Positions 1 to 50,290 of a DNA stretch of 50,290 bases are shown here, one piece after another. Under the pieces are notes generated by a model. The model was not told where the DNA came from, ran no database searches, and saw only the letters and a program-made list of their open reading frames with translations. The stretch is taken from the sequence record OK272485.1; one strand, written 5' to 3'. A program made the translations under genes and the position numbers. The DNA is from Escherichia phage JLBYU07. Numbering within the stretch: position 1 is the stretch's first letter; each line of letters begins with the position of its first letter.

Positions 1-930
1 TTATAGCAGTGATTCGGGCTTGTAGAGTTTTCTTTCTACGCCCTGTTTAAAATTATCGTTAACAGGCATCATTATGTCAAGCCCTCTTTCCTCTGCCGCG
101 ATTATCACATCACGATCATCTTTCCGGCAGACTACGCGCATTCTTCTTTCTCCTTTATATCTATGCGCAACCATTTCAAGATTTGAAGGAGTAAAACAGG
201 CCCACACCTCTTGACCAGTTGATAAATGAACATGCTGAGAATCAACCCAATCAAGGCACAAATAGATCGTCTTATCTGTGCTACCTGTTTTAACAACAGA
301 TCCGCGCGTGTAGTCGCGAGCTAAAAACCAATCCTTTCCATCCTCATCAATGAAAAGCACGTTACACATTTCATCATCCAGCCCGTCATCATGCACCAGG
401 TGACAAGGTAGCGCGTGAATGTATCGACCATCCTTGACGCCGCAATCATAATGACAATCTTCCGGCGGATATATCCCCTCATAAACGCTTAAAGGTGTGC
501 GATCGAATTTTAATGTTTTTGCCATCACTTTTTCGCAACATTCATGACTTGCCTGTTTCCCGAACGAGTAACCAGAAGAACGCGAAGCGCGTTTGTTTGC
601 TCTGATCCTGTAATCTTGTGGCACTTTTCCGAGGAAGCGACCCAAAATGTTGATGGCCTCGCTGTAAGGTTCGCCAGTTAATTTCATTAACCAACCGATC
701 CCCGTGTCGTTGCCGCATACGTTGCAGATCGCGCCGCCGTCGCCCTCTTCATTTAGCTTATCAGTCCATCTAAAACGATCCTTGCCGCCGCAGTGTGGGC
801 AAGGTTGATGCTTTTTGTTGAAAACATCGCTATGCAGTCCGCAAATGCTTTGTAGTGCTTCACGCCATAACCCCTTCATATATGGCAAAACATCTTCTTT
901 CTGATAGGTCATAAAGTTTTCAGTATTCAT
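1..930 (-). CDS. DNA primase (zinc-ribbon plus TOPRIM-like)
   Basis: 309 aa; zinc ribbon CPHCGG...CNVCG near N-terminus, acidic DxD/E clusters (FIDEDG, RKDDRD); GAGG RBS before ATG at 930; track ORF start at 1008 overlaps upstream gene and lacks RBS. Confidence 0.6.
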   Translation of the reverse strand: MNTENFMTYQKEDVLPYMKGLWREALQSICGLHSDVFNKKHQPCPHCGGKDRFRWTDKLNEEGDGGAICNVCGNDTGIGWLMKLTGEPYSEAINILGRFLGKVPQDYRIRANKRASRSSGYSFGKQASHECCEKVMAKTLKFDRTPLSVYEGIYPPEDCHYDCGVKDGRYIHALPCHLVHDDGLDDEMCNVLFIDEDGKDWFLARDYTRGSVVKTGSTDKTIYLCLDWVDSQHVHLSTGQEVWACFTPSNLEMVAHRYKGERRMRVVCRKDDRDVIIAAEERGLDIMMPVNDNFKQGVERKLYKPESLL

Positions 931-985
931 GGCAAACCTCAATAAAAAAGCCCAGCAAATATTATCATTTCGCTGAGCCTTATCA

Positions 986-1462
986 TTAGCTATTTGTGCT
1001 GTTATCACCTTTGTAGAATCGTCCGCCTGGTTCGTAGTCTGAATTTTTGACTACGCGCAACATCTCGTATTTGTCGCAACGGGTAGTAAGAGGCTTACCG
1101 TTAGAATCAAACCGCAGATCTGGACGACAAAATGATGCGCGGTATCCTTTGCATCCATTATATTTGTAGTCGTTATGCACCTTTTGTGCTCCAGCGGCTG
1201 AAATCATACCACGCTTTCGCCATTGGTTAACGACTTGCTGAGATACGCGTAGACGTCGAGCCATAGCAGGAACACCGCCATAATACTCGATCAGAATATC
1301 CAAGCGAGATTTCAGGCTTGCTTTTACCTCATCTCGCAGGATAAGAAATCCGGTTCGGTGTTTTCGTGGCTTTTTGTCTTTACCTCGTCGCGTTCCGTTG
1401 TTACCGTTAATAGTGCGCTTGTCGATCTCACCCGTAGACACCGCAATTCGTGCATCTTTCAT
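986..1462 (-). CDS. HTH-containing DNA-binding protein
   Basis: 158 aa; GAGGTG RBS; helix-turn-helix-like segment AMARRLRVSQQVVNQWRKRG; basic N-terminus. Confidence 0.5.
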   Translation of the reverse strand: MKDARIAVSTGEIDKRTINGNNGTRRGKDKKPRKHRTGFLILRDEVKASLKSRLDILIEYYGGVPAMARRLRVSQQVVNQWRKRGMISAAGAQKVHNDYKYNGCKGYRASFCRPDLRFDSNGKPLTTRCDKYEMLRVVKNSDYEPGGRFYKGDNSTNS

Positions 1463-1473
1463 CTAGTCACCTC

Positions 1474-1493
1474 ATAGCATTTTTTGTTAAAAC
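1474..1493 (+). promoter_or_regulatory. conserved intergenic box copy (variant ATAGCATTTTTTGTTAAAAC)
   Basis: divergent region between 986-1462 and helicase; antisense copy abuts RBS of minus gene. Confidence 0.6.
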
Positions 1494-1549
1494 AGTTTAT
1501 TGTAATGAGTCTATTATATACTCCAAATGGCATTTTTTAAAGGTTTAAG

Positions 1550-3547
1550 ATGATTCCAAATATCGAAAAACAAATATCAGCGTTAGGCGAGGCAGTAATA
1601 AAAAGCATCCAAGAGCGATTCACGGTTGGCAATATAGTGCCTTATCCTTATCAGTGCGTTGCGTATGCCGAGATCGCAAAGCGCATGAAAAACTATGAGC
1701 ATCCTTTCTTTGTTAAGGCTTCTGTGTCGGCTGGCAAAACATTGATGTTTGCGATGGTTGCGGCGCAATGCCGCAAAATGGGATTGAAAATGATGGTCCT
1801 TGCTCGCCAGGCTGAAATTGTTGATCAGGATTCGGAAGAGATCAGCAATCTTGGCGTGCCAAACTCAATCTATTGCGCCGGACTGAAAACAAAAAGCGCA
1901 TACTTTCCGATCGTGGTCGGTTCTGAGGGCACTGTAGTAAACGGATTGTTTAAGTCGTTAGGTGATTATGTTCCGCACGTTATCGGTATTGATGAATGTC
2001 ACCAGGTGGATTGGGAGGATCTCGCCGACGCGATAGAAAATAATGAATCTTACCAGCAGATGACCACTAAGAAGGATTTGCCTGTACTGATTGGAGAAGA
2101 ACAGCAATTTGATTCCAATGGCGATCCAATGTTCGGAACAGGGCGCACACAGTACACCGTAATAATCATGGAAATGATGCGCAGGTGTCGCGAGGCATAC
2201 GGGCACGAATTGCGAATATTCGGTATGACTGGATCTGAATTTCGCGGCGTTGTTCCAATACTGGTTGAAGATAAGAACAAAAAGGGATTCTGGCGTGAGC
2301 AGGTGACTAACATAGACACAAACTACTTAATCAAATTCGGTTCGGTAGTGCCAACAAACTTCGGCGACGTAGGCGACCTGGGTTATGACCTTTCAGAGTT
2401 CGAAGCCAGTAGCGAGGATGGCGTTTCAGACTTTGACGCTAAAACATTGCGCAAGATGGAAGAAAAGATCCATCAAGACGCAACAATGACACAGAAAATC
2501 ATGGCTAAAGTCCATGAGATATGCAAAGACAGGAACGGAGTTTTAGTTACATGCGCAGGGGAAAGACACTGCAAGGAGGCCGCCGCCGCACTGCCGCCAG
2601 GCGTTGAATACAGGATCATAACTGGCAAGACTGGAGATAATCAGCGTAAAGAGTGGCTGAGGGAGGCATACGAGGGAAAAGTAAAATACATCTTCCAGGT
2701 ACAGGCGCTTACCACTGGCGTTAACGTTCCGTTTTGGGATACTTCGGTAATACTGAGAAAGATAGGATCTCTAACATTGCTTATCCAGCTTTTGGGGCGC
2801 GGTATGCGACTGCTTAAGCAATGGCACATTGAGCAGGGATTCAAGAAAAAAGACCATCTTGTATTGGATTTTGCCGGTACTATGGATGAGTTAGGGGATT
2901 TGTATTTCGATCCAATCCTTGAGCAAGCGCAATTCCAAAAGAGATTTACAAACGGGAAAGAGCCTAAGACTTGTCCGATATGTGGAACGCTAAACAGCTT
3001 TTACGCTCGCCGATGTATGCACGTAGACGATAACGGGAAGAGATGCGAGCATTTTTGGACTTACAGAATTTGCGAGGACCAGGTAGATCCGAGAACGAAA
3101 AAGATAATCAAGCGCGGTTGCGGAACAAAAAACGACGTAGTGGCGAGAGTATGCCGTTGTTGCGATATTTCTCTTGTCGATCCTAACGAGAAGTTAAGCG
3201 GTAAGCACTACACCAAAAACGATTGGTGCAACGTTAAATCTTTCCGCGTTGATATGACGAAAAACCAGAAAGGAATTATTTTTTGCTATGAGCTTGAGGC
3301 CAACGGCGACACGTTCAAGGCATACGAAAGATTTTTCCCTGAGTCAGAAAGCAACATTTGCAGGACGATATGGAGAAAAATAGCATTGCAGCACATACCG
3401 GATCGCAAGATTGCTGGTATGGTGGCGAGCTATAGAAATGCGCGTAAAATAATGTCATACGCTCATCACATCATGCCGCCTGTACGCGTAACGCATCGCA
3501 AAAACGGCAAAGGTGAGGATAACATTGCAAAACGGGAGTTTGTTTAA
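1550..3547 (+). CDS. SF2 (DEAD/DEAH-type) DNA helicase
   Basis: 665 aa; Walker A SVSAGKT, DECH box (GIDECHQ), C-terminal Cys clusters (CPICG, CRCC). Confidence 0.8.
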   Translation: MIPNIEKQISALGEAVIKSIQERFTVGNIVPYPYQCVAYAEIAKRMKNYEHPFFVKASVSAGKTLMFAMVAAQCRKMGLKMMVLARQAEIVDQDSEEISNLGVPNSIYCAGLKTKSAYFPIVVGSEGTVVNGLFKSLGDYVPHVIGIDECHQVDWEDLADAIENNESYQQMTTKKDLPVLIGEEQQFDSNGDPMFGTGRTQYTVIIMEMMRRCREAYGHELRIFGMTGSEFRGVVPILVEDKNKKGFWREQVTNIDTNYLIKFGSVVPTNFGDVGDLGYDLSEFEASSEDGVSDFDAKTLRKMEEKIHQDATMTQKIMAKVHEICKDRNGVLVTCAGERHCKEAAAALPPGVEYRIITGKTGDNQRKEWLREAYEGKVKYIFQVQALTTGVNVPFWDTSVILRKIGSLTLLIQLLGRGMRLLKQWHIEQGFKKKDHLVLDFAGTMDELGDLYFDPILEQAQFQKRFTNGKEPKTCPICGTLNSFYARRCMHVDDNGKRCEHFWTYRICEDQVDPRTKKIIKRGCGTKNDVVARVCRCCDISLVDPNEKLSGKHYTKNDWCNVKSFRVDMTKNQKGIIFCYELEANGDTFKAYERFFPESESNICRTIWRKIALQHIPDRKIAGMVASYRNARKIMSYAHHIMPPVRVTHRKNGKGEDNIAKREFV

Positions 3548-3966
3548 TGGCTATAACTGATAAAGGAGATTATCTTGAGTTTTACGAAAGAGATCCAACC
3601 GACACTAGAAAGGAAGTTAATCACCAGATAGATAGCTTTCAGTGGTTGACTTATACTCATCCTTACTTGCTGGCGTGGCATACGGTAAACGAGAATGAGA
3701 AGTCTAAAGCAACGGCGATGATTGATCAGCAGTCCGGCTTGGTTAAGGGTGTAAGCGATTTCATCATCCTGATTGGTTTAAACGGAAAATACCCATTTGC
3801 AGCGATTGAGATCAAACGAGTGAATAAATCAGGCAAGGGTAAAGCATCACCAGTCAGCGATGAACAAAAGGCTTTTTTGCGTCGAGTTCGCAGCTTAGGA
3901 GGATTCGCTGCGGTCGCCTACGGATTTAATCAGTTTAAGTTGGCTATTGAATACATGCTTAAATAG
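3547..3966 (+). CDS. VRR-NUC domain nuclease
   Basis: 139 aa; PD-(D/E)XK-type pattern GVSDFIIL...AIEIK...SDEQ typical of VRR-NUC; ATGA-coupled to helicase; stop TAG lies in conserved box. Confidence 0.75.
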   Translation: MAITDKGDYLEFYERDPTDTRKEVNHQIDSFQWLTYTHPYLLAWHTVNENEKSKATAMIDQQSGLVKGVSDFIILIGLNGKYPFAAIEIKRVNKSGKGKASPVSDEQKAFLRRVRSLGGFAAVAYGFNQFKLAIEYMLK

Positions 3967-3982
3967 CACTTTTTGTTAAAAC
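3962..3982 (+). promoter_or_regulatory. conserved intergenic box AATAGCACTTTTTGTTAAAAC
   Basis: exact copy; TAG is stop of VRR-NUC gene; followed by hairpin TGGCGCGATGGATTGCGCCA and ATAATT. Confidence 0.65.
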
Positions 3983-4045
3983 TGGCGCGATGGATTGCGC
4001 CATAATTCAATAACACGAGATAGCTTTTAATAGCGGAGAAATGAA

Positions 4046-4771
4046 ATGGCTAAAGATATTTTAGATAAAGACACCCATGACGCATTCGTTAGCTTTGAGC
4101 AGTTGGAGAGAGAAACATTTATAGGGAATGCCCTTGCAACTGGAGGCCATTACCAGGCAGTAAAGCCAAATCAATATTATAAGGTAAGCGGCAACCGATA
4201 CGCTGGAAGCACTACGCCGGACGTTGTGCGCGATATGTGGAGCACACCTCAAGAGATCGTGGAGTGGATGGAATCAGAATTTGGCGAATACGATCTCGAC
4301 GCGGCAGCAAGCCAGGAAAACGCAGTTTGCGAGAAGTTCTATAGCAAGGAAACAAACTGCTTAAAGCGTTGGTGGGGTAGCAACAAGCACGTATGGCTTA
4401 ACCCGCCGTACAGCAACCCAACTCCATTTATCAAGAAAGCAATTGAGCAAATGGAGCACAACAACCAAATTGATGTTTTGTTGCCATCCGACAACTCTAC
4501 AGCATGGTTTTATGAGGCGCAGAAAAACGCGGCTGAAATCATCTGGATCACTGGCGAGGTTTACGAAGAGGGGGGAGTGGAATATTCCAGCACCGGAAGA
4601 ATCGCCTTTGTGTCTGGATTGACTGGCGAGCCTGTACAGGGCAACAATAAGGGGAGCGTGATTTTTGTCATGCGTAAACTTAAAGAAGGCGAAGAGCAGA
4701 AAACGCGATACGTTAAGATCAGCGATATTTGTCCTTCTGTTACCGAACGCCGAGCACGCAAACGGAGTTAA
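4046..4771 (+). CDS. dam: DNA N6-adenine methyltransferase (phage Dam family)
   Basis: 241 aa; catalytic NPPY motif (WLNPPYSNP), FxxYDLDAAAS SAM-binding region; GGAG RBS. Confidence 0.8.
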   Translation: MAKDILDKDTHDAFVSFEQLERETFIGNALATGGHYQAVKPNQYYKVSGNRYAGSTTPDVVRDMWSTPQEIVEWMESEFGEYDLDAAASQENAVCEKFYSKETNCLKRWWGSNKHVWLNPPYSNPTPFIKKAIEQMEHNNQIDVLLPSDNSTAWFYEAQKNAAEIIWITGEVYEEGGVEYSSTGRIAFVSGLTGEPVQGNNKGSVIFVMRKLKEGEEQKTRYVKISDICPSVTERRARKRS

Positions 4772-4775
4772 TACG

Positions 4776-5015
4776 ATGGAAAAAGAGAGAAGCGTTTTAC
4801 TTAATGAGGATGGCGAATTTCTTTTATATCGCGCTATGGTGTGCGACTGTATGGAAAAAAATTCGTTCGTTAAGCCATATATTGATTGCGATTTGTGGGA
4901 GTTTTCCGGCTGCCTGGATATGAGTTTTGAGGAAACTAGAAAACATCCTCTTGAAAAATGGCATGAAATAATTGCTAAAGACCTGCAAGAATTTTACGAT
5001 TCAGCGATCAAATAG
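4776..5015 (+). CDS. hypothetical Cys-rich protein
   Basis: 79 aa; GGAG RBS 8 nt upstream of ATG 4776; track ORF 4665 start lies inside dam; stop TAG in conserved box. Confidence 0.55.
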   Translation: MEKERSVLLNEDGEFLLYRAMVCDCMEKNSFVKPYIDCDLWEFSGCLDMSFEETRKHPLEKWHEIIAKDLQEFYDSAIK

Positions 5016-5031
5016 CACTTTTTGTTAAAAC
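5011..5031 (+). promoter_or_regulatory. conserved intergenic box AATAGCACTTTTTGTTAAAAC
   Basis: exact copy; TAG is stop of gene 4776-5015; followed by hairpin and ATAATT. Confidence 0.65.
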
Positions 5032-5087
5032 GCCCAGCCTAGTGTCGGGCATAATTATTTCAACGAAACAAACATGAGGAAATAAAA

Positions 5088-5267
5088 ATGGTAGTATTCG
5101 ATAAACGCGCTTTTAATCTTGCTCAAGAGGTGGCAAAAGGTTCAGTGGATGGCGATTCAAAGGAAGGATTCCAGTTTGATTGGGAGATCGCAATGTTTTT
5201 ACTGAAAGTTGCATACGGTCACGCACCAATTGAACAAGCGGAGGCATATTATAAGCATGAAGGTTGA
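5088..5267 (+). CDS. hypothetical small protein
   Basis: 59 aa, below ORF-track threshold; GAGGA RBS; hand-translated MVVFDKRAFNLAQEV... Confidence 0.5.
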   Translation: MVVFDKRAFNLAQEVAKGSVDGDSKEGFQFDWEIAMFLLKVAYGHAPIEQAEAYYKHEG

Positions 5268-5499
5268 GCAAGGAAGAGATGCGGTATGGAATCACGCTAA
5301 AGAATGCGGTATTGCCGACGACATAAAGAAGATCGCGCAATACTTTGATATTGCAGATGTGAGCATAATTAGCGGCGACAAGATGACTTTCCTCAAGGAA
5401 AGGCCGCGAAAAATGGTAAGAGTTCCAGCAGTTCCAACAAAAATTGATTTCAAAGAGGCAATGGCTAAAATCCGAGAGCCTCGCAAATATTATAAATGA
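5257..5499 (+). CDS. hypothetical protein
   Basis: 80 aa; ATG 5257 overlaps stop of upstream small gene; GGAGG RBS. Confidence 0.5.
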   Translation: MKVEQGRDAVWNHAKECGIADDIKKIAQYFDIADVSIISGDKMTFLKERPRKMVRVPAVPTKIDFKEAMAKIREPRKYYK

Positions 5500-5593
5500 T
5501 GATAGTTATCATGTGGCGCTTGTTTGTTCTACCGTTACCCGTTATCATCGCTGTTACAGTTATGTACCATATAGTGATGAGATAGGTAGCAGA

Positions 5594-6709
5594 ATGAAAA
5601 ATGTAAAAATTACAGATGAGCAATTCAAGATCGAACGGGCGGCGGGTAAGACATATAAACAGATCGCTCAAGAGTACGGAATGAATGTTAGAAGCGTCGA
5701 GCGTCGCGCGGCGCGTCTTGCAAAGCAAGGCCAGGTATCCACCATTGGAGCGCCTGGTTTTGGAGTTCATGGTGAGTCAGTAATGACTGACAAAGAAGGC
5801 AACATAATCCTAAAGTGGACTAAAACCAGCAAGGATAAAGAGCAATTAGAAGCATTAATGCGCGCAGCAATGGAGGCATTTAGCGAGGAAGTGCCGCGAT
5901 TAGATCCGGTCCCATTACAGGAGCGCGACTATAACGAAACGCTTTCCTTGTATCCGATCTTTGACATGCACTTAGGCGCTATGGCCCATAAGCACGAATG
6001 CGGCGAAAATTGGGATACTGCCACGGCAGAGCGCGTTATGAATAACTTTATCGACTATGCTTTAATGTGCGCACCGGATAGCGAAAAGGCTGTCATCCTG
6101 ATTGGTGGCGATATGCTGCATAGCGACGGCCTGGAGGCGGTTACACCTGCAAGCGGTCACGTACTGGATCAAGATAGTCGATATGCAAAATTGGTTTACG
6201 TTGCCATCCGTGCAATGCGACGCGCAATCAATAAAATGTTGTTAAAGCATAAACATGTTGAAGTCCAGATCGTAGAGGGAAATCATGACCAATCAGGAAT
6301 GATTTGGCTGCGCGCAGCAATGGCGGCAGCATATGAAAACGAGCCGCGCGTTTACGTTGATGTTTCACCTCGCGTTGTGCACCACACGCAATACGGAAAA
6401 ACTTTCCTTGCGTACCATCACGGGCACACAGTGCGTAAACCGGAGACTTTGCTAATGATGTGCGCGTCAGATTGGCGGGAGGACTTCGGAAACTCAAAAA
6501 CGATGTATGCGCACGTAGGGCACTGGCATCACCAGACCGTGACAGAAACGTCGCTTGGCATCGTTGAGGTGCATAGCACCCTGGCGGCAAAAGACGCATA
6601 CGCCGCGCGCGGTGGCTGGAGATCTCGACGCCGTGCGGCGGTTATCATTTACGACAAAGAGCATGGAGAGGTGGGGCGATTTGTTCACTATCCAGAAATG
6701 ATGAATTGA
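5594..6709 (+). CDS. HTH - calcineurin-like metallophosphoesterase fusion protein (SbcD/Mre11-like motifs)
   Basis: 371 aa from ATG 5594; N-terminal HTH KTYKQIAQEYGMNVRSVERRAARLAKQ; motifs FDMHLG, LIGGDMLHSDG, VEGNHDQ, YHHGH, VGHWHHQ. Confidence 0.65.
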   Translation: MKNVKITDEQFKIERAAGKTYKQIAQEYGMNVRSVERRAARLAKQGQVSTIGAPGFGVHGESVMTDKEGNIILKWTKTSKDKEQLEALMRAAMEAFSEEVPRLDPVPLQERDYNETLSLYPIFDMHLGAMAHKHECGENWDTATAERVMNNFIDYALMCAPDSEKAVILIGGDMLHSDGLEAVTPASGHVLDQDSRYAKLVYVAIRAMRRAINKMLLKHKHVEVQIVEGNHDQSGMIWLRAAMAAAYENEPRVYVDVSPRVVHHTQYGKTFLAYHHGHTVRKPETLLMMCASDWREDFGNSKTMYAHVGHWHHQTVTETSLGIVEVHSTLAAKDAYAARGGWRSRRRAAVIIYDKEHGEVGRFVHYPEMMN

Positions 6710-6755
6710 TGAATTTTTATTTAAATCAATGACAAATTAAATCAAAAACTTGCAA

Positions 6756-6788
6756 AGGGGCGGCGTTTGTCGCCTCTTTTTTTTGTTT
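6756..6788 (+). terminator. rho-independent terminator
   Basis: GC hairpin GGGGCGGCGTTTGTCGCCTC followed by T8. Confidence 0.6.
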
Positions 6789-6855
6789 AATTTTTTTACC
6801 ATGTACGTTTATCATGCGGTCAATATATTGACTTTAATTAATATGGAGAATAAAA

Positions 6856-7071
6856 ATGAAAGATTTTATTAACGCAGCTACCGCCGGATCTGGCGGTTCA
6901 TCTATCGCAAGCGCCGCTACAGGGCAGTTAACCATTGCTATTGCCAGTTTTGTTTTAATGGCTGCATTCGGTGCGTGGGGCGCTTACCTTCGCTGGCGTG
7001 ATAGTAAAAAATTCCACGAGGCGATCGAAAAAGGTGATATTCAAAAAGCTATTGAGATCAGGGGCAAGTAA
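6856..7071 (+). CDS. holin (single-TMD, pinholin-like)
   Basis: 71 aa; one hydrophobic helix [19 protein letters not shown], charged C-terminus; directly precedes endolysin. Confidence 0.6.
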
Positions 7072-7562
7072 TGAGCATAAAGAACATGGTAGCGGCGGCG
7101 GCCTTTGGCGTTGCGGTTGCCTTGACTTCTCCACTTCTTGAAGAGATCGAAGGGGTAAGATACAAGCCATACAAAGATATTGCGGGAGTATGGACGGTTT
7201 GCGCAGGAATCACCGGACCCGATGTTATCCTGGGGAAAACGTACACTAAAAAAGAGTGTGATGCTTTGTTGGCTAAGCATATCCAGGTTGCTAAAAAGGA
7301 AGTTGACAAGCAAGTTAAGGTTTACATTCCTGATAGTATGCGTGCAGCAATGTACTCATTCACTTACAATGCAGGTGTGGGAGCTTTCAGAAATTCAACA
7401 ATGCTGAAACTCATCAACCAGGGGAAATTAAACGAGGCTTGCGATCAGCTTTATCGTTGGGCTTATTACCATAACCCAAAAACAGGAAAGCGAGAGAAGT
7501 CTAAAGGCTTGCTTAACAGGCGCAAGGTCGAATACAAATATTGCACAATGGATCTTAAATGA
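7071..7562 (+). CDS. SAR endolysin (T4-lysozyme-like muramidase)
   Basis: 163 aa; N-terminal signal-anchor-release helix [14 protein letters not shown]; catalytic E-x8-D-x5-T ([19 protein letters not shown]). Confidence 0.75.
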
Positions 7563-7954
7563 TGAAGAAATTTTTACTTACACCAATCGCAATGGCGGTG
7601 ATCTTGTCTGGATGTTCAAGCGTTACGCCACTGACCGGATTAATCGGCAGTAAGCCGGAAATCACAGCGCAGGCTGGCGCGGAGAACGTGAAGCAGACAG
7701 TTGGCATTACAGCAAGGCAGGACGCCAGCACAAAACAGGAAACCACAATAAAGGAATCTGCGGTTGACAAGGTGGACACGTCCAGCAAGAAGGATTTCAC
7801 AACATCAACCATTCAGGCCAATACCATCAAGGCAGACAAAATTCAGGTCGTGCAGGGTAATAACGGCAGATGGTACGATCCAGTAATCATATGCGTGGTT
7901 GTGTTTCTTGTGCTGATTTGTCTTTACTGGATAGAAAAGAAAAAGGAGGCTTAA
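7559..7954 (+). CDS. unimolecular spanin (T1 gp11-type)
   Basis: 131 aa; lipobox LSGC after signal peptide plus C-terminal [20 protein letters not shown]; ATGA overlap with endolysin. Confidence 0.7.
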
Positions 7955-7972
7955 CGCCTCCTTTATTTTTAT
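7944..7972. terminator. bidirectional rho-independent terminator
   Basis: hairpin AGGAGGCTTAACGCCTCCT flanked by A-run upstream and T-run downstream; sits between convergent genes. Confidence 0.6.
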
Positions 7973-8193
7973 GCGTCGGGCCACATATGGCTTTCGTTTG
8001 TTGGCTTGTTCGATTCGTCGTACTTCCTTACTTCAATGCTGCAAGTGTCGCCGTATAGTCCTGCAATCTTGCGCTCATTTTCAACCGCCGATTGCTCACT
8101 CCAGCCTGAATCCTTATCGTAAACTGTCGGGATTTCAGAAGAAGATCCATTTGCATGATTGTATACGCGAACTACTAAAAACTTGCTGGACAT
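7969..8193 (-). CDS. hypothetical protein
   Basis: 74 aa from ATG 8193 with AAGGA RBS; track start 8244 is non-ATG. Confidence 0.5.
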   Translation of the reverse strand: MSSKFLVVRVYNHANGSSSEIPTVYDKDSGWSEQSAVENERKIAGLYGDTCSIEVRKYDESNKPTNESHMWPDA

Positions 8194-8254
8194 AATTTTT
8201 CCTTTTTGGTTGTTTCGTTTCGATGAAACAAATATACCCGACACTAGGCCGGGC

Positions 8255-8275
8255 GTTTTAACAAAAAATGCTATT
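8255..8275 (-). promoter_or_regulatory. conserved intergenic box copy (minus orientation, variant GCAT)
   Basis: followed on the minus strand by the same GCCCGGCCTAGTGTCGGG hairpin seen at 5032. Confidence 0.6.
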
Positions 8276-8390
8276 CAATACGCTTTAACGTAACCAGTAA
8301 TACACCATCATCATTGCATAAAACATGTTCAGTGGTGCTAAAAGCGCGCATATCTGAATAAAGCAGCGTAAGTAACGCATGAATAAAATC

Positions 8391-8786
8391 TCATGTGAGA
8401 TTGAATTTACGGCGCAGTGCTTCAAGATCTTGTCTATTAGCTTTTGCCTGGAACAATTCATCATCGCCCATCTCCCCTATTCTAGCCATATCCCTGATCC
8501 AGTCGTTGCGCATACCATCCAGGCTATACAATTCGAATCCGAAAGGCCGCTTTGACGATCCTTTGGACCAGTATTTTCCGCAGACTCCATCTATATAACC
8601 AGCCGTCATCATTCTTGCGCAAAATTCCTTAGATGCAAGGCTGGCGAACATTCGCGGCGTAAGTCCGGCGGCCCGTGCGAGCCGCTCACATTCTCTATGC
8701 TGATAGATAAATTTGGCTATGTGCTGCCTGTTAAACCAGTCGTATGACTCACACCATTTATACAGATCAAGCAAAAACATAATCAT
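8391..8786 (-). CDS. hypothetical protein
   Basis: 131 aa; ATGA-coupled to upstream ATPase gene. Confidence 0.5.
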   Translation of the reverse strand: MIMFLLDLYKWCESYDWFNRQHIAKFIYQHRECERLARAAGLTPRMFASLASKEFCARMMTAGYIDGVCGKYWSKGSSKRPFGFELYSLDGMRNDWIRDMARIGEMGDDELFQAKANRQDLEALRRKFNLT

Positions 8787-10363
8787 CCCAGCAGTATTGG
8801 ATTGACAAAAATAACACCATTAATCACACAAACATAATTTCTTTCTTCCAGCATTGGCAGCAAGTGCCCTTCTATCCTCTTCATTACGCCAGCCTGACCA
8901 ACGAAAGGTTTTACCTTTCTCGCTGATTCGTACAGGGCGCGAATATTCAGGATCCCTTTGTTGGCCTTGCCGTGCCTCGTGATCAATTCAATCAATTTAC
9001 CCATTTCAGCATCATCACCAGCATAACCAGAAGCATTGGCGGCGCTAATGTATGTTTTGCTCAATTCCTGAAACATGATCAACGCCTCTTGCATTGTTTC
9101 CACGTCGATCTCTTTCGACTTCTGCGGGTATCCGGCAGGATTAAACCAGTTACGGATAACATGCAGGACGGAAGCAAGCCTGATCACCTGTTTATCCATT
9201 TTACCAAGCGCACCGCGTAACATTGTATGAGAATACTTTCCTCCGTCTGCAAGATGCGGTTCCATATCCTGGCGAGCAATGTTGAGCACTCGCATAGCTG
9301 AACGGCTTATTTTCAGCGATATATTTGATTCGCTCATGATGTTATGCACCAATTGATAATATTGGGCTTTCAATTCAGAATCCACCGCCTCATAGGTAGA
9401 ATCACCATTTTCATCAATGAATGAGCGACGGCCTAAGAATGATTCCTCGCGGACCAACAAAAAACGCTCACTAACACCGATGCCTCGCGATCCAGCGTCC
9501 ATGATTCCGCTTATCGTTTCATCCTGGGCTATAACGCTCATACATCCAAGCGCGCGAAAACTCATATTATTGTCAGCATTAGCACGGGCAATTGATACGT
9601 GACCATTATCCCACGCCTTAAGCACTAGCTCACTGTTAGTCTTTCTTTCGCTATTTGCATAGGTCAAGCCTAACAGACTGTTAATACTTGTTGCTTCGTC
9701 AGATATTACGGCAAAGTTACCTTGCTTGTTGTTGATTTTCGCCAAGCCTTCTGGAGTTGTATCTGAAACAGGAAAAGTTATATCACACATTTTTTCCAGC
9801 TTTTCCTCCAGATCCTCTTTTTCCTGGTATAGAGATTCCATATCAGCGCCGGATCTTTCGCTTTTCATCTCCTTTGCAAGACCTGCCAGCTTTGCCTGTA
9901 TTTTCTTTCTTTCCTTGCGGCGTTGCTCGTTGATCTTCTCAACTTCCGCAATCATCGGAGCGATAGCCATGCTGTTGATCGCAGATTTACCAGTTGACGG
10001 CGGCTGGCTTGTAACGACGTAAAGCGCAGTCGGCTGATCGGTTCCGTGATAGTCAACCGTAAAACGTCCAAGCATAGCGGCAGAAATGCAGCCGATAAAG
10101 TGCATGTAAGCCGATGATTCAGGGAATTGAACGGATCGCGCAATGCTGCGTGATAACTTGCCGACAACATCAATATCATTACCAAGAGAAATAACGGGGT
10201 AGCGATCGTGACCGCTATTCACATCCTTTACGTCGCCCCAAAAGCTGGACGACTGGCGATAGCCGTTAGCCTGAATTGATACGCGAACTGGTGAGAGGTT
10301 CTGGCTTTCAGCCATAGCGATTATTTGCTGTGGAGTTAATTTGTTCGTTTCTAATGAAAACAT
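8783..10363 (-). CDS. P-loop NTPase, putative replication-associated ATPase (DUF3987-like by inference)
   Basis: 526 aa; Walker A PPSTGKS and Walker B FAVISDE separated by a Lys/Glu-rich coiled-coil insert; AGGAG RBS. Confidence 0.5.
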   Translation of the reverse strand: MFSLETNKLTPQQIIAMAESQNLSPVRVSIQANGYRQSSSFWGDVKDVNSGHDRYPVISLGNDIDVVGKLSRSIARSVQFPESSAYMHFIGCISAAMLGRFTVDYHGTDQPTALYVVTSQPPSTGKSAINSMAIAPMIAEVEKINEQRRKERKKIQAKLAGLAKEMKSERSGADMESLYQEKEDLEEKLEKMCDITFPVSDTTPEGLAKINNKQGNFAVISDEATSINSLLGLTYANSERKTNSELVLKAWDNGHVSIARANADNNMSFRALGCMSVIAQDETISGIMDAGSRGIGVSERFLLVREESFLGRRSFIDENGDSTYEAVDSELKAQYYQLVHNIMSESNISLKISRSAMRVLNIARQDMEPHLADGGKYSHTMLRGALGKMDKQVIRLASVLHVIRNWFNPAGYPQKSKEIDVETMQEALIMFQELSKTYISAANASGYAGDDAEMGKLIELITRHGKANKGILNIRALYESARKVKPFVGQAGVMKRIEGHLLPMLEERNYVCVINGVIFVNPILLG

Positions 10364-10415
10364 TCGTTAGCTTCTCCTTTGTGGGCCGTAAATTTTAACG
10401 GCCCAATACTACCCC

Positions 10416-10437
10416 GTTTTGTCAAAAAGTGCTATTT
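10416..10437 (-). promoter_or_regulatory. conserved intergenic box copy (minus orientation, TTGACA variant)
   Basis: TAG is stop of gene 10432-10653; followed by hairpin GGGCCGTTAAAATTTACGGCCC then RBS of ATPase gene. Confidence 0.6.
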
Positions 10438-10653
10438 GATCCGCTCTATTGCAACCAGAAGTCGATCAGGCTGGCGGTCGCTGTAGCATTCTCCTGTAAT
10501 CCCATCCTTAAACGTAAAGTAAAGCGCCTTATGATATGAAAAACCAATCAGCCAACCTACCGCCGTTTTTTTGATGGGCCTGACTATATCGCCAGGCTTG
10601 AAAGTCTTTGTGGTAGAATGCGTTACTTTATAACGGTTTTCACTGTTTATCAC
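10432..10653 (-). CDS. hypothetical protein
   Basis: 73 aa; stop TAG inside conserved box copy. Confidence 0.5.
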   Translation of the reverse strand: MINSENRYKVTHSTTKTFKPGDIVRPIKKTAVGWLIGFSYHKALYFTFKDGITGECYSDRQPDRLLVAIERIK

Positions 10654-11036
10654 AGATATTTGCCCTCAAACAGATAACAGCCGCCAGCAGAGAATCCGAC
10701 CTCTTCACGGTACAGGTTCCAGCGGTCGCCGCACTCATCAAAAACATAACCCGCAACGCTTCCAAGCGGTCGCCCTTTCTCGATCTGGTATCGCTTGCCC
10801 TGCTTAAAGTGCTTTTTGCACGGCATGTTATGATCTACAAACGTGCAAATAACGGTTTTTGTGTTAATGGCGCGGTAATCATCTCGGTTTGCTGGAAGCC
10901 AGCGGCTACCCTTAACAAGCGTCTTAACCTGGAATTCTTCCACCTCGATCACATCATCACTTCCTGCAATCTTCTGATAAACCGTTTTAAAACGGCCTTT
11001 CATCAATACGTTGGTTTCATTACAGATAACATTCAT
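10650..11036 (-). CDS. hypothetical protein
   Basis: 128 aa; AGGAG RBS. Confidence 0.5.
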   Translation of the reverse strand: MNVICNETNVLMKGRFKTVYQKIAGSDDVIEVEEFQVKTLVKGSRWLPANRDDYRAINTKTVICTFVDHNMPCKKHFKQGKRYQIEKGRPLGSVAGYVFDECGDRWNLYREEVGFSAGGCYLFEGKYL

Positions 11037-11089
11037 GATTAGATCTCCTTTGTTTGTTCGATGTGATTATGCCAGGTTTTTACACCTGG

Positions 11090-11110
11090 CTTTTAACAAA
11101 AAGTGCTATT
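11090..11110 (-). promoter_or_regulatory. conserved intergenic box copy (minus orientation)
   Basis: TAG is stop of MTase-like gene; followed by hairpin GCCAGGTGTAAAAACCTGGC and ATAATC. Confidence 0.65.
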
Positions 11111-11816
11111 TTGAATTTGACTCAAAGACGGCGCGAGCAAATCCGCGCGGAGTGAGGGAGCGTAGTTGCTTTGTTCTGGCAGACTTACCGCCTAAAAACT
11201 TCCAACCCCAAAAGAACATTACGCCATCATCATTGGATAACGGCTTGCGTTCCGGTTCGGTAAATCCGTTGCCGCACCAGATAGCCGTCCTTTTAGTGTA
11301 GCCATCCTTTAGCGGCATTTTGGGGTGAAATGACCCATCGGATTCGTCCAAGTAGTTACCAAAATCGCGCGGATTGAAATAAAAATCCGGCTTGCGCCAT
11401 AGCGTTGATAGTCGGCCTACCGGATTCTCAGCCATCCAGGGAACACCGAAATGATTTCCGACTTTTTCAACCATGATTGCATTTTGGAGCGCGATATGAA
11501 TATCGTCTTCGCTGCGCACATGCTTACTTCCTGATTGGGCGAACATGGTGCAGTCTGGAAAGCCAAATACAATATCAGGTTTTGGAATATCCATCTTAAT
11601 GATGTTTTCAATGAAATTTTCATCAATCCACATATTCACATAATGCAGATTTTCATGCTTCATTTTGATGAAATATTCTCCGTGATTGCCTTCGTCAGCG
11701 TTAAAGCAATAGCATTGATAACCAGCCTTCGCATATTCAAGCAACATGATTCCAGATCCATCAAACATTGAGTAAGCAACTTTATTTCCCATGATTTTTA
11801 TGATACCCCAATTCAT
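11106..11816 (-). CDS. compact C5-cytosine methyltransferase-like protein
   Basis: about 236 aa (start ambiguous 11792/11816/11852); motif I FDGSG, motif IV-like GFPDCTMFAQSG, motif VI ENP, motif VIII-like KRTAIWC; minimal TRD, no clear motif X; stop TAG in box. Confidence 0.45.
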   Translation of the reverse strand: MNWGIIKIMGNKVAYSMFDGSGIMLLEYAKAGYQCYCFNADEGNHGEYFIKMKHENLHYVNMWIDENFIENIIKMDIPKPDIVFGFPDCTMFAQSGSKHVRSEDDIHIALQNAIMVEKVGNHFGVPWMAENPVGRLSTLWRKPDFYFNPRDFGNYLDESDGSFHPKMPLKDGYTKRTAIWCGNGFTEPERKPLSNDDGVMFFWGWKFLGGKSARTKQLRSLTPRGFARAVFESNSK

Positions 11817-12309
11817 TCTCGGCTTTACGTTTTGCGGCAACAGCATCTCCAAAACTGGAGAAACAACCTATATAAATCCTACTTCCTCGCTTTCCGCTTC
11901 CAACCCTTACAATCCACTTGCCATGTTTATTTTTATGCACGCCTGGTATGCCACTTGTATTGTTTTTCTGCTTTGATGTGTTTCGCATATTTCCTTTGTG
12001 ATCTTTTAACTCAAAGTTTATTGCTCTGTTATCAGTCGTAATGTGATTTACGTGATCAACCTCCATTCCTTCCGGTATAGGCCCATAGTGCATTTCATAG
12101 CATATTCTATGAACTTTCAGGTTATAACGTTTTCCGTTTACAGTAAGTGCGGTTTCTAAATATCTGCCACCACTACCCAAAGAGCCAACCTCATTACCAG
12201 CATTACAAGCATTCCATTGTTTAACTCTTGATTGGTGAATATCTTTTCTTTCTTTCCAGAACAGCTTTCCGGTTTCTGGATTGTATGTAAAGTAATCGTG
12301 CCAATTCAT
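11782..12309 (-). CDS. HNH homing endonuclease (with AP2-like DNA-binding domain)
   Basis: 175 aa; HNH core EVDHVNHITTDNR; C-terminal GIPGVHKNKHGKWIVRV...YIGCFSSFGDAVAAKRKAE; GAGGT RBS. Confidence 0.8.
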   Translation of the reverse strand: MNWHDYFTYNPETGKLFWKERKDIHQSRVKQWNACNAGNEVGSLGSGGRYLETALTVNGKRYNLKVHRICYEMHYGPIPEGMEVDHVNHITTDNRAINFELKDHKGNMRNTSKQKNNTSGIPGVHKNKHGKWIVRVGSGKRGSRIYIGCFSSFGDAVAAKRKAENELGYHKNHGK

Positions 12310-12317
12310 TCATTACC

Positions 12318-12542
12318 TCAAAACGGAAAACAGCGCGCACAACCAGGATCGAAATCGCATCCACAATCATTAACAATCATAGTGGGATCTGCAAATATTG
12401 CGCTTGATTCAAGATCCATATCCATATCACCTAAAGCCTCATCAAGAGTCTTAATTTTATATGCCACTTCAAGCGCCGCCTCTTTATTTAGTCCGGCATC
12501 TTCTGCCATTTGAAGGCGCTCAAAAAATCCGTCTTGACTCAT
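12318..12542 (-). CDS. hypothetical acidic protein
   Basis: 74 aa; acidic, Cys cluster at C-terminus. Confidence 0.45.
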   Translation of the reverse strand: MSQDGFFERLQMAEDAGLNKEAALEVAYKIKTLDEALGDMDMDLESSAIFADPTMIVNDCGCDFDPGCARCFPF

Positions 12543-12655
12543 CGCATAATCCCCTTAATAACAGCCAAGATAATAGCCAGGCCAGCAGCAGTAACCAAAA
12601 AGCCAACCGCGCCAATAATCGAATAAAAAAAGAAATCAATAGCCTTATCTATCAT
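12539..12655 (-). CDS. small single-TMD membrane peptide
   Basis: 38 aa, below track threshold; GAGGTG RBS; MIDKAIDFFFYSIIGAVGFLVTAAGLAIILAVIKGIMR; stop overlaps next ATG. Confidence 0.5.
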   Translation of the reverse strand: MIDKAIDFFFYSIIGAVGFLVTAAGLAIILAVIKGIMR

Positions 12656-12697
12656 TTTCCACCTCATTTAAAAGGCGGCAAAACGCCGCCAGATTAA

Positions 12698-12925
12698 TTA
12701 AAGAGCACGCCAACTTTGAATATAGAAAGCGTTTTCTTCCAGTAATTCTTTTAACTGATCTTTATTGTATTTGCGCACCTTACCGCCTGGATGGATACCA
12801 ATAAGATAGCCGCCTTTGCCCTCGGTGATAGTGATTTGGCTAATTCCACAAGACTTATCAAGTTTTACAGCAACGCGGTGATGAGCGTCAATAGTTGACA
12901 TAATGTTTAAAACTTTTGCTTTCAT
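12698..12925 (-). CDS. hypothetical protein
   Basis: 75 aa; GAGGA RBS. Confidence 0.5.
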   Translation of the reverse strand: MKAKVLNIMSTIDAHHRVAVKLDKSCGISQITITEGKGGYLIGIHPGGKVRKYNKDQLKELLEENAFYIQSWRAL

Positions 12926-13033
12926 TTAAATATCCTCAATTGAAATATGAATGACGTGGCGCTCTTTTTCCGTCGCCGCCGTAATGGTCATTTGCAACCG
13001 CCACCATCCAAGCGTTTTTGAAAATAAATAGCC

Positions 13034-13246
13034 TCATTTCTTATTTTTCAGCTTAAATTTATGACCTGGAACACCAGCGCCAATATACCCATCGTTGTAT
13101 TCCATTAAATAAAGGTGAAGACCATTATCTGAAATTACATGAGGATCTTCTTTGAGATTTCCCATTAGTGGATATTCTTTTCCGCGCGTAAATTTCCAAA
13201 TTGAGTTATAAGTTTCTACGCATTTAAGTTTTAATTGCTTTGCCAT
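13034..13246 (-). CDS. hypothetical protein
   Basis: 70 aa; TAATG coupling with upstream gene. Confidence 0.5.
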   Translation of the reverse strand: MAKQLKLKCVETYNSIWKFTRGKEYPLMGNLKEDPHVISDNGLHLYLMEYNDGYIGAGVPGHKFKLKNKK

Positions 13247-13527
13247 TATGCGATCCCAGTTACGTTAAAACTTACAGCCTTTGTTGCGCTAAATACATAA
13301 GCATCAACAGCGCCGCCAAATACACGAATTTTACCCTGGCCGTACTGCGCATTCATATTTCGCCAAACCGTTCTATTAGAGCAGAATGCGCTACCAGTCT
13401 TAATAAGCGTATCCATCTCTTTTCTTAGATCGCGATAGTCCAGCCAGAATCTAAAGGCACGCTGTTTAATTCGCGCCGCCTTGATTTTTTCTCTTGCGCT
13501 ATTGAAATCATTCTTTTCGTATGCCAT
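13246..13527 (-). CDS. hypothetical protein
   Basis: 93 aa; TAATG coupling. Confidence 0.5.
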   Translation of the reverse strand: MAYEKNDFNSAREKIKAARIKQRAFRFWLDYRDLRKEMDTLIKTGSAFCSNRTVWRNMNAQYGQGKIRVFGGAVDAYVFSATKAVSFNVTGIA

Positions 13528-13724
13528 TAAATGATCTCCATGTATGTTTCAAAGCCATTTAACTTGAACAGTCCGTTTTCACATTTGCGCACGTTCCAAG
13601 TTAGCCCTGAGTGGTACGCCTCCATATCATCAAGGTCAATGGTGATTTCAGCACCTTTCTTAAACAAACCTTTTTCGTGAGACTTGTCGCGCTTAACAAC
13701 TTTAACATCAACCTGATTTTCCAT
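13527..13724 (-). CDS. hypothetical protein
   Basis: 65 aa from ATG 13724 with GAGGA RBS (track start 13775 non-ATG). Confidence 0.5.
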   Translation of the reverse strand: MENQVDVKVVKRDKSHEKGLFKKGAEITIDLDDMEAYHSGLTWNVRKCENGLFKLNGFETYMEII

Positions 13725-13778
13725 CTTTAAATCCTCGTTTGTTGTCGATGGGTGTAATATACCATTCAGGAGCACATC

Positions 13779-13800
13779 GTTTTTAACAAAAAGTGCTATT
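13779..13800 (-). promoter_or_regulatory. conserved intergenic box copy (minus orientation)
   Basis: between genes 13800-14063 and 13527-13724. Confidence 0.6.
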
Positions 13801-14063
13801 TAGTCCAGGAATTCGATTTCACGCTCTCCAGTTAACGGATCCACAAGCCAGAATCCGAGCGGTTCGCCGTGAACACCGCCATAGAATCCAAGCGCCGTCA
13901 GATCTTCACCTTTAACAAATACCAGTTTTCCGCTACGGCCTACGTGAGACACGTTAACGATAACCGGAAATGTGCGATCCTTAAATGCAGGACGCAGGGC
14001 GTAACATCCGTTGTTGAGCAAACGTGCTTTGCGCTTAACTGGAATAGGTGCATTAATTTTCAT
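13800..14063 (-). CDS. hypothetical protein
   Basis: 87 aa; AAGGAG RBS. Confidence 0.5.
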   Translation of the reverse strand: MKINAPIPVKRKARLLNNGCYALRPAFKDRTFPVIVNVSHVGRSGKLVFVKGEDLTALGFYGGVHGEPLGFWLVDPLTGEREIEFLD

Positions 14064-14075
14064 GGTTATTACTCC

Positions 14076-14288
14076 TTATCGTAAAGATTTAAAGACGTAT
14101 AGTTTATTGCGGTAACTATATATCCGCATTGTTATTTCTCGCAGTGCAATATATTCCTTCCTGTTTTCCGGCAGACTGGCGAGCAACAACAGGCAGTATT
14201 TATAAGCGCGGTCAAGATTTCTTTCCGTGCCCCTGCAATATCCCTTGTTGCGCCTGGAGCGGTACAGCCATAACAATTTCTTGAACAT
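14076..14288 (-). CDS. hypothetical Arg/Cys-rich protein
   Basis: 70 aa; ATG 2 nt after stop of upstream gene; upstream part of track ORF 14076-14474 rejected. Confidence 0.3.
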   Translation of the reverse strand: MFKKLLWLYRSRRNKGYCRGTERNLDRAYKYCLLLLASLPENRKEYIALREITMRIYSYRNKLYVFKSLR

Positions 14289-14289
14289 T

Positions 14290-14499
14290 TCAGATACGCC
14301 CATACAGATCGCAAACTTCGTTGATAAAACAGCGTTGAGACTCTTTATCCTGCTTCTCAAACATCGCACGGCACTCATAGCGGTGATTATGCACGATGAC
14401 AACAACCATATTTTCAGGCGCTGACGGGTGACGCGCGGAAGCGTCGCAGATTGAAACATCCATACCCATCTCATGTGCTTTCTTGATCACATCCAACAT
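14290..14499 (-). CDS. hypothetical protein
   Basis: 69 aa from ATG 14499 with AGGAG RBS. Confidence 0.45.
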   Translation of the reverse strand: MLDVIKKAHEMGMDVSICDASARHPSAPENMVVVIVHNHRYECRAMFEKQDKESQRCFINEVCDLYGRI

Positions 14500-14753
14500 T
14501 TTTTCTTCTCCTGCAATAAGCAAACATCATTGATAAAATCAGTGCGGCCCTTAATGTTGCTGATGTGGAACGTCTTTTCAGCGTACAGGCCATCACCTTC
14601 AATCACGATCATTACGCGAGTCGGTTTATTCACGGGCGCACATGAAAATAGTGGGCGCACCGGAAGAAATTTAGTAGCCACATCCAGGTTAGCCCTGGCG
14701 GCCCTGCAAAACGCCTCCGCCAGATCCAAATCATTTTCGGTAATCACCGCCAT
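14487..14753 (-). CDS. hypothetical protein
   Basis: 88 aa; TAATG coupling to upstream gene. Confidence 0.5.
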   Translation of the reverse strand: MAVITENDLDLAEAFCRAARANLDVATKFLPVRPLFSCAPVNKPTRVMIVIEGDGLYAEKTFHISNIKGRTDFINDVCLLQEKKKCWM

Positions 14754-15025
14754 TACTTCTTGATCTCCTTACTGATAAATTTCAGCACCTGGCGCAAGAA
14801 AACTTCGTTGTTGATAGTCGCTGGCAATTCTTCTTTCACTTCTTGCGGCAGATAGATATTACCGTGCCAGGTCAAGCAATCGTAGTTAATACGATAAGAG
14901 CAAAGCCACTCGCAATCGTTATCTGCTTCCCATATGCAGAGTTGCAGAACATCGCCAAAATCTTCAACAGTCAGATCCAGACCGTGACGCTTAGCGAAAT
15001 TGAAAGTGGTTTTGCTGATGTTCAT
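14753..15025 (-). CDS. hypothetical protein (first gene of leftward early operon)
   Basis: 90 aa; AGGAG RBS; downstream of divergent control region. Confidence 0.5.
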   Translation of the reverse strand: MNISKTTFNFAKRHGLDLTVEDFGDVLQLCIWEADNDCEWLCSYRINYDCLTWHGNIYLPQEVKEELPATINNEVFLRQVLKFISKEIKK

Positions 15026-15084
15026 TTACTATCTCCTGAGCGGTTCGTTTCGATGTGTGTAATGTACCCGATCAGGTGGCCTGA

Positions 15085-15106
15085 GTTTTAACAAAAAGTG
15101 CTATTT
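15085..15106 (-). promoter_or_regulatory. conserved intergenic box copy (minus orientation)
   Basis: at head of leftward early operon, about 60 nt upstream of gene 14753-15025. Confidence 0.6.
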
Positions 15107-15134
15107 GACGGTTATCGCCAGGATTGCGATCGAA

Positions 15135-15212
15135 ATAATCAAAAGTAATCATTCGTAATCAAATCACGTCAAAATGATGATTGCCTTTGCAAATTTGATG
15201 AGAAAAGTAATC
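15135..15212. promoter_or_regulatory. cluster of TAATCA iteron-like repeats in divergent control region
   Basis: AGTAATCATTCGTAATCAAATCACG ... AGTAATCACGTTTAATCATTGG; four or more TAATCA units. Confidence 0.45.
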
Positions 15213-15659
15213 ACGTTTAATCATTGGTTGCAGGGGAGATAGTGAAACCTTCCCCTCTTGCCTCACTTTTCCGCCTGGCTGTCAGTGGTTGTTGTCTTTT
15301 GTTCACCCCTGTTACCGATTTCAGGCGGCGTGTTTCCGCGCGGTTTTCCGGTGTAGCGAAAACGGAAAAAACAAAAAAAATCCTATATAATACATTGAAA
15401 ATAAAGATTATTTATTTATATATATCTATAATGTTTTCTTTTTGTTCTCACTGTTACAGTGCTTTTTGTTGGGTGTGGTGTGGTTGTGTGTTGGTATATA
15501 TGGATAGTTGCGCGCGCGGCGGATTGCATATGTATATATACTTTTTCCGGCGGATTGCGTTAACAGCGCGAACAGAAAAATAACAGCCCTGAAATCAACA
15601 ACTTGCGCATGATTTTGTAGTTTTTCGATATTGGTAACGTTTTGAATACAACAAAAACA

Positions 15660-15687
15660 TTGACACGCACCAAATAGCTTTTATAAT
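15660..15687 (+). promoter_or_regulatory. near-consensus sigma70 promoter (TTGACA-N16-TATAAT)
   Basis: TTGACA at 15660-15665, TATAAT at 15682-15687; about 30 nt upstream of GGAGG RBS of gene 15719. Confidence 0.6.
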
Positions 15688-15718
15688 GCGCCAACAGTCA
15701 ACAACTGGAGGAAAGGAA

Positions 15719-16183
15719 ATGGAACAGAAGACCACTAAGGACTATTGCGATTGGCTTCGCGAGCTTGGTCGCCGCCTGGCTAGTGGCGATATTGAAGAGT
15801 ATAAAATGTCACTAATTGACCTGGCCGGAATGTTAAGCGGTGACGACTGCTACAAGATCACGCGCAGTTCATCCTACAGCCGGACCATTATCAACCGCGT
15901 TCCAGAAGTAAGGGCCGCAGGTCGGGTAAGCATCAAGGTAGAGGAAACGGAAGATGATAAATTTTACGTTTTCCGCATGGTCCGCGAATCGAAAAGGAAA
16001 ATCATCACGCCAGAAGAATTGCCAGCCATCAAGGCAAGGGCGATCAAAAAGTTTGCCGATCGCTTACTGGCAGCAATCCCGAATATCGTTGACCTGGAAG
16101 GGGATAAACTGGCTGGGGCTTGCGAGGGCGTAAGCCGCTACCAGGATATGATCCGCGAAATCATCAAAGAGGAAGAGCAATGA
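15719..16183 (+). CDS. hypothetical early protein
   Basis: 154 aa from ATG 15719 (GGAGG RBS); track start 15686 lies inside the -10 hexamer. Confidence 0.55.
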   Translation: MEQKTTKDYCDWLRELGRRLASGDIEEYKMSLIDLAGMLSGDDCYKITRSSSYSRTIINRVPEVRAAGRVSIKVEETEDDKFYVFRMVRESKRKIITPEELPAIKARAIKKFADRLLAAIPNIVDLEGDKLAGACEGVSRYQDMIREIIKEEEQ

Positions 16184-16452
16184 AAAAGGCATTAATCAGC
16201 GTTTTGGCGGCAATGGCATTCCTGACCGGATGCAAAGAAGATGGCGCGCATGTTGGCAATGTGCAGATGGCTAACCCTGGCGATGCCTACAGCGTAAGGG
16301 AGCTATTCACCGCTGACGGTTGCACCGTTTACCGATTCTATGACGATCGCACTGTTTACTTCACCAACTGCAAGGGCGCTACTAGCTGGGAAGTGTCGAA
16401 AAGCAATGGCAAAGGCACGAAGACAGAACATATGACCGTCGAAACAAAATAG
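16180..16452 (+). CDS. lipoprotein (candidate receptor-blocking superinfection-exclusion protein)
   Basis: 90 aa from ATG 16180; signal peptide plus lipobox LTGC; stop TAG in conserved box. Confidence 0.55.
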   Translation: MKKALISVLAAMAFLTGCKEDGAHVGNVQMANPGDAYSVRELFTADGCTVYRFYDDRTVYFTNCKGATSWEVSKSNGKGTKTEHMTVETK

Positions 16453-16468
16453 CACTTTTTGTTAAAAC
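16448..16468 (+). promoter_or_regulatory. conserved intergenic box AATAGCACTTTTTGTTAAAAC
   Basis: exact copy; TAG is stop of lipoprotein gene; ATAATA 23 nt after TTGTTA. Confidence 0.65.
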
Positions 16469-16469
16469 T

Positions 16470-16694
16470 CAAAAGCGATAACCAGGCATAATACACACAT
16501 AGACGGGCGGCAAGGATTGCTGCGGGAGAGGAGTAACGCAGGGGCTTGATCGAAGTGTCAGGATTCCCAACCGTGAGGCCAGAACTATCACACTAGCCAC
16601 CAGGCAGAACGCTAGATAGGTCACTGAGCTGAGGCTACCGACGAAGTGAAGCCCGTCACCAAAGATTAAACGGTTATTTATGTGAAAGGGGTTA
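16470..16694 (+). ncRNA. candidate structured non-coding RNA or long structured leader
   Basis: 225 nt with no ORF in any plus frame, GC-rich; long-range pairing GACGGGC (16502-16508) with GCCCGTC (16651-16657); internal hairpins CTGCG...CGCAG and CTAGC...GCTAG. Confidence 0.3.
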
Positions 16695-16877
16695 ATGATG
16701 GATAAGATCATCAAAATGAGCGAAGTCAAGCCGGGAATGATGGTTAAGTTTGCTGGCAAATATCGCCTAGTGCTGGATAACTGCCGCAAAGAGAACATTC
16801 TTACCATTCGTGTAAATGGCAAGGCGCAGCTATTCGCCCCTAGCTCAGATATTGACGTTGAAGTTAGAATTAAGTAA
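16695..16877 (+). CDS. hypothetical protein
   Basis: 60 aa; AAAGGGG RBS. Confidence 0.45.
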   Translation: MMDKIIKMSEVKPGMMVKFAGKYRLVLDNCRKENILTIRVNGKAQLFAPSSDIDVEVRIK

Positions 16878-16892
16878 TTAGGAGGAAACACC

Positions 16893-17786
16893 ATGTTAAA
16901 ACTTGCTGACATTAAATTCCCGATCACCTTCGAATCTCGCGGCATTGGTCATTACATTTTTACCGATGAAAAAACATGCCATAAGGTTGATTTGTATAGC
17001 TACAAGCGTGAGCCATCAAGCATGGAGATTGAACACTTCATTGATGCACATAACAAGCACTACAACGCACTTAAAGACTATGGCTACGCAATGCCAGGAT
17101 ATACCAGCTTCCACTACAAGCCATACAAGGGCCAGGTGTTACCAGTTCGCTCACCGGAACGCGCAGAGATTCCGATGGTCAATATGAAAACCTGCGACTA
17201 CAAAAAGCTGTGGTGCTTAAGTGTGGACAATATCAAGTATCCGATCACGTTCCACACAACTGGTAACTCAACGATTCGCTTCACATCACGCGACAATGGC
17301 GTTTATAGCGATGGTCAGAAATCAGAGTTGAAAGTTGATTTCTTTGTCAACGGTCACAACAAATTCAATCCGCACAACGAAGAGGATAAAGTGTATTACG
17401 TGGAAGACATTACAAAACACTTGTTTGGAGAAACTCCATTCGGCGGCGGGAAGACGGCAGTTCAGAAAATCATTGGCGAGGAGATCCACAAAGCGGCTGT
17501 CGAAATGAAAGCGCCTGGAGGCTGGCGTATTGACAAGAGCGCCTTTGCCTATCAAGAAATCGTAACGCAGGGCGCGATTGAAGATATGCCAGTTACAGCC
17601 ACGCTAAAAGGAGTCCGGCTTGATGACGGCAGTTGGTATGAATTAACGGCTACACCAAAGACGATCGAAATTCATGATGATGTTGTTATCCTTCTGCTTC
17701 ACTACGGCGGCACTAAAAACCGGACTGTTGCAGGTGAGATCAGCATCAAGCGCGGAACGATGGTTAAGTGGAAGGTGAAGATTTGA
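16893..17786 (+). CDS. hypothetical protein with internal tandem domain duplication
   Basis: 297 aa; AGGAGG RBS; two related ~100-aa segments (ADIKFPITFESRGIGHYIFT / DNIKYPITFHTTGNSTIRFT; HFIDAHNKHYN / FFVNGHNKFNP). Confidence 0.55.
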   Translation: MLKLADIKFPITFESRGIGHYIFTDEKTCHKVDLYSYKREPSSMEIEHFIDAHNKHYNALKDYGYAMPGYTSFHYKPYKGQVLPVRSPERAEIPMVNMKTCDYKKLWCLSVDNIKYPITFHTTGNSTIRFTSRDNGVYSDGQKSELKVDFFVNGHNKFNPHNEEDKVYYVEDITKHLFGETPFGGGKTAVQKIIGEEIHKAAVEMKAPGGWRIDKSAFAYQEIVTQGAIEDMPVTATLKGVRLDDGSWYELTATPKTIEIHDDVVILLLHYGGTKNRTVAGEISIKRGTMVKWKVKI

Positions 17787-17862
17787 GTTTGTTCACTGCG
17801 GCGCACGTCGCCGCATGGATCGGATTGTTTGCCTACCTGTTTAGCTTTTATTGAGGTGAGAG

Positions 17863-18015
17863 ATGGCTACATGGATTTTGCTGATTCTTATGATTGATGG
17901 CGGCGTTGACCATATCGAAATGAATAGCCAGCAATCTTGCATTGAGGCACGAGAGCAGATCAAGAACAACAACAGGTTTTATGCGTACACTCGCACGCTA
18001 TGTATTAAGAAATAG
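17863..18015 (+). CDS. hypothetical small protein
   Basis: 50 aa, below track threshold; GAGGTGA RBS; stop TAG in conserved box. Confidence 0.45.
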   Translation: MATWILLILMIDGGVDHIEMNSQQSCIEAREQIKNNNRFYAYTRTLCIKK

Positions 18016-18031
18016 CACTTTTTGTTAAAAC
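18011..18031 (+). promoter_or_regulatory. conserved intergenic box AATAGCACTTTTTGTTAAAAC
   Basis: exact copy; TAG is stop of small gene 17863-18015. Confidence 0.65.
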
Positions 18032-18084
18032 TCAAATGTGGGGCCAGGTATAATGGCCTCACTTTCAACGAAGGAGATAAAACG

Positions 18085-18303
18085 ATGTACATTAAAAAGA
18101 AGATGAAATGCGTTTCCGTTAACTATGCTTGCTCTGGCATGTTCAAGCCTGGCGAAATCTATACGGCGCAAAAACTGAAAACATCAACCGGATCTTTTTA
18201 CGTGAGCAATAGTAAGGGACATCGCATGTTCCTGAACGGCGGCGAAGGCACTAAGGTTATGGCACACGCTATGGTAATGGCTGAATTTGAGGAAGTGAAA
18301 TAA
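18085..18303 (+). CDS. hypothetical protein
   Basis: 72 aa from ATG 18085 with AGGAG RBS. Confidence 0.5.
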   Translation: MYIKKKMKCVSVNYACSGMFKPGEIYTAQKLKTSTGSFYVSNSKGHRMFLNGGEGTKVMAHAMVMAEFEEVK

Positions 18304-18305
18304 TC

Positions 18306-18515
18306 ATGGATCAGAACAAAACAGCAAAATATAAATTCACTGACGACTACGGAGACACTATCGACGTTTATCAGCGTGGGAATCAGATCTTTATAGATGG
18401 CACTTTCGAATATGGCCGGATGCCAGACTTTCGGGGAATACTTTCGTCAGATAGCGCGCGACGCATGGCGAACGTGTTAAATGAACTGGCGGCAAAGATT
18501 GAGGCGATGCAATGA
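18306..18515 (+). CDS. hypothetical protein
   Basis: 69 aa; tightly spaced after upstream gene. Confidence 0.5.
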   Translation: MDQNKTAKYKFTDDYGDTIDVYQRGNQIFIDGTFEYGRMPDFRGILSSDSARRMANVLNELAAKIEAMQ

Positions 18516-18826
18516 AAAAATACACTTTCGAACTGTGGGGCAAGAAGTACGAATTAATCACCAGCAAGCCGATTGTTGTGTGCGATCTCGACGGCACACT
18601 ATCGGACGGCGCGCCTAGCTTCTTTGCTATCCATTCTATTGACGGCAAGGATATTGGGTACAACGTTATCCGTCGAGATGGAATATCAAAACTTAGTGAC
18701 CTGGTAGGCCATATTGTGTCAATCGGGAAATGCGCATGGCCCGATTCGCCACGAGAGCCGCGCCGCCGCGACATGGTAGATCCTGTTCTGCTTTACACCA
18801 TGGTAGTAGAAGGAGAAAATAAATGA
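18512..18826 (+). CDS. hypothetical protein with HAD-like DxDGT motif
   Basis: 104 aa; VVCDLDGTLSDG resembles HAD phosphatase motif I, other HAD motifs not evident. Confidence 0.4.
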   Translation: MKKYTFELWGKKYELITSKPIVVCDLDGTLSDGAPSFFAIHSIDGKDIGYNVIRRDGISKLSDLVGHIVSIGKCAWPDSPREPRRRDMVDPVLLYTMVVEGENK

Positions 18827-19008
18827 TTTGGTTACTTGCTTTTTTGGTTGTTTTTCTTTACATTTCAGGCTTGTTTACGTTCCGCGCGTTGGTGAAATAT
18901 TCTGACGCGACAGACAAAGACGATAAAATCGTTCTCGCTTTCTGGTTTGTTTGGGTGTGGTTAGCAATTTACGAGATCATCAGAGACAAACAGAAATTTG
19001 AGTGGTGA
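18823..19008 (+). CDS. small membrane protein (two predicted TMDs)
   Basis: 61 aa; hydrophobic helices WLLAFLVVFLYISGLF and LAFWFVWVWLAIY. Confidence 0.5.
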   Translation: MIWLLAFLVVFLYISGLFTFRALVKYSDATDKDDKIVLAFWFVWVWLAIYEIIRDKQKFEW

Positions 19009-19065
19009 TTCTTGCTATGGCGCATTCATGCAGTGCGCCATGTTGAGAAAACCTAAAGGGGGGAA

Positions 19066-19218
19066 ATGATGCGTAACTTTGAAAAAATCATTACCAAAAA
19101 GAAGCGTCGCGGGTACGATGAGCATGTGGAGCTTGTGAAAAAGCAACGCAAGAAGCGCAACGAAGACAAGAAGCGCGGGAAAAAATTTAATGCGATTTTT
19201 CGCTATGGAGATCATTAA
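19066..19218 (+). CDS. small highly basic protein
   Basis: 50 aa, below track threshold; GGGGGG RBS; Lys/Arg-rich (KKKRRG, KKQRKKRNEDKKRGKK); antisense track ORF 19015-19215 rejected. Confidence 0.45.
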   Translation: MMRNFEKIITKKKRRGYDEHVELVKKQRKKRNEDKKRGKKFNAIFRYGDH

Positions 19219-19220
19219 TC

Positions 19221-19811
19221 ATGAAACGAGACATTATCATCCTTAATGGGCCGCCAGGTTGCGGGAAGGACACTATTGCAGCTTACCTAACGGGCCATCG
19301 TTACCCTGCCGTCAAGGCGTCATTCAAACAGCCGATGTTCGATATTGCTTTTTCTATGCTGGGCGTGTACCGATACGATGAATTTATGGACCTGTACAAC
19401 GACCGAGAGCAAAAAGAAAAGCCTCAAGTTATCTTGGGCGGCAAGTCACCTCGACAATTCATGATCTGGATTAGCGAGGATGTAATGAAGCCAGTTTTTG
19501 GGGATCACTATTTCGGGCGTCGAATGGTTGAAGAGATTCACGAGATGTACCGAGATTTGGCGGTTGTGATCAGTGATGGCGGATTCCCCGAAGAAATAAA
19601 GCCGCTGGTTAAGGCAGGGCATGAAGTGCATATTTGCCGATTGCATCGCGACGGCTTCACGTTTGCTGGCGATTCGAGAGACTATATTGACCTGAGCGGT
19701 TATCACTATCGAATCCATCACTATGACTTCCAATTGCAGGACGGCAAGCCGGAACTGGCTGTAAACGAGATCGTCAATGCTGTCAAATGGAAACACACGC
19801 AGATTAAATAG
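19221..19811 (+). CDS. P-loop nucleotide/nucleoside kinase-like protein
   Basis: 196 aa; Walker A ILNGPPGCGKDT at N-terminus; stop TAG in variant box. Confidence 0.5.
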   Translation: MKRDIIILNGPPGCGKDTIAAYLTGHRYPAVKASFKQPMFDIAFSMLGVYRYDEFMDLYNDREQKEKPQVILGGKSPRQFMIWISEDVMKPVFGDHYFGRRMVEEIHEMYRDLAVVISDGGFPEEIKPLVKAGHEVHICRLHRDGFTFAGDSRDYIDLSGYHYRIHHYDFQLQDGKPELAVNEIVNAVKWKHTQIK

Positions 19812-19826
19812 CACGAATTGCTAAAC
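19807..19826 (+). promoter_or_regulatory. conserved intergenic box copy (variant AATAGCACGAATTGCTAAAC)
   Basis: TAG is stop of kinase gene; TATAAT 22 nt after TTGCTA. Confidence 0.55.
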
Positions 19827-19881
19827 GCGGGGCGCAATGCCTCGCTATAATGCAAACACCAATCAACGAGAGAAAATCACA

Positions 19882-20262
19882 ATGGTTAACATCAGAAAAA
19901 TCCGCGTCGGCACTAAATTCTTAGTTACTTATGCAATTCCAGATAGCGGAATGAAGAAGGGCCAGATTGTTAAGGTTGATAGCAAAAGATTCGGAATCCC
20001 TGGTGTCAATGGCTATCTAATCAATAGAGATCTTGGATTCGACGGCTTCGCTATCCGTGCGCTTGAGGGTATTGTTGCCACTCTTAAACGAATCACTAAT
20101 CATCGCGGCTGCCCAATCAAGACGATTAAAGCGCCAGTAAATTACGGCAAACTGGATAATCGTCGAATCCGCCGCCTGGCGCGTAACGCGTTAAAATTCC
20201 GTGGCGTAGGCGATGATTTCTACTATGGTTACAAGAGGATCGCGCGCAATGCTGGGAAATAA
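19882..20262 (+). CDS. hypothetical protein
   Basis: 126 aa from ATG 19882 (GAGAG RBS); track start overlaps TATAAT. Confidence 0.5.
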   Translation: MVNIRKIRVGTKFLVTYAIPDSGMKKGQIVKVDSKRFGIPGVNGYLINRDLGFDGFAIRALEGIVATLKRITNHRGCPIKTIKAPVNYGKLDNRRIRRLARNALKFRGVGDDFYYGYKRIARNAGK

Positions 20263-20303
20263 CAATAACGCAACGAATCCTAAGCCACCTTTTGATTTTC
20301 ATT

Positions 20304-20318
20304 CCGCAATGATTGCGG
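20304..20318. promoter_or_regulatory. 15-bp perfect palindrome CCGCAATGATTGCGG (candidate operator)
   Basis: 7-bp arms with 1-nt centre, cannot form an RNA hairpin; about 45 nt upstream of gene 20362. Confidence 0.4.
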
Positions 20319-20361
20319 TATTATCAATGCTACTTTTTCTTTATAGCATGAGGGCGCTACT

Positions 20362-20610
20362 ATGGTTTTTAACGCATTGAAACGACTGTTTAAGCCGGAA
20401 TACCGGATCGTATTTTGCCGAGACTGTTCTACTTATCATGTGCAGCGACGCAGCTTAGGCGGCAATTGGCACTATGTTACAGACGACTTTTTCGGCATCA
20501 TTGCCACTGAATTTAAGTATTACAGCGATGCTTATATGTACGTGAAGAAGCGCCACCGCTTACGCAAGTGTCGTTTTTCCGTACTGATTCACGTTAATGA
20601 TTGTTACTGA
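20362..20610 (+). CDS. hypothetical Cys-containing protein
   Basis: 82 aa; preceded by a 15-bp perfect palindrome. Confidence 0.45.
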   Translation: MVFNALKRLFKPEYRIVFCRDCSTYHVQRRSLGGNWHYVTDDFFGIIATEFKYYSDAYMYVKKRHRLRKCRFSVLIHVNDCY

Positions 20611-20617
20611 GGTGAAA

Positions 20618-20800
20618 ATGAAAACCTGTATTATTATTCTTTTCCTGATCCTTTTCGGCAGCCATTTAACCATTAACTATGAGGGCATTATGGCCTTTTG
20701 GGGCAACTTGATGGTTTTTGCCGCTGGTTCAATTACTGGCTACTCTGACGGGAAAAAGGACGGCGTTCGCAAGATGCTGATGGGACTTAAACAAAAATAA
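20618..20800 (+). CDS. small membrane protein
   Basis: 60 aa from ATG 20618 (GAGGTGA RBS); two hydrophobic segments. Confidence 0.5.
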   Translation: MKTCIIILFLILFGSHLTINYEGIMAFWGNLMVFAAGSITGYSDGKKDGVRKMLMGLKQK

Positions 20801-20811
20801 GGGGATCTGAA

Positions 20812-21105
20812 ATGGCAAACAAAACTTACCGCAAACTACTGGTTAACGCTTTTGAAAACATCGCGCAGTGTAACAAGTGGAACGACTCTAAACACTCGCC
20901 AGTCACAATGAAGCGGGCCGGATTCAAAAATGCTCGTTCATGGGCGCGAGCTTTCGCAGCTTGCTATATTCCGGATGGTGGACTAGGAGCGATGAACGAT
21001 TTTTTGATCAACATGATAGAGGAAGCGGCGCGAGAGGATCGACCGCTGACACAGCGAGATTTTGACGACTTCGCGCGCGATGAGCTTTACTATCTGAGCC
21101 AATAG
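20812..21105 (+). CDS. hypothetical protein
   Basis: 97 aa; stop TAG in conserved box. Confidence 0.5.
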   Translation: MANKTYRKLLVNAFENIAQCNKWNDSKHSPVTMKRAGFKNARSWARAFAACYIPDGGLGAMNDFLINMIEEAAREDRPLTQRDFDDFARDELYYLSQ

Positions 21106-21121
21106 CACTTTTTGTTAAAAC
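21101..21121 (+). promoter_or_regulatory. conserved intergenic box AATAGCACTTTTTGTTAAAAC
   Basis: exact copy; TAG is stop of gene 20812-21105; followed by hairpin GGGCATTTGGTAAAGTGCCC. Confidence 0.65.
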
Positions 21122-21177
21122 TTCCGCAAGGGCATTTGGTAAAGTGCCCTTATTGAAGCGAAACAGAGGAAAGCGCA

Positions 21178-21390
21178 ATGAAAATCAAAATTACCAAAAT
21201 CGACACTATCAACGGCGACGGATCAATCACTCTTGAGCAATGTGGCTTGGTTGTTGGTGATGTGCTGGAAGTTGACGGACATTTCAGCGACGGATCTTAT
21301 TGTGTTATTGCGCCGCGCAACAGCGAGTTTATCAAGGCTGGCGACAATATTAGTGTTAACCATGACGAATGCGAGGTAGTAGAAGAATGA
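21178..21390 (+). CDS. hypothetical acidic protein
   Basis: 70 aa; GAGGA RBS; acidic. Confidence 0.5.
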   Translation: MKIKITKIDTINGDGSITLEQCGLVVGDVLEVDGHFSDGSYCVIAPRNSEFIKAGDNISVNHDECEVVEE

Positions 21391-21650
21391 TCACGATTAA
21401 CCTGTCAGAGCAGCAAGCGCGCATTATGTTAGCGGCCTTTGGCTGGCGAGATGATGACGGCATCCAGGCAACGGTTAAAATTCCTGAGCCAGTGGCGCGT
21501 GAAGTTTTCAGCCAGCTAGAACACGCATTTGATCCTGCTGGGACTGAGCAAGCGGAAACTGCCGCATGGTTCGGAGAGAACGGATACAGAGATCAGCAAG
21601 TCGAAAACTGGAAGCGCATAAACGAGACTATGGAGGAATCAGGTTTATGA
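21387..21650 (+). CDS. hypothetical acidic protein
   Basis: 87 aa from ATG 21387 (ATGA overlap). Confidence 0.5.
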   Translation: MITINLSEQQARIMLAAFGWRDDDGIQATVKIPEPVAREVFSQLEHAFDPAGTEQAETAAWFGENGYRDQQVENWKRINETMEESGL

Positions 21651-21961
21651 TTTATATTCACTACTACCAAATCGGAACTAACGAGAACAAAAAAGAGCAT
21701 CGTTTCATCCACGATGATTTGGACAAGGCAAAGGTACAGCAACAGGTTTTAGGCGGCGTCATTCAGGCTTTTGAGCCTGTAGAAGATATTGAGTACCGCG
21801 AGCATTTAAAAGATGTTGTTATTGATGAGATCTCTTGCTTGATTGATGATATGACAAATCACGGCCCTGGTTCCCCGTGGGAAGATTCAGGATCTGTAAC
21901 GTGGGATAAGGCCAAAGTTAAGACGCTAAACAACTTTCGAGAGATTCTCGACGGTTTTTAA
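21647..21961 (+). CDS. hypothetical protein
   Basis: 104 aa from ATG 21647 (ATGA overlap). Confidence 0.5.
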   Translation: MIYIHYYQIGTNENKKEHRFIHDDLDKAKVQQQVLGGVIQAFEPVEDIEYREHLKDVVIDEISCLIDDMTNHGPGSPWEDSGSVTWDKAKVKTLNNFREILDGF

Positions 21962-22031
21962 TTAAAAACGCATAGCCGTTAGAGCGCCTAAATCGCATTC
22001 TAACGAGCTATTTTTCTGGTAAGGTGATTTA

Positions 22032-22160
22032 ATGGATGAGTACAAACAACCCTCGCAATGGTGCAAAGAGAAGCAGGAGGAAGCACTTGAGCGCGGAGAT
22101 GTAGAAGAAGCTATGAACTATTTCAAACTTGCGGAAGAATGGAAGGGGAGAGGATACTGA
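22032..22160 (+). CDS. hypothetical small protein
   Basis: 42 aa, below track threshold; AGGTGA RBS; stop overlaps next ATG. Confidence 0.4.
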   Translation: MDEYKQPSQWCKEKQEEALERGDVEEAMNYFKLAEEWKGRGY

Positions 22161-22390
22161 TGTTCGGCATGAACGAGGCGCAATTCAACGCAGCTAAACG
22201 CCAGGCTAAAAAGTGCGGCGAGGCAATGAAAGCGGATGTGGAAAAGCGCGGGAAGTATGTTGATGAAGTAATGAAGGGCATCATTGCAGAACACTACCAG
22301 CCAATCGCGCCAATGTTGACGATCACTCAATTCATTTGGCTATGTGGTTACTTGCGAGGACGTTGGGGGAACGCTTTCGACAGGGAATGA
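22160..22390 (+). CDS. hypothetical protein
   Basis: 76 aa from ATG 22160 with GGAGAGGA RBS. Confidence 0.5.
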   Translation: MFGMNEAQFNAAKRQAKKCGEAMKADVEKRGKYVDEVMKGIIAEHYQPIAPMLTITQFIWLCGYLRGRWGNAFDRE

Positions 22391-22553
22391 TTGACAACTC
22401 TTTCCTGATTGGTTAGCATGGCGTCGTTTACATAAGAGCGGCTTAGTCCGAACGCGTGACGCGATAGTCACACAACAACGGCGATATGCAGGAGGTTTTT
22501 GCAACGCAAAATAATCCATAAGACGTATCGCCTTTTTTTAATGGAGATCCAAA

Positions 22554-22787
22554 ATGATTAAATACAAATTAACCGTTTCTTTCCGTGATACCGTTATTCA
22601 TCCTTTCTACAATAGCTTTGTTAACAGCTTTACAGTAGAAGCGACAGAGGATCAGCTTGACGGTGACGAAACTTGCATTTCTATCGGCAATGTTGCTTAT
22701 CCGATTCACAACATTACCAGCATTAAGCGTGAGGTTGTCGCTGATGAATTACAAAGTGAAGATGACGATCAGGCGAATGGGGCGTAA
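22554..22787 (+). CDS. hypothetical acidic protein
   Basis: 77 aa; GGAG RBS; acidic C-terminus. Confidence 0.5.
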   Translation: MIKYKLTVSFRDTVIHPFYNSFVNSFTVEATEDQLDGDETCISIGNVAYPIHNITSIKREVVADELQSEDDDQANGA

Positions 22788-22929
22788 TTGCCAATCATGC
22801 AAACAGGAATATGAATGCGTAGTTGATGCTCTTGATGAACTGGAAGCAGTAGCAAAAGCAAAAGAGCAATCGGGCGCTAATCCTGAAACACATCAATTTT
22901 CAATTAATCTTGTGAGGGCTTTACAATGA
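22762..22929 (+). CDS. hypothetical small Cys-rich protein
   Basis: about 55 aa; start ambiguous (22762 or 22777), weak RBS; CQSCKQEYEC. Confidence 0.3.
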   Translation: MTIRRMGRNCQSCKQEYECVVDALDELEAVAKAKEQSGANPETHQFSINLVRALQ

Positions 22930-23150
22930 TCGCATTATCTTTCTGCATTGGTTTTATTATGGCTATCATTATCTTTTCCGTTGTCATGCGCTTTGCTTAT
23001 AAGTTCGTGATTAATAAAGGTTGGTACGCTTCTGCAATCTGGAGCGAAAAACAAAAGAAATGGCTTATCCGTGGTCAATACCTTATGATCGGCAGCAAGA
23101 TCCTAAATTCCATTCGAGCCAAAGATGGAAAAGTAAAATATACAGCTTAA
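22926..23150 (+). CDS. membrane protein (N-terminal TMD)
   Basis: 74 aa; hydrophobic N-terminus FCIGFIMAIIIFSVV; ATGA overlap. Confidence 0.5.
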   Translation: MIALSFCIGFIMAIIIFSVVMRFAYKFVINKGWYASAIWSEKQKKWLIRGQYLMIGSKILNSIRAKDGKVKYTA

Positions 23151-23156
23151 AAATTA

Positions 23157-23180
23157 CCCGCCGCACGGCGGGTTTTTTAT
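23157..23180 (+). terminator. rho-independent terminator
   Basis: hairpin CCCGCCGCACGGCGGG followed by T6. Confidence 0.65.
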
Positions 23181-23200
23181 TGCCCGTTGTCTGGTATAAT
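23172..23200 (+). promoter_or_regulatory. candidate extended -10 promoter of the late operon
   Basis: TGgTATAAT at 23192-23200, weak -35; immediately upstream of terminase small subunit RBS. Confidence 0.35.
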
Positions 23201-23228
23201 CAGGCATCTAACCAAAGGAGGATTAATA

Positions 23229-23756
23229 ATGGCTAAAAATGTTGAGCCTGCTGTAAAGGCATTAAATTTCAAAGAGTTATACAATAAAACTTATGGCGAT
23301 ATTGTCACGCTAAACAACCGCCACAAGTACACGCCGGAACAGGTTTTTGATATGGCGATCCGCTATTTCACTTGGGCCGAAGAGAATCACATCCAGGCGG
23401 CTGAAACTGCTTCCTTTCAGGGTGACGTGTACGAGAGCAGAGTTTACAAGCCTCGCGTTTTCACGGTTAACGGATTCAGCTTGTATCTCGGCGTGACTGA
23501 GGCTGCCGTAAGCAAATGGCGTAAAGAGCCTGGATTCTGCGATGTGATGGAGTTTGTTGATAAAGTAATTTACGAGCAAAAATTCCAGCTTGCGGCAAAT
23601 AACATGATTAACGCTGGATTTATCGGTAAAGAGATCGGAGTAGAGAAGCCAGCAACAGTGAGCGTTGAAGCGAGCGCGGCAGCTAATGCAAGCATTGACG
23701 CAGTAACTGCCGATGAGGTGAAAGAGGCTGTGATTGATATTCTGGAGCAACTTTAA
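23229..23756 (+). CDS. terminase small subunit
   Basis: 175 aa from ATG 23229 (AAGGAGG RBS); directly upstream of and ATGA-coupled to large terminase; HTH-like segment. Confidence 0.55.
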   Translation: MAKNVEPAVKALNFKELYNKTYGDIVTLNNRHKYTPEQVFDMAIRYFTWAEENHIQAAETASFQGDVYESRVYKPRVFTVNGFSLYLGVTEAAVSKWRKEPGFCDVMEFVDKVIYEQKFQLAANNMINAGFIGKEIGVEKPATVSVEASAAANASIDAVTADEVKEAVIDILEQL

Positions 23757-25324
23757 TGATCATATGGGAAGATTTGACGGCGGCGCAAAAGCGAGCCATT
23801 AAAGAAATCAGTGAGCATTCATTCGAAAAGATGATCAGAATCTGGTTTCAGTTATTGCAGGGGCAAAAATTCCAGAGCAACTGGCATTTTAGCTTATTGT
23901 GCAGTGAGGTAGAGAAGATCATCAATGGAGAGTCGCAGAATGTGATTTTCAACATTACGCCAGGTAGCGGTAAGACTGAGATTTTCTCGATCCACATGTC
24001 ACCCTACGCGTCATTGAAAAGTCGTAAGGTGAGAAACCTTAACCTTTCGTTTAGTGATGGACTTGTCCAGCAAAACAGCAATAGGATAAAGGAGATTATC
24101 GGTTCTCCTGAGTGGCAAGAGCTATGGCCAGGAAAACTGGCAAAGGCGAGCGCAAAAGATCTCATAGTTACGGATGGCGGCAAGGTTAAATTGCAAGTTA
24201 ACTCACGTTCTATTGGCGGACAGGTAACAGGTTTGCGTGGCGGCTATATGGACGATGGTTTTACTGGTATGCTGGTTCTGGACGATCCAGACAAGCCGGA
24301 TGATATGCTTTCTAAGGTCAAGCGTGAGGCGATCCACATGCGGTTAAAAAACACAGTGCGATCGCGTCGAATGAAAGACACTACGCCGATTGTTATGGTG
24401 CAACAGCGACTACACGTTAATGATTCCACCTGGTTTATGCTTAATGGCGGGATGGGTGGTATTGAGTTTAAAGTTGTGAGTATTCCGGCGCTGGTTACGA
24501 AAGAATACCGCGAAACGCTTCCTGATTGGTTGAAGCCTGAATTTGATCGTGATGTGTTGTCAAGTAAGCCAGTGATGATAGATGGCGTTGCTCATTATTC
24601 ATTTTGGCCTGCGAAGGAAAGCGCGGAGGAATTGCTTGCATTGCGCAATGCAGATCCTTATACGTTCGCCAGTCAGTACCAACAGCAACCCATCGCGCTT
24701 GGCGGCAACGTGTTTAAAACAGAGTGGTTCCAGTATTACGGCAGCGGCGAAAAATGCGCACTTCCTAAACCGGATCGCTTTGAATACACATTTATTACTG
24801 GTGATACCGCGCAGAAGGCCGGAGAGCTTAACGACTATTCAGTTTTTTGTTATTGGGGGATGTATAAGAATCGCGTTTACTTCATTGATGGCATTCGCGG
24901 AAAGTGGGAAGCGCCGGATCTTGAATTAAATTTTATTGCCTTCGTTAATCAGTGCTGGAAGCGCAATAAGGAGTGTGGCAGCTTGCGACGTATCCACATT
25001 GAGGATAAGGCCAGCGGCACGGGTTTGATTCAGGGGGCCAAAAAGAAGATCCCGATTGATATAAATCCCGTTCAGCGAAGCAATGACAAGGTAACGCGAG
25101 CAATGGACGCCGCGCCAGTAATGAGGGCAGGACGTGTGGCACTGCCAGAAAGTCATCCCATGTTACCTGAGATACTGGCAGAGGTTGCAGCGTTCACTTT
25201 TGACGATTCTCATCCCCATGATGATATTGTCGATAATATAGTTGATGCTGTTAACGTCGAAATGAACTTGGCAGATGATCCGGTAGCAAGGATGAAAAAG
25301 CTGGCTGGTCTACGCAATAAATAG
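23756..25324 (+). CDS. terminase large subunit
   Basis: 522 aa; Walker A NITPGSGKT, Walker B-like LVLDDPD, C-terminal nuclease-type acidic residues; stop TAG in variant box. Confidence 0.85.
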   Translation: MIIWEDLTAAQKRAIKEISEHSFEKMIRIWFQLLQGQKFQSNWHFSLLCSEVEKIINGESQNVIFNITPGSGKTEIFSIHMSPYASLKSRKVRNLNLSFSDGLVQQNSNRIKEIIGSPEWQELWPGKLAKASAKDLIVTDGGKVKLQVNSRSIGGQVTGLRGGYMDDGFTGMLVLDDPDKPDDMLSKVKREAIHMRLKNTVRSRRMKDTTPIVMVQQRLHVNDSTWFMLNGGMGGIEFKVVSIPALVTKEYRETLPDWLKPEFDRDVLSSKPVMIDGVAHYSFWPAKESAEELLALRNADPYTFASQYQQQPIALGGNVFKTEWFQYYGSGEKCALPKPDRFEYTFITGDTAQKAGELNDYSVFCYWGMYKNRVYFIDGIRGKWEAPDLELNFIAFVNQCWKRNKECGSLRRIHIEDKASGTGLIQGAKKKIPIDINPVQRSNDKVTRAMDAAPVMRAGRVALPESHPMLPEILAEVAAFTFDDSHPHDDIVDNIVDAVNVEMNLADDPVARMKKLAGLRNK

Positions 25325-25340
25325 CACTAATTGCTAAAAA
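25319..25340 (+). promoter_or_regulatory. conserved intergenic box copy (variant AATAGCACTAATTGCTAAAAAG)
   Basis: TAG is stop of large terminase; followed by TATAAT and terminator. Confidence 0.55.
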
Positions 25341-25353
25341 GTTATATAATCAA

Positions 25354-25380
25354 GGCTGGATTTTTCCAGCCTTTTTTATT
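25354..25380 (+). terminator. rho-independent terminator
   Basis: hairpin GGCTGGATTTTTCCAGCC followed by T6. Confidence 0.55.
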
Positions 25381-25394
25381 ATGGAGATTTGACG

Positions 25395-26687
25395 ATGAGC
25401 GAAAAAACAAGGCTAGTTAAGGCCGATGGATACAACGAGATTTTCAAGGGTAGTAAGGGCAATGGGCGTGTAGAGTTGCCTTTCTTTATGCAGGGGTTCG
25501 AATACACCACGCACGCTGATTTTTACATTCGTGACGGCCTAGCAAAACGAATCATCGACGTTGTTCCAGAAGAAATGGTGACGCCTGGATTTAATATTGA
25601 TGGCGTGGAAGATGAGGAAAGTTTTAGATCTTTGTGGGATGAGAGGCGACTAAACGATAAAATCATTGATGCGCTTTGCTGGTCGCGTCTTTTTGGTGGC
25701 GCTGCAATCGTGGCAATCGTCCAGGATGGCAGGGCATTAAAGTCACCTGTAGCGCCTGGTGCAATCCTTGAAGATGTTCGCGTTTACGATCGCTTTCAGG
25801 TTCGCGTAGAAAAGCGCGAAACTAATCCACGTAAGGTACGATATGGCGAGCCATTAATTTACACCATTTCACCTGGTGCTGACCTGCCAGAATACCAGGT
25901 TCACTATTCGCGAGTCTGTATTATCGACGGTGAGCGGCTACCAAATCAGCGACGTCAATCAAATGATGGATGGGGTGAGTCGATCCTGAATAAGCGACTT
26001 GTTGAGGCTATTTGTGATTATAACTACTGCGAAAACTTGGCAACTCAATTGTTGCGACGTAAGCAACAGGCGGTATGGAAAGCTAAAGGTCTTGCTGATC
26101 TTTGTGATGATGATGATGGTGTTAACGCCGCACGTTTGCGCCTTGCTCAAGTTGATGATGAGGGTGGAGTGGGCCGTGCGATCGGCATTGATGCGGAAGA
26201 TGAGGAATATGATGTTTTAAATTCTGATATTTCCGGCGTCGATTCATTCCTGGAAAAGAAGATGGATCGCATTGTATCTCTTTCCGGCATCCATGAAATC
26301 ATCCTCAAAAACAAGAACGTTGGCGGTGTTAGCGCGAGCCAAAACACGGCGCTTGAAACCTTCTACAGGCTGATCGATCGAAAGCGAAAGGAAGAATACA
26401 AACCAATCCTTGAATTTCTGATCCCGTTCCTGATTCAAGAGGAAGAATGGAGTATTCAGTTTGCGCCGTTAAGCGTTCCCAGCGAAAAGGACCAGGCCGA
26501 GATCTTGAACAAGAATATTGATTCTTTGAGCAAGGCTATTGACGGTCAATTCATGGATACAGATGAGGCGCGCGACACATTGCGAGCCATTGCGCCTAAC
26601 GTTAAACTAAAAGACGGTAATGACATTAAACTACCTGAGCAGGACGTAGAGCCGGAGCCAGGAACAACCGAGGGTAGCAATCAATGA
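25395..26687 (+). CDS. portal protein
   Basis: 430 aa from ATG 25395 (GGAG RBS); position after terminase, size, acidic C-terminus. Confidence 0.65.
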   Translation: MSEKTRLVKADGYNEIFKGSKGNGRVELPFFMQGFEYTTHADFYIRDGLAKRIIDVVPEEMVTPGFNIDGVEDEESFRSLWDERRLNDKIIDALCWSRLFGGAAIVAIVQDGRALKSPVAPGAILEDVRVYDRFQVRVEKRETNPRKVRYGEPLIYTISPGADLPEYQVHYSRVCIIDGERLPNQRRQSNDGWGESILNKRLVEAICDYNYCENLATQLLRRKQQAVWKAKGLADLCDDDDGVNAARLRLAQVDDEGGVGRAIGIDAEDEEYDVLNSDISGVDSFLEKKMDRIVSLSGIHEIILKNKNVGGVSASQNTALETFYRLIDRKRKEEYKPILEFLIPFLIQEEEWSIQFAPLSVPSEKDQAEILNKNIDSLSKAIDGQFMDTDEARDTLRAIAPNVKLKDGNDIKLPEQDVEPEPGTTEGSNQ

Positions 26688-27439
26688 TAGTGAAAGGCGT
26701 CGTTAAACAATGGCGCTTTCCTGAAGCAAGTGAGCGGCAATTGCGCCGCTCAATTCAGGAGGCGGTAAGGGATCTTGTTGTGCTGATGCGCAGCAAAACA
26801 AAGGAAATGAAATTTGACGCGGACACCGAAGAAATCAACGCCGCAGAGGATGAGATTAGTAGCTTCGCGTTAAAGCTAATAGCTGGCATCGCCGCATCAC
26901 TTCCGGCTATCGGTCTTGCTGTTTATAAATTCAACGCGAAGCAATTTATTAACGTAGCCAAATCAACGGGAGGCAAGTCAAATTCAGCCGTTATCATCCT
27001 TATGGCTATTGGGGCCAATGCGAATGAGAGTTGGTATAGGACGCTATACGGTCAATGGCATGACATGACGATCGCATCTCTTCAAAAGCTATTTGGAAAC
27101 ATCGTGTCTGACTGGTCAACCAATATTAGATTGGCAAACTTTCGCGGAATGAGAGATAGCCAGGTTAATGAATTGGCTGGTAAGAGGTTCGCAGTGTATA
27201 GCTCTTGGGGTAAGACAAGGGCGGAAAACATCATAGGCGCTTGGAATAGTAGACTCATGCGCCAGCGTCTTTATGATTCAAAAGTAACTCATTATTTTTG
27301 GCATGGTATGCTTGATGACAGAGAGCGATTGCAGCATGTACAATGGGAAGGTAAGCGCATTGCGCTAGATTCTGAACATGATTTTCCTGGTGAGCCTTTC
27401 GGTTGTCGTTGTTGGGCCATACCAGATTGGAACAGTTAA
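26684..27439 (+). CDS. head morphogenesis protein (SPP1 gp7 / Mu F-like)
   Basis: 251 aa; C-terminal conserved HDFPGEPFGCRCW motif; ATGA overlap with portal. Confidence 0.7.
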   Translation: MIVKGVVKQWRFPEASERQLRRSIQEAVRDLVVLMRSKTKEMKFDADTEEINAAEDEISSFALKLIAGIAASLPAIGLAVYKFNAKQFINVAKSTGGKSNSAVIILMAIGANANESWYRTLYGQWHDMTIASLQKLFGNIVSDWSTNIRLANFRGMRDSQVNELAGKRFAVYSSWGKTRAENIIGAWNSRLMRQRLYDSKVTHYFWHGMLDDRERLQHVQWEGKRIALDSEHDFPGEPFGCRCWAIPDWNS

Positions 27440-27449
27440 GAGGTATTAA

Positions 27450-28565
27450 ATGAAGGCAAAACAAAGATTTGATAGCGCCAAAGTAAAGGCGCACTTTGAT
27501 GATAACGGGTTTTTAGTTGATCGCCCTATCGTGGCGCGAATTGGTTTACAAGTCTATCAGACTCCTTTCGGTGAGCGCAGAGAATTTCGTCCGGCGTCCG
27601 AAGTATTCAAGGCCGACTCGCTCGCCACCTTCGCAGGTAAGCCAGTCACGGTTGGTCACGTCACGGTAACGCCAGAAAACGCCGAAAAGGTTGTGGTTGG
27701 TTCTTGTGCTGGCGCTGGCGTGCCGAACGGGATCGGCGTAGAGGTTCCGTTAAGCATTTACTCAAAACGAGCAATCGAAAGCGCGAAGAAGCGAGACACG
27801 GCGGAAATTTCGGTTGGTTATACATCGGTTGATATTGATAAACCAGGCTGGGGCAATAATAAAACTGGTGAGTACGTTTTCGATGAGGATGTTAGCGAAG
27901 ACTGGAAACCTGATTCTCCTGATTGGGTTAAGTTTGATGCAATCCAGACTGAAATCAAGGTAAACCACATCGCGTTAGTTTTCCGAGGTCGAGCTGGCAT
28001 TGCAAAATTAAACCTTGATAGCCAGCAAGATTTTCCGTATAGTGACGACGTTATTAACAACAAAGAGGATCAAATCATGACTGTAAAAATTAAACTGGAT
28101 GGCGCTGTAGAGTTTGACGTGCCAAAAGCAGTTGCGGATCACATTGAAACGCTTAAAGCTGATGCCAAAGCACAGAAAGAAAAGGCGGATGGCCTGGAAG
28201 CTGAGCGCGATGCGCTGCAAACCAAAGTAGATGGCATTCAGGATCAGATTGATGCCGCAGTCAAGAAGGCCAAAGAAGATGCCGAGCAATATGCTCAATT
28301 AGTGGCAAACGCTAAAGAGTTAGGCATCAAGTGCGACGGCCTGGATGCGAAAGCAATCAAGGTTGCATACATCAAAGAAGTTATGGGTAATGACGTTTCT
28401 GATAAAGCTGATGCCTATATCGAAACAGCTTTCGACATCGCCAAAAACTCTGATAAAATGGCGGCGCAGCGTAAGAGCATTAAAGGTGACTCTTTCGCGA
28501 ATGAAAAGCAGGATGACGCAGGTTCTAAGCTGAATCCTAACGCTCGTTTTGATAAACTGAAATAA
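27450..28565 (+). CDS. putative scaffolding / head maturation protein
   Basis: 371 aa; C-terminal half is Lys/Glu/Ala-rich coiled coil; position between head morphogenesis and capsid genes. Confidence 0.4.
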   Translation: MKAKQRFDSAKVKAHFDDNGFLVDRPIVARIGLQVYQTPFGERREFRPASEVFKADSLATFAGKPVTVGHVTVTPENAEKVVVGSCAGAGVPNGIGVEVPLSIYSKRAIESAKKRDTAEISVGYTSVDIDKPGWGNNKTGEYVFDEDVSEDWKPDSPDWVKFDAIQTEIKVNHIALVFRGRAGIAKLNLDSQQDFPYSDDVINNKEDQIMTVKIKLDGAVEFDVPKAVADHIETLKADAKAQKEKADGLEAERDALQTKVDGIQDQIDAAVKKAKEDAEQYAQLVANAKELGIKCDGLDAKAIKVAYIKEVMGNDVSDKADAYIETAFDIAKNSDKMAAQRKSIKGDSFANEKQDDAGSKLNPNARFDKLK

Positions 28566-28577
28566 GGAGTAATTAAA

Positions 28578-29087
28578 ATGGCTAAAATTGGAGCAAGTTA
28601 TTTTGACACTATGGCGCGTGCGCTTCCTGGTCAGGTATCCGATACTTCGGCATATAACATCGACGGCGCTTGTGTTCTTGACAAGAAAGACGGCACCCCA
28701 ATCCTGGTTGGCGTGGCTGTTAAGCTAAAAGGCGTTGACTCAATGGGTAATAAGCTGATCGACGCTATTTCTGGTAGTGATGATGTTCCTTATGGCGTTG
28801 GCATCCGTTCGCACTTTCAAACTACGGCTGATAATGGACGAATGGTTTATGAGTCTGGCGGCGGAATCAACGTTATGACAGAGGGCCGCGTTTGGATGGT
28901 TGGCGATGATACCGACAAGAGCAAAGAACCATCGTATCGTAAGCCTGTAAAAATTGATGAAAACACTGGCAAGGTGAAAAGTGCTGGCACTATCAATACC
29001 AACTGGATTTACACGGGAGATAAAACCACATTTGGAACTGGCGATGATGTGTTGACTTTGTTTGAAGTTCAGGTCTTCCCAAGATAA
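28578..29087 (+). CDS. putative capsid-associated structural protein
   Basis: 169 aa; paralogous to next gene (shared YNIDG, INVMTEGRVWM/INILTRGVVWC, YTGD/FTGD). Confidence 0.4.
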   Translation: MAKIGASYFDTMARALPGQVSDTSAYNIDGACVLDKKDGTPILVGVAVKLKGVDSMGNKLIDAISGSDDVPYGVGIRSHFQTTADNGRMVYESGGGINVMTEGRVWMVGDDTDKSKEPSYRKPVKIDENTGKVKSAGTINTNWIYTGDKTTFGTGDDVLTLFEVQVFPR

Positions 29088-29091
29088 AATT

Positions 29092-29118
29092 AAGGCGCTC
29101 GCTTGAGCGCCTTTTTTA
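29092..29118 (+). terminator. rho-independent terminator
   Basis: hairpin AAGGCGCTCGCTTGAGCGCCTT followed by T-run. Confidence 0.7.
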
Positions 29119-29137
29119 TTATGTAAGGAGAAATGAA

Positions 29138-29920
29138 ATGGCTAAAGATTATTCATCTGTTATGGGTCTTTCTTGCCCTGGTTGTTTGGTTGATTCTACT
29201 CGCTACAATATTGATGGAACTGGCGTTTGCGGATCTGAGTCGATCATTGCTGGCAAAGTTGTTTTCTTCAAAGAGAGAGTGGAAGGTTATAACATATTTG
29301 TTGATCATAAAGAGTATGATGCTGTGGTTGCTGGTGTTGCTATAAGGAGCAATATCACGACAACGGTTAACGAGGAAGACGGATACTCTGACTATAAGGA
29401 AGGAGATTCTATCAATATTTTAACAAGAGGGGTTGTATGGTGCTTAACTCAAACGATTGAGTCTGCGCCTGAACATGGCGATCTTGTTTATGTTAACAAT
29501 GATGGTTTTGTAGCAAAAAGTGATGGCGATGAAATCGTCGATGGCTGGATTTTTACTGGTGACTTCTACAAGTTTGATGAAACAATGAACATAGTCGGAG
29601 TCAGAATAACGCCGCTTCATCATAGAAAATACCTTCTTACTGGTGCGATCATTGAGGCCGAAAATGGCTACATAGAGGGAACAGAGACGATTAATAACGT
29701 TCAATTAAAGGTAACGGTTGTTCCTACTTGGGCTGATGACAAAACGGGTCAGTGGACAATTACAAACGAGCAAGATCCAAAGGTTGCCAGCGTTAGCCGT
29801 ACAGGTCTTGTTGTTCCTACTGGTGTAGGAGGCAGAGTTAACGTCAACTGGACTGCTAATGATGGTTCTGGAGTTGCTTACCAGTTTGATATTGTATTTA
29901 CGAAAACCGCTGGCGAATAA
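29138..29920 (+). CDS. putative capsid decoration/structural protein with C-terminal Ig-like domain
   Basis: 260 aa; N-terminal paralogy with 28578-29087; C-terminal beta-rich Big_2-like region. Confidence 0.4.
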   Translation: MAKDYSSVMGLSCPGCLVDSTRYNIDGTGVCGSESIIAGKVVFFKERVEGYNIFVDHKEYDAVVAGVAIRSNITTTVNEEDGYSDYKEGDSINILTRGVVWCLTQTIESAPEHGDLVYVNNDGFVAKSDGDEIVDGWIFTGDFYKFDETMNIVGVRITPLHHRKYLLTGAIIEAENGYIEGTETINNVQLKVTVVPTWADDKTGQWTITNEQDPKVASVSRTGLVVPTGVGGRVNVNWTANDGSGVAYQFDIVFTKTAGE

Positions 29921-29945
29921 CTAATAGCATAAAAAAACATTGCAC

Positions 29946-29964
29946 GTTTAACAAAAAGTGCTAT
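29946..29964 (-). promoter_or_regulatory. conserved intergenic box copy (antisense within late operon)
   Basis: GTTTAACAAAAAGTGCTAT immediately before terminator and capsid gene RBS. Confidence 0.55.
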
Positions 29965-29969
29965 CATCT

Positions 29970-29997
29970 AGGCCGTTACATTTAACGGCCTTTTTTA
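29970..29997 (+). terminator. rho-independent terminator
   Basis: hairpin GGCCGTTACATTTAACGGCC followed by T6; lies between antisense box copy and capsid gene RBS. Confidence 0.7.
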
Positions 29998-30010
29998 TGG
30001 AGGAAGCAAA

Positions 30011-30982
30011 ATGGCTAAAAAATACGATGAATTAGATGCTACCATTGTAGCAAATCATTTACAGGTTCAGGGCGTTAAGGGTAATGCTTCTGATATGGGT
30101 ATTTGGACCGCTCAAGAGCTACACAAGATCCGCTCTACCGCATACGAGAAAGAGTATCCGGCAGGTTCCGCGCTTCGCGTATTCCCCGTAACAAACGAGC
30201 TTTCTGATACTGACAAGACTTTCGAGTATCAGACTTTTGATAAGGTTGGCTACGCGAAAATTATCGCAGACTACACCGATGATCTGCCAACTGTGGACGC
30301 GCTGATGACTTCTGAGTTTGGCAAAGTGTTCCGCCTGGGTAACGCTTTCCTGATCTCAATTGACGAAATCAAAGCAGGTCAGCGAACTGGTAAAAGCCTT
30401 TCTACTCGCAAGGCTAACGCAGCGCAGAATGCACATGATCAGCTTATTAACTTCCTGGTTTTCAAAGGTTCCAAGCCTCATAAGATCGTTTCCGTTTTCG
30501 ATCATCCAAACCTGACTAAAATCACGTCAAAAGGATGGCTGAGTAACGACGGAAACACCAAGTTTCCAGAAGTTGCAAGCGATGAACTGGAGGCCGCAAT
30601 CGAAACGATCGAGGAAGTAACAAGAGGCCAGCACCGCGCGACTAACATCCTGATCCCGCCGTCCATGCGCAAAGTCCTGACGGTTCGAATGAAAAATACC
30701 ACTGAAAGTTATCTGGAATACTTCCAGAAGCAAAACGGCGGTATCACTATCGACTCTATCGCAGAGCTTGAGGATATTGACGGCGAAGGTACGAAAGGTT
30801 GCTTGGTTTACGAAAAAGATCCAATGAACATGAGCATTGAGATTCCAGAAGCGTTTAACATGCTTCCGGCGCAGCCAAAAGACCTTCACTTCAAGGTTCC
30901 TTGCACTTCCAAGTGTACTGGCCTTACGATTTACCGTCCGTTTACGATGGTGCTTATTACTGGCTTGAAAAAGTCAGATTAA
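30011..30982 (+). CDS. major capsid protein
   Basis: 323 aa; strong GGAGGAAG RBS, flanked by terminators, position and size typical of the HK97-fold capsid gene. Confidence 0.6.
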   Translation: MAKKYDELDATIVANHLQVQGVKGNASDMGIWTAQELHKIRSTAYEKEYPAGSALRVFPVTNELSDTDKTFEYQTFDKVGYAKIIADYTDDLPTVDALMTSEFGKVFRLGNAFLISIDEIKAGQRTGKSLSTRKANAAQNAHDQLINFLVFKGSKPHKIVSVFDHPNLTKITSKGWLSNDGNTKFPEVASDELEAAIETIEEVTRGQHRATNILIPPSMRKVLTVRMKNTTESYLEYFQKQNGGITIDSIAELEDIDGEGTKGCLVYEKDPMNMSIEIPEAFNMLPAQPKDLHFKVPCTSKCTGLTIYRPFTMVLITGLKKSD

Positions 30983-30993
30983 TTAGATAACAT

Positions 30994-31022
30994 GGGGAGC
31001 CTTAAGGGTTCCCCTTTTTTAT
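30994..31022 (+). terminator. rho-independent terminator
   Basis: hairpin GGGGAGCCTTAAGGGTTCCCC followed by T8. Confidence 0.75.
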
Positions 31023-31038
31023 TTATGGAGTACACAAA

Positions 31039-31305
31039 ATGAGCAAAACTTTAAAACTTAAAGTAACTGGCGTTTGCATGATTATTATGGACGGTAAGCG
31101 TTATCATCCTGGTGATGAAATTGAAATTGAATCAGATCGCATTAATGATTCCGCAATTGAATACCTGATCGCTCGCGGCGATGTGGAAGTTAAAGACAAT
31201 TCCGAAATTAACGAGCAAATCAAGGAGAAAGCGGAGAAGAAGCGCAAAAAAGATCCTACCGAGGGCAAGAGCCGCAAAGAGCTAGAGGATGGCGGCGAAT
31301 ATTAA
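31039..31305 (+). CDS. hypothetical protein
   Basis: 88 aa; Lys/Glu-rich C-terminus. Confidence 0.5.
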
Positions 31306-31351
31306 TAATTGGGGCGCTTATGCGCCCCTTGTCATATCTGGAGAAAACAAA

Positions 31352-31771
31352 ATGGTAGATGAATTTTACACAGACGCTGAAATCGTTCAGCAAATCGTAA
31401 AGTTGGCCCCACCAATGCAGCAGGTTGATCACGATTTAATTGTGGCATGGATTGAGCTTGCTAAAGAATTTGTTTGCAAAAAACGGTTTAAAAACTCATA
31501 CCCGAAAGCGGTTGCGCTTTACACTCTTCACCTTATGACCTTAGACGGGGCAATGAAACAGGAAGGTGAAAGCGTAGAAAGCTATTCCCGCCGCGTTGCC
31601 TCGTTCACTCTGACTGGTGAGTTTAGTCAGACTTTTGATCGAATTTCTTCCGATACAAGCGGAAAGCAGATCCGACAAACGCCGTGGGGCAAAATGTACG
31701 AAGTGTTAAACCGTAAGCACGGTGGCGGCTTTGGACTTGTAACTGGATTGCGCCGGAGATGTTGCCGATGA
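31352..31771 (+). CDS. putative head-tail connector / DNA-packaging adaptor
   Basis: 139 aa from ATG 31352 (GGAG RBS); position between capsid and neck genes. Confidence 0.4.
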
Positions 31772-32142
31772 ATTACAATGAGATTGCAAGAATGGCTACT
31801 GCTGGGATTAACTTTTTCAGCGACGCTAACGGTATGTTTAAGTGCATCACGCAGCAGGGAGGGGTTGAGATTATCGGCGGAGAGGAAGTTACCAAGCCTG
31901 AGATTTCAGTGATGATAAAGGGGCTTGTTAGATCTCCGAGGACTAGAGAGGTTGACGGTGAAACAATCCGAGTAACCGACAAGTTGGGGATATTCACCAA
32001 TGAAACTGAGATCAAAAATGGTTATCAGATTGAAATTGATGGCGATCGTTACGTTGTCGTTGAAGCAAGACCAGTCAGGCAGACTAACATCACGGCAGCT
32101 TATCGTCCGATATTAAGGAGGATTGCAGTGCATGGCGGATAA
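31768..32142 (+). CDS. putative head closure / head-tail joining protein
   Basis: 124 aa from ATG 31768; overlaps previous stop. Confidence 0.4.
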
Positions 32143-32575
32143 TTATAAGATCAGGGAATTTCACGGTGATATAAGCAGGTGGATTGATTCAGTAAGCAGC
32201 GGCCTTGTTGATTGCGTTGAAATGTTCGCGACAAACGTCCACGAGGATCTTGTAAAGCGTTCGCCAGTTGATACGGGCCGATATAAAGCTAACTGGCAGG
32301 TAACAGCAAACAAGCCGCCGCTATATGCTCTCAATCAATACGATCGCGATGGTAGTAAAACCATTGCAGAAGGCAAGCGAGCAATATATGCAATCATGCG
32401 GGGCGGTGGCGCGGTGCGGTCAATCTATTTTTCAAACATGCTTATTTACGCCAATGCGCTTGAATACGGGCATTCAAAACAAGCGCCGTCCGGCGTGCTG
32501 GGAATCGTGGCGGTAAAGCTGCGATCCTATATGACTAAGGCAATAAAGGATTCGAGGGCAAAAAATGCACTATGA
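32132..32575 (+). CDS. HK97 gp10-like neck/tail component
   Basis: 147 aa from ATG 32132 (AAGGAGG RBS); conserved NMLIYANALEYGHS motif. Confidence 0.55.
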   Translation: MADNYKIREFHGDISRWIDSVSSGLVDCVEMFATNVHEDLVKRSPVDTGRYKANWQVTANKPPLYALNQYDRDGSKTIAEGKRAIYAIMRGGGAVRSIYFSNMLIYANALEYGHSKQAPSGVLGIVAVKLRSYMTKAIKDSRAKNAL

Positions 32576-32966
32576 TTTAATGTTAGCGGCAAGAAAGGCG
32601 CTGGCGGCGGAATATGAATCACGATTCAAGATCGCCTATGAAAACGTTGATTTTGTTCCGCCTGGTGATGGTTCGACGTGGTTAAAATTTGACTACATGG
32701 AAGCCGACACAGATCGCATATCTCTTGATAGAAAATGCGTTTCTTATATCGGATTGGTTCAGGTTGGAATTGTTATGCCTCCTGGCGGCGGCACTGATAA
32801 AGCGCGTTTACTGGCTAAAGAGATTGCGAGATTTTTCTATGATGGTAGAATGCTTGAAACTGGCTATATTAGCGAGGGGGCAAACGTCCACAAATTACTA
32901 AAAAGTGAAACAGGTTGGTTATTGCCGATCCGTTTCAGTGTTAGGCTTGATACAAAGGAGGAATAA
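32565..32966 (+). CDS. putative tail terminator / tail completion protein
   Basis: 133 aa; position immediately upstream of major tail protein. Confidence 0.4.
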   Translation: MHYDLMLAARKALAAEYESRFKIAYENVDFVPPGDGSTWLKFDYMEADTDRISLDRKCVSYIGLVQVGIVMPPGGGTDKARLLAKEIARFFYDGRMLETGYISEGANVHKLLKSETGWLLPIRFSVRLDTKEE

Positions 32967-32968
32967 TC

Positions 32969-33631
32969 ATGCACTTGCCTAATGGTTCTCAAATTTTCAT
33001 CGGCGTTAATATGGGTGAGCCAATTAGCGCGACTAAAATCAGCAATGCTGATAATCCTGTTTTTACAACCAAAAACACTCAAAGCATCAAAAAAGGCGCT
33101 TATGTTCTTATTGAAACATCTTCTTGGGGCAAACTTGTTAGTCGAGTGCTTCGAGTTAAGGAAGTATCAGATAATGTAAGTGTTACTCTTGAGGGTGTTA
33201 GCACTAAAGATACAAACGTATTTCCAGAAGGACGGAGCACAGCAACTTTCCGAGAAGTGAAATCTTGGGTAGAGGTTCCTTGCGTACAGGATCTTGCGCA
33301 GGACGGCGGCGAGCAACAGTATTACACTTATCAGTGTTTGGCTGATGACCAGGAGCAGCAGTTACCGACCTATAAGAGCGCCGTTTCTCTTACCTACACT
33401 TTCGCGCATGAATATGATAACCCTATTTATCCGATCTTGCGCGAGGCTGAGGAATCCGGCGACGTAACCGCTTTGCGTATGTACGTTCCGAAAGCTAAAG
33501 AGATGCGTTGCTGGGCTGGTGTATTGTCCTTTAATGACATTCCGCAAACCACTATGAACGAAATGGAAACTGTTTCCCTTTCCGTATTTCTGAAAGGTCG
33601 ATTTACGTTCTTATCTTCCGACATCAATTAA
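32969..33631 (+). CDS. major tail protein
   Basis: 220 aa; AGGAGG RBS; followed by strong terminator and then the G/G-T chaperone pair and tape measure. Confidence 0.6.
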   Translation: MHLPNGSQIFIGVNMGEPISATKISNADNPVFTTKNTQSIKKGAYVLIETSSWGKLVSRVLRVKEVSDNVSVTLEGVSTKDTNVFPEGRSTATFREVKSWVEVPCVQDLAQDGGEQQYYTYQCLADDQEQQLPTYKSAVSLTYTFAHEYDNPIYPILREAEESGDVTALRMYVPKAKEMRCWAGVLSFNDIPQTTMNEMETVSLSVFLKGRFTFLSSDIN

Positions 33632-33636
33632 AACAA

Positions 33637-33657
33637 GGGGCGTTGCGCCCCTTTTTT
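33637..33657 (+). terminator. rho-independent terminator
   Basis: hairpin GGGGCGTTGCGCCCC followed by T6. Confidence 0.75.
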
Positions 33658-33696
33658 CATTCCTGTAAAATCAATCTATCAAATAAATCAATCCCA

Positions 33697-33716
33697 CTTT
33701 TAACAAAAAGTGCTAT
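33697..33716 (-). promoter_or_regulatory. conserved intergenic box copy (antisense within late operon)
   Basis: CTTTTAACAAAAAGTGCTAT directly abuts AAGGAG RBS of G chaperone gene. Confidence 0.6.
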
Positions 33717-33730
33717 AAGGAGATCTTGAG

Positions 33731-34048
33731 ATGGCAAAGATGAAACTAACGCTAGGCCCGCTGCCTGATTTTAAGCTACCTGTTTCTTTCGTGCTTCCAA
33801 ATGGTGATGAGCAAGTTATTGTTTTCACAGTACGCCACAAGAAGGCAAGCGAAATTCACGAACGATACACGGCAGAAAAGCCGATGAGTGACGTAGAAAT
33901 GATCACCTTCCTTGCTTCCGGTTGGGATCTGGAAGATGAATTTAACGAGGAAAACGTTGCTAAATTGCTGGATTATTACCCTTCTGCGTCATTATCGCTG
34001 ACTGGTCATTATATGAAAGCACTTGCGGGGCAGCGGGTAAAAAACTAA
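33731..34048 (+). CDS. tail assembly chaperone (lambda G-like)
   Basis: 105 aa; AAGGAG RBS; ends just past slippery A AAA AAC heptamer. Confidence 0.65.
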   Translation: MAKMKLTLGPLPDFKLPVSFVLPNGDEQVIVFTVRHKKASEIHERYTAEKPMSDVEMITFLASGWDLEDEFNEENVAKLLDYYPSASLSLTGHYMKALAGQRVKN

Positions 34049-34365
34049 AGCGGGCGGTTTACCTGTTTTACCTCAAGCCGCCAACTGACGCACAATTAGA
34101 GGCCGTCGGCCTATCCCGTTCAGACTACGAAGGGGAGGAGCCGCCGGAGGTAATTTTTGATGAATCAATGTTTCAATCTTGGGATCTGTTTTGCGCTATG
34201 CAGACGCAATGGAGATCGACTAGCGGCAGTGTGTATGGGTTCGACTATAACGTTTTGCCTATGCTTTTTGACATTTACAAGATTGAGGATCGGGAGATGG
34301 CGCTAAATGATTTGCGCATCATGGAACAAAAGGCGCTAGAAATGATTCATTCAAACAAAACATAA
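33731..34365 (+). CDS. tail assembly chaperone G-T fusion via programmed -1 ribosomal frameshift
   Basis: slippery A AAA AAC at 34039-34045; -1 frame open from 34045 to stop 34363-34365 and matches track ORF 34168-34365. Confidence 0.55.
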
Positions 34366-34386
34366 GCGCCGCGAGGCGCTTTTTTA
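34364..34386 (+). terminator. rho-independent terminator
   Basis: hairpin AAGCGCCGCGAGGCGCTT followed by T5. Confidence 0.55.
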
Positions 34387-34404
34387 ATATCTGGAGGTTT
34401 TAAA

Positions 34405-37086
34405 ATGGCTGAAAAATACGCTGGCCTAACGCTAGGCGTTGACGTGTCGCAGGTCAACAATGCTGTTAAATCATTGCAGCAATTCAAGAAGGCAAACGAC
34501 GACGCAAAAAAAAGCGTTAATGAATTTGTTGATTCTGAGGTTGTGGCCCGACAGCAAGCAAAACAGCTTGCCGAAGAACTGGCGCGCCAGAAAGCAGAAT
34601 TTAAGAAAATCCAGGAGTCAATTGATCCCACCGCATCAAAGGTGGATAAGCTGAGAAAGGCAGCGACACAGCTTGATGCGCTATGGAAAAAGGGCGTTGT
34701 TCCTGATCAGACTTTTTTTGAGCTTGGGGCAATTCTTGAGACGCAGCAAAACAAGCTGATCGCAACAAAAAAAGCGATGACAGAGGAAGGCCGCGCGGCG
34801 CTTGAGGAATCAAAGAACAAGGCGCGCGCAGCGGAAGAGGCTAAAAAATTCGTCCAGGCTTTGCGTGAGCAGGAAGAAGCAGCAGGAAAAAGCAAGTCTG
34901 AATTGCTGGAAATGAAAGCGGCACAGCTTGGAGTTAGCCAGGAGGCAGCACCTTACATCGCAAGGCTGAAAGAGCAGGAAAAGCAGATCCAGAAACTTGG
35001 GATTTCTACAGGCCAATACAAACAAGCAATGCAGCAATTGCCAATGCAGATCACAGACGTGGTGACTTCACTTGCTTCTGGTATGCCCGTTTGGTTGGTC
35101 GCAGTCCAGCAGGGTGGACAGATCAAGGATTCTTTTGGTGGTGCATCCAATGCTTTAAAAGCGTTGCTATCTTTCCTGAATCCGGTAAACGTGGCGTTTG
35201 GTTTGCTTTCCGGCACGCTGGCAATTGCTGCATATAATGCCCACAAAGCACAGACAGAGCTTGAGGCAATTAAAAAAACCGTTCAGGAAACAACTGGCTT
35301 GACTGGTGATTTTGCCGAAAAGATTGCTACCGGAATACAGGAGCTTTCCGACAAGACAGGCGAAAGCGCCGAAGATCTTGCAAAGGCTTACATCACCACG
35401 AAAGACGGCGCGAGCGAGGCGATTAAAAAACTGGTTGACGTTGGCATGACTTATGATGACGCAAAAAAGAAAGTCAACGAGTACAAGGGCGCGTCTAGCT
35501 TTGTCAGCTTGAATAACGAAATTGCAAACCACAAAAACAAAGTCCTTGAGTTGGGCGATTCGTGGTATGAGGTTTTGAAAGCGAAGCGTGATTACGCTTC
35601 CCCGTCCGGCGGCCTGTTAGGTAAGGAGCTTGGCTATGTTAACCCTATGCTTAAGTTTGCACTTAACACTTATGAAGACATTGGAAAGGTCGTAAAAGAT
35701 GCGAATAAGGACATGGCGGAACGAGCGGAAAGGATCGACAAAGAAAACCTGGCCTTAAACAGAGTGCGCGCAGCACAGGAGGCTTTAAACAAAGCCATTG
35801 AGGATCAGAAAAATGTGGCGCGTTCGGCTGATGAAGAACTGAAAAAGCGCGCGGCTGAAAACGTGGAGTTGAGGCGCAAAGAGCTTGAGGAAATCAAGAA
35901 GCAGGAGCAGAAAAAGAAAGAGGCTAAAGGTGGAATAGTTCGCGGCCCGACTGAGCAGCTTGATAAAGAGTTGTACGTTTTAAAAGCGCAACTGGAGATG
36001 CTTAAAGAGCATCGCACTGTTAACGATGTTATTTCTCGCCAGCGTAAATCATTATGGAGTATCGAAAAGCAGATCGAGATCCTGGAGGATGCGAAGAGCA
36101 AGCGTAAATTGACCGGAGCGGAACAGGCGCTACTAAACGAGCAAAAAGCCGTTCTTGAAATGGCAAGGCAAAAAGCTGAGCTAGGGGATCAGATTGTTTT
36201 ACAGGAGCGCAAAAACAAGCTGGAGCAAGATAGCATTAAGTTTATCCGTGAAACTCAGGCGGCTATTGATGCGATTGGCCTTAAGCAACTTGGCTACACT
36301 GAAAAGCAGATCGAGCGTGAGCTAGAGTTACGCAAGCTGCGCACCGACTACGAGGCGCAAGGCAGAAGCGTTAGCGACGAAGTTTTTCAGCAAATGGAGA
36401 CGAAACTTAAGCTGTATTACCAGGCACAAGACGAGGCGCAAGGCAACTGGTTAGCCGGAGCAAAGAACGCATGGGAGCTATTCGCGGAAGATGCAAACAA
36501 TGCCTATGGCAATGTTCAGCAGATTGCAAGCGAGGCGTTAAACGGCCTTACAAACCAATTAGCGAATTTTATCGCTACTGGCAAGGCAAACTTTAAAGAC
36601 TTCTCGACGGCTATCATCAAAATGATTATTCAGATGATCACGAAAATGGTTGTCTTTAATGCGTTATCTGGCCTGATGGGTGGTCAAACCTGGACGATGG
36701 GGAGCTTGCTTAAGAATATTGGCGGATTTGCTGGCGGTGGATACACTGGCGATGGCGGGAAGTATGAGCCAGCCGGAATTGTTCATAAGGGTGAATTTGT
36801 CATGACGAAGGAGGCAACGCAGCGTATCGGAGTAGGCAACTTGTACCGCATGATGCGAGGCTATGCTAACGGCGGCGTTGTTGGTGGTTCCGGCTATACT
36901 GGCGGTGGCACTGTCACTGGTGGAGCACCTCAATTTAACATCGGTGGGATTGATGTTAGCATCAATAACGGCAATGATCCGAAGGGTATCGAAACTGGTG
37001 TTAAGATGATCTTTACTGATATGATTAGACGTTCCTGTATGCAGGGCGGGGAGGTTTACGAATTTGTTATGAGCAAGCGAGGTTGA
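34405..37086 (+). CDS. tape measure protein
   Basis: 893 aa; long coiled-coil Lys/Glu/Ala-rich body, Gly-rich C-terminal region, position after G/G-T. Confidence 0.85.
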   Translation: MAEKYAGLTLGVDVSQVNNAVKSLQQFKKANDDAKKSVNEFVDSEVVARQQAKQLAEELARQKAEFKKIQESIDPTASKVDKLRKAATQLDALWKKGVVPDQTFFELGAILETQQNKLIATKKAMTEEGRAALEESKNKARAAEEAKKFVQALREQEEAAGKSKSELLEMKAAQLGVSQEAAPYIARLKEQEKQIQKLGISTGQYKQAMQQLPMQITDVVTSLASGMPVWLVAVQQGGQIKDSFGGASNALKALLSFLNPVNVAFGLLSGTLAIAAYNAHKAQTELEAIKKTVQETTGLTGDFAEKIATGIQELSDKTGESAEDLAKAYITTKDGASEAIKKLVDVGMTYDDAKKKVNEYKGASSFVSLNNEIANHKNKVLELGDSWYEVLKAKRDYASPSGGLLGKELGYVNPMLKFALNTYEDIGKVVKDANKDMAERAERIDKENLALNRVRAAQEALNKAIEDQKNVARSADEELKKRAAENVELRRKELEEIKKQEQKKKEAKGGIVRGPTEQLDKELYVLKAQLEMLKEHRTVNDVISRQRKSLWSIEKQIEILEDAKSKRKLTGAEQALLNEQKAVLEMARQKAELGDQIVLQERKNKLEQDSIKFIRETQAAIDAIGLKQLGYTEKQIERELELRKLRTDYEAQGRSVSDEVFQQMETKLKLYYQAQDEAQGNWLAGAKNAWELFAEDANNAYGNVQQIASEALNGLTNQLANFIATGKANFKDFSTAIIKMIIQMITKMVVFNALSGLMGGQTWTMGSLLKNIGGFAGGGYTGDGGKYEPAGIVHKGEFVMTKEATQRIGVGNLYRMMRGYANGGVVGGSGYTGGGTVTGGAPQFNIGGIDVSINNGNDPKGIETGVKMIFTDMIRRSCMQGGEVYEFVMSKRG

Positions 37087-37088
37087 TA

Positions 37089-37439
37089 ATGAAGCTGGAT
37101 CAGTTTAAGTGGTGTACGCAGGTTCAGAACGGCGGCGGGGCAATGACGTCATCGAATAACGATCGAGAGATTGCATTCGGTAACGGATACACACAGGTAG
37201 CATCTGGAGGTTTTAACACAATCCGGCGAGAGTTTAGCATTGTTTACGCTGGGATTGATTACAGAGATGTTGTCAAGTTCCTGAATGAGCACAGGCTAAA
37301 GCCTTTCTTGTGGATCATGCCTGATGGAAGCCCTGGATTGTTCAGGGTGAAAAGCGGCAGCGTCGGCCTTACTCCACTGTCGCCAACCGTTCAGGAAGTA
37401 AAAGCTACTTTTACGGAGCAATTTACATCAATGCAATAA
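37089..37439 (+). CDS. minor tail protein (lambda M-like)
   Basis: 116 aa from ATG 37089; immediately after tape measure, first of M-L-K-I-J order. Confidence 0.65.
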   Translation: MKLDQFKWCTQVQNGGGAMTSSNNDREIAFGNGYTQVASGGFNTIRREFSIVYAGIDYRDVVKFLNEHRLKPFLWIMPDGSPGLFRVKSGSVGLTPLSPTVQEVKATFTEQFTSMQ

Positions 37440-37443
37440 TTTA

Positions 37444-37468
37444 AAGCCGCCTTTGTGCGGCTTTTTTC
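37444..37468 (+). terminator. rho-independent terminator
   Basis: hairpin AAGCCGCCTTTGTGCGGCTT followed by T6. Confidence 0.7.
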
Positions 37469-37501
37469 TTGATGTTACAATGAACAAAAAGGAGGTAGAA
37501 A

Positions 37502-38263
37502 ATGGCTAATAAAGAATCAGGTAGAGTTGAATTTGAGAACTGCCTACAAAGTTTGTACCCAGGAGAAATTATAACGCTTGTAGAGATTGACGGGACGAAG
37601 TTCGGGGCAAATATTTACCGATTTCACAATGAGAACATTTCTTATACTGCCGAAGAATTAATGCAAGCGCAGCAAACCGGAATCTTGCCGCCGAAAGATA
37701 TTATTTTTCAGGGTGAGGTTTACGGAGCGCGGCCTTTCGGTGTGAGCGGGATTAACTTCACAAGTAACGGCAGGGCAGATAAGCCTCAACTTATAGTGTC
37801 AAACCTTGACAGCAGGGTTAGCGCCATGATCAGAAATTACAATGGCATGATGCAAGCAAAGGTGACTTTCTGGATTACGGCAAAGGAATTTATAGGAGAA
37901 GGCGGAGCAATCAAAGATGGCGCTTACAGAAAATTGGTTTATTACATTGAGCGCCCAAGCCAGTATAATAGAGAGGTGGCGAAATTTGATCTGACGTCGC
38001 CTTACGATATGGATGGATTGATGATCCCGCCGCGCATCACTCAAAGCGTTTGCTATTGGGCGCAAAGGGGGTGGTACAGGAGCGGAAAGGGTTGCTCTTA
38101 TAACGGATCGGCAATTTTCGATAAAGACAATAAGCCAGTAACAGATCCATCACAAGACTATTGCGCAGGAACTGTAACGGCTTGCAAATTGAGATTCGGT
38201 CAGCAAAACGAGTTGGATTTCGGCGGTTGCGCGGTGGCGTCACTGCTACGGAGGAATCAATAA
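37502..38263 (+). CDS. minor tail protein (lambda L-like)
   Basis: 253 aa; AAGGAGG RBS; C-terminal Cys residues (CYWAQ, CSYNG, CAG, CKL) as in L-family. Confidence 0.7.
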   Translation: MANKESGRVEFENCLQSLYPGEIITLVEIDGTKFGANIYRFHNENISYTAEELMQAQQTGILPPKDIIFQGEVYGARPFGVSGINFTSNGRADKPQLIVSNLDSRVSAMIRNYNGMMQAKVTFWITAKEFIGEGGAIKDGAYRKLVYYIERPSQYNREVAKFDLTSPYDMDGLMIPPRITQSVCYWAQRGWYRSGKGCSYNGSAIFDKDNKPVTDPSQDYCAGTVTACKLRFGQQNELDFGGCAVASLLRRNQ

Positions 38264-38994
38264 TGATTAGTGCAAAAATTAAACTTGAAATAATGCAGCA
38301 CGTTAAAGAGGAATACCCTAAAGAGGCTTGCGGCGTCATAACTCAAAAGTCACGGGTACAGAAATATCACCGCATAACCAACGTGCATGACGATCCAGAA
38401 AATCATTTTGAAATGGACGCCGTAGAATACGCTGAATCGCTCGACAAAGGCGAATTAATCGCGGTGGTGCATTCCCATTGCGGGGATGGTGCTAGTACGA
38501 TACCGAGCGCGCACGACTCATGTATGTGCGATGAAATGGGTGTGTCGTGGATTATAGTTTCATGGCCAGAAGGTGATATGAGAATTGTCGAGCCGCAGGA
38601 GAGGCCGCTTATCGGTCGCCCGTGGTCGCTGGGGTCGTTCGATTGCTGGGGTCTTATCATGGCGTGGCATAAACAGCACGGAGTAGTATTGAATGACTTC
38701 CGAAAGCCTTACGAGTGGTGGAAGTCAGAATATGGTGAAAATCTTTACCAGGATAATTATTTGAAAGAGGGATTTGTTGAAACTAACGAGCCTCCAAAAC
38801 CTGGTGATATGGTGATTATGCAGCTATCATCGCCAGTCTGGAATCATGCGGGGATTTATTTGGGTAACAATCAGCTATTACATCATGCGTTTGGAAAGCT
38901 ATCTCGCATTGACTTGTATTCTGGATGGTATCAGGAGCACACTGTAAAAATTTGCCGACATAAGGATCTGAAATATGACATTGAAAGTAATTAA
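38263..38994 (+). CDS. tail assembly protein (lambda K-like; MPN/JAB plus NlpC/P60)
   Basis: 243 aa from ATG 38263; JAMM motif VVHSHCGDGASTIPSAHD; C-terminal Cys/His papain-like segment (DCWGL...H). Confidence 0.8.
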   Translation: MISAKIKLEIMQHVKEEYPKEACGVITQKSRVQKYHRITNVHDDPENHFEMDAVEYAESLDKGELIAVVHSHCGDGASTIPSAHDSCMCDEMGVSWIIVSWPEGDMRIVEPQERPLIGRPWSLGSFDCWGLIMAWHKQHGVVLNDFRKPYEWWKSEYGENLYQDNYLKEGFVETNEPPKPGDMVIMQLSSPVWNHAGIYLGNNQLLHHAFGKLSRIDLYSGWYQEHTVKICRHKDLKYDIESN

Positions 38995-39571
38995 GCTATC
39001 TGGTTCCCTGGGGCGTAGATTTGGCGTCTTTCACAAAATGGCGGTTGACTCATACCCCGAAGCAATACGCGCGCTATCTTCCCAGGTTGAAGGATTCAAA
39101 GACTACATGCAAAGCGAAGTAGGATCGCGAATGAAGTATGCTGTATTCGTTGACGGTAAAAACATTGGTCAGCATGATGAAAAATCATGGAAGTGCGCGC
39201 GAGAGGTTAGAATAGTTCCTGTTCCAACTGGTTCTAAGTCCGGCGGCTTGTTCAATGTTGTTGTTGGTGCTGTAATTATGGCTACTGCGTTCATTACTAA
39301 CGGTGCAAGCCTGGCGGCTATGGGCGCTTTTGCATCTTCCGCATTTATGATGGGTGGTGCTATCGCGCTTGGCGGTGTCATGCAAATGATCTCGCCGCAG
39401 CAGGGTGGAATGAAACTGCAAAGCCAATCAGCAGAAAACAAGCCTTCTTACGCTTTCGGCGGCGCAGTAAATACCACGGCGGCAGGTTATCCGGTTCCTT
39501 TACCATATGGATATAGGACAGTAGGCGGCGCGATCTGGTCGGCTGGCAGCTACGCAGAAGATAAAGCATAA
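38975..39571 (+). CDS. tail assembly protein (lambda I-like)
   Basis: 198 aa; overlaps end of K; Gly/Ala-rich hydrophobic C-terminal half. Confidence 0.7.
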   Translation: MTLKVIKLSGSLGRRFGVFHKMAVDSYPEAIRALSSQVEGFKDYMQSEVGSRMKYAVFVDGKNIGQHDEKSWKCAREVRIVPVPTGSKSGGLFNVVVGAVIMATAFITNGASLAAMGAFASSAFMMGGAIALGGVMQMISPQQGGMKLQSQSAENKPSYAFGGAVNTTAAGYPVPLPYGYRTVGGAIWSAGSYAEDKA

Positions 39572-39578
39572 AAAAAAT

Positions 39579-39601
39579 ACCCGCCTTGCGCGGGTTTTTT
39601 T
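39579..39601 (+). terminator. rho-independent terminator
   Basis: hairpin ACCCGCCTTGCGCGGGT followed by T7. Confidence 0.7.
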
Positions 39602-39650
39602 GTGCCTTTATAATGTTCAAACCAAGAAACAGCACAAAAGGTTAAAAGTC

Positions 39651-42600
39651 ATGGCTAAATATATGATAAGCGGCAGTAAGGGCGGAAGCAAAAAGCCATA
39701 CGTGCCAAAAGAGATGGAAGATAACCTGATCTCGATAAACAAGATTAAAGTTTTGCTGGCTGTATCTGATGGCGAGTGCGATCCAGATTTCACGTTGCGT
39801 GATCTTTATCTTGATGATGTTCCTGTTATTGCCAGCGATGGCACTGTTAACTATGAGGGTGTAACGGCTGAATATAGGCCAGGCACACAGACGCAAGATT
39901 ACATCCAAGGGTTTACTGACACATCAAGCGAGGTGACAGTTTCGCGAGATATTACAACAGACAATCCCTATATTATCTCTGTGACAAACAAAAATCTTTC
40001 TGCAATCAGAATCAAGATTCTGATGCCAGTTGGCATGAAGCAGGAGGATAACGGCGATCTTGTTGGCGTAAGGGTTCAATATGCCGTAGATATGGCTGTT
40101 GATGGCGGTTCTTATAACGAGGTTATGAGAGATGTAATTGACGGCAAGACGAGATCAGGATATGACCGCAGCAGAAGGATTGATCTTCCTAAGTTTGAGG
40201 AGCGCGTTTTAATCAGAGTCAAGCGACTGACTCCAGACAGCACACCTTCAAAGGTGACTGATAAAATCAAACTGCAAAGTTACGCTGAGGTTGTGGATGC
40301 AAAATTCCGTTATCCTCTGACTGGACTTGTATTCGTAGAATTTGACAGCGAATTGTTTCCTACGCAAATCCCTAACATTTCTATAAAAAAGAAATGGAAG
40401 ATTATTAATGTTCCAAGCAACTATGATCCAATATCAAGAAAATATCACGGGTCATGGGATGGGACTTTTAAAAAAGCGTGGTCAAATAATCCTGCTTGGG
40501 TTCTTTATGATCTGGTAACGAATCAGCGTTATGGGCTTGACCAGCGAGAGTTAGGAATACAGATCGACAAGTGGAGCTTATACGAGGCTGGCGTTTACTG
40601 TGATCAGAAAGTTCCAGACGGTAAGGGCGGTACAGAGCCTCGCTACCTATGCGATGTAGTTATCCAGAATCAGGTTGAGGCTTATCAGCTAATCCGTGAC
40701 ATTTGCTCAATCTTTCGCGGAATGAGCTTTTGGAATGGTGAGAGTTTATCAATCGTGATTGATAAGCCGCGCGATCCATCATACGTGTTTACTAATGAAA
40801 ACGTCATCAACGGTGATTTTCAGTACACAACCGCAAGCGAAAAAAGCATGTACACGCAGTGTAACGTGACGTTTGACGACGAACAAAACATGTATCAGCA
40901 GGACGTAGAGGGGGTTTTTGATACTGAGGCTGCATTACGATTTGGATACAATCCAACAAGCATTACAGCGATCGGGTGCACACGCAGGAGCGAAGCGAAT
41001 CGTCGCGGTAGGTGGGTTTTGAAAACAAACCTTAGAAGCACTACTGTAAACTTTGCTACCGGACTAGAGGGGATGATTCCATCAATAGGTGATGTGATTG
41101 CTATCGCTGATAATTTTCAGAGCAGCAACCTAACGTTAAACCTATCGGGCCGAGTGATGGAAGTTTCAGGATTGCAGGTTTTCGTTCCGTTTAAGGTTGA
41201 TGCTCGTCCTGGTGATTTTATTATCATCAACAAGCCGGACGGCAAGCCAGTTAAGCGCACGATCTCAAAGGTTAGCGCAGACGGAAAAACCATTGAGTTA
41301 AATATTGGATTTGGTTTTGATGTTAAGCCTGACACTGTTTTTGCGATTGACCGTACTGACCTTGCGTTGCAGCAATACGTTGTGACAACTATCAGCAAGG
41401 GTGATGACGAAAACGAGTTTACCTATTCAATCACGGCTGTAGAGTACGATCCGAACAAATACGACGAGATTGATTATGGCGTAAACATTGATGACAGACC
41501 AACTTCAATTGTTCAGCCTGACGTGATGGTAGCGCCGGAGAACGTGCAGATCTCATCTTATTCTCGCGTCGTGCAGGGCGTTAGCGTTGAGACTATGGTT
41601 GTTTCATGGGATAAGGTTCCTTACGCATCTCTTTATGAAATGCAGTGGCGAAAAGGTGATGGCAACTGGCTGAATACGCCGCAGACAGCTAACAAAGAGA
41701 TAGAGGTAGAAGGAATTTATTCAGGGAACTATCAAGTAAGGGTTAGATCTGTTTCTGCAAGCGGTAACACCTCCCCGTGGTCAAAGATTGCAACCGCCAC
41801 CCTGACAGGTAAAGTTGGCGAGCCAGGAGCGCCGATTAATCTTACAGCTTCTGATAATGAAGTTTTTGGCATTCGTGTCAAATGGGGTATGCCGGAAGGA
41901 TCAGGCGATACGGCTTACATTGAGCTTCACCAATCTCCAGACGGAACGGTTGAAAACTCAAGCCTGCTTACGCTGATTCCATATCCTCAATATGAGTATT
42001 GGCATAGCACGTTACCAGCGGGTCAAGTTGTATGGTATAGAATCCGTAGCGTTGACAGGATCGGCAACGTTTCCGGCTGGACTGACTTTGTTCGTGGCAT
42101 GGCGTCAGATGATGTTGAATCTGTTTTAGGCGACATTCTGGACAAGATTTTTGATACCGAAGCGGGTCAAGAAATCAAAGAGAACGCCATAGACAGTGCC
42201 AACAAAATCAAAGACCAAGCGCAATCAATCATCCAGAACGCATTAGCAAACGATGCTGATGTGAAGTGGACGCGAGTACAAAACGGAAAGCGTAAGGCTG
42301 AATATGGTCATGCTCTTGAGCTTATCGCCAACGAAACTGAGGCGCGCGTAACTCAAATCGAAGAGTTAAGGGCGTCAATTGATGAAGATATAGTTTCAAG
42401 TATCAAAACCGTTCAGGAAGCGATTGCCAACGAATCAGAGACGCGAGCTACTCAAGTTCAGCAGCTTGATTCTAAATTTACGAAGGAAATAGACGGCGTA
42501 AAACGAGATACGGCTGCAAGTATTGGTGAGGTAAGGCAAACCATTACCAATGAATCAGAAGCGCGCGCTCAGGCCGTTCAGCAGCTTGACGCTAAGTTCA

Positions 42601-43229
42601 CGAAAGAGATAAACGACCTTGACGGAGTTATCAAAACAGAAGTCGAGGCTAACATCTCAGAAGTGAAACAGGCGATCGCCAATGAGACAGAGGCAAGGGT
42701 TCAGGCTGACCAGGCTTTAACAGCTAAATTCGGAGACGTTGAATCAGCACTAGCAGAAAAACTTGATTCGTGGGCTAACGTTGATTCGGTTGGCGCTAAG
42801 TACGCTATGAAATTGGGCCTTACTTACAATGGGCAGAAGTACAGCGCAGGAATGGTAATGCAGCTATCGCAATCGTCGCAGGGGTTGATCTCACAAATCC
42901 TTTTCGATGCTAACCGATTTGCAATTATGACCAGTTCGTCAGGTGGCGTTTACACATTGCCGTTTGTAGTAGAAAATAACCAGGTTTTTATCAACAGTTT
43001 GTTGGTGAAAAACGGGTCCATTACTAACGCAATGATTGGCAACGTTATTCAGTCAAATAACTTTGTTCAGAATCAGCAAGGATGGAGGCTTGATAAAAAT
43101 GGTAACTTTGAGAACTACGGAACTAGAGCGGGAGAAGGAGCTACAAAATTCACTAACGAAGGCTTAAAGGTGAAAGATGCAAATGGACGATTGAGAGTTG
43201 AGATAGGGAGAATAACCGGAAGTTGGTAA
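39651..43229 (+). CDS. tail tip host-specificity protein (lambda J-like central fibre)
   Basis: 1192 aa from ATG 39651; size and position after I; four ~35-aa tandem repeats IANE[ST]E[AT]R...Q[QE]L near C-terminus. Confidence 0.85.
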   Translation: MAKYMISGSKGGSKKPYVPKEMEDNLISINKIKVLLAVSDGECDPDFTLRDLYLDDVPVIASDGTVNYEGVTAEYRPGTQTQDYIQGFTDTSSEVTVSRDITTDNPYIISVTNKNLSAIRIKILMPVGMKQEDNGDLVGVRVQYAVDMAVDGGSYNEVMRDVIDGKTRSGYDRSRRIDLPKFEERVLIRVKRLTPDSTPSKVTDKIKLQSYAEVVDAKFRYPLTGLVFVEFDSELFPTQIPNISIKKKWKIINVPSNYDPISRKYHGSWDGTFKKAWSNNPAWVLYDLVTNQRYGLDQRELGIQIDKWSLYEAGVYCDQKVPDGKGGTEPRYLCDVVIQNQVEAYQLIRDICSIFRGMSFWNGESLSIVIDKPRDPSYVFTNENVINGDFQYTTASEKSMYTQCNVTFDDEQNMYQQDVEGVFDTEAALRFGYNPTSITAIGCTRRSEANRRGRWVLKTNLRSTTVNFATGLEGMIPSIGDVIAIADNFQSSNLTLNLSGRVMEVSGLQVFVPFKVDARPGDFIIINKPDGKPVKRTISKVSADGKTIELNIGFGFDVKPDTVFAIDRTDLALQQYVVTTISKGDDENEFTYSITAVEYDPNKYDEIDYGVNIDDRPTSIVQPDVMVAPENVQISSYSRVVQGVSVETMVVSWDKVPYASLYEMQWRKGDGNWLNTPQTANKEIEVEGIYSGNYQVRVRSVSASGNTSPWSKIATATLTGKVGEPGAPINLTASDNEVFGIRVKWGMPEGSGDTAYIELHQSPDGTVENSSLLTLIPYPQYEYWHSTLPAGQVVWYRIRSVDRIGNVSGWTDFVRGMASDDVESVLGDILDKIFDTEAGQEIKENAIDSANKIKDQAQSIIQNALANDADVKWTRVQNGKRKAEYGHALELIANETEARVTQIEELRASIDEDIVSSIKTVQEAIANESETRATQVQQLDSKFTKEIDGVKRDTAASIGEVRQTITNESEARAQAVQQLDAKFTKEINDLDGVIKTEVEANISEVKQAIANETEARVQADQALTAKFGDVESALAEKLDSWANVDSVGAKYAMKLGLTYNGQKYSAGMVMQLSQSSQGLISQILFDANRFAIMTSSSGGVYTLPFVVENNQVFINSLLVKNGSITNAMIGNVIQSNNFVQNQQGWRLDKNGNFENYGTRAGEGATKFTNEGLKVKDANGRLRVEIGRITGSW
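42324..42780 (+). repeat. four tandem ~105-bp coding repeats in J C-terminal region
   Basis: repeated GCCAA[CT]GA[AG]... units encoding IANETEARVTQ / IANESETRATQ / ITNESEARAQA / IANETEARVQA. Confidence 0.7.
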
Positions 43230-43235
43230 AAAAAA

Positions 43236-43253
43236 GGGGGCATAGCCCCCTTT
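43236..43253. terminator. bidirectional rho-independent terminator
   Basis: hairpin GGGGGCATAGCCCCC with A8 upstream and T-run downstream, between convergent J and minus-strand operon. Confidence 0.7.
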
Positions 43254-43257
43254 AATT

Positions 43258-43872
43258 TTAATCATAGTGTGATGAATTTATAACCAAAACAGATGAAGCC
43301 GTGTAAATACCAACAGGACCAGAAGTTTGTGCAACCTGCCTAGATAAAGAATATACCCCGTTGCCATACGCGGCAGCTTGAGACTCAAATATCATGAATC
43401 CACCTAAAGACGGATTACGCACAGAGTTTAAAGCTGTTAGTGATGGCATGATGGCGCAAGGGTATCCCAAGTTAACGTCAAAAGTGATCCCGCTTACAGA
43501 TACAAGTTTTGCATCTAAAGGCTTCATCTTTCCATGATAAACCATCTCACCATTAGCATTATAAAAAGCTATTCCGTGACTACCAGGAGGAGTAACAATA
43601 TTGCTAAAAGCATAAACAAATACCTCACCTTGATTGTCGGACTTTTCTATCTTTATTGCGTGCTTACCACCATTATTAAATTGAGTAAATGCTATGTATG
43701 ATTTTGATGTTAACCTTACAAAAAAGAAGCACGGTCTATTTATTGGTATAGAAGTATTAAAAACGGTTCCTGTTTTTGCTGATATTTTACCTTTATCTAT
43801 AAGGTTAACAGGAGTGAAATCTGGACTTAACCACAATGATCCGTCTGGTTTTTTTATGCTCATCCCGTACAT
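43258..43872 (-). CDS. hypothetical protein (lipoprotein operon)
   Basis: 204 aa from ATG 43872 (GGGGG RBS), 1 nt after stop of upstream gene. Confidence 0.5.
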   Translation of the reverse strand: MYGMSIKKPDGSLWLSPDFTPVNLIDKGKISAKTGTVFNTSIPINRPCFFFVRLTSKSYIAFTQFNNGGKHAIKIEKSDNQGEVFVYAFSNIVTPPGSHGIAFYNANGEMVYHGKMKPLDAKLVSVSGITFDVNLGYPCAIMPSLTALNSVRNPSLGGFMIFESQAAAYGNGVYSLSRQVAQTSGPVGIYTASSVLVINSSHYD

Positions 43873-43874
43873 TA

Positions 43875-44153
43875 TTACCCCCAAAAAGTATATATATATC
43901 TTGAGTCAGATCCAGAAAGTCCGCTCCATGTAACGGTATCACCACTTACACCTAAACTTGGAGCGCCTGGATCGCCTCCGCGCCACGAACTCATTCCAAC
44001 ATATATTGCTTTCAACGACTTACCTGGCGGCCTGTTTGAGTAGGTCTTACTGCCAGATGATTGAGTAAATTTATCCAAGAAAAAAACTGGAGTTAAAAGG
44101 CCAGTAACATTTCTACCTTGCTCATCATATATTGCATACCCATATTCAGCCAT
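43875..44153 (-). CDS. hypothetical protein (lipoprotein operon)
   Basis: 92 aa; overlaps end of lipoprotein gene. Confidence 0.5.
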   Translation of the reverse strand: MAEYGYAIYDEQGRNVTGLLTPVFFLDKFTQSSGSKTYSNRPPGKSLKAIYVGMSSWRGGDPGAPSLGVSGDTVTWSGLSGSDSRYIYTFWG

Positions 44154-44421
44154 TTTTGCACCTCAAATCAATGAATTTTCTTTCATCTTGCCAACGGTTG
44201 ATAAATTTAACTTCTTTATTGTCAACGCTCAACCTGTATTGCTTTTGGCTGAATCTGTTTTCGCGGACCGCATTAATTTTAACTTCATGGAATCCGTTAA
44301 CAGGGAATGTTTTAACGTTAAATTTTGCCGTGCAATCGATCTCCTTGAAGTTGCCAGTAGGCGAAGAAGAACATCCGGTCAGAGCGGCTACGGTGGCTAT
44401 AACTGCGATTAATTTTTTCAT
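44146..44421 (-). CDS. lipoprotein (candidate Cor/Llp-like superinfection-exclusion protein)
   Basis: 91 aa from ATG 44421 (AGGAG RBS); signal peptide MKKLIAVIATVAALTGC with lipobox. Confidence 0.55.
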   Translation of the reverse strand: MKKLIAVIATVAALTGCSSSPTGNFKEIDCTAKFNVKTFPVNGFHEVKINAVRENRFSQKQYRLSVDNKEVKFINRWQDERKFIDLRCKNG

Positions 44422-44476
44422 CTTCAATACTCCTTAGTTGTTGTTGACTGTAACTATACACGATCCGGCAAGCCGA

Positions 44477-44495
44477 GTTTAGCAAAAAGTGCTAC
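44477..44495 (-). promoter_or_regulatory. conserved intergenic box copy (minus orientation, variant)
   Basis: GTTTAGCAAAAAGTGCTAC about 55 nt upstream of lipoprotein gene start. Confidence 0.5.
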
Positions 44496-44864
44496 TTGTT
44501 ATTTTTTGTTTTCCGGTGTTATCTGATTTAAGACGGCGTAAATTTAGCGCAAATTTTAGCCAACATAAGAACAATAAATAATCAATAAAATAGGTATATA
44601 CATATAAAATCAATAGTTTATTTATTTATGTATGTGTATTTGTTTTTTCTTGTTATCTGTGTTTCTTGTGGTTTTGGTTGTTTGTGGTGATTTTTCTTTC
44701 TGAGTATCTGTATGTGCCATCATTCATGTGTATGTATATAATCCGGCGTATCTGAGAGAACAAGGGAACAAGAAAAATAACATATATTAATCATTAACTT
44801 ACGCGTCAAATTTGTTTTATTGCCATCTTAGAACGTTTAGAAAACAGAAAAAACAAAACAACTA

Positions 44865-44892
44865 TTGACTAAATCAACCAAATGGCTACAAT
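44865..44892 (+). promoter_or_regulatory. near-consensus sigma70 promoter (TTGACT-N16-TACAAT)
   Basis: TTGACT 44865-44870, TACAAT 44887-44892; spacer ACCAAATGGC resembles that of promoter at 15660. Confidence 0.55.
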
Positions 44893-44922
44893 GCACACAC
44901 AAAGCAACGAGGAGCATTAAAG

Positions 44923-45978
44923 ATGAGTGATTTTAACGCCTACACTAGCGAAGAAATGAGCAACGAGCTTTATCATGATCCTAACGCATGGACGGCTGAA
45001 TATGTCAGCGGTTCCAGCCTGGCGGAGATTTACAGCACTTGCCCGGCGTACTGGAAGTACAAGCCTCGCCAGGAAACCAAAGCACTTGTTTTCGGTACGC
45101 AGTCGCATACCAATTTTGAAAGCAAGGAGTTATTCGAAAAAACATATCGCCGCGCACCGTCGCAGGATGATTTTAAAGATCTGATCACAAGTCAAACGGC
45201 GTTGGCCTCAAAGCTGAAATCTTTTGGCCTGAAAGGTACAACGGGTAAGCAATACCCCGAATTGCTGGAAATGCTGTACAAGTGCGGTGAGGATCTCAAT
45301 GTATGGTGGCTTATCGAAATGATGGCAGAATGCCAGGCCGCAGCGGACGGCGTGCAGTTAATCGACGCGAAAGATTATGACGCCTGTGTAGCGATGCGGC
45401 GCGTACTTGAGGCAATACCTGAGCATAATGCTTGCATGAATAGCCCAACCGCGCAGCGTGAAATGTCAATATTCGGGATCATCAATGGCGTAAAAGTTAA
45501 AGTGCGCCTTGATCACGTTGACGTAAACAAGGATGTAAAGGCCACAATCATTAACGGTTACGACGAAAAAGGCCGACCGATTTATGAAGAAGTCATCTAT
45601 CCAGAAGCTGTGATTATCACTGACTATAAAACAACGGTTAGCGCAAATCCGGTTGACTTCCAGCGCCTGGCTTACAATCACGGCTATTATCTCAAAATGG
45701 CTTTGCAGCATGATTTATTTAAAAAGGCGTATCCAGACGAGGAAAGGCCAGTAATTGTGAGATTGCTTGCTCAAGAGAAGAAAGAGCCTTACTTGCCGCT
45801 CGCATTCCGCATGAACATTGAGCAATTGAAGATCGGTCGCATCCAGTACATGAGCGTGATCAACAAGTTCAACGTTTGCCAACAGTTAGATGAATGGCCT
45901 TCGTATGCAAACGGGCAACCAGAAATTGATCTTGATACTCCTGATTGGGTACGCGCTCAATTCAGGCAGTATCTATGA
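44923..45978 (+). CDS. PD-(D/E)XK recombination exonuclease (RecE/exonuclease VIII-like)
   Basis: 351 aa; GAGGAG RBS; nuclease motifs VRLDHVD and ITDYKTT; upstream of Erf and SSB. Confidence 0.6.
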   Translation: MSDFNAYTSEEMSNELYHDPNAWTAEYVSGSSLAEIYSTCPAYWKYKPRQETKALVFGTQSHTNFESKELFEKTYRRAPSQDDFKDLITSQTALASKLKSFGLKGTTGKQYPELLEMLYKCGEDLNVWWLIEMMAECQAAADGVQLIDAKDYDACVAMRRVLEAIPEHNACMNSPTAQREMSIFGIINGVKVKVRLDHVDVNKDVKATIINGYDEKGRPIYEEVIYPEAVIITDYKTTVSANPVDFQRLAYNHGYYLKMALQHDLFKKAYPDEERPVIVRLLAQEKKEPYLPLAFRMNIEQLKIGRIQYMSVINKFNVCQQLDEWPSYANGQPEIDLDTPDWVRAQFRQYL

Positions 45979-46039
45979 CAAACCAAATAAATAGCTAAAC
46001 TTTTATAATGGTTGGTGATATAATTCGCCAACCAGATAA

Positions 46040-46708
<669 letters not shown>

Positions 46709-46713
46709 TAAAC

Positions 46714-46734
46714 GGGGCGCTTGCGCCCCTTTTG
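46714..46734 (+). terminator. rho-independent terminator (possibly attenuating)
   Basis: hairpin GGGGCGCTTGCGCCCC followed by TTTTGT. Confidence 0.5.
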
Positions 46735-46751
46735 TCATAGGAGAAAACAAA

Positions 46752-47204
46752 ATGCACGTTATTACAGGTGAGATCAGAAAAGAGCCAAAAGTAAAGCAAA
46801 TGCCTAACGGCAGCACGCTATATGTTGTTGAGCTTTCCGAGCGATACAAAGACCGAGAGGGAAATTGGCAGTATACAAACTATGTGTTTTTCTTTAACGC
46901 GAAAACAGACGGCCTGAATGGTTGGTATGCTGAGGCTTTCCAAGTAGGAAAGGTTATTTCTGTTTCCTGCGATACCTTGCGAGTTGAAACGCGAGAATAC
47001 AACGGAAAGATTTACAGCACCGTGCAGCCTGGCGGATTTGCAAACCTGCTATTTAGCCAGCGCGGAGAAAGCCAGCAACAATATCAGCAGCGAACGCAAG
47101 GAGGCTGGGGGCAACCACAACAGCAACAGCAACAAAATACTCAACAGCAGCCACAGCAAAGCAATCAGCCGCCGATTGACTTTGACGACGATATACCATT
47201 CTGA
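46752..47204 (+). CDS. ssb: single-stranded DNA-binding protein
   Basis: 150 aa from ATG 46752 (AGGAG RBS); Gln/Gly-rich linker and canonical acidic tail DFDDDIPF. Confidence 0.85.
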   Translation: MHVITGEIRKEPKVKQMPNGSTLYVVELSERYKDREGNWQYTNYVFFFNAKTDGLNGWYAEAFQVGKVISVSCDTLRVETREYNGKIYSTVQPGGFANLLFSQRGESQQQYQQRTQGGWGQPQQQQQQNTQQQPQQSNQPPIDFDDDIPF

Positions 47205-47213
47205 TAACAAAAA

Positions 47214-47238
47214 GCCCCGCATATGCGGGGCATTTTTT
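47214..47238. terminator. bidirectional rho-independent terminator
   Basis: hairpin GCCCCGCATATGCGGGGC with A-run upstream and T6 downstream; between convergent ssb and S74-domain gene. Confidence 0.7.
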
Positions 47239-47449
47239 AGTCTAACGTGGTTGGTTTGTTTACCAGTGCCGCTACAACCGCTTTTAGCTCGTCAATTTCT
47301 TTTCTCATCTCATCGTTTTCCGCTTTCAGTTTCTTAACGTGGTGAATCAGTGGAACAGTGAGGCGGTCATACATAACGCCTTCCGCCACCATGCCATTAC
47401 TTGAAGCAATGGCAGGATCTTCTCCTTCTTGCAGCGGTCGCCAGTGAAC
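47237..47449 (-). pseudogene. in-frame continuation of the S74 chaperone domain downstream of the TAA
   Basis: same frame stays open 70 codons and encodes the conserved distal S74 part ...VMYDRLTVPLIHHVKKLKAENDEMRKEIDELKAVVAALV. Confidence 0.5.
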
Positions 47450-47932
47450 TTACTCCGGCGCAACCTCTCCAACTTCCTCTGCAATCAGTCCGTACCATCC
47501 CCAATCTTTACGGTCGCTTTCACAAGTTGACCGATACCACACAGGACGCATTTCAAGCATCAGATCCGCATATTCATCAATAACCGATTCTACGCTGCGC
47601 TTATAACGAGAAGAGGAAGTTGAGCGTAAAACTTGCGACACTCCAGCATTTGGATCAAGCCATAAGTTTGCTGATTGAGCGGTTGTGTTAATATTAAATA
47701 AATAAAATGCATCGTTACCAGTTAGGGGGTAAAAACTCCCACTATACCTTCCGCTACCCAACTCGGATGATAGATCAGTTTGTTTTAGATACGGTTTCAA
47801 CTTATTGTCAACATCAGTAGTTGATGCTTTTCCGGCAACATCCTGCTTTAGTGTCGAAACATCCTGATTTATCGTAGAAACATCATTTTTCAGCTTCGTT
47901 ATATCACTAGGTATAACAGTTACTGTAGCCAT
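47450..47932 (-). CDS. fibre-like protein with C-terminal intramolecular chaperone (peptidase S74) domain, terminated by in-frame TAA
   Basis: 160 aa; AAGGAG RBS; N-terminal coiled coil; S74 signature SSRYKRSVESV...LEMRPVWYRS...GLIAEEVGEVAPE then TAA. Confidence 0.6.
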   Translation of the reverse strand: MATVTVIPSDITKLKNDVSTINQDVSTLKQDVAGKASTTDVDNKLKPYLKQTDLSSELGSGRYSGSFYPLTGNDAFYLFNINTTAQSANLWLDPNAGVSQVLRSTSSSRYKRSVESVIDEYADLMLEMRPVWYRSTCESDRKDWGWYGLIAEEVGEVAPE

Positions 47933-47944
47933 TTTCCTAACTCC

Positions 47945-48223
47945 TTAAGCCCATTCTCTAATCGGCTGATCTAACTCAACCACGTAGCCGTTAAAAATTA
48001 CGGCATCAAACTTATCATCAATGATTCGCACATTGACGAAATAGCCGTCGTTCTTTCGCGCAATCTCATCGCCATCGTCAGATCGTGCAATTACTGTGTA
48101 AGTATTGCCGATTACATCGAGCAGGATTGCATCCTGAATGGATTCGTTTTCGTTCCATTCAATTTCTTCCAGAAAGGCGGAAAACTCCGCCTTGTCTACA
48201 AATTTCAGTGTTAAATCACGCAT
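47945..48223 (-). CDS. hypothetical protein (tail-fibre operon)
   Basis: 92 aa from ATG 48223 overlapping tail-fibre stop (TAATG). Confidence 0.5.
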   Translation of the reverse strand: MRDLTLKFVDKAEFSAFLEEIEWNENESIQDAILLDVIGNTYTVIARSDDGDEIARKNDGYFVNVRIIDDKFDAVIFNGYVVELDQPIREWA

Positions 48224-50184
48224 TATACAATTTCCCCCAATTGATGATCTGTTAGTGCCTTGTGCCATATACGGAAGTTTCTAACGTGCCCGAAAAGATG
48301 ACGTTCTCCCGTAGTTGTTTGTCCGCCAATCCTTATAGTAGCCGTTGATACTATATATCTCCATTCCGTTTTTGTTTCGCTTGATATTCTGGCATTACTT
48401 ACACAGCAATTTTTGTAATCACTCTTTACTCTCATTCCCATGATCATCTTTTTTAGTTTTGCATTCTCGTAAACCCTTCTGTTTGATCCACCTATATCGC
48501 AATAATGGAATCCATCATTATCGCCCTCGGCAGACCCGAAAGCAAGAATAATTGCCGCACCATATTGATGACCACCAGTATCGAAAACGCGAGGCGCAGC
48601 ATTTGGTGTTCTACTCCAGTTTTTATGAGCCTCCACAAGAATTGTAAACGGCAAATTGTAAAGGTTGTTTTTTATTGGCACTGTAACCATATCGCTTGCC
48701 CTTGTAGTCGGTGACGGACCTGATTGAATATAAGAAGAAGCACAAGACCCCAATTCAACTTGAGGGGTTGACAATTCAATATAATCCCCATCTGAATAAG
48801 CAGACACTGGAGATATTTGAAACTGAGCGTTTACCTTATTTTCTATTGCCTTGAATGTAACAATGGCAATATTCCATCCTGTAACATCATCCGTGTAAAC
48901 CTCAACATTAATTCTGTTTGCAGCACCCCCAGTTTTCTGGACTGAAAGATCCTTAAGTTTTATGTAAACACCTCCAGCGAATGCGATACTCCCAATATCA
49001 GCGCCAGCGGCAAATCTTACCCTCAATCTAACATCTTTATCTGATCTAAATCTGCATGAAGCAGTAACATTTTTTTCATTGCCAGATGTATCAAGGCTGT
49101 GAGCAGAAATAACAGATGCAAGGTTTAGCGCATCTGTTCCGCCAACATTAGACTGATCTGGAGCGAAGCGACCATAAAGAAATCCAAATGAATCTGTATT
49201 CGCTGTCACTTGCACAGAAGCTGAGCAACCCCAACCAGCAGGAGTTGAAGCATTAATCATATGGTTTGTTCTCTGCCCTTCAATCAGCAATCCATCTCTT
49301 TCAAAACGTGGTTCATCAATTGCTGCAACTGTAAAAACACCTGATTTGTTAATGTAAGTAGCGGTTGATGCTCGTTTAAACTTAACTATCTTGTCACCTG
49401 GCATCGTGATCTCATCGTCACCTATAACAATCTTTTTGTATGACGGCGAGAATCCGGTAATCATATCCAGGGAGTCATTAAATGGTATCCACACGTCCGG
49501 CAACGGTTGCAATAAGTCCTTGTAAGGTTCTGCGGCCTGATTTGCGTATTCCTCCGCTTGATCTCGCGCACTTTCAGCTCCTGCCTTTGCAGTGTTCGCA
49601 GCGTCACGCGCGGATTCAGCGCCTTTTCTTGCAGTTTCAGCGCCAGTCTTTGCAGTGTTTGCAGCGTCGCGCGCGGATTCAGCGGCAGCCTTTGCAGTGT
49701 CAGCACCTTTCTTGCTATTCTCTGCATTTGTTGCGCTTGTCTTTGCGTTATTCTCGCTAGTTTTAGCTGCCTTCTGACTTGCTGCGGCTGCGTCAGCATT
49801 TGTCTTTACGTCTTCCTGGATCTTCTGTAGCTTATCCCAATCAAAATCCTTGATGATCTCAATAAATCCAGCAAGCTCCGACTCCTTTCCCTGGTAATAA
49901 CGCAACGTTTCCGCTACGTCTTGCGCAAGACCATCAACCGTTAACGAGTCATGAAGCAAGATCAGGTAATTTGTCTTCTTGACTACCGCGCCGCCAGTAG
50001 TAATTGCGCGAATGCTTGTATCGCTAATCACTTCTGTAATCACAGCAGCTTGCAAAGGTTGAGCAAGAAAGAAAATAGTTGCGCCTGGGCGAATCAAGGT
50101 TAATTGCTCACGCCATTTTGTACCGTAACCAGTTACATAACCTTGCGCGTCCATAGACGCTTGGCCTTGTCTGTAAATCGCCAT
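48223..50184 (-). CDS. side tail fibre protein
   Basis: 653 aa from ATG 50184 (AGGAGG RBS); Ala/Lys/Ser-rich AxxSA repeats (AESARDAANTAKTGAETARKGAESARDAANTAKAGAESARD), Gly/Ser/Thr-rich distal domain. Confidence 0.75.
   Translation of the reverse strand: MAIYRQGQASMDAQGYVTGYGTKWREQLTLIRPGATIFFLAQPLQAAVITEVISDTSIRAITTGGAVVKKTNYLILLHDSLTVDGLAQDVAETLRYYQGKESELAGFIEIIKDFDWDKLQKIQEDVKTNADAAAASQKAAKTSENNAKTSATNAENSKKGADTAKAAAESARDAANTAKTGAETARKGAESARDAANTAKAGAESARDQAEEYANQAAEPYKDLLQPLPDVWIPFNDSLDMITGFSPSYKKIVIGDDEITMPGDKIVKFKRASTATYINKSGVFTVAAIDEPRFERDGLLIEGQRTNHMINASTPAGWGCSASVQVTANTDSFGFLYGRFAPDQSNVGGTDALNLASVISAHSLDTSGNEKNVTASCRFRSDKDVRLRVRFAAGADIGSIAFAGGVYIKLKDLSVQKTGGAANRINVEVYTDDVTGWNIAIVTFKAIENKVNAQFQISPVSAYSDGDYIELSTPQVELGSCASSYIQSGPSPTTRASDMVTVPIKNNLYNLPFTILVEAHKNWSRTPNAAPRVFDTGGHQYGAAIILAFGSAEGDNDGFHYCDIGGSNRRVYENAKLKKMIMGMRVKSDYKNCCVSNARISSETKTEWRYIVSTATIRIGGQTTTGERHLFGHVRNFRIWHKALTDHQLGEIV
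49470..49800 (-). repeat. tandem coding repeats in tail-fibre gene
   Basis: repeated units TTTGCAGTGTT[CT]GCAGCGTC[AG]CGCGCGGATTCAGCG on the plus strand. Confidence 0.65.
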
Positions 50185-50200
50185 TTGTAAAATCCTCCTA

Positions 50201-50220
50201 AATAGCACTTTTTGCTAATG
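50201..50220 (+). promoter_or_regulatory. conserved intergenic box copy (variant AATAGCACTTTTTGCTAATG)
   Basis: antisense to and abutting the AGGAGG RBS of the tail-fibre gene; partial second copy at 50232-50248. Confidence 0.55.
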
Positions 50221-50249
50221 ACCATGCAGATAATAGCATTTTCAAGTGC

Positions 50250-50275
50250 AAAAAAAAACCCCGCATAAGCGGGGC
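50250..50275 (-). terminator. rho-independent terminator (minus strand)
   Basis: hairpin CCCCGCATAAGCGGGG; on the minus strand followed by T9. Confidence 0.65.
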
Positions 50276-50290
50276 AATACTAGCGGAGTT

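What the first reader, a model, noticed from the sequence alone, without database searches (positions are those of the whole stretch)
21178..22787. Run of small acidic early proteins, candidate anti-defence (DNA-mimic-like) factors
Seen in sequence: several consecutive 70-105 aa proteins in the rightward early block are strongly acidic (21178-21390, 21387-21650, 22554-22787; also 12318-12542 on the minus strand). Established knowledge: early small acidic phage proteins such as Ocr and ArdA-like mimics often inhibit restriction or other defence systems. Inference only; no family was recognised.
Basis: inference. Interest (0 to 1): 0.4.

Follow-up and report, generated by a model that had tools for sequence, protein, structure and literature searches.

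The report
Small acidic T1-like phage proteins
A T1-like coliphage carries a real cluster of small, moderately acidic proteins of unknown function upstream of its terminase genes; nothing links them to known DNA-mimic anti-restriction proteins, so they are ordinary uncharacterised phage accessory genes, with one side lead: a separate acidic protein whose tail resembles the SSB C-terminus.

Summary
The window is a Warwickvirus (Drexlerviridae, T1-like) phage about 98% identical to SECphi27, XY3 and tunus.

**Observation.** It holds. ORFs at 21178-21390 (A), 21387-21650 (B), 22554-22787 (F) and 12318-12542(-) (M) are annotated CDSs in relatives and are under purifying selection. Each has pI 4.05-4.34 and net charge -9 to -11. 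C and D are also acidic, so five of six consecutive small genes are acidic in a mostly basic small-protein set.

**Interpretation.** There is no positive support for DNA mimicry.
- No match to Ocr, ArdA or any named family, although real Ocr scores 1e-64 as a control.
- Charge density is half that of Ocr.
- A folds confidently as an SH3-like beta-barrel. B (DUF7180) gave a poor model. F is a lineage-restricted orphan.
- BASEL phage Bas05 (carries these genes) and its genus-mate Bas04 (gene content not checked) are restricted wherever they have sites (EcoRI in Bas04, type III EcoCFT_II in both). They escape only enzymes for which they have almost no sites.
- The window lacks 26 of 64 hexamer palindromes and encodes Dam and Dcm, so its evident anti-restriction strategy is passive.

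**Best reading.** These are accessory, promoter-proximal, protein-binding modulators of unknown target.

**Side lead.** The M family ends in a conserved [CY][FIM]P[FW] tip (DDDDYIPW in T1) that resembles the SSB tail DDDIPF.

Interest is low to moderate.

The parts
21102..21121 (+). Copy of the conserved phage promoter motif ATAGCACTTTTTGTTAAAAC, 57 nt upstream of gene A. A weak -10 (TAAAGT) lies at about 21140-21145.
   Evidence: 13 copies in the window against 0.01 expected. The architecture is motif, then 16-18 nt, then (C/T)ATAAT, then RBS. The motif is present upstream of the A-position gene in SECphi27, damhaus, Jahat and Bas05.
21178..21390 (+). Gene A: 70 aa, pI 4.34, net -9. SH3-like five-strand beta-barrel; phrog_5684.
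   Evidence: AF2 pLDDT 89.3, pTM 0.72. Best PDB matches are SH3 domains at TM 0.5-0.58. BFVD matches are all uncharacterised phage proteins. Found in 412 phage records. dN=0 against four close relatives.
21387..21650 (+). Gene B: 87 aa, pI 4.34, net -9. Pfam DUF7180. Its start overlaps A's stop (ATGA).
   Evidence: Found in 323 phage records. The AF2 model has four helices but pLDDT 61 and is unreliable. No fold match.
21647..21961 (+). Gene C: 104 aa, pI 4.82, net -9. Its start overlaps B's stop. The N-terminal ~45 aa is a module also found at the N-terminus of a dATP/dGTP pyrophosphohydrolase protein in Klebsiella phage FZ10.
22032..22160 (+). Gene D: 42 aa, pI 4.64, 26% D+E; phrog_1312.
22160..22390 (+). 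Gene E: 76 aa, basic (pI 9.0), phrog_303. It is the last gene of the A-E unit and the most conserved protein of the region: 99% identity to damhaus and Jahat, dN/dS 0.01-0.02.
22391..22539 (+). Conserved non-coding element between E and F. It has a sigma70-like promoter (TTGACA-17-TAGCAT, 22391-22419), a ~60-nt conserved stretch, and a hairpin at 22480-22532 followed by T7 at 22533-22539.
   Evidence: It is more conserved than gene F among genera, and Jahat carries a compensatory stem change (GGCGATA/TATCGCC to GGCGCTA/TAGCGCC). It is partly conserved in T1 and FZ10.
22554..22787 (+). Gene F: 77 aa, pI 4.24, net -9. From its sequence pattern it looks beta-rich, with an acidic tail ...SEDDDQANGA. 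Lineage-restricted orphan.
   Evidence: No PHROG, Pfam or NCBIfam family. Only 4 clusters at >=86% identity among 5.8 billion proteins. Exhaustive HMMER adds nothing credible. Found in 101 phage records, all Warwickvirus or Hanrivervirus type. dN/dS 0.1-0.3. Conserved core YPIHNI..KRE.
22777..22929 (+). Gene G: 50 aa, Cys-rich N-terminus, phrog_2919. It overlaps the end of F.
22926..23150 (+). Gene H: 74 aa, basic, hydrophobic N-terminus, Pfam DUF7299.
23156..23179 (+). Intrinsic terminator that closes the small-gene block ahead of the small terminase gene (23229).
   Evidence: It is annotated as a terminator in phage Sip and T1.
12318..12542 (-). Gene M: 74 aa, pI 4.05, net -11, phrog_9323. 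It has a conserved N-terminal domain, an acidic linker with a CGC...C..C motif, and the C-terminal tip CFPF.
   Evidence: Found in 453 phage records. The C-terminal [CY][FIM]P[FW] tip is kept in 9 of 10 diverse homologues. The T1 homologue ST6 has net -17 and ends DDYIPW.

Best explanation
The region holds two small transcription units of phage-restricted accessory genes just upstream of the terminase genes.

**Unit 1 (A-B-C-D-E).** It starts at a copy of a conserved phage promoter motif (21102). A/B, B/C and D/E have overlapping stop and start codons. It ends at a conserved hairpin plus T-run (22480-22539).

**Unit 2 (F-G-H).** It ends at the terminator at 23156.

**What the proteins are.** They are genuine small soluble proteins. 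A is an SH3-like beta-barrel, B is a helical DUF7180 protein, and F is a lineage-restricted protein that looks beta-rich and has an acidic tail.

**Most likely mechanism (inferred, not shown).** They act as stoichiometric protein-binding modulators made before the late genes. Their acidic surfaces or tails would dock on basic, probably nucleic-acid-binding, surfaces of host or phage proteins. This is host takeover or counter-defence in the broad sense. They are not members of the Ocr/ArdA DNA-mimic families and do not give general protection against restriction.

**How the phage visibly deals with restriction.** Its defence is passive: extreme depletion of restriction sites, plus its own Dam and Dcm methyltransferases.

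**The separate protein M.** M (12318-12542, minus strand) most plausibly works through its conserved C-terminal hydrophobic-Pro-aromatic tip. That tip resembles the SSB C-terminal peptide, so M may compete for, or recruit, SSB-interacting proteins.
For: **Shown.**
- The genes are real and under purifying selection.
- The acidic cluster is real.
- Promoter motif upstream of A, and terminators.
- A's fold.
- The families occur only in phage-sized contigs and Drexlerviridae records.
- Non-universal, mosaic distribution. Against about 705 records with TerL >=60% identical, A is in 412, B in 323, M in 453 and F in 101.
- At the A position, alleles are swapped. A is 89% identical to Klebsiella Webervirus FZ10, where TerL is 61% and MCP 56%. 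It is only 46% identical to the Hanrivervirus phage damhaus. It is replaced by unrelated proteins in Jahat and in T1 (ST61). All of these alleles are acidic, with net -8 to -14. So acidity at this position is selected even when the sequence is not.
- Passive RM evasion: 26 of 64 hexamer palindromes absent, EcoKI 0 against 5.5 expected, EcoRV 0 against 19, HindIII 0 against 25. GATC is not depleted and CCWGG is enriched, and Dam and Dcm genes are present.
- Bas04 and Bas05 efficiency of plating tracks site counts.
- M's tip is conserved. The phage's own SSB ends DFDDDIPF. DDDIPF is the canonical SSB-Ct interaction motif (PMC5872125).

**Inferred.** The binding-modulator mechanism, its targets and its timing.
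Against: - No target, interaction or phenotype is known for any of these proteins.
- Expression timing has not been measured.
- B and F have no reliable structure.
- A's very strong conservation (dN=0 among close relatives, 89% identity across genera) would also fit a conserved phage-internal role rather than an arms-race gene.
- The window's M copy lacks acidic residues directly before the tip (…GCARCFPF), unlike SSB (DDDIPF).
- The charge-clustering statistic depends on a threshold chosen after seeing the data.
Confidence: 0.45

Rival explanations
1. One or more of A, B, C or F is a dsDNA mimic that blocks type I restriction-modification or BREX, as Ocr and ArdA do.
For: - Small, acidic, promoter-proximal non-structural genes.
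- Acidity at the A position is kept across unrelated alleles.
- The type I assays on relatives are uninformative because those phages have 0-1 sites.
Against: - No homology to Ocr, ArdA or any other named family, with a working positive control.
- Half of Ocr's charge density.
- A is a 70-aa SH3-like barrel, not an elongated DNA-shaped fold.
- EcoKI, EcoBI and EcoAI sites are depleted (0 against 5.5, 2 against 9.1, 0 against 2.9). That depletion would not be maintained if type I enzymes were efficiently neutralised.
- The BASEL authors found most Drexlerviridae very sensitive to RM, in some cases including type I.
Confidence: 0.1
2. The proteins serve phage-internal functions, for example regulators or chaperones of replication, transcription timing or DNA packaging. 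Acidic proteins would pair with the many basic small proteins or with the terminase. They would not target the host.
For: - Position immediately upstream of terS/terL, with conserved synteny from T1 to Webervirus: NTPase, then the A position, then the B or C N-terminal module, then E, G, H and TerS.
- Very strong purifying selection on A and E.
- A conserved regulatory non-coding element sits inside the block.
Against: - None of A, B or F is universal in the family: about 58%, 46% and 14% of TerL-defined relatives.
- A is replaced by unrelated proteins in close relatives that have near-identical terminases. This is not typical of an essential internal partner.
Confidence: 0.2
3. M (12318-12542, minus strand) is a mimic of the SSB C-terminal tail. 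An acidic linker presents a terminal hydrophobic-Pro-aromatic peptide that occupies the SSB-Ct pocket of host genome-maintenance proteins, or recruits them to a phage partner bound by the N-terminal domain.
For: - The extreme C-terminus [CY][FIM]P[FW] is kept in 9 of 10 homologues that are otherwise only 46-96% identical and have unalignable linkers.
- Tunavirus forms end DDDDYIPW. T1 ST6 has 29% D+E and net -17.
- The phage SSB and the T1 SSB end DDDIPF.
- SSB-Ct is the known interaction hub (PMC5872125).
- The family is widespread in Drexlerviridae (453 records).
Against: - The resemblance rests on three to eight residues.
- In the window's copy the residues before the tip are ARC, not acidic, and a Cys motif (CGC..C..C) may instead make a metal-binding knuckle.
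- Trp replaces Phe in some members.
- No structure or interaction data exist.
- No precedent was found in the searched literature.
Confidence: 0.3
4. The ORFs are non-functional or chance reading frames whose acidity is a by-product of composition.
For: They are short and lack an assigned function. F has no family.
Against: - dN/dS of 0-0.4 with many synonymous changes.
- RBSs and coupled starts.
- Conservation in 101-453 phage genomes.
- A confident fold for A.
Confidence: 0.02

Closest known systems
T7 Ocr (gp0.3), Pfam PF08684 'DNA mimic ocr'
   Same: A small, acidic phage protein encoded near a promoter in a non-structural block.
   Different: No sequence match. Ocr is all-helical, dimeric, 29% D+E and net -28. 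Here the proteins have 18-22% D+E and net -9 to -11, and A is a beta-barrel. Bas05, which carries these genes, is restricted by type III RM, and its genus-mate Bas04 by type II and III RM. Type I could not be tested.
Small DNA mimics of 56-92 aa (PBS2 Ugi, phi29 p56, AcrIIA4, T4 Arn); own knowledge
   Different: No homology. Mimicry needs a DNA-like array of surface charges plus a suitable shape (PMC3902945), which could not be tested here. To my knowledge there is no SH3-barrel mimic.
Gp54 of phage Bas11 (66-aa beta-barrel, trigger of CapRelSJ46; PMC11578894)
   Same: A small, non-essential beta-barrel protein of a T1-like phage with unknown function. Its authors suggest it may inhibit another defence system.
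   Different: It is a different gene family. Its homologue lies in the leftward block of this window (about 13527-13724, minus strand). BLASTP finds no similarity between A and the Bas05 homologue.
DUF7244 standalone SH3 protein of the Drexlerviridae lysis module (PMC13164509)
   Same: A standalone SH3-like small protein in T1-like phages, belonging to the shell (non-core) genome.
   Different: That protein is always next to the holin-endolysin cassette and occurs in Tunavirinae, Braunvirinae and Rogunavirinae. A lies upstream of the terminase in a Tempevirinae phage and gave no Pfam DUF7244 match at E<=1.
SSB C-terminal peptide (DDDIPF) interaction hub
   Same: The M family ends in a conserved hydrophobic-Pro-aromatic C-terminus after an acidic stretch (DDDDYIPW in T1-type members).
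   Different: M has no OB fold and is not an SSB. The window's copy has Cys/Arg rather than Asp before the tip. Function is untested.

Membership tests
Ocr (PF08684) | Sequence match to the Ocr profile | tested here: not met
   No hit at E<=1 for A, B, C, D, F or M. T7 Ocr itself scores 1.3e-64 in the same library.
Ocr (PF08684) | Extreme acidity: 34 acidic and 6 basic residues in 116 aa (PMC3439906) | tested here: not met
   Ocr has 29% D+E and net -0.24 per residue. A, B, F and M have 18-22% D+E and net -0.10 to -0.15 per residue.
Ocr (PF08684) | All-alpha elongated dimer shaped like bent B-DNA | tested here: not met
   For A, the confident model is a five-strand beta-barrel. For B the test is inconclusive because pLDDT is 61. 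F was not modelled.
Ocr/ArdA-type anti-restriction | Protection from type I RM or BREX | not testable with these tools
   Published plating data for Bas04 and Bas05 are uninformative because those phages have 0-1 EcoKI or EcoCFT_I sites.
ArdA (PF07275) / ArdB-KlcA | Sequence match | tested here: not met
   No Pfam, PHROG or NCBIfam hit.
DNA mimic proteins in general | DNA-like arrangement of surface negative charges and a suitable conformation (PMC3902945) | not testable with these tools
   Model coordinates and electrostatics are not available. Only fold and composition could be assessed.
SH3-like small beta-barrel fold (protein A) | Five-strand barrel that superposes on SH3 domains | tested here: met
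   pLDDT 89.3. The top 50 PDB hits are nearly all SH3 domains, with TM 0.5-0.58 and probability 0.9-1.0. However, E is >=0.035 and there is no sequence-family match, so this is fold resemblance only.
Pfam DUF7180 (protein B) | Score above the gathering threshold | tested here: met
   105.2 bits against a cut-off of 27, E 2.9e-30, full length.
DUF7244 lysis-module SH3 of Drexlerviridae | Located between the DNA repair exonuclease and the holin; DUF7244 match | tested here: not met
   A lies 14 kb from the lysis cassette (6856-7954), directly upstream of the B-H genes and the terminase. No DUF7244 hit.
SSB-Ct-like tail (protein M) | Hydrophobic-Pro-aromatic residues at the extreme C-terminus | tested here: met
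   CFPF, CMPF, CIPFW or YIPW in 9 of 10 diverse homologues.
SSB-Ct-like tail (protein M) | Run of Asp directly preceding the tip (DDDIPF) | tested here: inconclusive
   Met in Tunavirus members (DDDDYIPW). Not met in the window's copy (GCARCFPF), where the acidic residues lie further upstream.
SSB-Ct-like tail (protein M) | Binding to SSB-Ct client proteins | not testable with these tools
   Needs biochemistry or complex prediction.

The most novel reading that the evidence does not exclude
The acidic small proteins are unrecognised inhibitors or decoys of host DNA-binding defence or repair proteins. The clearest case would be M, acting as a free-standing mimic of the SSB C-terminal tail that hijacks or blocks the host SSB interactome. 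The position-specific acidic protein that comes first after the promoter (A / T1 ST61 and its allelic replacements) would be a rapidly exchangeable counter-defence cassette.
Probability: 0.2. Interest if true: 0.6.

Novelty: new member of a known kind. Interest (0 to 1): 0.3.

Why it matters
If any of these proteins proved to be a counter-defence factor, it would give T1-like phages, which are widely used as test phages (SECphi27 and the BASEL phages Bas01-13), their first assigned anti-defence genes. It would also help explain the unexplained differences in defence sensitivity within the family. An SSB-tail mimic would be a new way for a phage to interfere with host genome-maintenance proteins.

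As it stands, the finding mainly documents ordinary uncharacterised accessory genes. It also shows that this phage's visible anti-restriction strategy is site avoidance plus methylation, not a mimic.

Tried and rejected
- **Sequence family searches.** Pfam, PHROGs, NCBIfam, PADLOC and PDB sequences gave only unknown-function families.
- **Exhaustive HMMER for F.** It found only its own cluster plus a weak hit to a 1023-aa repeat protein (P0073; fascin-like repeats and low-complexity matches), which I rejected as uninformative.
- **Structure of B.** pLDDT 61. Its PDB fold search gave only E>=3.9 hits and was discarded.
- **Structure of F.** Not predicted. Only two jobs were allowed, and F has just four near-identical homologues that the tool would accept.
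- **Rfam.** No family anywhere in the window.
- **Is A related to the CapRel trigger Gp54(Bas11)?** No similarity to the Bas05 homologue.
- **Is A the DUF7244 lysis-module SH3?** Different locus and family.
- **Positive selection.** All pairwise dN/dS values are below 0.4. Site-specific tests were not done.
- **Recent horizontal transfer as the reason for A's 89% identity to Klebsiella phages.** Rejected. Nucleotide identity is only 77%, so the cause is long-term purifying selection.
- **Literature.** No transcriptome of a T1-like phage, nothing on DUF7180 or DUF7299, nothing on the promoter motif, and no SSB-tail-mimicking phage protein in the searchable library.
Full report
**Identity of the window.** The 3 kb around the finding is 97-98.5% identical to Escherichia phages XY3, SECphi27, tunzivis, tunus and about 50 others. 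These are Drexlerviridae, subfamily Tempevirinae, genus Warwickvirus. The window is therefore a T1-like siphovirus genome. The finding lies in the rightward block of small genes (15.2-23.15 kb) that ends at a terminator just before the small and large terminase genes (23229, 23756).

**Gene calls.** Using the ORF list and the annotation of relatives, the region reads as follows:
- A 21178-21390 (70 aa)
- B 21387-21650 (87 aa)
- C 21647-21961 (104 aa)
- D 22032-22160 (42 aa)
- E 22160-22390 (76 aa)
- a 163-nt gap
- F 22554-22787 (77 aa)
- G 22777-22929 (50 aa)
- H 22926-23150 (74 aa, hydrophobic N-terminus)
- a terminator at 23156-23173

A/B and B/C overlap as ATGA and D/E as TGATG. A, C, D, E and F have clear Shine-Dalgarno sequences.

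**Check of the observation.** The charge values are:

| Protein | pI | D+E | Net charge |
|---|---|---|---|
| A | 4.34 | 20% | -9 |
| B | 4.34 | 18% | -9 |
| F | 4.24 | 18% | -9 |
| M | 4.05 | 22% | -11 |
| C | 4.82 | 19% | -9 |
| D | 4.64 | 26% | -4 |

The phage's small proteins are mostly basic, with a median pI of 7.8-8.9 depending on the gene list. Seven of 41 proteins of <=130 aa have net charge per residue <= -0.085, and five of them fall within the six consecutive genes A-F. A permutation test gives p of about 0.005, but I chose that threshold after seeing the data. With pI<5 as the criterion, p is 0.12.

The genes are real. Pairwise dN/dS against XY3, Sip, Bas05, SECphi27, Jahat and damhaus is 0-0.4 for every gene. 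For A there are 0 non-synonymous against 2-8 synonymous differences in the four close relatives.

'Strongly acidic' needs context. T7 Ocr, read from the T7 record, has 29% D+E and net -28 in 117 aa (PMC3439906 states 34 acidic and 6 basic side chains). That is twice the charge density seen here.

**Families and homologues.**
- PHROGs places A in phrog_5684, B in phrog_11097, C in phrog_11192, D in phrog_1312, E in phrog_303 and M in phrog_9323. All are 'unknown function'. F has no PHROG.
- Pfam gives DUF7180 for B (E 2.9e-30) and DUF7299 for H. It gives nothing significant for A, C, D, F or M.
- NCBIfam, PADLOC and PDB sequence searches give nothing.
- As a control, T7 Ocr scores 1.3e-64 against 'DNA mimic ocr' in the same Pfam search.
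- In 5.8 billion proteins, F has only four clusters at >=86% identity. An exhaustive HMMER scan adds only a spurious repeat-protein hit.
- A has 37 relatives at >=66% identity and B has 31. All sit on phage-sized contigs.
- In the phage genome collection, A is in 412 records (269 from Klebsiella), B in 323, M in 453 and F in 101. About 705 records have a large terminase >=60% identical. None of the four is universal in the family.

**Evolutionary pattern.** I compared the window gene by gene with other Drexlerviridae.
- A is 89% identical to the Klebsiella Webervirus FZ10 protein, although TerL is 61%, the major capsid protein 56%, the portal 52% and Dam 70%. Nucleotide identity there is 77%, so this is long-term constraint rather than recent transfer.
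- In Hanrivervirus damhaus (TerL 93%) the protein at the A position is only 46% identical.
- In Warwickvirus Jahat and in T1 the A position holds proteins with no detectable sequence similarity.
- All these positional alleles are acidic: damhaus_67 net -14, the Jahat 82-aa protein net -8, T1 ST61 net -14 with pI 4.05. Each is the first gene after the same promoter motif.
- B is 93% and 85% identical in damhaus and Jahat, 40% in T1 (ST60, which is not acidic) and absent from FZ10.
- F diverges faster than its neighbours: 91% in SECphi27 where neighbours are 96-100%, 69% in Jahat, 55% in damhaus. It keeps a core YPIHNI..KRE and a terminal GA.

Swapped alleles at fixed positions, narrow phage-only families and purifying selection are typical of accessory host-interaction genes. 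They do not identify a target.

**Transcription context.** A 20-nt motif, ATAGCACTTTTTGTTAAAAC, occurs 13 times in the window against 0.01 expected. Three weaker copies also exist. All are intergenic. After 16-18 nt, often containing an inverted repeat, comes (C/T)ATAAT, and then a ribosome-binding site. Copies precede the helicase, Dam, the leftward small-gene, helicase and Dcm operons, the polynucleotide kinase operon and gene A (21102). The terminase and structural genes use other signals. This places A-E with the replication and DNA-metabolism class of operons. It supports 'not late' but does not prove 'early'. No T1-like transcriptome was found.

Between E and F lies a conserved non-coding element. 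It has TTGACA-17-TAGCAT (22391-22419) and a hairpin at 22480-22532 followed by seven T. It is better conserved between genera than F itself and carries a compensatory stem change in Jahat. It is partly conserved in T1 and FZ10. It probably terminates the A-E unit, and it may form a short RNA or an attenuating leader for F-G-H.

**Test of the anti-restriction idea against published phenotypes.** BASEL phage Bas05 (PeterMerian) carries A-H at 96-100% identity and M at 96%. Bas04 (FritzSarasin) is a genus-mate, but I did not retrieve its genome, so its content of these genes is not shown. The BASEL authors report most Drexlerviridae as very sensitive to RM, with Bas04 and Bas05 unusually resistant. 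Their own tables explain this:
- Bas04 and Bas05 have 0 EcoKI, 0-1 EcoCFT_I and 0 EcoRV sites, and plate at about 1 on those hosts.
- Bas04, with 8 EcoRI half-sites, plates at about 0.008.
- Both drop to 1e-4 to 2e-3 on the type III system EcoCFT_II, for which they have 43-52 sites.

Resistance follows site number. No general anti-restriction activity is visible. Type I inhibition is simply untested.

The window shows the same strategy:
- 26 of 64 hexamer palindromes are absent.
- EcoKI is 0 against 5.5 expected, EcoBI 2 against 9.1, EcoAI 0 against 2.9, EcoRV 0 against 19 and HindIII 0 against 25.
- GATC is not depleted (302 against 300) and CCWGG is enriched (122 against 79).
- This matches the phage's Dam (4046-4771) and Dcm (11106-11852) genes.

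Depletion of type I sites argues weakly against an efficient type I inhibitor. EcoR124I sites are not depleted (9 against 11.8), which offers a natural experimental test.

**Protein M.** The T1 homologue ST6 is 69 aa, 29% D+E and net -17, which equals Ocr's charge density, and it ends EDVDDYIPW. I aligned ten diverse homologues. They share a conserved N-terminal ~45-aa domain, a variable acidic linker, and, in nine of ten, an extreme C-terminus [CY][FIM]P[FW]. The forms seen are CFPF, CMPF, CIPFW and YIPW.

The phage's own SSB and the T1 SSB end DFDDDIPF and FDDDIPF. DDDIPF is the canonical SSB C-terminal interaction peptide (PMC5872125). This suggests M presents an SSB-tail-like peptide. The window's copy has Cys and Arg rather than Asp before the tip, and a CGC..C..C motif, so the resemblance is partial. 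No precedent was found in the searched literature. This is a hypothesis resting on a short motif.

**Comparison with what is known.** The proteins are not members of the Ocr or ArdA families: sequence, composition and (for A) fold were tested and not met. They resemble small DNA mimics only in size and charge. Two other small barrels of T1-like phages are distinct from A. One is the CapRel trigger Gp54 of Bas11, whose homologue here lies at about 13527-13724 on the minus strand and shows no similarity to A. The other is the DUF7244 lysis-module SH3.

**Verdict.**
- The DNA-mimic or anti-restriction interpretation has no positive support and some evidence against it, but it cannot be excluded for type I RM or BREX.
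- The best-supported description is a set of ordinary, uncharacterised, accessory phage proteins made from a non-late promoter, probably acting by protein binding.
- The M family's SSB-like tip and the position-specific acidity at the A locus are the only features worth an experiment.
- Novelty: new members of a known kind (small phage accessory proteins). Interest: about 0.3.

Noticed in passing
window 1474, 3963, 5012, 16449, 18012, 21102 (+); 8274, 10435, 11109, 13799, 15104 (-); weaker copies at 19808 (+), 50202 (+), 44495 (-): A conserved 20-nt motif, ATAGCACTTTTTGTTAAAAC, has 13 copies against 0.01 expected. After 16-18 nt comes (C/T)ATAAT. This looks like a phage-specific sigma70-type promoter class that heads the non-structural operons. 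It is also present in T1 (9 copies), Klebsiella phage FZ10 (9) and Bas05 (12). No description was found in the searchable literature.
   Followed up: partly
window 29945-29964 (-) and 33697-33716 (-); T1 (L009) 15067 (-) and 18831 (-): Two copies of the promoter motif lie in reverse orientation inside the rightward late block. One is just upstream of the major capsid gene and the other just after the major tail gene. The same two positions carry reverse copies in T1, so they are conserved. They may be antisense promoters or regulator sites. Unexplained.
   Followed up: partly
window 22391-22539: A conserved non-coding element sits between genes E and F. It has a consensus-like promoter, then a conserved transcribed stretch, then a hairpin plus T7. 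Jahat has a compensatory base-pair change in the stem. The element is better conserved across genera than the flanking gene F. It could be a short RNA or a transcription attenuator. There is no Rfam match.
   Followed up: partly
whole window: Restriction sites are extremely depleted. 26 of 64 hexamer palindromes are absent (HindIII 0 against 25 expected, EcoRV 0 against 19, PvuII 0 against 16.5), and EcoKI, EcoBI and EcoAI sites are depleted. GATC is at expectation and CCWGG is enriched. This matches the phage-encoded Dam (4046-4771) and Dcm (11106-11852) methyltransferases.
   Followed up: yes
window 22160-22390 (gene E): This basic 76-aa protein (phrog_303, labelled 'ipe, inducer of pleiotropic effects' in phage XY3) is 99% identical in damhaus and Jahat, where the large terminase is 91-93%. 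Its dN/dS is 0.01-0.02. It is the most constrained protein of the block, and its function is unknown.
   Followed up: no
window 21178-21390 against L008 (Klebsiella phage FZ10) 6647-6859: Protein A is 89% identical between this E. coli phage and Klebsiella Webervirus phages. Every core protein is only 36-70% identical (TerL 61%, MCP 56%). Nucleotide identity is 77%, so the cause is unusually strong purifying selection rather than recent transfer.
   Followed up: partly
window 21647-21961 (gene C) against L008 6856-7431: The N-terminal ~45 aa of C (motif IGTNE..., phrog_3955) recurs as the N-terminal extension of a dATP/dGTP pyrophosphohydrolase (PF04447) protein that directly follows the A homologue in Klebsiella phage FZ10. 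It is a small module that keeps its place next to A in both genera.
   Followed up: no
window about 13527-13724 (-): This is the probable homologue of Gp54 of Bas11 (Gp57 of Bas05, Gp19 of SECphi27), the small beta-barrel protein that can trigger the CapRelSJ46 defence system (PMC11578894). It lies directly behind a motif promoter (13799).
   Followed up: partly
window 47945-48268 (-): A fifth strongly acidic small protein (107 aa, pI 4.19, net -11) lies between the lateral tail fibre gene and its putative chaperone. It is probably related to tail fibres and not part of the cluster.
   Followed up: no
window 42418-42630 and 49568-49693: There are in-frame tandem or near-tandem repeats inside the J-like tail tip gene (93 nt, two copies 120 nt apart, 71% identical) and inside the lateral tail fibre gene (63 nt twice, 81% identical).
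   Followed up: no

What the first reader, a model, noticed from the sequence alone, without database searches (positions are those of the whole stretch)
34030..34050. Programmed -1 frameshift site for the G/G-T tail chaperone pair
Seen in sequence: slippery heptamer A AAA AAC (34039-34045) sits two codons before the G stop (34046-34048). The -1 frame is open from 34045 to 34365 and coincides with track ORF 34168-34365. Established knowledge: lambda-like siphoviruses make G and G-T by -1 frameshifting just before the tape-measure gene.
Basis: partly seen in the sequence, partly recalled or inferred. Interest (0 to 1): 0.35.

Follow-up and report, generated by a model that had tools for sequence, protein, structure and literature searches.

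The report
Tail chaperone G/G-T frameshift site
This is the usual "slippery" spot where a small fraction of ribosomes shift back one base at the end of a phage tail-assembly chaperone gene to make a longer fusion protein; it is real and strongly conserved, but already known in T1-like phages.

Summary
A_AAA_AAC (34039-34045) forms the last two sense codons of a 105-aa tail assembly chaperone gene (33731-34048, Pfam Phage_TAC_4). It directly abuts the TAA stop. The -1 frame is open from 33964 to 34365 and encodes a DUF1799/TfmB-like domain. The pair lies between the tail tube gene and the tape measure gene of a Warwickvirus (Drexlerviridae, T1-like coliphage).

Comparative evidence is strong:
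- In 47 distinct related junctions, the three wobble positions of the heptamer never vary, while the 12 preceding codons show 1-2 bits of wobble entropy.
- The 40 codons before the first ATG of the -1 frame evolve as coding sequence.
- No conserved start codon or ribosome-binding site exists for the downstream ORF.
- One PHROG profile spans both halves as a single protein.

GenBank records of phages Tls and Sushi already annotate the joined product at the orthologous site, and genome notes for Stevie and Skenny mention it. The five Warwickvirus records I inspected list separate ORFs or omit the second one.

The frameshift itself is inferred, not demonstrated. A downstream hairpin (34053-34082) is a lineage-restricted candidate stimulator. 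Verdict: ordinary, already known, low interest.

The parts
32969..33631 (+). Major tail (tube) protein gene, the upstream neighbour
   Evidence: Pfam PF08813 Phage_tail_3, E 6.7e-61; phrog_584 major tail protein
33635..33653 (+). Intrinsic-terminator-like hairpin plus T run between the tube gene and the chaperone gene
   Evidence: 8-bp stem with 6 GC pairs, followed by TTTTCATT. The T1 record annotates a terminator at the equivalent place.
33717..33722 (+). Shine-Dalgarno-like AAGGAG, 8 nt before the ATG of the chaperone gene
   Evidence: Read directly from the sequence
33731..34048 (+). G-like tail assembly (tape measure) chaperone gene, 105 aa, zero-frame product
   Evidence: Pfam PF08748 Phage_TAC_4, E 5.1e-30, 104.7 bits against a cut-off of 21.1. 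Annotated 'tape measure chaperone' in FritzSarasin, tunzivis and JLBYU19.
34039..34045 (+). Slippery heptamer A_AAA_AAC in X_XXY_YYZ register of the chaperone frame
   Evidence: Invariant in 47 distinct related junctions, with zero wobble entropy at its three wobble positions.
34046..34048 (+). TAA stop of the zero frame, directly abutting the heptamer; possible 'shifty stop' stimulator
   Evidence: TAA in 45 and TGA in 2 of 47 junctions. The overlapping first -1 codon is CTA (45) or CTG (2), the only CTN Leu codons that keep a stop in the G frame.
34045..34365 (+). T part: -1 frame extension of 106 codons plus stop. Proposed G-T product = join(33731..34045, 34045..34365), 211 aa
   Evidence: The -1 frame is open from 33964 to 34365. 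Pfam PF08809 DUF1799 matches fusion residues 128-206. phrog_680 matches T residues 9-105, and phrog_17368 matches both halves. A coding signature is present before the first ATG.
34053..34082 (+). Candidate stimulatory hairpin: 8-bp stem GGCGGUUU / AAGCCGCC, 14-nt loop, 7-nt spacer after the heptamer
   Evidence: MFE -13.2 kcal/mol, z = -1.76, 11 of 200 shuffles fold as well. 74% of cells are paired over 48 relatives, but RNAalifold finds no consensus and the stem is absent in several lineages.
34168..34365 (+). The 65-aa ORF that most GenBank relatives annotate as a separate 'hypothetical protein'; here read as the 3' part of the T segment
   Evidence: It starts at the first ATG/GTG/TTG in the -1 frame. 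The nearest SD-like GGAGG (34146-34150) is 17 nt upstream. The Met is not conserved.
34364..34381 (+). Intrinsic-terminator-like hairpin plus T run between the T stop and the tape measure gene
   Evidence: 7-bp stem with 5 GC pairs, followed by TTTTAATA. T1 and Sushi annotate terminators at the equivalent place.
34405..37086 (+). Tape measure protein gene (893 aa), the downstream neighbour and presumed client of the chaperones
   Evidence: Pfam PF06791 TMP_2 (E 6.2e-36) and PF09718 Tape_meas_lam_C (E 1.9e-22); phrog_24

Best explanation
The site is a programmed -1 ribosomal frameshift signal of the phage G/G-T type.

Most ribosomes translating the chaperone gene (33731-34048) stop at TAA 34046 and release a 105-aa chaperone. 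A minority slip back one base on A_AAA_AAC: tRNA-Lys re-pairs from AAA to AAA and tRNA-Asn from AAC to AAA. These ribosomes then read CTA AAG CGG... in the -1 frame as far as 34365. The result is a 211-aa fusion, ...GQRVKN-LKRAVYL..., whose C-terminal half is a DUF1799/TfmB-like domain.

By analogy with lambda, the shared N-terminal part coats the tape measure protein and the T part recruits the tube protein. The low slip rate fixes a large excess of the short form over the long form. Neither protein ends up in the virion.

Shown here: the sequence geometry, the family assignments, nucleotide-level selection on the heptamer and on the adjacent stop, coding selection on the start-less part of the -1 frame, and existing annotation of the join in relatives.

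Inferred: that slippage actually occurs, its efficiency, the roles of the two products, and any contribution of the adjacent stop or of the 34053-34082 hairpin.
For: - Geometry and frames.
- Gene context tube / TAC / T / TMP / gpM-like.
- phrog_17368 spans both halves, and phrog_680 matches T residues 9-105, well before Met42.
- tblastn with the fusion finds both halves as two pieces in 1085 of 1128 matching phage records, down to about 27% identity.
- In 92 of the 94 loci dissected, the second half is in the -1 frame.
- Heptamer wobble positions are invariant against 1-2 bits in flanking codons.
- The third-position-dominated substitution pattern before the first ATG (0.72/0.65/1.43) matches the annotated ORF (0.83/0.53/1.28).
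- There is no conserved start or SD.
- Joined CDS are annotated in Tls and Sushi.
- Literature: T1-like phages Stevie and Skenny are described as carrying the conserved frameshift (PMC4319613; PMC6763657). AAAAAAC adjacent to the chaperone stop is described in Acinetobacter phage Loki (PMC5313236). A_AAA_AAC is a proven -1 site in an E. coli IS cluster (PMC4066793).
Against: - I found no direct detection of the fusion protein for any Drexlerviridae phage; the Tls annotation itself says 'non-experimental evidence'.
- A_AAA_AAC is a much weaker shifter in E. coli than A_AAA_AAG (PMC5009743).
- The downstream hairpin is only marginally more stable than shuffles and is not conserved family-wide.
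- I saw no convincing upstream SD-like stimulator in the sequence.
- Some relatives (the Webervirus group with A_AAA_GTT, and others with A_AAG_GTC or A_AAG_GAT) lack a full heptamer. The exact slip mechanism may therefore not be uniform.
Confidence: 0.9

Rival explanations
1. The shift is ribosomal, but it is a P-site (or P/E-site) slip that happens while the adjacent stop codon sits in the A site ('shifty stop'). Slow termination, rather than tandem A/P-site slippage or the hairpin, would then set the G:G-T ratio.
For: - The stop directly abuts the heptamer in all 47 heptamer-bearing junctions.
- The overlapping -1 Leu codon is only ever CTA or CTG, the two choices that keep TAA or TGA. This holds although other wobble sites vary freely and CTA is, from my own knowledge, a rare E. 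coli codon.
- The heptamer is a weak one in E. coli.
- No conserved RNA stimulator was found.
Against: - Adjacency could simply be inherited, or reflect selection on the chaperone's C-terminus.
- Relatives with A_AAA_GTT_TAA or A_AAG_GTC_TAA have a non-slippery codon between the Lys codon and the stop, so the stop cannot act in the same way there.
- In lambda the stop lies 15 nt after the heptamer.
- Both mechanisms give the same protein, so sequence data cannot separate them.
Confidence: 0.2
2. The longer product arises from transcriptional slippage. RNA polymerase would add one A in the A6 run, giving mRNAs with A7 that encode ...VKK-LKR... in a single frame.
For: The site is a homopolymeric A6 run. 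One extra A would put the T part in frame.
Against: - From general knowledge, efficient slippage by E. coli RNA polymerase needs longer runs, about 8-9 or more. The window has 43 A runs of 6 or more, so A6 is not special.
- Relatives keep the same architecture with G_GGA_AAC, A_AAG_GTC or A_AAG_GAT, which have no long homopolymer and fit only ribosomal re-pairing.
- The conserved element is the heptamer in register, including the final C, not just a run of A.
Confidence: 0.04
3. There is no recoding. The downstream ORF 34168-34365 would be an independent 65-aa gene starting at its own ATG, as most GenBank relatives annotate it.
For: An ATG exists at 34168. FritzSarasin, MikeNSara, JLBYU19, JLBYU26, pSf-1 and T1 list a separate short CDS there.
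Against: - The nearest SD-like GGAGG is 17 nt upstream.
- The Met is not conserved, and the first possible start ranges from T residue 5 to 68 among 80 relatives, 69 of them without an SD core.
- The 40 codons before the ATG evolve as coding sequence in that frame.
- DUF1799 and phrog_680 matches begin upstream of the ATG.
Confidence: 0.04
4. The split is an artefact: a homopolymer sequencing error in one continuous gene.
For: Two IMG/VR relatives (L025, L079) carry A5 instead of A6, which shows that this run is miscalled or varies.
Against: The same two-frame arrangement with A6 is seen in 92 of 94 loci from independent isolates and metagenomes, and as two pieces in 1085 phage records. The A5 variants do not fuse the frames either; they put T in the +1 frame behind a stop.
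Confidence: 0.01

Closest known systems
Phage Tls tfmA/tfmS (AY308796) and Klebsiella phage Sushi tape measure chaperones (KT001920), the annotated frameshifted pairs in Drexlerviridae
   Same: These are orthologous genes in the same position. Tls has the identical A_AAA_AAC_TAA junction and its T part is also 105-106 codons long. Both records give the long product as a two-piece joined CDS. The fusion protein is about 63% (Tls) and about 49% (Sushi) identical to the window's.
   Different: Sushi and the other Webervirus loci have A_AAA_GTT_TAA, so only the A_AAA tetramer is slippery. None of the five Warwickvirus records I inspected annotates the join.
Bacteriophage lambda G / G-T (Levin, Hendrix & Casjens 1993; Xu, Hendrix & Duda 2004, 2013, 2014)
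   Same: Two overlapping ORFs lie between the tube gene (V) and the tape measure gene (H). The second ORF is in the -1 frame, and a heptamer of X_XXY_YYZ type lies near the end of the first ORF. In lambda the ratio of short to long product is about 30:1 (PMC5009743). The downstream genes are lambda-like (TMP_2 and Tape_meas_lam_C domains, gpM-like minor tail protein).
   Different: - The lambda heptamer is G_GGA_AAG, 15 nt before the G stop. G is 140 aa and G-T is 279 aa. Here the heptamer is A_AAA_AAC abutting the stop, with products of 105 and 211 aa.
- There is no detectable sequence similarity: hhalign probability is 0.09% for G and 0.8% for T.
- The Pfam families differ: here they are Phage_TAC_4 and DUF1799.
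Acinetobacter phage vB_AbaS_Loki gp12/gp13
   Same: [quoted passage not shown]
   Different: It has a different host and lineage. I did not compare the proteins. It is likewise only predicted.
IS1 insA/insB' and other E. coli A_AAA_AAC -1 sites
   Same: The heptamer is the same. It is used by E. coli ribosomes at low efficiency, and no stimulator has been established: the A_AAA_AAC_1 IS cluster is called a proven case in PMC4066793. The identification of that cluster as IS1 comes from my own knowledge.
   Different: It belongs to a transposase, not a virion assembly chaperone. The context and the products are unrelated.

Membership tests
G/G-T type frameshifted tail assembly chaperone pair (Xu, Hendrix & Duda 2004) | Two ORFs located between the major tail (tube) gene and the tape measure gene | tested here: met
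   Tube gene 32969-33631 (PF08813), chaperone 33731-34048, -1 ORF ending at 34365, TMP 34405-37086 (PF06791, PF09718):
G/G-T type frameshifted tail assembly chaperone pair (Xu, Hendrix & Duda 2004) | The second ORF overlaps the end of the first and lies in its -1 frame | tested here: met
   The -1 frame is open from 33964 to 34365, an 82-nt overlap
G/G-T type frameshifted tail assembly chaperone pair (Xu, Hendrix & Duda 2004) | A canonical slippery sequence X_XXY_YYZ in register within the overlap | tested here: met
   A_AAA_AAC at 34039-34045 is the only such heptamer in the overlap. It is conserved at nucleotide level.
G/G-T type frameshifted tail assembly chaperone pair (Xu, Hendrix & Duda 2004) | The downstream ORF has no translation start of its own, and its conserved coding sequence reaches back to the shift site | tested here: met
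   There is no ATG/GTG/TTG in the -1 frame before 34168. A coding signature is seen for T residues 2-41. Candidate starts are scattered and mostly lack an SD in 80 relatives.
G/G-T type frameshifted tail assembly chaperone pair (Xu, Hendrix & Duda 2004) | A trans-frame fusion protein is made in vivo at a low, fixed ratio, is needed for tail assembly and is absent from virions | not testable with these tools
   This needs mass spectrometry, western blotting, reporter assays and genetics. The Tls annotation is explicitly non-experimental.
Pfam PF08748 Phage_TAC_4 (T1 gp40-like tail assembly chaperone) | Score above the curated gathering threshold over the full domain | tested here: met
   104.7 bits against a cut-off of 21.1; residues 1-105 match profile positions 1-124 of 124
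Pfam PF08809 DUF1799 (Tls TfmB-like) | Score above the curated gathering threshold | tested here: met
   45.8 bits against a cut-off of 26; fusion residues 128-206 match profile positions 3-80 of 80
Lambda gpG and gpT sequence families | Detectable sequence or profile similarity to lambda G or to the lambda T part | tested here: not met
   hhalign of the 13-sequence G alignment against lambda G gives probability 0.09%. The T alignment against lambda T gives probability 0.8%. The relation to lambda is positional and functional, not sequence membership.
Tail assembly chaperone 'spiral' fold (Pell et al. 2013) | The three-dimensional fold matches solved TAC structures | tested here: inconclusive
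   The single-sequence AlphaFold2 model has mean pLDDT 43.6 and pTM 0.25, so it is unusable and no fold search was run. There is no PDB relative by sequence.
Stimulated bacterial -1 signals (dnaX / IS911 / IS3 type: heptamer plus upstream SD and/or downstream structure) | A conserved downstream stem-loop or pseudoknot 5-9 nt after the heptamer | tested here: inconclusive
   An 8-bp hairpin lies 7 nt downstream (-13.2 kcal/mol, z -1.76). Similar hairpins at the same spacing occur in T1 (z -5.6), AV129 and R656. They are absent in DTL, Sd1, NBD2, L052 and L080.

The most novel reading that the evidence does not exclude
The G:G-T ratio in T1-like phages may be set by termination-coupled slippage rather than by a classical heptamer-plus-RNA-structure signal. 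The weak A_AAA_AAC heptamer is locked against the stop codon: in 47 of 47 junctions the overlapping Leu codon is restricted to CTA or CTG, the choices that preserve the stop. The amount of fusion protein would then depend on release-factor kinetics in the host. The two intrinsic terminators that bracket the chaperone genes would add a second layer of stoichiometry control relative to tube and tape measure proteins.
Probability: 0.2. Interest if true: 0.35.

Novelty: already known. Interest (0 to 1): 0.12.

Why it matters
The main value is for annotation. Most deposited Warwickvirus and other Drexlerviridae genomes list the T part as a truncated 'hypothetical protein' or omit it. The correct feature is join(33731..34045, 34045..34365), encoding a 211-aa tape measure chaperone.

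Biologically it is one more confirmation that the G/G-T recoding strategy is nearly universal in long-tailed phages. The clean nucleotide-level signature makes this family a convenient natural data set. That signature comprises zero wobble variation in the heptamer, a stop codon pinned to it, and lineages that have reduced the heptamer to A_AAA or A_AAG. The data set could be used to ask how weak heptamers and adjacent stops tune low-level frameshifting in enterobacteria.

Tried and rejected
1. Downstream RNA stimulator. An 8-bp hairpin at 34053-34082 folds, but it is only marginally better than shuffles (z -0.53 for the 85-nt stretch). The pair counts (74% paired, compensatory changes confined to single lineages) and the empty RNAalifold consensus do not support a family-wide structure. 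I keep it only as a lineage-restricted candidate.

2. Rfam scan of 33600-34450 at a permissive E-value. Nothing matched at the frameshift site. The only hits were sub-threshold sRNA matches on the terminator hairpin.

3. A second site with the same geometry, T_TTA_AAG at 45172. Rejected: its '0 frame' is a spurious 69-aa ORF inside the 351-aa gene 44923-45978.

4. The search for homologous proteins with the fusion protein returned only three T-part ORFs of 123-136 aa. This was not enough to build an alignment.

5. Single-sequence AlphaFold2 of the 105-aa chaperone gave pLDDT 43.6, which is unusable. I did not run a fold search.

6. PDB sequence search and NCBIfam scan of the fusion gave no hits.

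7. Profile comparison with lambda G and T showed no similarity.

8. A literature search for 'TfmS' returned only unrelated chemistry and medical papers.

9. Other slip sites in the overlap. G_GGG (GCG GGG, about 34024-34027) and C_CCT (TAC CCT, about 33979-33982) are Z_ZZN tetramers in register. Their nucleotides vary freely among relatives, so they are not the selected element.

Full report
WHAT THE WINDOW IS. The 901 bases around the finding are 98-99% identical to Escherichia phages FritzSarasin, MikeNSara, tonijn, tiwna and others. A 24-kb stretch is about 97% identical to JLBYU10, tunus and XY3. These are members of the genus Warwickvirus (Drexlerviridae, Tempevirinae), which are T1-like virulent coliphages.

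The local + strand gene order is:
- tail terminator, 32565-32966 (PF13554);
- tube protein, 32969-33631 (PF08813);
- a 105-aa ORF, 33731-34048 (PF08748 Phage_TAC_4, E 5e-30);
- the -1 frame segment ending at 34365 (PF08809 DUF1799);
- tape measure protein, 34405-37086 (PF06791 and PF09718);
- a lambda gpM-like minor tail protein, 37083-37439 (PF05939).

THE OBSERVATION. The sequence reads CAG CGG GTA AAA AAC TAA in the frame of 33731-34048. A_AAA_AAC therefore occupies 34039-34045 in X_XXY_YYZ register, and the TAA stop (34046-34048) follows with no gap. The -1 frame is open from 33964 to 34365 and is the frame of the listed ORF 34168-34365.

The predicted trans-frame product is join(33731..34045, 34045..34365). 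It is 211 aa long, with the junction ...GQRVKN/LKRAVYLFYLKPP...

IS IT MORE THAN CHANCE?
- The window holds 430 XXXYYYZ strings over both strands and all frames. Only two combine at least 60 open codons upstream with a -1 frame that continues at least 60 codons beyond the 0-frame stop.
- The second case, T_TTA_AAG at 45172, is a spurious 69-aa ORF inside the real 351-aa gene 44923-45978.
- Conservation is stronger evidence. I dissected 94 homologous loci, 14 from GenBank records and 80 from IMG/VR. They gave 67 distinct 90-nt junctions. Fifty of these have AAAAAAC followed directly by a stop.
- In the 47 distinct 93-nt junctions carrying the heptamer, codon -3 is GTA, GCA or GAA. The residue is V, A or E, yet the third base is always A. 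Codon -2 is always AAA, never AAG. Codon -1 is always AAC, never AAT.
- The 12 codons before these have wobble entropies of 0.99-1.98 bits. Arg -4, for example, uses CGC, CGA, CGG and CGT. This shows selection on the nucleotides, which is what a slippery heptamer predicts.
- The stop is also pinned. The first -1 codon is CTA (45) or CTG (2), the only CTN Leu codons that leave TAA or TGA in the chaperone frame.

IS THE -1 FRAME REALLY TRANSLATED FROM THE SHIFT SITE? Five lines of evidence say it is.
- There is no ATG, GTG or TTG in the -1 frame before 34168.
- Across 80 distinct relatives, the 40 codons between the shift site and that ATG have mean entropies of 0.72, 0.65 and 1.43 at codon positions 1, 2 and 3. 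The annotated ORF has 0.83, 0.53 and 1.28. This is the signature of a translated sequence.
- The Pfam DUF1799 match starts at fusion residue 128, 19 residues before the Met. phrog_680 matches T residues 9-105. phrog_17368, a 213-position profile, matches the chaperone over positions 1-107 and the T part over 109-211, so it was built from fused proteins.
- The Met is not conserved. The first possible start codon in the T frame lies anywhere from residue 5 to 68, and 69 of 80 relatives have no SD-like core upstream of it. In the window, the nearest GGAGG (34146-34150) is 17 nt from ATG 34168.
- tblastn with the fusion finds both halves as two joined pieces in 1085 of 1128 matching phage records. 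The hits span Drexlerviridae, Dhillonvirus, and Pseudomonas and Ralstonia phages, down to about 27% identity.

WHAT IS ALREADY KNOWN.
- The GenBank record of phage Tls annotates tfmA (short) and tfmS (a two-piece join) at the orthologous place, with the identical A_AAA_AAC_TAA junction. Klebsiella phage Sushi does likewise.
- Genome announcements for the T1-like phages Stevie and Skenny state that the tape measure chaperones carry the conserved translational frameshift (PMC4319613; PMC6763657).
- The Loki paper describes AAAAAAC immediately adjacent to the chaperone stop in an Acinetobacter siphovirus. It lists the experimentally confirmed cases as lambda, P2, L5, TM4, phiC31, HK022 and HK97 (PMC5313236). 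None of these is a T1-like phage.
- The five Warwickvirus records I opened either annotate 34168-34365 as a separate small protein or leave it out.

MECHANISM. The best-supported reading is low-level -1 ribosomal slippage on A_AAA_AAC.
- In E. coli this heptamer is clearly shift-prone but much weaker than A_AAA_AAG (PMC5009743). In general, AAN codons are good shifters and heterogeneous ZZN codons are weaker than homogeneous ones (PMC4066793).
- An A_AAA_AAC insertion-sequence cluster is a proven case with no established stimulator.
- A weak site fits the biology. Lambda needs about 30 G per G-T.
- By analogy with lambda, the shared N-terminal domain would bind the tape measure protein and the T domain would bind the tube protein. 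This step is inferred, not tested.

Possible stimulators:
- (a) The abutting stop codon may act as a 'shifty stop'. It is under selection, but that could equally reflect selection on the chaperone's C-terminus.
- (b) An 8-bp hairpin at 34053-34082 starts 7 nt after the heptamer. Its free energy is -13.2 kcal/mol and z is -1.76.
  - Hairpins at the same spacing occur in T1 (z -5.6), the Dhillonvirus AV129 (z -2.3) and Pseudomonas phage R656 (z -2.05), with different sequences.
  - They are absent in DTL, Sd1, NBD2, L052 and L080.
  - Over 48 relatives, 74% of cells pair. The compensatory changes are confined to single lineages, and RNAalifold returns no consensus.
  - The stem also overlaps the conserved residues R-A-V-Y and K-P-P, so conservation alone says little.
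- I saw no convincing upstream SD-like element, and Rfam has nothing at the site.

RIVALS.
- Transcriptional slippage on A6 is unlikely to be the main route. The window has 43 A runs of 6 or more. Relatives also keep the architecture with G_GGA_AAC, A_AAG_GTC and A_AAG_GAT, which only ribosomal re-pairing can use.
- Independent initiation at 34168 is contradicted by the coding signature upstream and by the lack of a conserved start.
- A sequencing artefact is excluded by the number of independent genomes.

COMPARISON WITH LAMBDA. Lambda has G_GGA_AAG 15 nt before the G stop, a 140-aa G and a 279-aa G-T. The window has A_AAA_AAC abutting the stop, with products of 105 and 211 aa. Profile comparisons find no sequence similarity to lambda G (probability 0.09%) or T (0.8%). 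The window's pair therefore works like lambda G/G-T and sits in the same place, but it belongs to different sequence families (Phage_TAC_4 and DUF1799). I could not test the fold: the single-sequence AlphaFold2 model had pLDDT 43.6, and there is no PDB relative by sequence.

VERDICT. The site is the orthologue of an already annotated and published predicted frameshift in T1-like phages, so it counts as already known and scores low on interest. What remains open is experimental proof in this family, and whether the stop codon pinned to a weak heptamer helps set the frameshift rate.

Noticed in passing
window 33635-33653 and 34364-34381 (+ strand): Two intrinsic-terminator-like hairpins with T runs bracket the chaperone pair. 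One follows the tube gene and the other lies between the T stop and the tape measure gene. The T1 and Sushi records annotate terminators at the same places. They may attenuate transcription to set the tube: chaperone: tape measure stoichiometry.
   Followed up: partly
L025:1509-1513 and L079:1506-1510 (IMG/VR UViG_2974632794_000001 and UViG_2974785742_000001): Two relatives have GTAAAAACTAA, with A5 instead of A6. This puts the T part in the +1 frame behind a stop and removes the heptamer. It is most likely a homopolymer miscall, but real length variation of the run is not excluded.
   Followed up: partly
L008, L081-L099 (Webervirus group); L052, L060, L061, L063; L018: Some lineages lack a full heptamer at the homologous position: A_AAA_GTT/GTC/GCC_TAA, A_AAG_GTC_TAA and A_AAG_GAT_TAA. 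Only a Z_ZZN tetramer on the Lys codon is left, yet the stop is still exactly one codon later and the T frame is intact. Pseudomonas phage R656 has G_GGA_AAC_TGA.
   Followed up: partly
window 45172-45178 (+ strand): T_TTA_AAG is the only other heptamer in the window with frameshift-like geometry. Its 0 frame is a spurious 69-aa ORF (44975-45184) lying inside the real 351-aa gene 44923-45978, so it is not a recoding site.
   Followed up: yes
window 34146-34160 (+ strand): A perfect GGAGG lies 9 nt upstream of an ATG at 34160 that is in the chaperone's own frame (49-aa ORF 34157-34306). The GGAGG is part of the Pro-Glu-Val codons of the T frame, so this is probably coincidental. I did not check its conservation.
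   Followed up: no
window 33625-33708 (- strand): A sub-threshold Rfam match to the Salmonella sRNA STnc50 (34.7 bits against a gathering score of 55, E 5e-4) lies in the tube-chaperone intergenic region and overlaps the terminator hairpin. The hairpin is the likely cause.
   Followed up: no
window 15373, 34506, 39570, 43228 (A8) and 50250 (A9): These are long A runs. The one at 34506 lies inside the tape measure gene, and those at 39570 and 43228 sit at the ends of ORFs 38975-39571 and 39600-43229. I did not examine them.
   Followed up: no
P0001-P0003: The large protein collection returned only three relatives of the fusion. All are T-frame ORFs of 123-136 aa carrying PF08809. This shows that gene callers start this start-less ORF at arbitrary upstream codons in the overlap.
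   Followed up: no

What the first reader, a model, noticed from the sequence alone, without database searches (positions are those of the whole stretch)
43258..44421. Leftward three-gene operon headed by a second lipoprotein, immediately after the J tip gene
Seen in sequence: lipoprotein (44146-44421, lipobox LTGC) followed by two tightly coupled genes of 92 and 204 aa, sitting between J and the recombination module and transcribed from control region B. Inference: Cor-like lipoproteins usually sit next to tail genes in T1-like phages, so this is the better Cor candidate. The two downstream proteins have no recognisable motifs and may be accessory receptor-interaction or exclusion factors.
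Basis: partly seen in the sequence, partly recalled or inferred. Interest (0 to 1): 0.45.

Follow-up and report, generated by a model that had tools for sequence, protein, structure and literature searches.

The report
BtuB-type receptor-binding and exclusion cassette
The three genes after the tail-tip gene J are the phage's swappable host-recognition cassette: two virion proteins that most likely bind the vitamin B12 transporter BtuB, and a small lipoprotein that most likely blocks that receptor in infected cells. This kind of cassette is already described for T1-like phages.

Summary
Three translationally coupled minus-strand genes lie between J and the recombination genes: a lipoprotein (44146-44421), a 92-aa gene (43875-44153) and a 204-aa gene (43258-43872). 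They end at a bidirectional terminator.

The window is a Warwickvirus; its length matches JLBYU07. The locus is the known 'RBP locus downstream of gpJ' of small siphoviruses, BtuB type:
- It is 86/92/91% identical in protein to phage FritzSarasin and 63/73/55% to KarlJaspers. Both depend on BtuB.
- PeterMerian, of the same genus, has a T1-type cassette and uses FhuA.

The lipoprotein is Cor-like in position, signal peptide and cysteine pattern. It fails NCBI's Cor cut-off, and its mature part shows only marginal similarity.

Verdict: a real, ordinary member of a known kind. Small new points are the fold link between 'unrelated' RBP families, the inverted operon and the recombination joint inside the signal peptide.

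The parts
43092..43229 (+). Last 45 codons and stop of the central tail fibre gene J (whole gene 39651-43229). This is the proposed docking tip: ...TNEGLKVKDANGRLRVEIGRITGSW.
   Evidence: The same C-terminal motif (xVxDxxGxLRVxIGxΦ) is found in J of phages with BtuB-type and FhuA-type cassettes, and in the 933W tail fibre protein that precedes its small/large gene pair. Oekolampad (LptD type) has a different J tip. In Dhillonvirus the last ~55 codons of J are exchanged together with the cassette. The docking role is inferred.
43233..43253 (.). Bidirectional intrinsic terminator hairpin that ends both the J transcript and the leftward operon.
   Evidence: 9-bp stem with 6 GC pairs, followed on the minus strand by TTTTTTT.
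43258..43872 (-). 204-aa virion protein, the most likely receptor-binding subunit (BtuB type); phrog_425, homologue of T1 gp31.
   Evidence: - Family: phrog_425, 2.5e-50.
- Identity: 86% to FritzSarasin and 63% to KarlJaspers, both BtuB-dependent.
- Virion: the 22.0-kDa protein _0084 in vB_EcoS-95 virions matches it (203/204 identical, computed 22.03 kDa).
- No membrane segment.
43875..44153 (-). 92-aa virion protein, partner of the 204-aa protein (adaptor or second subunit); phrog_557, homologue of T1 gp32.
   Evidence: - Family: phrog_557, 6.6e-21.
- Virion: the 10.0-kDa protein _0085 in vB_EcoS-95 virions (3 peptides, 55% coverage) matches it (91/92 identical, computed 9.97 kDa; the lipoprotein would be 10.44 kDa).
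- It always precedes the large protein: T1, ES18, 933W, Zar3M, Bas06.
- Its N-terminal 50 residues align in register with those of the 204-aa family (hhalign E 0.0036).
44146..44421 (-). 91-aa outer-membrane lipoprotein, the candidate superinfection-exclusion protein. Signal peptide and lipobox 44371-44421; mature part 44149-44373.
   Evidence: - Lipobox LTG|C with Ser at +2.
- C17, C30 and C88 are invariant in the family.
- Cor models: NCBIfam 18.6 bits, below the cut-off of 31. The PHROG Cor hit (5.9e-8) is lost without the signal peptide.
- Mature-domain hhalign against Cor: E 0.013, end to end, with both Cys aligned.
- It holds the same operon position as the proven exclusion lipoprotein of the LptD cassette.
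- Not detected in virions.
44452..44492 (-). Conserved promoter-like region of the operon: extended -10 TGTATAGT (44460-44453) and an invariant upstream block GCACTTTTTGCTAAAC (44492-44477).
   Evidence: Both blocks are invariant in five Tempevirinae with either BtuB- or FhuA-type cassettes, while the bases between them vary. TGTATAGT occurs once in the window, which is not above chance on its own. The consensus scan found no minus-strand sigma-70 site here. Promoter function is inferred.
43241..44397 (.). The exchangeable module relative to the closest FhuA-type relative. It runs from 12 nt after the J stop to codon 8 of the lipoprotein signal peptide.
   Evidence: blastn of the window against vB_Eco-B1.2: homology over 41300-43240 (92%) and 44398-46400 (96%), with nothing in between.

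Best explanation
This is the host-recognition cassette of a T1-like (Warwickvirus) phage, in its BtuB-specific version.

Shown:
- The three genes form one coupled minus-strand operon that ends at a terminator shared with J.
- The 204-aa and 92-aa proteins carry no export signals.
- Both proteins are present in virions of a 99%-identical phage.
- The 204-aa protein is predicted with high confidence to have the two-beta-sandwich fold of the Oekolampad receptor-binding protein.
- This allele of the cassette occurs in phages proven to need BtuB. A FhuA-dependent sister phage has a different allele at the same place.

Inferred:
- The two proteins dock on the C-terminal tip of the J trimer through their conserved N-terminal hairpin segment (M-x-YG-x-x-I-x-x-x-[DN]G...TP).
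- The 204-aa protein contacts the extracellular face of BtuB and triggers irreversible adsorption and DNA ejection.
- The 92-aa protein is an adaptor or second subunit.
- The lipoprotein is exported, lipidated at Cys17 and sorted to the inner leaflet of the outer membrane (Ser at +2).
- Like T5 Llp on FhuA and Rtp45 on LptD, it binds the periplasmic side of BtuB, so the receptor no longer accepts the phage's own receptor-binding protein. This protects infected cells from superinfection and protects progeny from being lost on cell debris.
- All three genes are read from the conserved cor-type promoter, so receptor binder and receptor blocker are made together.
For: Identity and position
- Megablast: 100% to JLBYU26, 99% to vB_EcoS-95 and 88% to FritzSarasin over the cassette. 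J lies immediately upstream.

Receptor association
- FritzSarasin (Bas04) and KarlJaspers (Bas06) use BtuB; PeterMerian (Bas05) uses FhuA (BASEL paper PMC8594841, supplementary table).
- Bas04 and Bas06 carry the same three-gene arrangement. Bas05 and vB_Eco-B1.2 carry a T1-type arrangement between the same flanks.
- The isolators report that JLBYU07 and its Warwickvirus siblings are not FhuA-dependent (PMC10373560).
- Published work states that alleles of this locus match receptor specificity, and defines a BtuB-associated RBP family.

Virion proteins
- vB_EcoS-95 virion mass spectrometry lists 22.0- and 10.0-kDa proteins next to J.
- Computed masses are 22.03 and 9.97 kDa, against 10.44 kDa for the lipoprotein. 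Identity to the window proteins is 203/204 and 91/92.

Fold
- AF2 pLDDT 89.8, pTM 0.84.

Same operon design as the proven system
- Oekolampad has J, then on the opposite strand the exclusion lipoprotein followed by the RBP. Cryo-EM evidence exists for both functions.

Homology to the T1 cassette
- T1 gp31, 933W p65 and the window 204-aa protein all match phrog_425. T1 gp32, the 933W small protein and the window 92-aa protein all match phrog_557.

Docking
- The J tip motif is shared by all phages with small/large pairs, including the 933W tail fibre.
- The N-terminus is the most conserved part of the 204-aa family yet has low model confidence.

Lipoprotein
- Lipobox and invariant Cys framework.
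- Promoter and signal peptide shared with true cor genes.
- Weak end-to-end profile match to mature Cor.
Against: - No experiment on this phage shows BtuB dependence.
- No direct binding data exist for any BtuB-type protein of this family. The published support is genetic association plus AlphaFold3 models.
- Which of the two virion proteins touches BtuB is not shown.
- The 204-aa protein has no detectable sequence similarity to the Oekolampad RBP, so the link is by fold only.
- The mass-spectrometry support for the 204-aa protein is two peptides.
- The lipoprotein fails the curated Cor threshold, and its mature part has no significant family match.
- Its predicted fold is a generic SH3/Tudor-like barrel, with Llp only at rank 35.
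- No consensus sigma-70 promoter was found on the minus strand.
Confidence: 0.78

Rival explanations
1. One reading: a Cor-type exclusion operon. The lipoprotein is Cor, and the two downstream proteins are membrane or outer-membrane accessory factors that help to exclude other phages, as their database names suggest ('outer membrane protein', 'membrane associated protein', PHROG category moron/host takeover).
For: - PHROG names and categories.
- A 2026 paper on phage KanT1 suggests that the T1 homologues may take part in exclusion.
- The genes are co-transcribed with a lipoprotein rather than with J.
Against: - No signal peptide or transmembrane segment: maximum 19-residue hydropathy is 1.23 and 0.59.
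- Both proteins were found in purified virions.
- The fold is that of a proven RBP.
- In T1, ES18, PeterMerian and 933W the pair lies on the tail-gene strand directly behind J or the tail fibre gene, and overlaps the J stop in ES18.
- 933W has the pair but no homologous lipoprotein.
Confidence: 0.05
2. The cassette is an RBP plus exclusion module, but the 92-aa protein is the receptor-contacting subunit. The 204-aa protein is then the adaptor to J, or both form one composite binding surface.
For: - Both are virion proteins.
- Both vary between alleles: 92-aa protein 53-92% identity, 204-aa protein 47-86%.
- Both share the N-terminal segment.
- The LptD-type cassette manages with one 321-aa protein. 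That length is close to 92 + 204, so the two may together equal one RBP.
Against: - The 204-aa protein alone matches the ordered, receptor-bound body of the Oekolampad RBP over 149 residues.
- It is the more variable of the two between BtuB alleles.
- The 92-aa protein was not modelled here.
Confidence: 0.15
3. The cassette recognises a receptor other than BtuB in this phage, for example another TonB-dependent transporter, because the allele differs by 14% from the nearest tested one.
For: - The 204-aa protein is 86% identical to Bas04, not 100%.
- Homologues at 46% identity occur in Stx phages whose receptor is not established here.
- The isolators list the receptor as unknown.
Against: - Alleles as distant as 63% (Bas06) still use BtuB.
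- Phages with the 54-57% allele of Dhillonvirus are also reported as BtuB-dependent. PTXU06 is reported so; its lipoprotein homologue is 53% identical to the window's, and its relative Zar3M was measured at 57% (large protein) and 54% (lipoprotein).
- The published family definition is >30% identity.
Confidence: 0.1

Closest known systems
BtuB-type 'bona fide RBP locus' downstream of gpJ in small siphoviruses (FritzSarasin/Bas04, KarlJaspers/Bas06, Dhillonvirus PTXU06/Zar3M; Maffei et al. 2021, PMC8594841; preprint 10.64898/2026.04.02.716166)
   Same: - Same position, the same three genes in the same order and orientation, and the same terminator-side and promoter-side neighbours.
- Protein identity of 86/92/91% to Bas04 (large, small, lipoprotein).
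   Different: - Nothing of kind; it is another allele.
- This phage's receptor has not been tested.
- The published work treats one protein as the RBP and the others as 'accessory'. It does not report that the small protein is a virion component or that the RBP shares the LptD-RBP fold.
T1 / N15 / HK022 / phi80 / ES18 FhuA-type cassette (T1 gp32, gp31 and Cor gp30)
   Same: - Small and large proteins belong to the same PHROG families (557 and 425).
- Same small-then-large order and the same J tip motif.
- A lipoprotein with the same signal peptide and Cys framework sits on the minus strand.
   Different: - In T1-type phages the pair is co-directional with J and only cor is leftward. Here the pair is inverted and fused behind the lipoprotein into one operon.
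- Identity is only 23-25%.
- The receptor is FhuA rather than BtuB.
- The lipoprotein's mature domain is different.
LptD-type cassette of Oekolampad/Rtp (RBP bas18_0025, PDB 9RPT; exclusion lipoprotein bas18_0026/Rtp45)
   Same: - Same operon design: lipoprotein first, RBP last, convergent with J.
- In Dhillonvirus the lipoprotein signal peptide is identical between LptD-type and BtuB-type cassettes.
   Different: - One 321-aa RBP instead of 92 + 204 aa.
- No sequence similarity, and a different PHROG (1265).
- A different J tip.
- The receptor is not a TonB-dependent transporter.
T5 pb5 (oad) and Llp, and the BF23/DT57C BtuB equivalents
   Same: Same logic: a tail-tip RBP for a TonB-dependent transporter, paired with an adjacent small lipoprotein that blocks the same receptor from the periplasm.
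   Different: - Unrelated RBP (pb5 about 640 aa) at a different genomic position.
- No sequence match of the lipoprotein to T5-like phages.

Membership tests
BtuB-type RBP/exclusion cassette of small siphoviruses | Located directly downstream of the gpJ homologue, in the hypervariable receptor-specificity locus | tested here: met
   The J stop is at 43229 and the cassette spans 43258-44421. Sister phages have different alleles between identical flanks.
BtuB-type RBP/exclusion cassette of small siphoviruses | Putative RBP more than 30% identical over its full length to those of phages with proven BtuB dependence (criterion of the 2026 preprint) | tested here: met
   86% to Bas04 and 63% to Bas06, both full length. 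Receptors come from the BASEL supplementary table.
BtuB-type RBP/exclusion cassette of small siphoviruses | Infection depends on BtuB | not testable with these tools
   Only indirect: the isolators found the phage not to be FhuA-dependent and list its receptor as unknown.
Cor exclusion lipoprotein (NCBIfam NF047972, phrog_1119) | Score above the curated family cut-off | tested here: not met
   18.6 bits against a cut-off of 31; T1 Cor scores 55.8. The PHROG hit (5.9e-8) vanishes when the signal peptide is removed.
Cor exclusion lipoprotein (NCBIfam NF047972, phrog_1119) | Small lipoprotein with a lipobox, plus a Cys shortly after the lipid Cys (CTA) and a Cys near the C-terminus | tested here: met
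   C17, C30 (DCTA) and C88 are invariant. T1 and Bas05 Cor show the same pattern.
Cor exclusion lipoprotein (NCBIfam NF047972, phrog_1119) | Homology of the mature domain | tested here: inconclusive
   hhalign of mature-only alignments gives E 0.013 and probability 3%, but the match is end to end with both Cys aligned.
Cor exclusion lipoprotein (NCBIfam NF047972, phrog_1119) | Excludes FhuA-dependent phages | not testable with these tools
   Predicted not to, because the cassette goes with BtuB-dependent phages.
T5 Llp-type exclusion lipoprotein | Llp fold | tested here: inconclusive
T1 gp32/gp31 pair (phrog_557 / phrog_425) | Profile match of both proteins, with the small gene directly before the large gene | tested here: met
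   6.6e-21 and 2.5e-50. T1 and 933W proteins match the same profiles. Gene order is seen.
T1 gp32/gp31 pair (phrog_557 / phrog_425) | Co-directional with, and directly behind, J or the tail fibre gene | tested here: not met
   Here the pair is on the opposite strand, behind the lipoprotein gene. Bas04, Bas06 and Zar3M are the same.
LptD-binding RBP of Oekolampad/Rtp (PDB 9RPT, phrog_1265) | Same three-dimensional fold | tested here: met
LptD-binding RBP of Oekolampad/Rtp (PDB 9RPT, phrog_1265) | Sequence-family membership | tested here: not met
   BLASTP is not significant, the PHROGs differ, and the PDB sequence search found nothing.

The most novel reading that the evidence does not exclude
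The receptor-binding proteins of small siphoviruses are described as four 'unrelated' families. At least three of them (BtuB, FhuA and LptD types) may derive from one ancestral two-beta-sandwich tail-tip protein. That protein would dock through a conserved N-terminal hairpin onto a conserved C-terminal hairpin of the central fibre.

The same small-plus-large pair and the same docking motif occur behind the tail fibre gene of short-tailed Stx phages such as 933W. Those phages would then also recognise an outer-membrane protein through this pair.

The cassette moves as a unit whose promoter-side recombination joint lies inside the lipoprotein signal peptide.
Probability: 0.4. Interest if true: 0.5.

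Novelty: already known. Interest (0 to 1): 0.25.

Why it matters
For this phage, the practical result is a receptor prediction. Its isolators list the receptor as unknown, and the cassette says BtuB.

More generally, the locus is the part of a T1-like phage that one would swap to retarget it. The boundaries found here are just after the J stop and codon 8 of the lipoprotein signal peptide. The J tip is also shared with FhuA-type cassettes. Together these say where such a swap can be cut.

[quoted passage not shown] The proteins are virion tail-tip components.

Tried and rejected
- Pfam gave nothing for the two downstream proteins and only a sub-threshold lipid-attachment match for the lipoprotein.
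- NCBIfam gave nothing for the two downstream proteins, here or for T1.
- PDB sequence searches of all three proteins found nothing meaningful.
- The PHROG 'Cor' hit of the lipoprotein looked convincing. It was rejected as evidence for the mature domain because it disappears without the signal peptide. The signal peptide is shared because the recombination joint lies inside it.
- A second homologue search with a profile of the 204-aa family did not reach the T1-type proteins. It only added relatives of 40% identity or more.
- Pairwise BLASTP was marginal or not significant: 204-aa protein vs T1 gp31 (E 3e-4), 92-aa protein vs gp32 (not significant), and 92-aa vs 204-aa protein (not significant). 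Family-level evidence was needed.
- The idea that the 92-aa protein is a single-domain paralogue of the 204-aa protein has only weak support. The evidence is hhalign E 0.0036 over the first 50 residues and ~95-aa phage proteins matching one domain of the model in BFVD.
- The consensus promoter scan found no minus-strand promoter upstream of the operon. The promoter proposal rests on conservation only.
- A u-spanin identity for the other lipoprotein (16180-16452) was considered and dropped, because it has no C-terminal membrane segment.
- JLBYU07 itself (OK272485) is not in the phage collection. The identity of the window rests on genome length and near-identity to JLBYU26.

Full report
**What is there**

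- A 91-aa lipoprotein runs from the ATG at 44421, with signal peptide MKKLIAVIATVAALTG|C and AAGGAG 8 nt upstream.
- A 92-aa gene has its ATG overlapping the lipoprotein stop (ATGGCTGA).
- A 204-aa gene has its ATG two bases after the stop of the 92-aa gene.
- A 9-bp GC-rich hairpin at 43233-43253, followed by a T-run on the minus strand, closes the operon and also serves J.

A lipobox scan of the whole window finds only one other lipoprotein ORF, at 16180-16452 (+). It lies among genes of unknown function.

**Which phage**

Over the cassette the window is 100% identical to Escherichia phage JLBYU26, 99% to vB_EcoS-95 and 88% to FritzSarasin. All three are Warwickvirus (Drexlerviridae, Tempevirinae). 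The window length of 50,290 bases equals the published genome length of JLBYU07. That record is not in the collection.

**The locus is a known kind of locus**

The BASEL study described 'bona fide RBP loci' directly downstream of gpJ in Drexlerviridae, Dhillonvirus and Queuovirinae. Their alleles match the terminal receptor, and they are thought to encode the receptor-binding protein with a cognate superinfection-exclusion protein. A 2026 preprint confirmed this with 255 phages. [quoted passage not shown] For the LptD type, cryo-EM showed the RBP of Oekolampad on LptDE and the lipoprotein Rtp45 on the periplasmic side of LptD.

**Which allele**

- FritzSarasin (Bas04) and KarlJaspers (Bas06) need BtuB. 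PeterMerian (Bas05, same genus as the window) needs FhuA.
- Bas04 and Bas06 have the same three genes in the same order and orientation as the window. Protein identities (large, small, lipoprotein) are 86/92/91% and 63/73/55%.
- So does the Dhillonvirus Zar3M, at 57/72/54%. Its relative PTXU06 is reported as BtuB-dependent.
- PeterMerian and vB_Eco-B1.2 have a T1-type cassette between the same flanks.
- The isolators of JLBYU07 state that it is not FhuA-dependent and that its receptor is unknown.

I therefore predict BtuB.

**The two downstream proteins are virion proteins, not exclusion factors**

- Neither has a signal peptide or a hydrophobic segment.
- Virion mass spectrometry of vB_EcoS-95 lists _0084 (22.0 kDa) and _0085 (10.0 kDa, 55% coverage) directly after J (_0083, 132.4 kDa).
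- The computed masses are 132.44 kDa for J, 22.03 kDa for the 204-aa protein and 9.97 kDa for the 92-aa protein. The lipoprotein would be 10.44 kDa.
- The window proteins differ from those of vB_EcoS-95 by one residue each.

**The 204-aa protein has the fold of a proven RBP**

**Relation to the T1 cassette**

- T1 gp32 and gp31, ES18 gp30 and gp31, and the 933W small protein and p65 fall in the same two PHROGs as the window proteins. They always occur in the order small then large.
- In T1, ES18 and PeterMerian the pair follows J on the same strand, and only cor is leftward.
- In the BtuB-type cassette the pair is inverted and sits behind the lipoprotein gene. That is the design of the LptD cassette as well.
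- The published statement that the FhuA and BtuB RBP families are unrelated holds at the 30% identity level only.

**Docking**

- All these proteins, including the Oekolampad RBP, begin with a similar segment, M-x-[YW]G-x-x-Φ-x-x-x-[DN]G.
- In the 204-aa family, residues 1-30 are the most conserved part. Residues 1-20 nevertheless have the lowest model confidence. That pattern is expected of a segment that folds onto a partner.
- The N-terminal 50 residues of the small and large families align in register (hhalign E 0.0036).
- J of phages with small/large pairs ends in ...VKDxNGxLRVxIGxITGxW. The 933W tail fibre protein ends in ...VYDQNGRLAVRIGRLR. Oekolampad's J has a different tip.
- In Dhillonvirus, the exchange between the BtuB and LptD types includes the last ~55 codons of J.

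Docking on the J tip is an inference from these patterns.

**The lipoprotein**

- The family has an invariant lipid Cys plus C30 and C88. Ser at +2 predicts outer-membrane sorting.
- It matches Cor models only weakly: NCBIfam 18.6 bits against a cut-off of 31. The PHROG hit depends on the signal peptide.
- The reason is instructive. Against the nearest FhuA-type relative, homology resumes at 44398, inside the signal peptide.
- Zar3M (BtuB type) and Oekolampad (LptD type) share an identical signal peptide, MKTLIMICAVLLSGC.
- The promoter-side recombination joint of the cassette therefore lies within the signal peptide. The mature domain travels with the RBP genes.
- Mature-domain profiles of this family and of Cor align end to end with both cysteines matched, but only at E 0.013.

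The exclusion function is thus inferred from position, co-inheritance with the RBP, and analogy with Cor, Llp and Rtp45.

**Expression**

The region upstream of the lipoprotein gene is conserved in five Tempevirinae, whatever the cassette type. It has invariant blocks GCACTTTTTGCTAAAC (44492-44477) and ATCGTGTATAGTT (44464-44452; extended -10). The simple consensus scan did not call a promoter there. In BtuB-type phages this cor-type promoter would drive all three genes.

**Verdict**

The finding is an ordinary member of a cassette type already described in the literature. It has a clear functional reading and a testable receptor prediction.

A few modest new points came out of the analysis:
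- the fold link between RBP families;
- virion status of the small protein;
- inversion of the pair relative to T1;
- the recombination joint inside the signal peptide;
- the same pair and docking motif in 933W-type Stx phages.

Noticed in passing
window 16180-16452 (+): This is the only other lipoprotein ORF in the window: 90 aa, MKKALISVLAAMAFLTG|CKEDG..., overlapping the stop of a 165-aa ORF (15686-16183). It matches only unknown-function PHROGs (6360, 902) and has no C-terminal membrane segment, so it is not a u-spanin. Its function is unknown.
   Followed up: partly
L003 (phage 933W) 4434-6618; window 43092-43229: Short-tailed Stx phages (933W and about 100 records) carry the same small-plus-large protein pair (53% and 47% identical) directly behind a tail fibre gene. 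That gene's C-terminus (…VYDQNGRLAVRIGRLR) resembles the siphovirus J tip. No homologue of the lipoprotein was found in these phages. This suggests that these podoviruses use the pair for receptor binding.
   Followed up: partly
window 42400-42620 (J codons ~920-1000): The coiled-coil part of J contains internal ~73-nt repeats (42423-42495 vs 42543-42615, seen as cross-matches in blastn). It is the most variable part of J between the window and FritzSarasin, including a 51-aa length difference.
   Followed up: no
window 44600-44720 (minus strand view): There is a long A/C-rich, low-complexity tract (…caaacaaccaaaaccacaagaaacacagataacaagaaaaaacaaatacacatacataaataaataa…) in the 500-nt divergent intergenic region between the lipoprotein gene and the exonuclease gene. 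Its purpose is unknown.
   Followed up: no
search results: About 18 GenBank records named 'Campylobacter phage' (MG0656xx, ~47-50 kb, unannotated) are T1-like genomes that share this region, and five of them carry this BtuB-type cassette. They look like coliphage genomes deposited under a wrong host name.
   Followed up: no
window 1-50290: The window length equals the published genome length of Escherichia phage JLBYU07 (OK272485.1, 50,290 bp). That record is absent from the searchable phage collection, and the nearest record is JLBYU26.
   Followed up: partly

What the first reader, a model, noticed from the sequence alone, without database searches (positions are those of the whole stretch)
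44428..44922. Paralogous non-coding control region B upstream of the recombination module
Seen in sequence: about 500 bp non-coding between the leftward lipoprotein operon and the rightward exonuclease/Erf/SSB genes. It shares with region A the motif GTTTTCCGGTGT (44507-44518), TTTATTTATTTAT, a GT-rich tract (CTTGTGGTTTTGGTTGTTTGTGGTG), TAATCA-type repeats (TAATCAAT, TAATCATTA), a possible IHF-like site AATCAATAGTTTA, and a strong promoter TTGACT-N16-TACAAT (44865-44892) whose spacer resembles that of promoter A. Two such elaborate regions in a 50-kb phage suggest duplicated early control modules.
Basis: partly seen in the sequence, partly recalled or inferred. Interest (0 to 1): 0.5.

Follow-up and report, generated by a model that had tools for sequence, protein, structure and literature searches.

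The report
Duplicated origin-like module in T1-like phage
The 500-bp gap upstream of the phage's recombination genes is one of two related, strongly conserved non-coding modules (short repeats around the most easily melted DNA of the genome, ending in an early promoter), and it is the best candidate so far for the still-unidentified replication origin of T1-like phages.

Summary
The window is a T1-like phage (Drexlerviridae, Warwickvirus; identical here to phage JLBYU26). Region B (44428-44922) is non-coding and is a true paralogue of region A (15026-15718): 69% identity over a 391-bp core against 52% for shuffles.

Both modules share one layout:
- a leftward promoter built on the family's 21-nt repeat;
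- two direct and two inverted ~25-bp arrays of 10-bp-phased TGTT pentamers;
- a TATATA-rich block that is the least stable duplex in the genome;
- CCGGCG boxes and an IHF-like box;
- a sigma-70 promoter.

The layout keeps a fixed register to the -35 in 42 family members, including T1. Its sequence is conserved about as well as the adjacent coding DNA. It shows no conserved ORF and no RNA signal.

More distant phages with the same replication genes carry the same layout upstream of those genes, but with different repeat words.

Best reading (about 0.5): an iteron-type replication origin fused to an early promoter, present twice. The main rival is a purely transcriptional control region. "Duplicated early control modules" is therefore partly supported.

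In passing: the family's unexplained 21-nt repeat matches the E. coli marbox exactly.

The parts
44428..44922 (.). Region B: non-coding module between cor-like gene and exoVIII
   Evidence: No conserved ORF. Largest ORF desert of the genome. No annotated function in the listed rows of 155 related GenBank records.
44453..44497 (-). Leftward promoter of the cor operon: 21-nt family repeat / marbox (GCACTTTTTGCTAAA, 44478-44492), then 19 nt, then -10 TATAGT (44453-44458)
   Evidence: Repeat described in PMC11447400; marbox consensus from PMC6900184.
44497..44520 (+). R1: array of three TGTT pentamers phased ~10 bp (TGTTATTTTTTGTTTTCCGGTGTT)
   Evidence: Conserved TTTTGTT..G.TGTT in 25 Tempevirinae.
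44526..44540 (+). Box ATTTAAGACGGCGTA (CGGCG box 1), a direct repeat of 44736-44750
   Evidence: family D3. Positional peak at about -340 in 42 sequences.
44565..44640 (.). TATATA-rich block, candidate DNA-unwinding element; contains IHF-core match 44608-44620
   Evidence: Together with its region A counterpart it holds the two least stable duplex segments of the genome at windows of 40, 60 and 100 bp. TATATA is 26-fold enriched. IHF core match.
44641..44663 (+). R2: second direct array (TGTTTTTTCTTGTTATCTGTGTT), 144 bp after R1
44665..44689 (+). GT-rich tract CTTGTGGTTTTGGTTGTTTGTGGTG
   Evidence: Its homologous position in region A is also GT-rich.
44729..44750 (+). Second TA-rich patch plus CCGGCG box 2 (ATATAATCCGGCGTA)
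44759..44782 (-). R3: inverted array (minus strand TGTTATTTTTCTTGTTCCCTTGTT)
44789..44801 (+). Conserved box AATCATTAACTTA (IHF-like; perfect WATCAANNNNTTR in relatives and in region A at 15593-15605)
44840..44862 (-). R4: A/C-rich inverted array abutting the -35 (GAAAACAGAAAAAACAAAACAAC); could also act as an UP element
44865..44892 (+). Sigma-70 promoter TTGACT-16-TACAAT for exoVIII-Erf-SSB
   Evidence: TTGAC anchor found in 42 of 43 related loci. Hexamers conserved.
15026..15718 (.). Region A, the paralogous module. Marbox promoter 15087-15101 (-); A-specific insert 15107-15289; R1 15290-15313 (+); TATATA block ~15367-15445; R2 15432-15455 (+); R3 15562-15585 (-); IHF core 15593-15605; promoter TTGACA-16-TATAAT 15660-15687

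Best explanation
Region B, and its paralogue region A, is a cis-acting nucleoprotein module. It most likely serves as an iteron-type origin of phage DNA replication that is physically coupled to an early sigma-70 promoter.

Proposed mechanism, all inferred:
1. A phage-encoded sequence-specific DNA-binding protein binds the four ~25-bp arrays of 10-bp-phased TGTT pentamers. Two arrays (R1, R2) point one way and two (R3, R4) point the other. Candidate binders are the Cro/YdaS-like HTH protein co-transcribed with the primase (986-1462) and the C-terminal winged helix of the MCM-like DUF3987 helicase (8783-10363).
2. Binding, probably aided by a bend at the IHF-like boxes and by negative supercoiling from the divergent flanking promoters, opens the TATATA-rich block between the arrays.
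3. The helicase and the P4-alpha-type primase are loaded there.
4. The same bound arrays may also modulate the adjacent promoter, as Rep proteins do at iteron plasmids.

Shown here: the anatomy, the paralogy, the selective constraint, the absence of coding or RNA signal, the extreme duplex instability, the lineage-specific repeat words, and the association with replication genes in distant phages.

Not shown: any binding, any unwinding, or any replication start.
For: - Phased TGTT triples occur 7 times in 50 kb against 0.2 expected. Six of them are R1(+), R2(+) and R3(-) at equivalent positions in A and B.
- A and B hold the two least stable duplex segments of the genome, in this phage and in T1. 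With a 60-bp window the values are -57.4 and -57.9 against a mean of -81.8 (sd 5.1), with the next-best segment at -65.6.
- TATATA is 26-27-fold enriched in the modules.
- The layout keeps a fixed register in 42 unique family sequences even where sequence identity falls to ~45-50%.
- The non-coding core is conserved like exo coding DNA and far better than exo third-codon positions: 75.6% against 53.6% for one relative and 69.1% against 46.3% for another.
- The repeat word changes with lineage while the layout stays: TGTTA/T here, TGTTC(AC) in TLS, TGTAAC/GTTACA in T1.
- Distant phages whose DUF3987 helicase is only 36-41% identical have the same layout directly upstream of their helicase-primase-exo-SSB operon. 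The words are GGGGG/CCCCC in L052, GGGGT/ACCCC in L055 and TGTAAG/CTTACA in L053.
- In L052 the gene between the module and the helicase is homologous to this phage's HTH protein (E=4e-7).
- The phage encodes a primase, an MCM-like AAA+ helicase with a C-terminal winged helix, and SSB, but no recognised initiator.
- Published analyses of TLS and SU57 found no origin.
- TLS region B keeps the whole module although it has no leftward gene.
Against: - There are no experimental data of any kind.
- The module is locked in register to the promoter, and R4 abuts the -35. This fits a transcriptional role equally well.
- The flanking promoters both fire away from the TATATA block, so a T4- or T7-type transcript-primed origin is not indicated.
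- There are no DnaA boxes.
- A/B similarity in T1 is barely above background (56%).
- The helicase-to-MCM fold match has low TM scores (0.30-0.36), and the winged-helix match is generic.
- Two origins in one 50-kb genome would be unusual, although precedents exist.
Confidence: 0.5

Rival explanations
1. The module is a purely transcriptional control region. R1-R4 would be operator or upstream-activator arrays for a phage regulator, for example the Cro/YdaS-like HTH protein. That regulator would switch the two early sigma-70 promoters on or off, perhaps through looping helped by an IHF bend. There would be no role in replication.
For: - The layout keeps a fixed register to the -35 in 42 sequences.
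- R4 abuts the -35, and the homology runs through the promoter itself.
- Both modules end in sigma-70 promoters, A with a perfect consensus.
- In the distant phages the module also lies upstream of an operon.
- An HTH regulator family is linked to it.
Against: - About 380 bp with four arrays is much more than known early-promoter operators need.
- The genome's most meltable DNA sits between opposed arrays, 230-270 bp from the promoter.
- No array overlaps the -35/-10 hexamers, as a simple repressor site would.
Confidence: 0.25
2. The module is an upstream activating region driven by host factors or by DNA structure alone. AT-rich, bendable or supercoil-destabilised DNA with IHF, Fis or H-NS sites would boost or silence the promoter, as at rrnB P1 or ilvPG, with no phage-specific binder.
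For: - IHF core matches occur at 44608 and 15593, and a conserved AATCAnnnACTTA box lies between R3 and R4.
- The DNA is extremely AT/TA-rich.
- R4 is A-rich like an UP element.
Against: - The repeat word differs between phages of the same host (window phage versus T1, both E. coli) and is G-rich in distant relatives. A common host factor would not predict this.
- Helical phasing of A-tracts is not exceptional in A or B.
- The IHF consensus is not enriched genome-wide.
Confidence: 0.1
3. The module is a packaging element. The arrays would be terminase small-subunit binding sites (pac-like), with region B as a second, uncut copy.
For: - GenBank records of T1, haarsle and TLS are numbered from inside region A, and T1 annotates 1-2800 as a repeat region.
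- From my own knowledge: terminase small subunits often bind phased repeats.
Against: - Region B is ~21 kb from the terminase genes.
- The part of region A where record numbering starts falls in the A-specific insert, not in the shared core.
- Distant phages place the module at their replication operon. In L053 it lies ~1.5 kb from the divergently transcribed terminase genes, but the layout faces the helicase operon.
Confidence: 0.05
4. The region encodes a non-coding RNA or small proteins. Some GenBank records annotate three small minus-strand ORFs here.
For: - Pharokka-type annotations-44-aa ORFs here.
- R2/R3 and R1/R4 are mutually complementary.
Against: - All four small ORFs are broken by stops or frameshifts in relatives at 72% identity.
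- RNA folding z-scores are -1.28 and -0.31.
- There is no Rfam match even at E<=1.
- R1 and R2 resemble each other and the complements of R3 and R4, spacers included. A helix does not require that.
- The internal promoter-like site at 44714 is not conserved.
Confidence: 0.03

Closest known systems
Bacillus phage SPP1 oriL / oriR
   Same: SPP1 has two origins of replication 32.1 kb apart on its linear map (PMC3561973). From my own knowledge: it is a ~44-kb pac-type siphovirus, the two origins are related to each other, and each has repeated boxes plus an AT-rich stretch bound by the phage origin-binding protein G38P.
   Different: There is no sequence or protein homology. From my own knowledge: SPP1 oriL lies inside the initiator gene, and its helicase is DnaB-type with a loader. 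Here both copies are intergenic, fused to sigma-70 promoters, and the helicase is MCM-like.
Satellite phage P4 ori / crr with alpha protein
   Same: The primase of this phage matches the N-terminal half of a 667-residue PHROG primase profile, and the T1 record notes similarity to an alpha replication protein. From my own knowledge, not verified here: P4 needs two separated cis regions carrying the same short iteron (TGTTCACC) in both orientations, bound by the alpha primase-helicase through a C-terminal winged helix. TLS arrays end in TGTTCAC, and region A here contains TGTTCACC.
   Different: Alpha's three functions are on separate proteins here. The helicase is DUF3987/MCM-like. No sequence similarity to a solved alpha domain was found. 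The octamer resemblance may be chance. The modules here carry promoters and a TATATA block.
Origins of viral initiator-helicases (SV40 large T, papillomavirus E1)
   Same: The helicase here is AAA+ by fold match. From my own knowledge: those origins have pentamer or hexamer words in opposed orientation next to an AT tract and an easily melted element, adjacent to the early promoter, and are recognised by an AAA+ helicase that assembles head-to-head.
   Different: Those are eukaryotic viruses with much more compact cores (~64 bp). This is analogy only, not homology.
Iteron plasmids / lambda ori
   Same: From my own knowledge: these origins combine phased iterons with an adjacent AT-rich unwinding element and an IHF site, the iteron co-evolves with its Rep or O protein, and the same protein autoregulates a neighbouring promoter.
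   Different: There are no DnaA boxes here. The iterons are composite (three pentamers), split into four arrays over 380 bp. The module is not next to a recognised rep gene in this phage.
Upstream regions of strong sigma-70 promoters (rrnB P1 UP/Fis, ilvPG IHF/SIDD)
   Same: An A/T-rich segment lies just upstream of the -35, an IHF-like box lies at about -70, and destabilised AT-rich DNA lies further upstream.
   Different: The module is much longer, has lineage-specific repeat words, and is duplicated as a whole.

Membership tests
Iteron-type replication origin | Cluster of short repeated words confined to the region, in phased arrays | tested here: met
   There are 7 phased TGTT triples against 0.2 expected, and 6 lie in A or B. 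In T1, TGTAAC is 15-fold enriched.
Iteron-type replication origin | Adjacent AT-rich, easily unwound segment | tested here: met
   A and B hold the two least stable duplex segments of the genome, in this phage and in T1. This is a thermodynamic proxy only.
Iteron-type replication origin | Repeat word co-varies with lineage, implying a cognate initiator | tested here: met
   Words found: TGTTA, TGTTC(AC), TGTAAC, TGTAAG, GGGGT and GGGGG, all within the same layout. The binder itself is not identified.
Iteron-type replication origin | Linked to replication genes | tested here: inconclusive
   The module is directly upstream of the helicase operon in L052, L053 and L055. In this phage, B precedes exo-Erf-SSB, and A heads the leftward operon that contains the helicase 4.7 kb away.
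Iteron-type replication origin | Initiator binding, and replication starting at the site | not testable with these tools
   Needs EMSA or ChIP, marker-frequency analysis, or an origin-trap plasmid.
Iteron-type replication origin | Host DnaA boxes (only for DnaA-assisted origins) | tested here: not met
   TTWTNCACA has 3 matches in the genome and none in A or B.
Sigma-70 early promoter with upstream control region | -35 and -10 hexamers at 16-18 bp spacing, conserved in relatives | tested here: met
   TTGACT-16-TACAAT. The TTGAC anchor is found in 42 of 43 loci, and the hexamers are conserved.
Sigma-70 early promoter with upstream control region | Regulator sites overlapping or touching the core promoter | tested here: inconclusive
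   R4 ends 2 bp before the -35 but does not overlap the hexamers.
Sigma-70 early promoter with upstream control region | Mapped transcription start and early timing | not testable with these tools
   No transcript data for T1-like phages were found.
MarA/SoxS/Rob class II promoter (left edge, 44453-44497) | Marbox GCAHWWWWTGYYAAA | tested here: met
   Exact match at 44478-44492 on the minus strand. There are 14 exact matches in the genome. Consensus from PMC6900184.
MarA/SoxS/Rob class II promoter (left edge, 44453-44497) | Forward orientation, overlapping the -35 position | tested here: met
MarA/SoxS/Rob class II promoter (left edge, 44453-44497) | Activation depends on MarA, SoxS or Rob | not testable with these tools
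   Needs rob/marA/soxS mutants or in vitro transcription.
Structured non-coding RNA | Rfam match, or folding energy beyond shuffles | tested here: not met
   No Rfam match. Folding z-scores are -1.28 and -0.31.
Small protein genes | Reading frame kept in relatives | tested here: not met
   Stops and frameshifts appear in all four candidate ORFs at 72% identity.

The most novel reading that the evidence does not exclude
Regions A and B are the long-missing replication origins of T1-like phages. They would form a duplicated 'initiator-helicase' origin in which opposed arrays of lineage-specific pentamers recruit an MCM-like AAA+ helicase, through its C-terminal winged helix and/or a Cro/YdaS-like partner, to melt a TATATA element. 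The same layout would mark origins across a wider, unrecognised group of phages that share this replication module.

Separately, the family's non-early promoters would be marbox promoters that borrow host Rob, MarA or SoxS.
Probability: 0.3. Interest if true: 0.7.

Novelty: new member of a known kind. Interest (0 to 1): 0.55.

Why it matters
T1 is one of the classical coliphages, and T1-like phages are common laboratory contaminants and phage-therapy candidates. Yet recent genome papers state that no origin of replication could be found.

This module is a concrete, duplicated, family-wide candidate with defined sub-elements. That makes the question directly testable by origin-trap plasmids, marker-frequency sequencing, or EMSA with two named proteins. 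It also gives a sequence signature for locating origins in related uncultured phages.

The region is currently unannotated, or mis-annotated as small ORFs, in the listed rows of 155 related public records.

The side observation that the unexplained 21-nt repeat equals the marbox offers a testable answer to a question the TLS authors posed explicitly.

Tried and rejected
- **Structured RNA.** Whole-window Rfam at gathering thresholds gave nothing. Rfam at E<=1 gave nothing on B and only two chance snoRNA-like hits on A. RNA folds of both strands were not better than shuffles.
- **Small ORFs.** None is conserved.
- **Internal promoter at 44714.** GTGCCA-17-TATAAT is not conserved in relatives.
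- **DnaA boxes.** None in A or B.
- **IHF core consensus.** Not enriched genome-wide.
- **Intrinsic curvature.** Helical phasing of A-tracts is not exceptional in A or B.
- **Host or plasmid origin of the sequence.** No match in 5,426 E. coli genomes, and only a 37-nt chance hit in plasmids.
- **GC skew.** The cumulative minimum lies at region A, but this coincides with the switch of gene orientation and so is uninformative.
- **Region A loci from IMG/VR.** Fetching them through the downstream gene gave only 2 loci, because that gene is variable.
- **Solved-structure relatives of the helicase.** Sequence search against solved structures gave nothing useful.
- **Winged-helix fold search.** The hits are generic and cannot show sequence-specific origin binding.
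- **Literature.** No mapped T1 origin or transcript map was found. The P4 ori/crr details could not be verified in the library and are marked as recalled from memory.

Full report
**Identity of the window**

Megablast of 44300-45050 gives a 100% match to Escherichia phage JLBYU26 (OK272483.1; Drexlerviridae, Tempevirinae, Warwickvirus) and 94 related records. The finding lies between two gene blocks. On the left is a leftward operon whose first gene is a Cor-type superinfection-exclusion lipoprotein (44146-44427; PHROG Cor). On the right are the rightward exoVIII (44923-45978), Erf and SSB genes.

**Check of the observation**

"Region A" is 15026-15718. It lies between a leftward early operon and a rightward gene of family DUF7174.

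The similarity between A and B is genuine:
- Collinear blastn matches score E=2.5e-11 (75.5% over 94 nt) and E=1.6e-7 (70.6% over 136 nt), with shorter matches over the left promoter and the first repeat array.
- Over the 391 bp that end at the -35, the two are 68.8% identical. Composition-matched shuffles give 52.2% on average and 55.5% at most.
- Region A carries an extra ~185 bp (15107-15289) that holds most of the TAATCA repeats.

Three of the listed resemblances are weak:
- The exact 12-mer GTTTTCCGGTGT is not at homologous positions in the alignment.
- The promoter-spacer resemblance is shifted by 3 nt and is absent from region A of other family members.
- The IHF core consensus is not over-represented in the genome: 7 matches against 3.7 expected.

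**Anatomy of region B, left to right**

1. 44453-44497 (minus strand): a copy of the family's 21-nt repeat, followed after 19 nt by TATAGT. This is the promoter of the cor operon.
2. 44497-44520: array R1, three TGTT pentamers about 10 bp apart.
3. 44526-44540: a CGGCG box.
4. 44565-44640: a TATATA-rich block.
5. 44641-44663: array R2, a direct copy of R1 lying 144 bp downstream.
6. 44665-44689: a GT-rich tract.
7. 44729-44750: a second TA patch and a second CCGGCG box.
8. 44759-44782: array R3, the same array inverted.
9. 44789-44801: a box AATCATTAACTTA. It is a perfect IHF core in several relatives and in region A.
10. 44840-44862: array R4, inverted, A/C-rich, ending 2 bp before the -35.
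11. 44865-44892: the promoter TTGACT-16-TACAAT.

Region A has the same order of parts.

The arrays are specific to the two modules. The strict pattern TGTT-N5-6-TGTT-N5-6-TGTT occurs 3 times in the genome, against 0.03 expected, and all three are in A or B. The relaxed pattern (N4-8) occurs 7 times against 0.2 expected. Six of these are R1(+), R2(+) and R3(-) of A and of B; the seventh lies in the glutamine-rich tail of the ssb gene.

The direct and inverted copies resemble each other in their spacers as well as their pentamers. The shared form is roughly TGTTwTTTTTyTTGTT...TGTTA. That is the behaviour of a repeated binding site, not of an RNA helix.

**The TATATA block**

Nearest-neighbour duplex stability was computed in windows of 40, 60 and 100 bp. 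At every window size the two least stable segments of the genome fall in A and B. With a 60-bp window the values are -57.4 and -57.9 kcal/mol, against a genome mean of -81.8 (sd 5.1) and a third-ranked segment at -65.6. The same holds in phage T1. TATATA hexamers are enriched 26-fold in the two modules here (16 of 34 occurrences) and 27-fold in T1 (30 of 44).

**Conservation**

A non-coding gap, typically about 450-530 bp, precedes the exonuclease gene in the 43 IMG/VR relatives, including T1. It is the largest ORF desert in each of the four complete genomes examined.

I anchored 42 unique sequences on the -35 and counted short words by position:
- TGT peaks at -380 to -340 and at -260 to -140.
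- ACA peaks at -120 to -80 and at -40 to -1.
- TATA peaks at -320 to -220 and at -160 to -120.
- CGGCG boxes peak at -340 and -140.

So the layout keeps its register even where sequence identity has dropped to 45-50%.

The non-coding core is as conserved as the exonuclease coding sequence, and much more conserved than that gene's third codon positions. For one relative the figures are 75.6% against 53.6%; for another, 69.1% against 46.3%. A footprint from 25 Tempevirinae picks out the pentamers, the CCGGCG box, the IHF-like box, R4 and the promoter hexamers.

The module has no relative in E. coli genomes or plasmids.

**Not coding, not RNA**

The four small ORFs in the gap, some of which are annotated in GenBank records, are interrupted by stops and frameshifts in relatives. 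There is no Rfam match, even at E<=1. Folding energies of both strands are ordinary, with z-scores of -1.28 and -0.31.

**The repeat word changes with lineage while the layout stays**

- Haarsle region A has four CTGTTAT units.
- TLS arrays read TGTT..TGTTCC..TGTTCAC.
- T1 uses TGTAAC/GTTACA and TGTTAA; TGTAAC is enriched 15-fold.
- TLS region B keeps R1 through to the promoter although it has no leftward gene. It starts directly after the terminator of the tail gene. The core module therefore belongs with the rightward side.

I then looked at phages whose DUF3987 helicase is only 36-41% identical. In three of four loci, a 560-620-bp gap lies directly upstream of an operon of the form [small ORF]-DUF3987 helicase-primase-DEAD helicase-exonuclease-(Erf)-SSB. 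The fourth locus, L054, is cut by the end of its contig.

These gaps repeat the layout with other words:
- **L052:** GGGGG occurs 7 times in the gap and nowhere else in 21.5 kb. The copies lie to the left of and inside a TATATA block that is the least stable DNA of that locus. CCCCC runs lie to the right.
- **L055:** GGGGT lies on the left and inside a TATATA patch, and ACCCC on the right (5 in the gap, 0 elsewhere).
- **L053:** TGTAAG/CTTACA occurs in both orientations.

Lineage-specific words in a conserved layout, next to replication genes, are what a cis site that co-evolves with its own binding protein looks like.

**Candidate trans-acting factors**

The phage encodes the following:
- a primase matching the N-terminal half of a 667-residue PHROG primase profile (the T1 record notes similarity to an alpha replication protein);
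- a Cro/YdaS-like HTH protein of 158 aa whose gene overlaps the primase gene (986-1462);
- a DEAD-box helicase;
- a VRR-NUC nuclease;
- a 526-aa DUF3987 protein.

In L052, the small ORF between the module and the helicase is homologous to the HTH protein of this phage (E=4e-7). Neither protein is shown to bind the arrays.

**Interpretation**

I rate an iteron-type replication origin coupled to an early promoter as the most likely function (about 0.5). Points in its favour:
- the module has opposed arrays of a lineage-specific word;
- the arrays flank the most meltable DNA of the genome;
- the sequence is under strong constraint;
- the same layout sits beside replication genes in related phages;
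- this family has its own primase and helicase but no known origin.

The main rival (about 0.25) is a purely transcriptional control region. The fixed register to the -35 and the position of R4 fit that well. The two readings are not exclusive: at iteron plasmids the initiator also regulates the neighbouring promoter (my own knowledge).

A mechanism relying only on host factors is disfavoured. The word differs between phages of the same host, A-tract phasing is unremarkable, and DnaA boxes are absent. Packaging, RNA and small-protein readings are minor.

**Comparison with known systems**

- **SPP1:** it has two origins, oriL and oriR, 32.1 kb apart.
- **P4 (from memory):** it needs ori and crr, both carrying the iteron TGTTCACC bound by the alpha primase-helicase. 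The resemblance of the TLS and region A words to that octamer is noted but may be chance.
- **SV40 and papillomavirus (from memory):** their origins have opposed pentamers, an AT tract, an adjacent early promoter and an AAA+ initiator helicase. They are functional analogues only.

None of the listed rows from the 155 related GenBank records annotates a function for this region. The TLS re-annotation states that no iterons were found anywhere in that genome.

**The left-edge promoter**

The 21-nt repeat (aaATAGCACnnnTTGnTAAAA) is known, and its function is listed as an open question (PMC11447400). It matches exactly the E. coli MarA/SoxS/Rob marbox GCAHWWWWTGYYAAA as printed in PMC6900184.

Exact matches number 14 in this genome, 11 in T1, 16 in haarsle and 12 in TLS. 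My arithmetic gives about 0.02 expected per genome. The longer 19-nt consensus, recalled from memory, matches 16 times with at most one mismatch, against 1.2 expected.

In most copies a -10-like hexamer follows 19-20 nt after the box, and the box reads in the direction of transcription. That is the class II geometry described in the same paper. I found no publication linking marboxes to T1-like phages. This is a hypothesis, not a result.

Noticed in passing
window, 14 sites (for example 3966, 5015, 16452, 18015 on +; 11106, 13796, 15101, 44492 on -): The Drexlerviridae 21-nt intergenic repeat, whose function is an open question in PMC11447400, exactly matches the E. coli MarA/SoxS/Rob marbox GCAHWWWWTGYYAAA. 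A -10-like hexamer follows 19-20 nt downstream, which is the class II geometry. This suggests the non-early promoters use host Rob, MarA or SoxS. No paper making this link was found.
   Followed up: partly
window 29946-29964 and 33698-33716 (minus-strand copies of the repeat): Two marbox copies lie in reverse orientation upstream of rightward capsid and tail genes and have no -10 at the usual distance. This may be a class I-like arrangement for rightward late promoters.
   Followed up: no
window 8783-10363 (-): The DUF3987 'DNA helicase' models confidently (pLDDT 86). Its top structural matches are all MCM2-7 or archaeal MCM, and it has a C-terminal winged-helix domain. It therefore looks like an MCM-like AAA+ replicative helicase.
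   Followed up: partly
window 15107-15289: This ~185-bp insert is specific to region A and carries GTAATCA/TTAATCA repeats and a GC-rich inverted repeat. GenBank records of T1, haarsle and TLS begin their numbering inside region A, and T1 annotates 1-2800 as a repeat region. The pac site may therefore lie here.
   Followed up: no
L052:9060-9680, L055:68-632, L053:9203-9759: Distant phages with the same replication gene set carry the same layout (direct words, TATATA block, inverted words) upstream of the helicase operon. Their words are G-run or CTTACA types. This may be a general origin signature for this replication module.
   Followed up: partly
window 46701-46752: The SSB gene as annotated in JLBYU26 starts at a TTG at 46701. 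That start places a GC-rich hairpin plus T-run (46712-46737, terminator-like, a paralogue of 33634-33659) inside the CDS. The ATG at 46752, which is the start used in phage Kalemo, is more plausible. A TTGACA-18-TAAAAT match lies at 46653.
   Followed up: no
window 986-1462 (-) and L052:9681-9995: The Cro/YdaS-like HTH protein whose gene overlaps the primase gene has a homologue placed between the iteron module and the helicase in a distant phage (E=4e-7). It is a candidate partner of the module.
   Followed up: partly
window versus haarsle (L050): Region A of this phage is closer to its own region B (68.8%) than to region A of haarsle (62.7%). This hints at gene conversion or concerted evolution between the two copies.
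   Followed up: no
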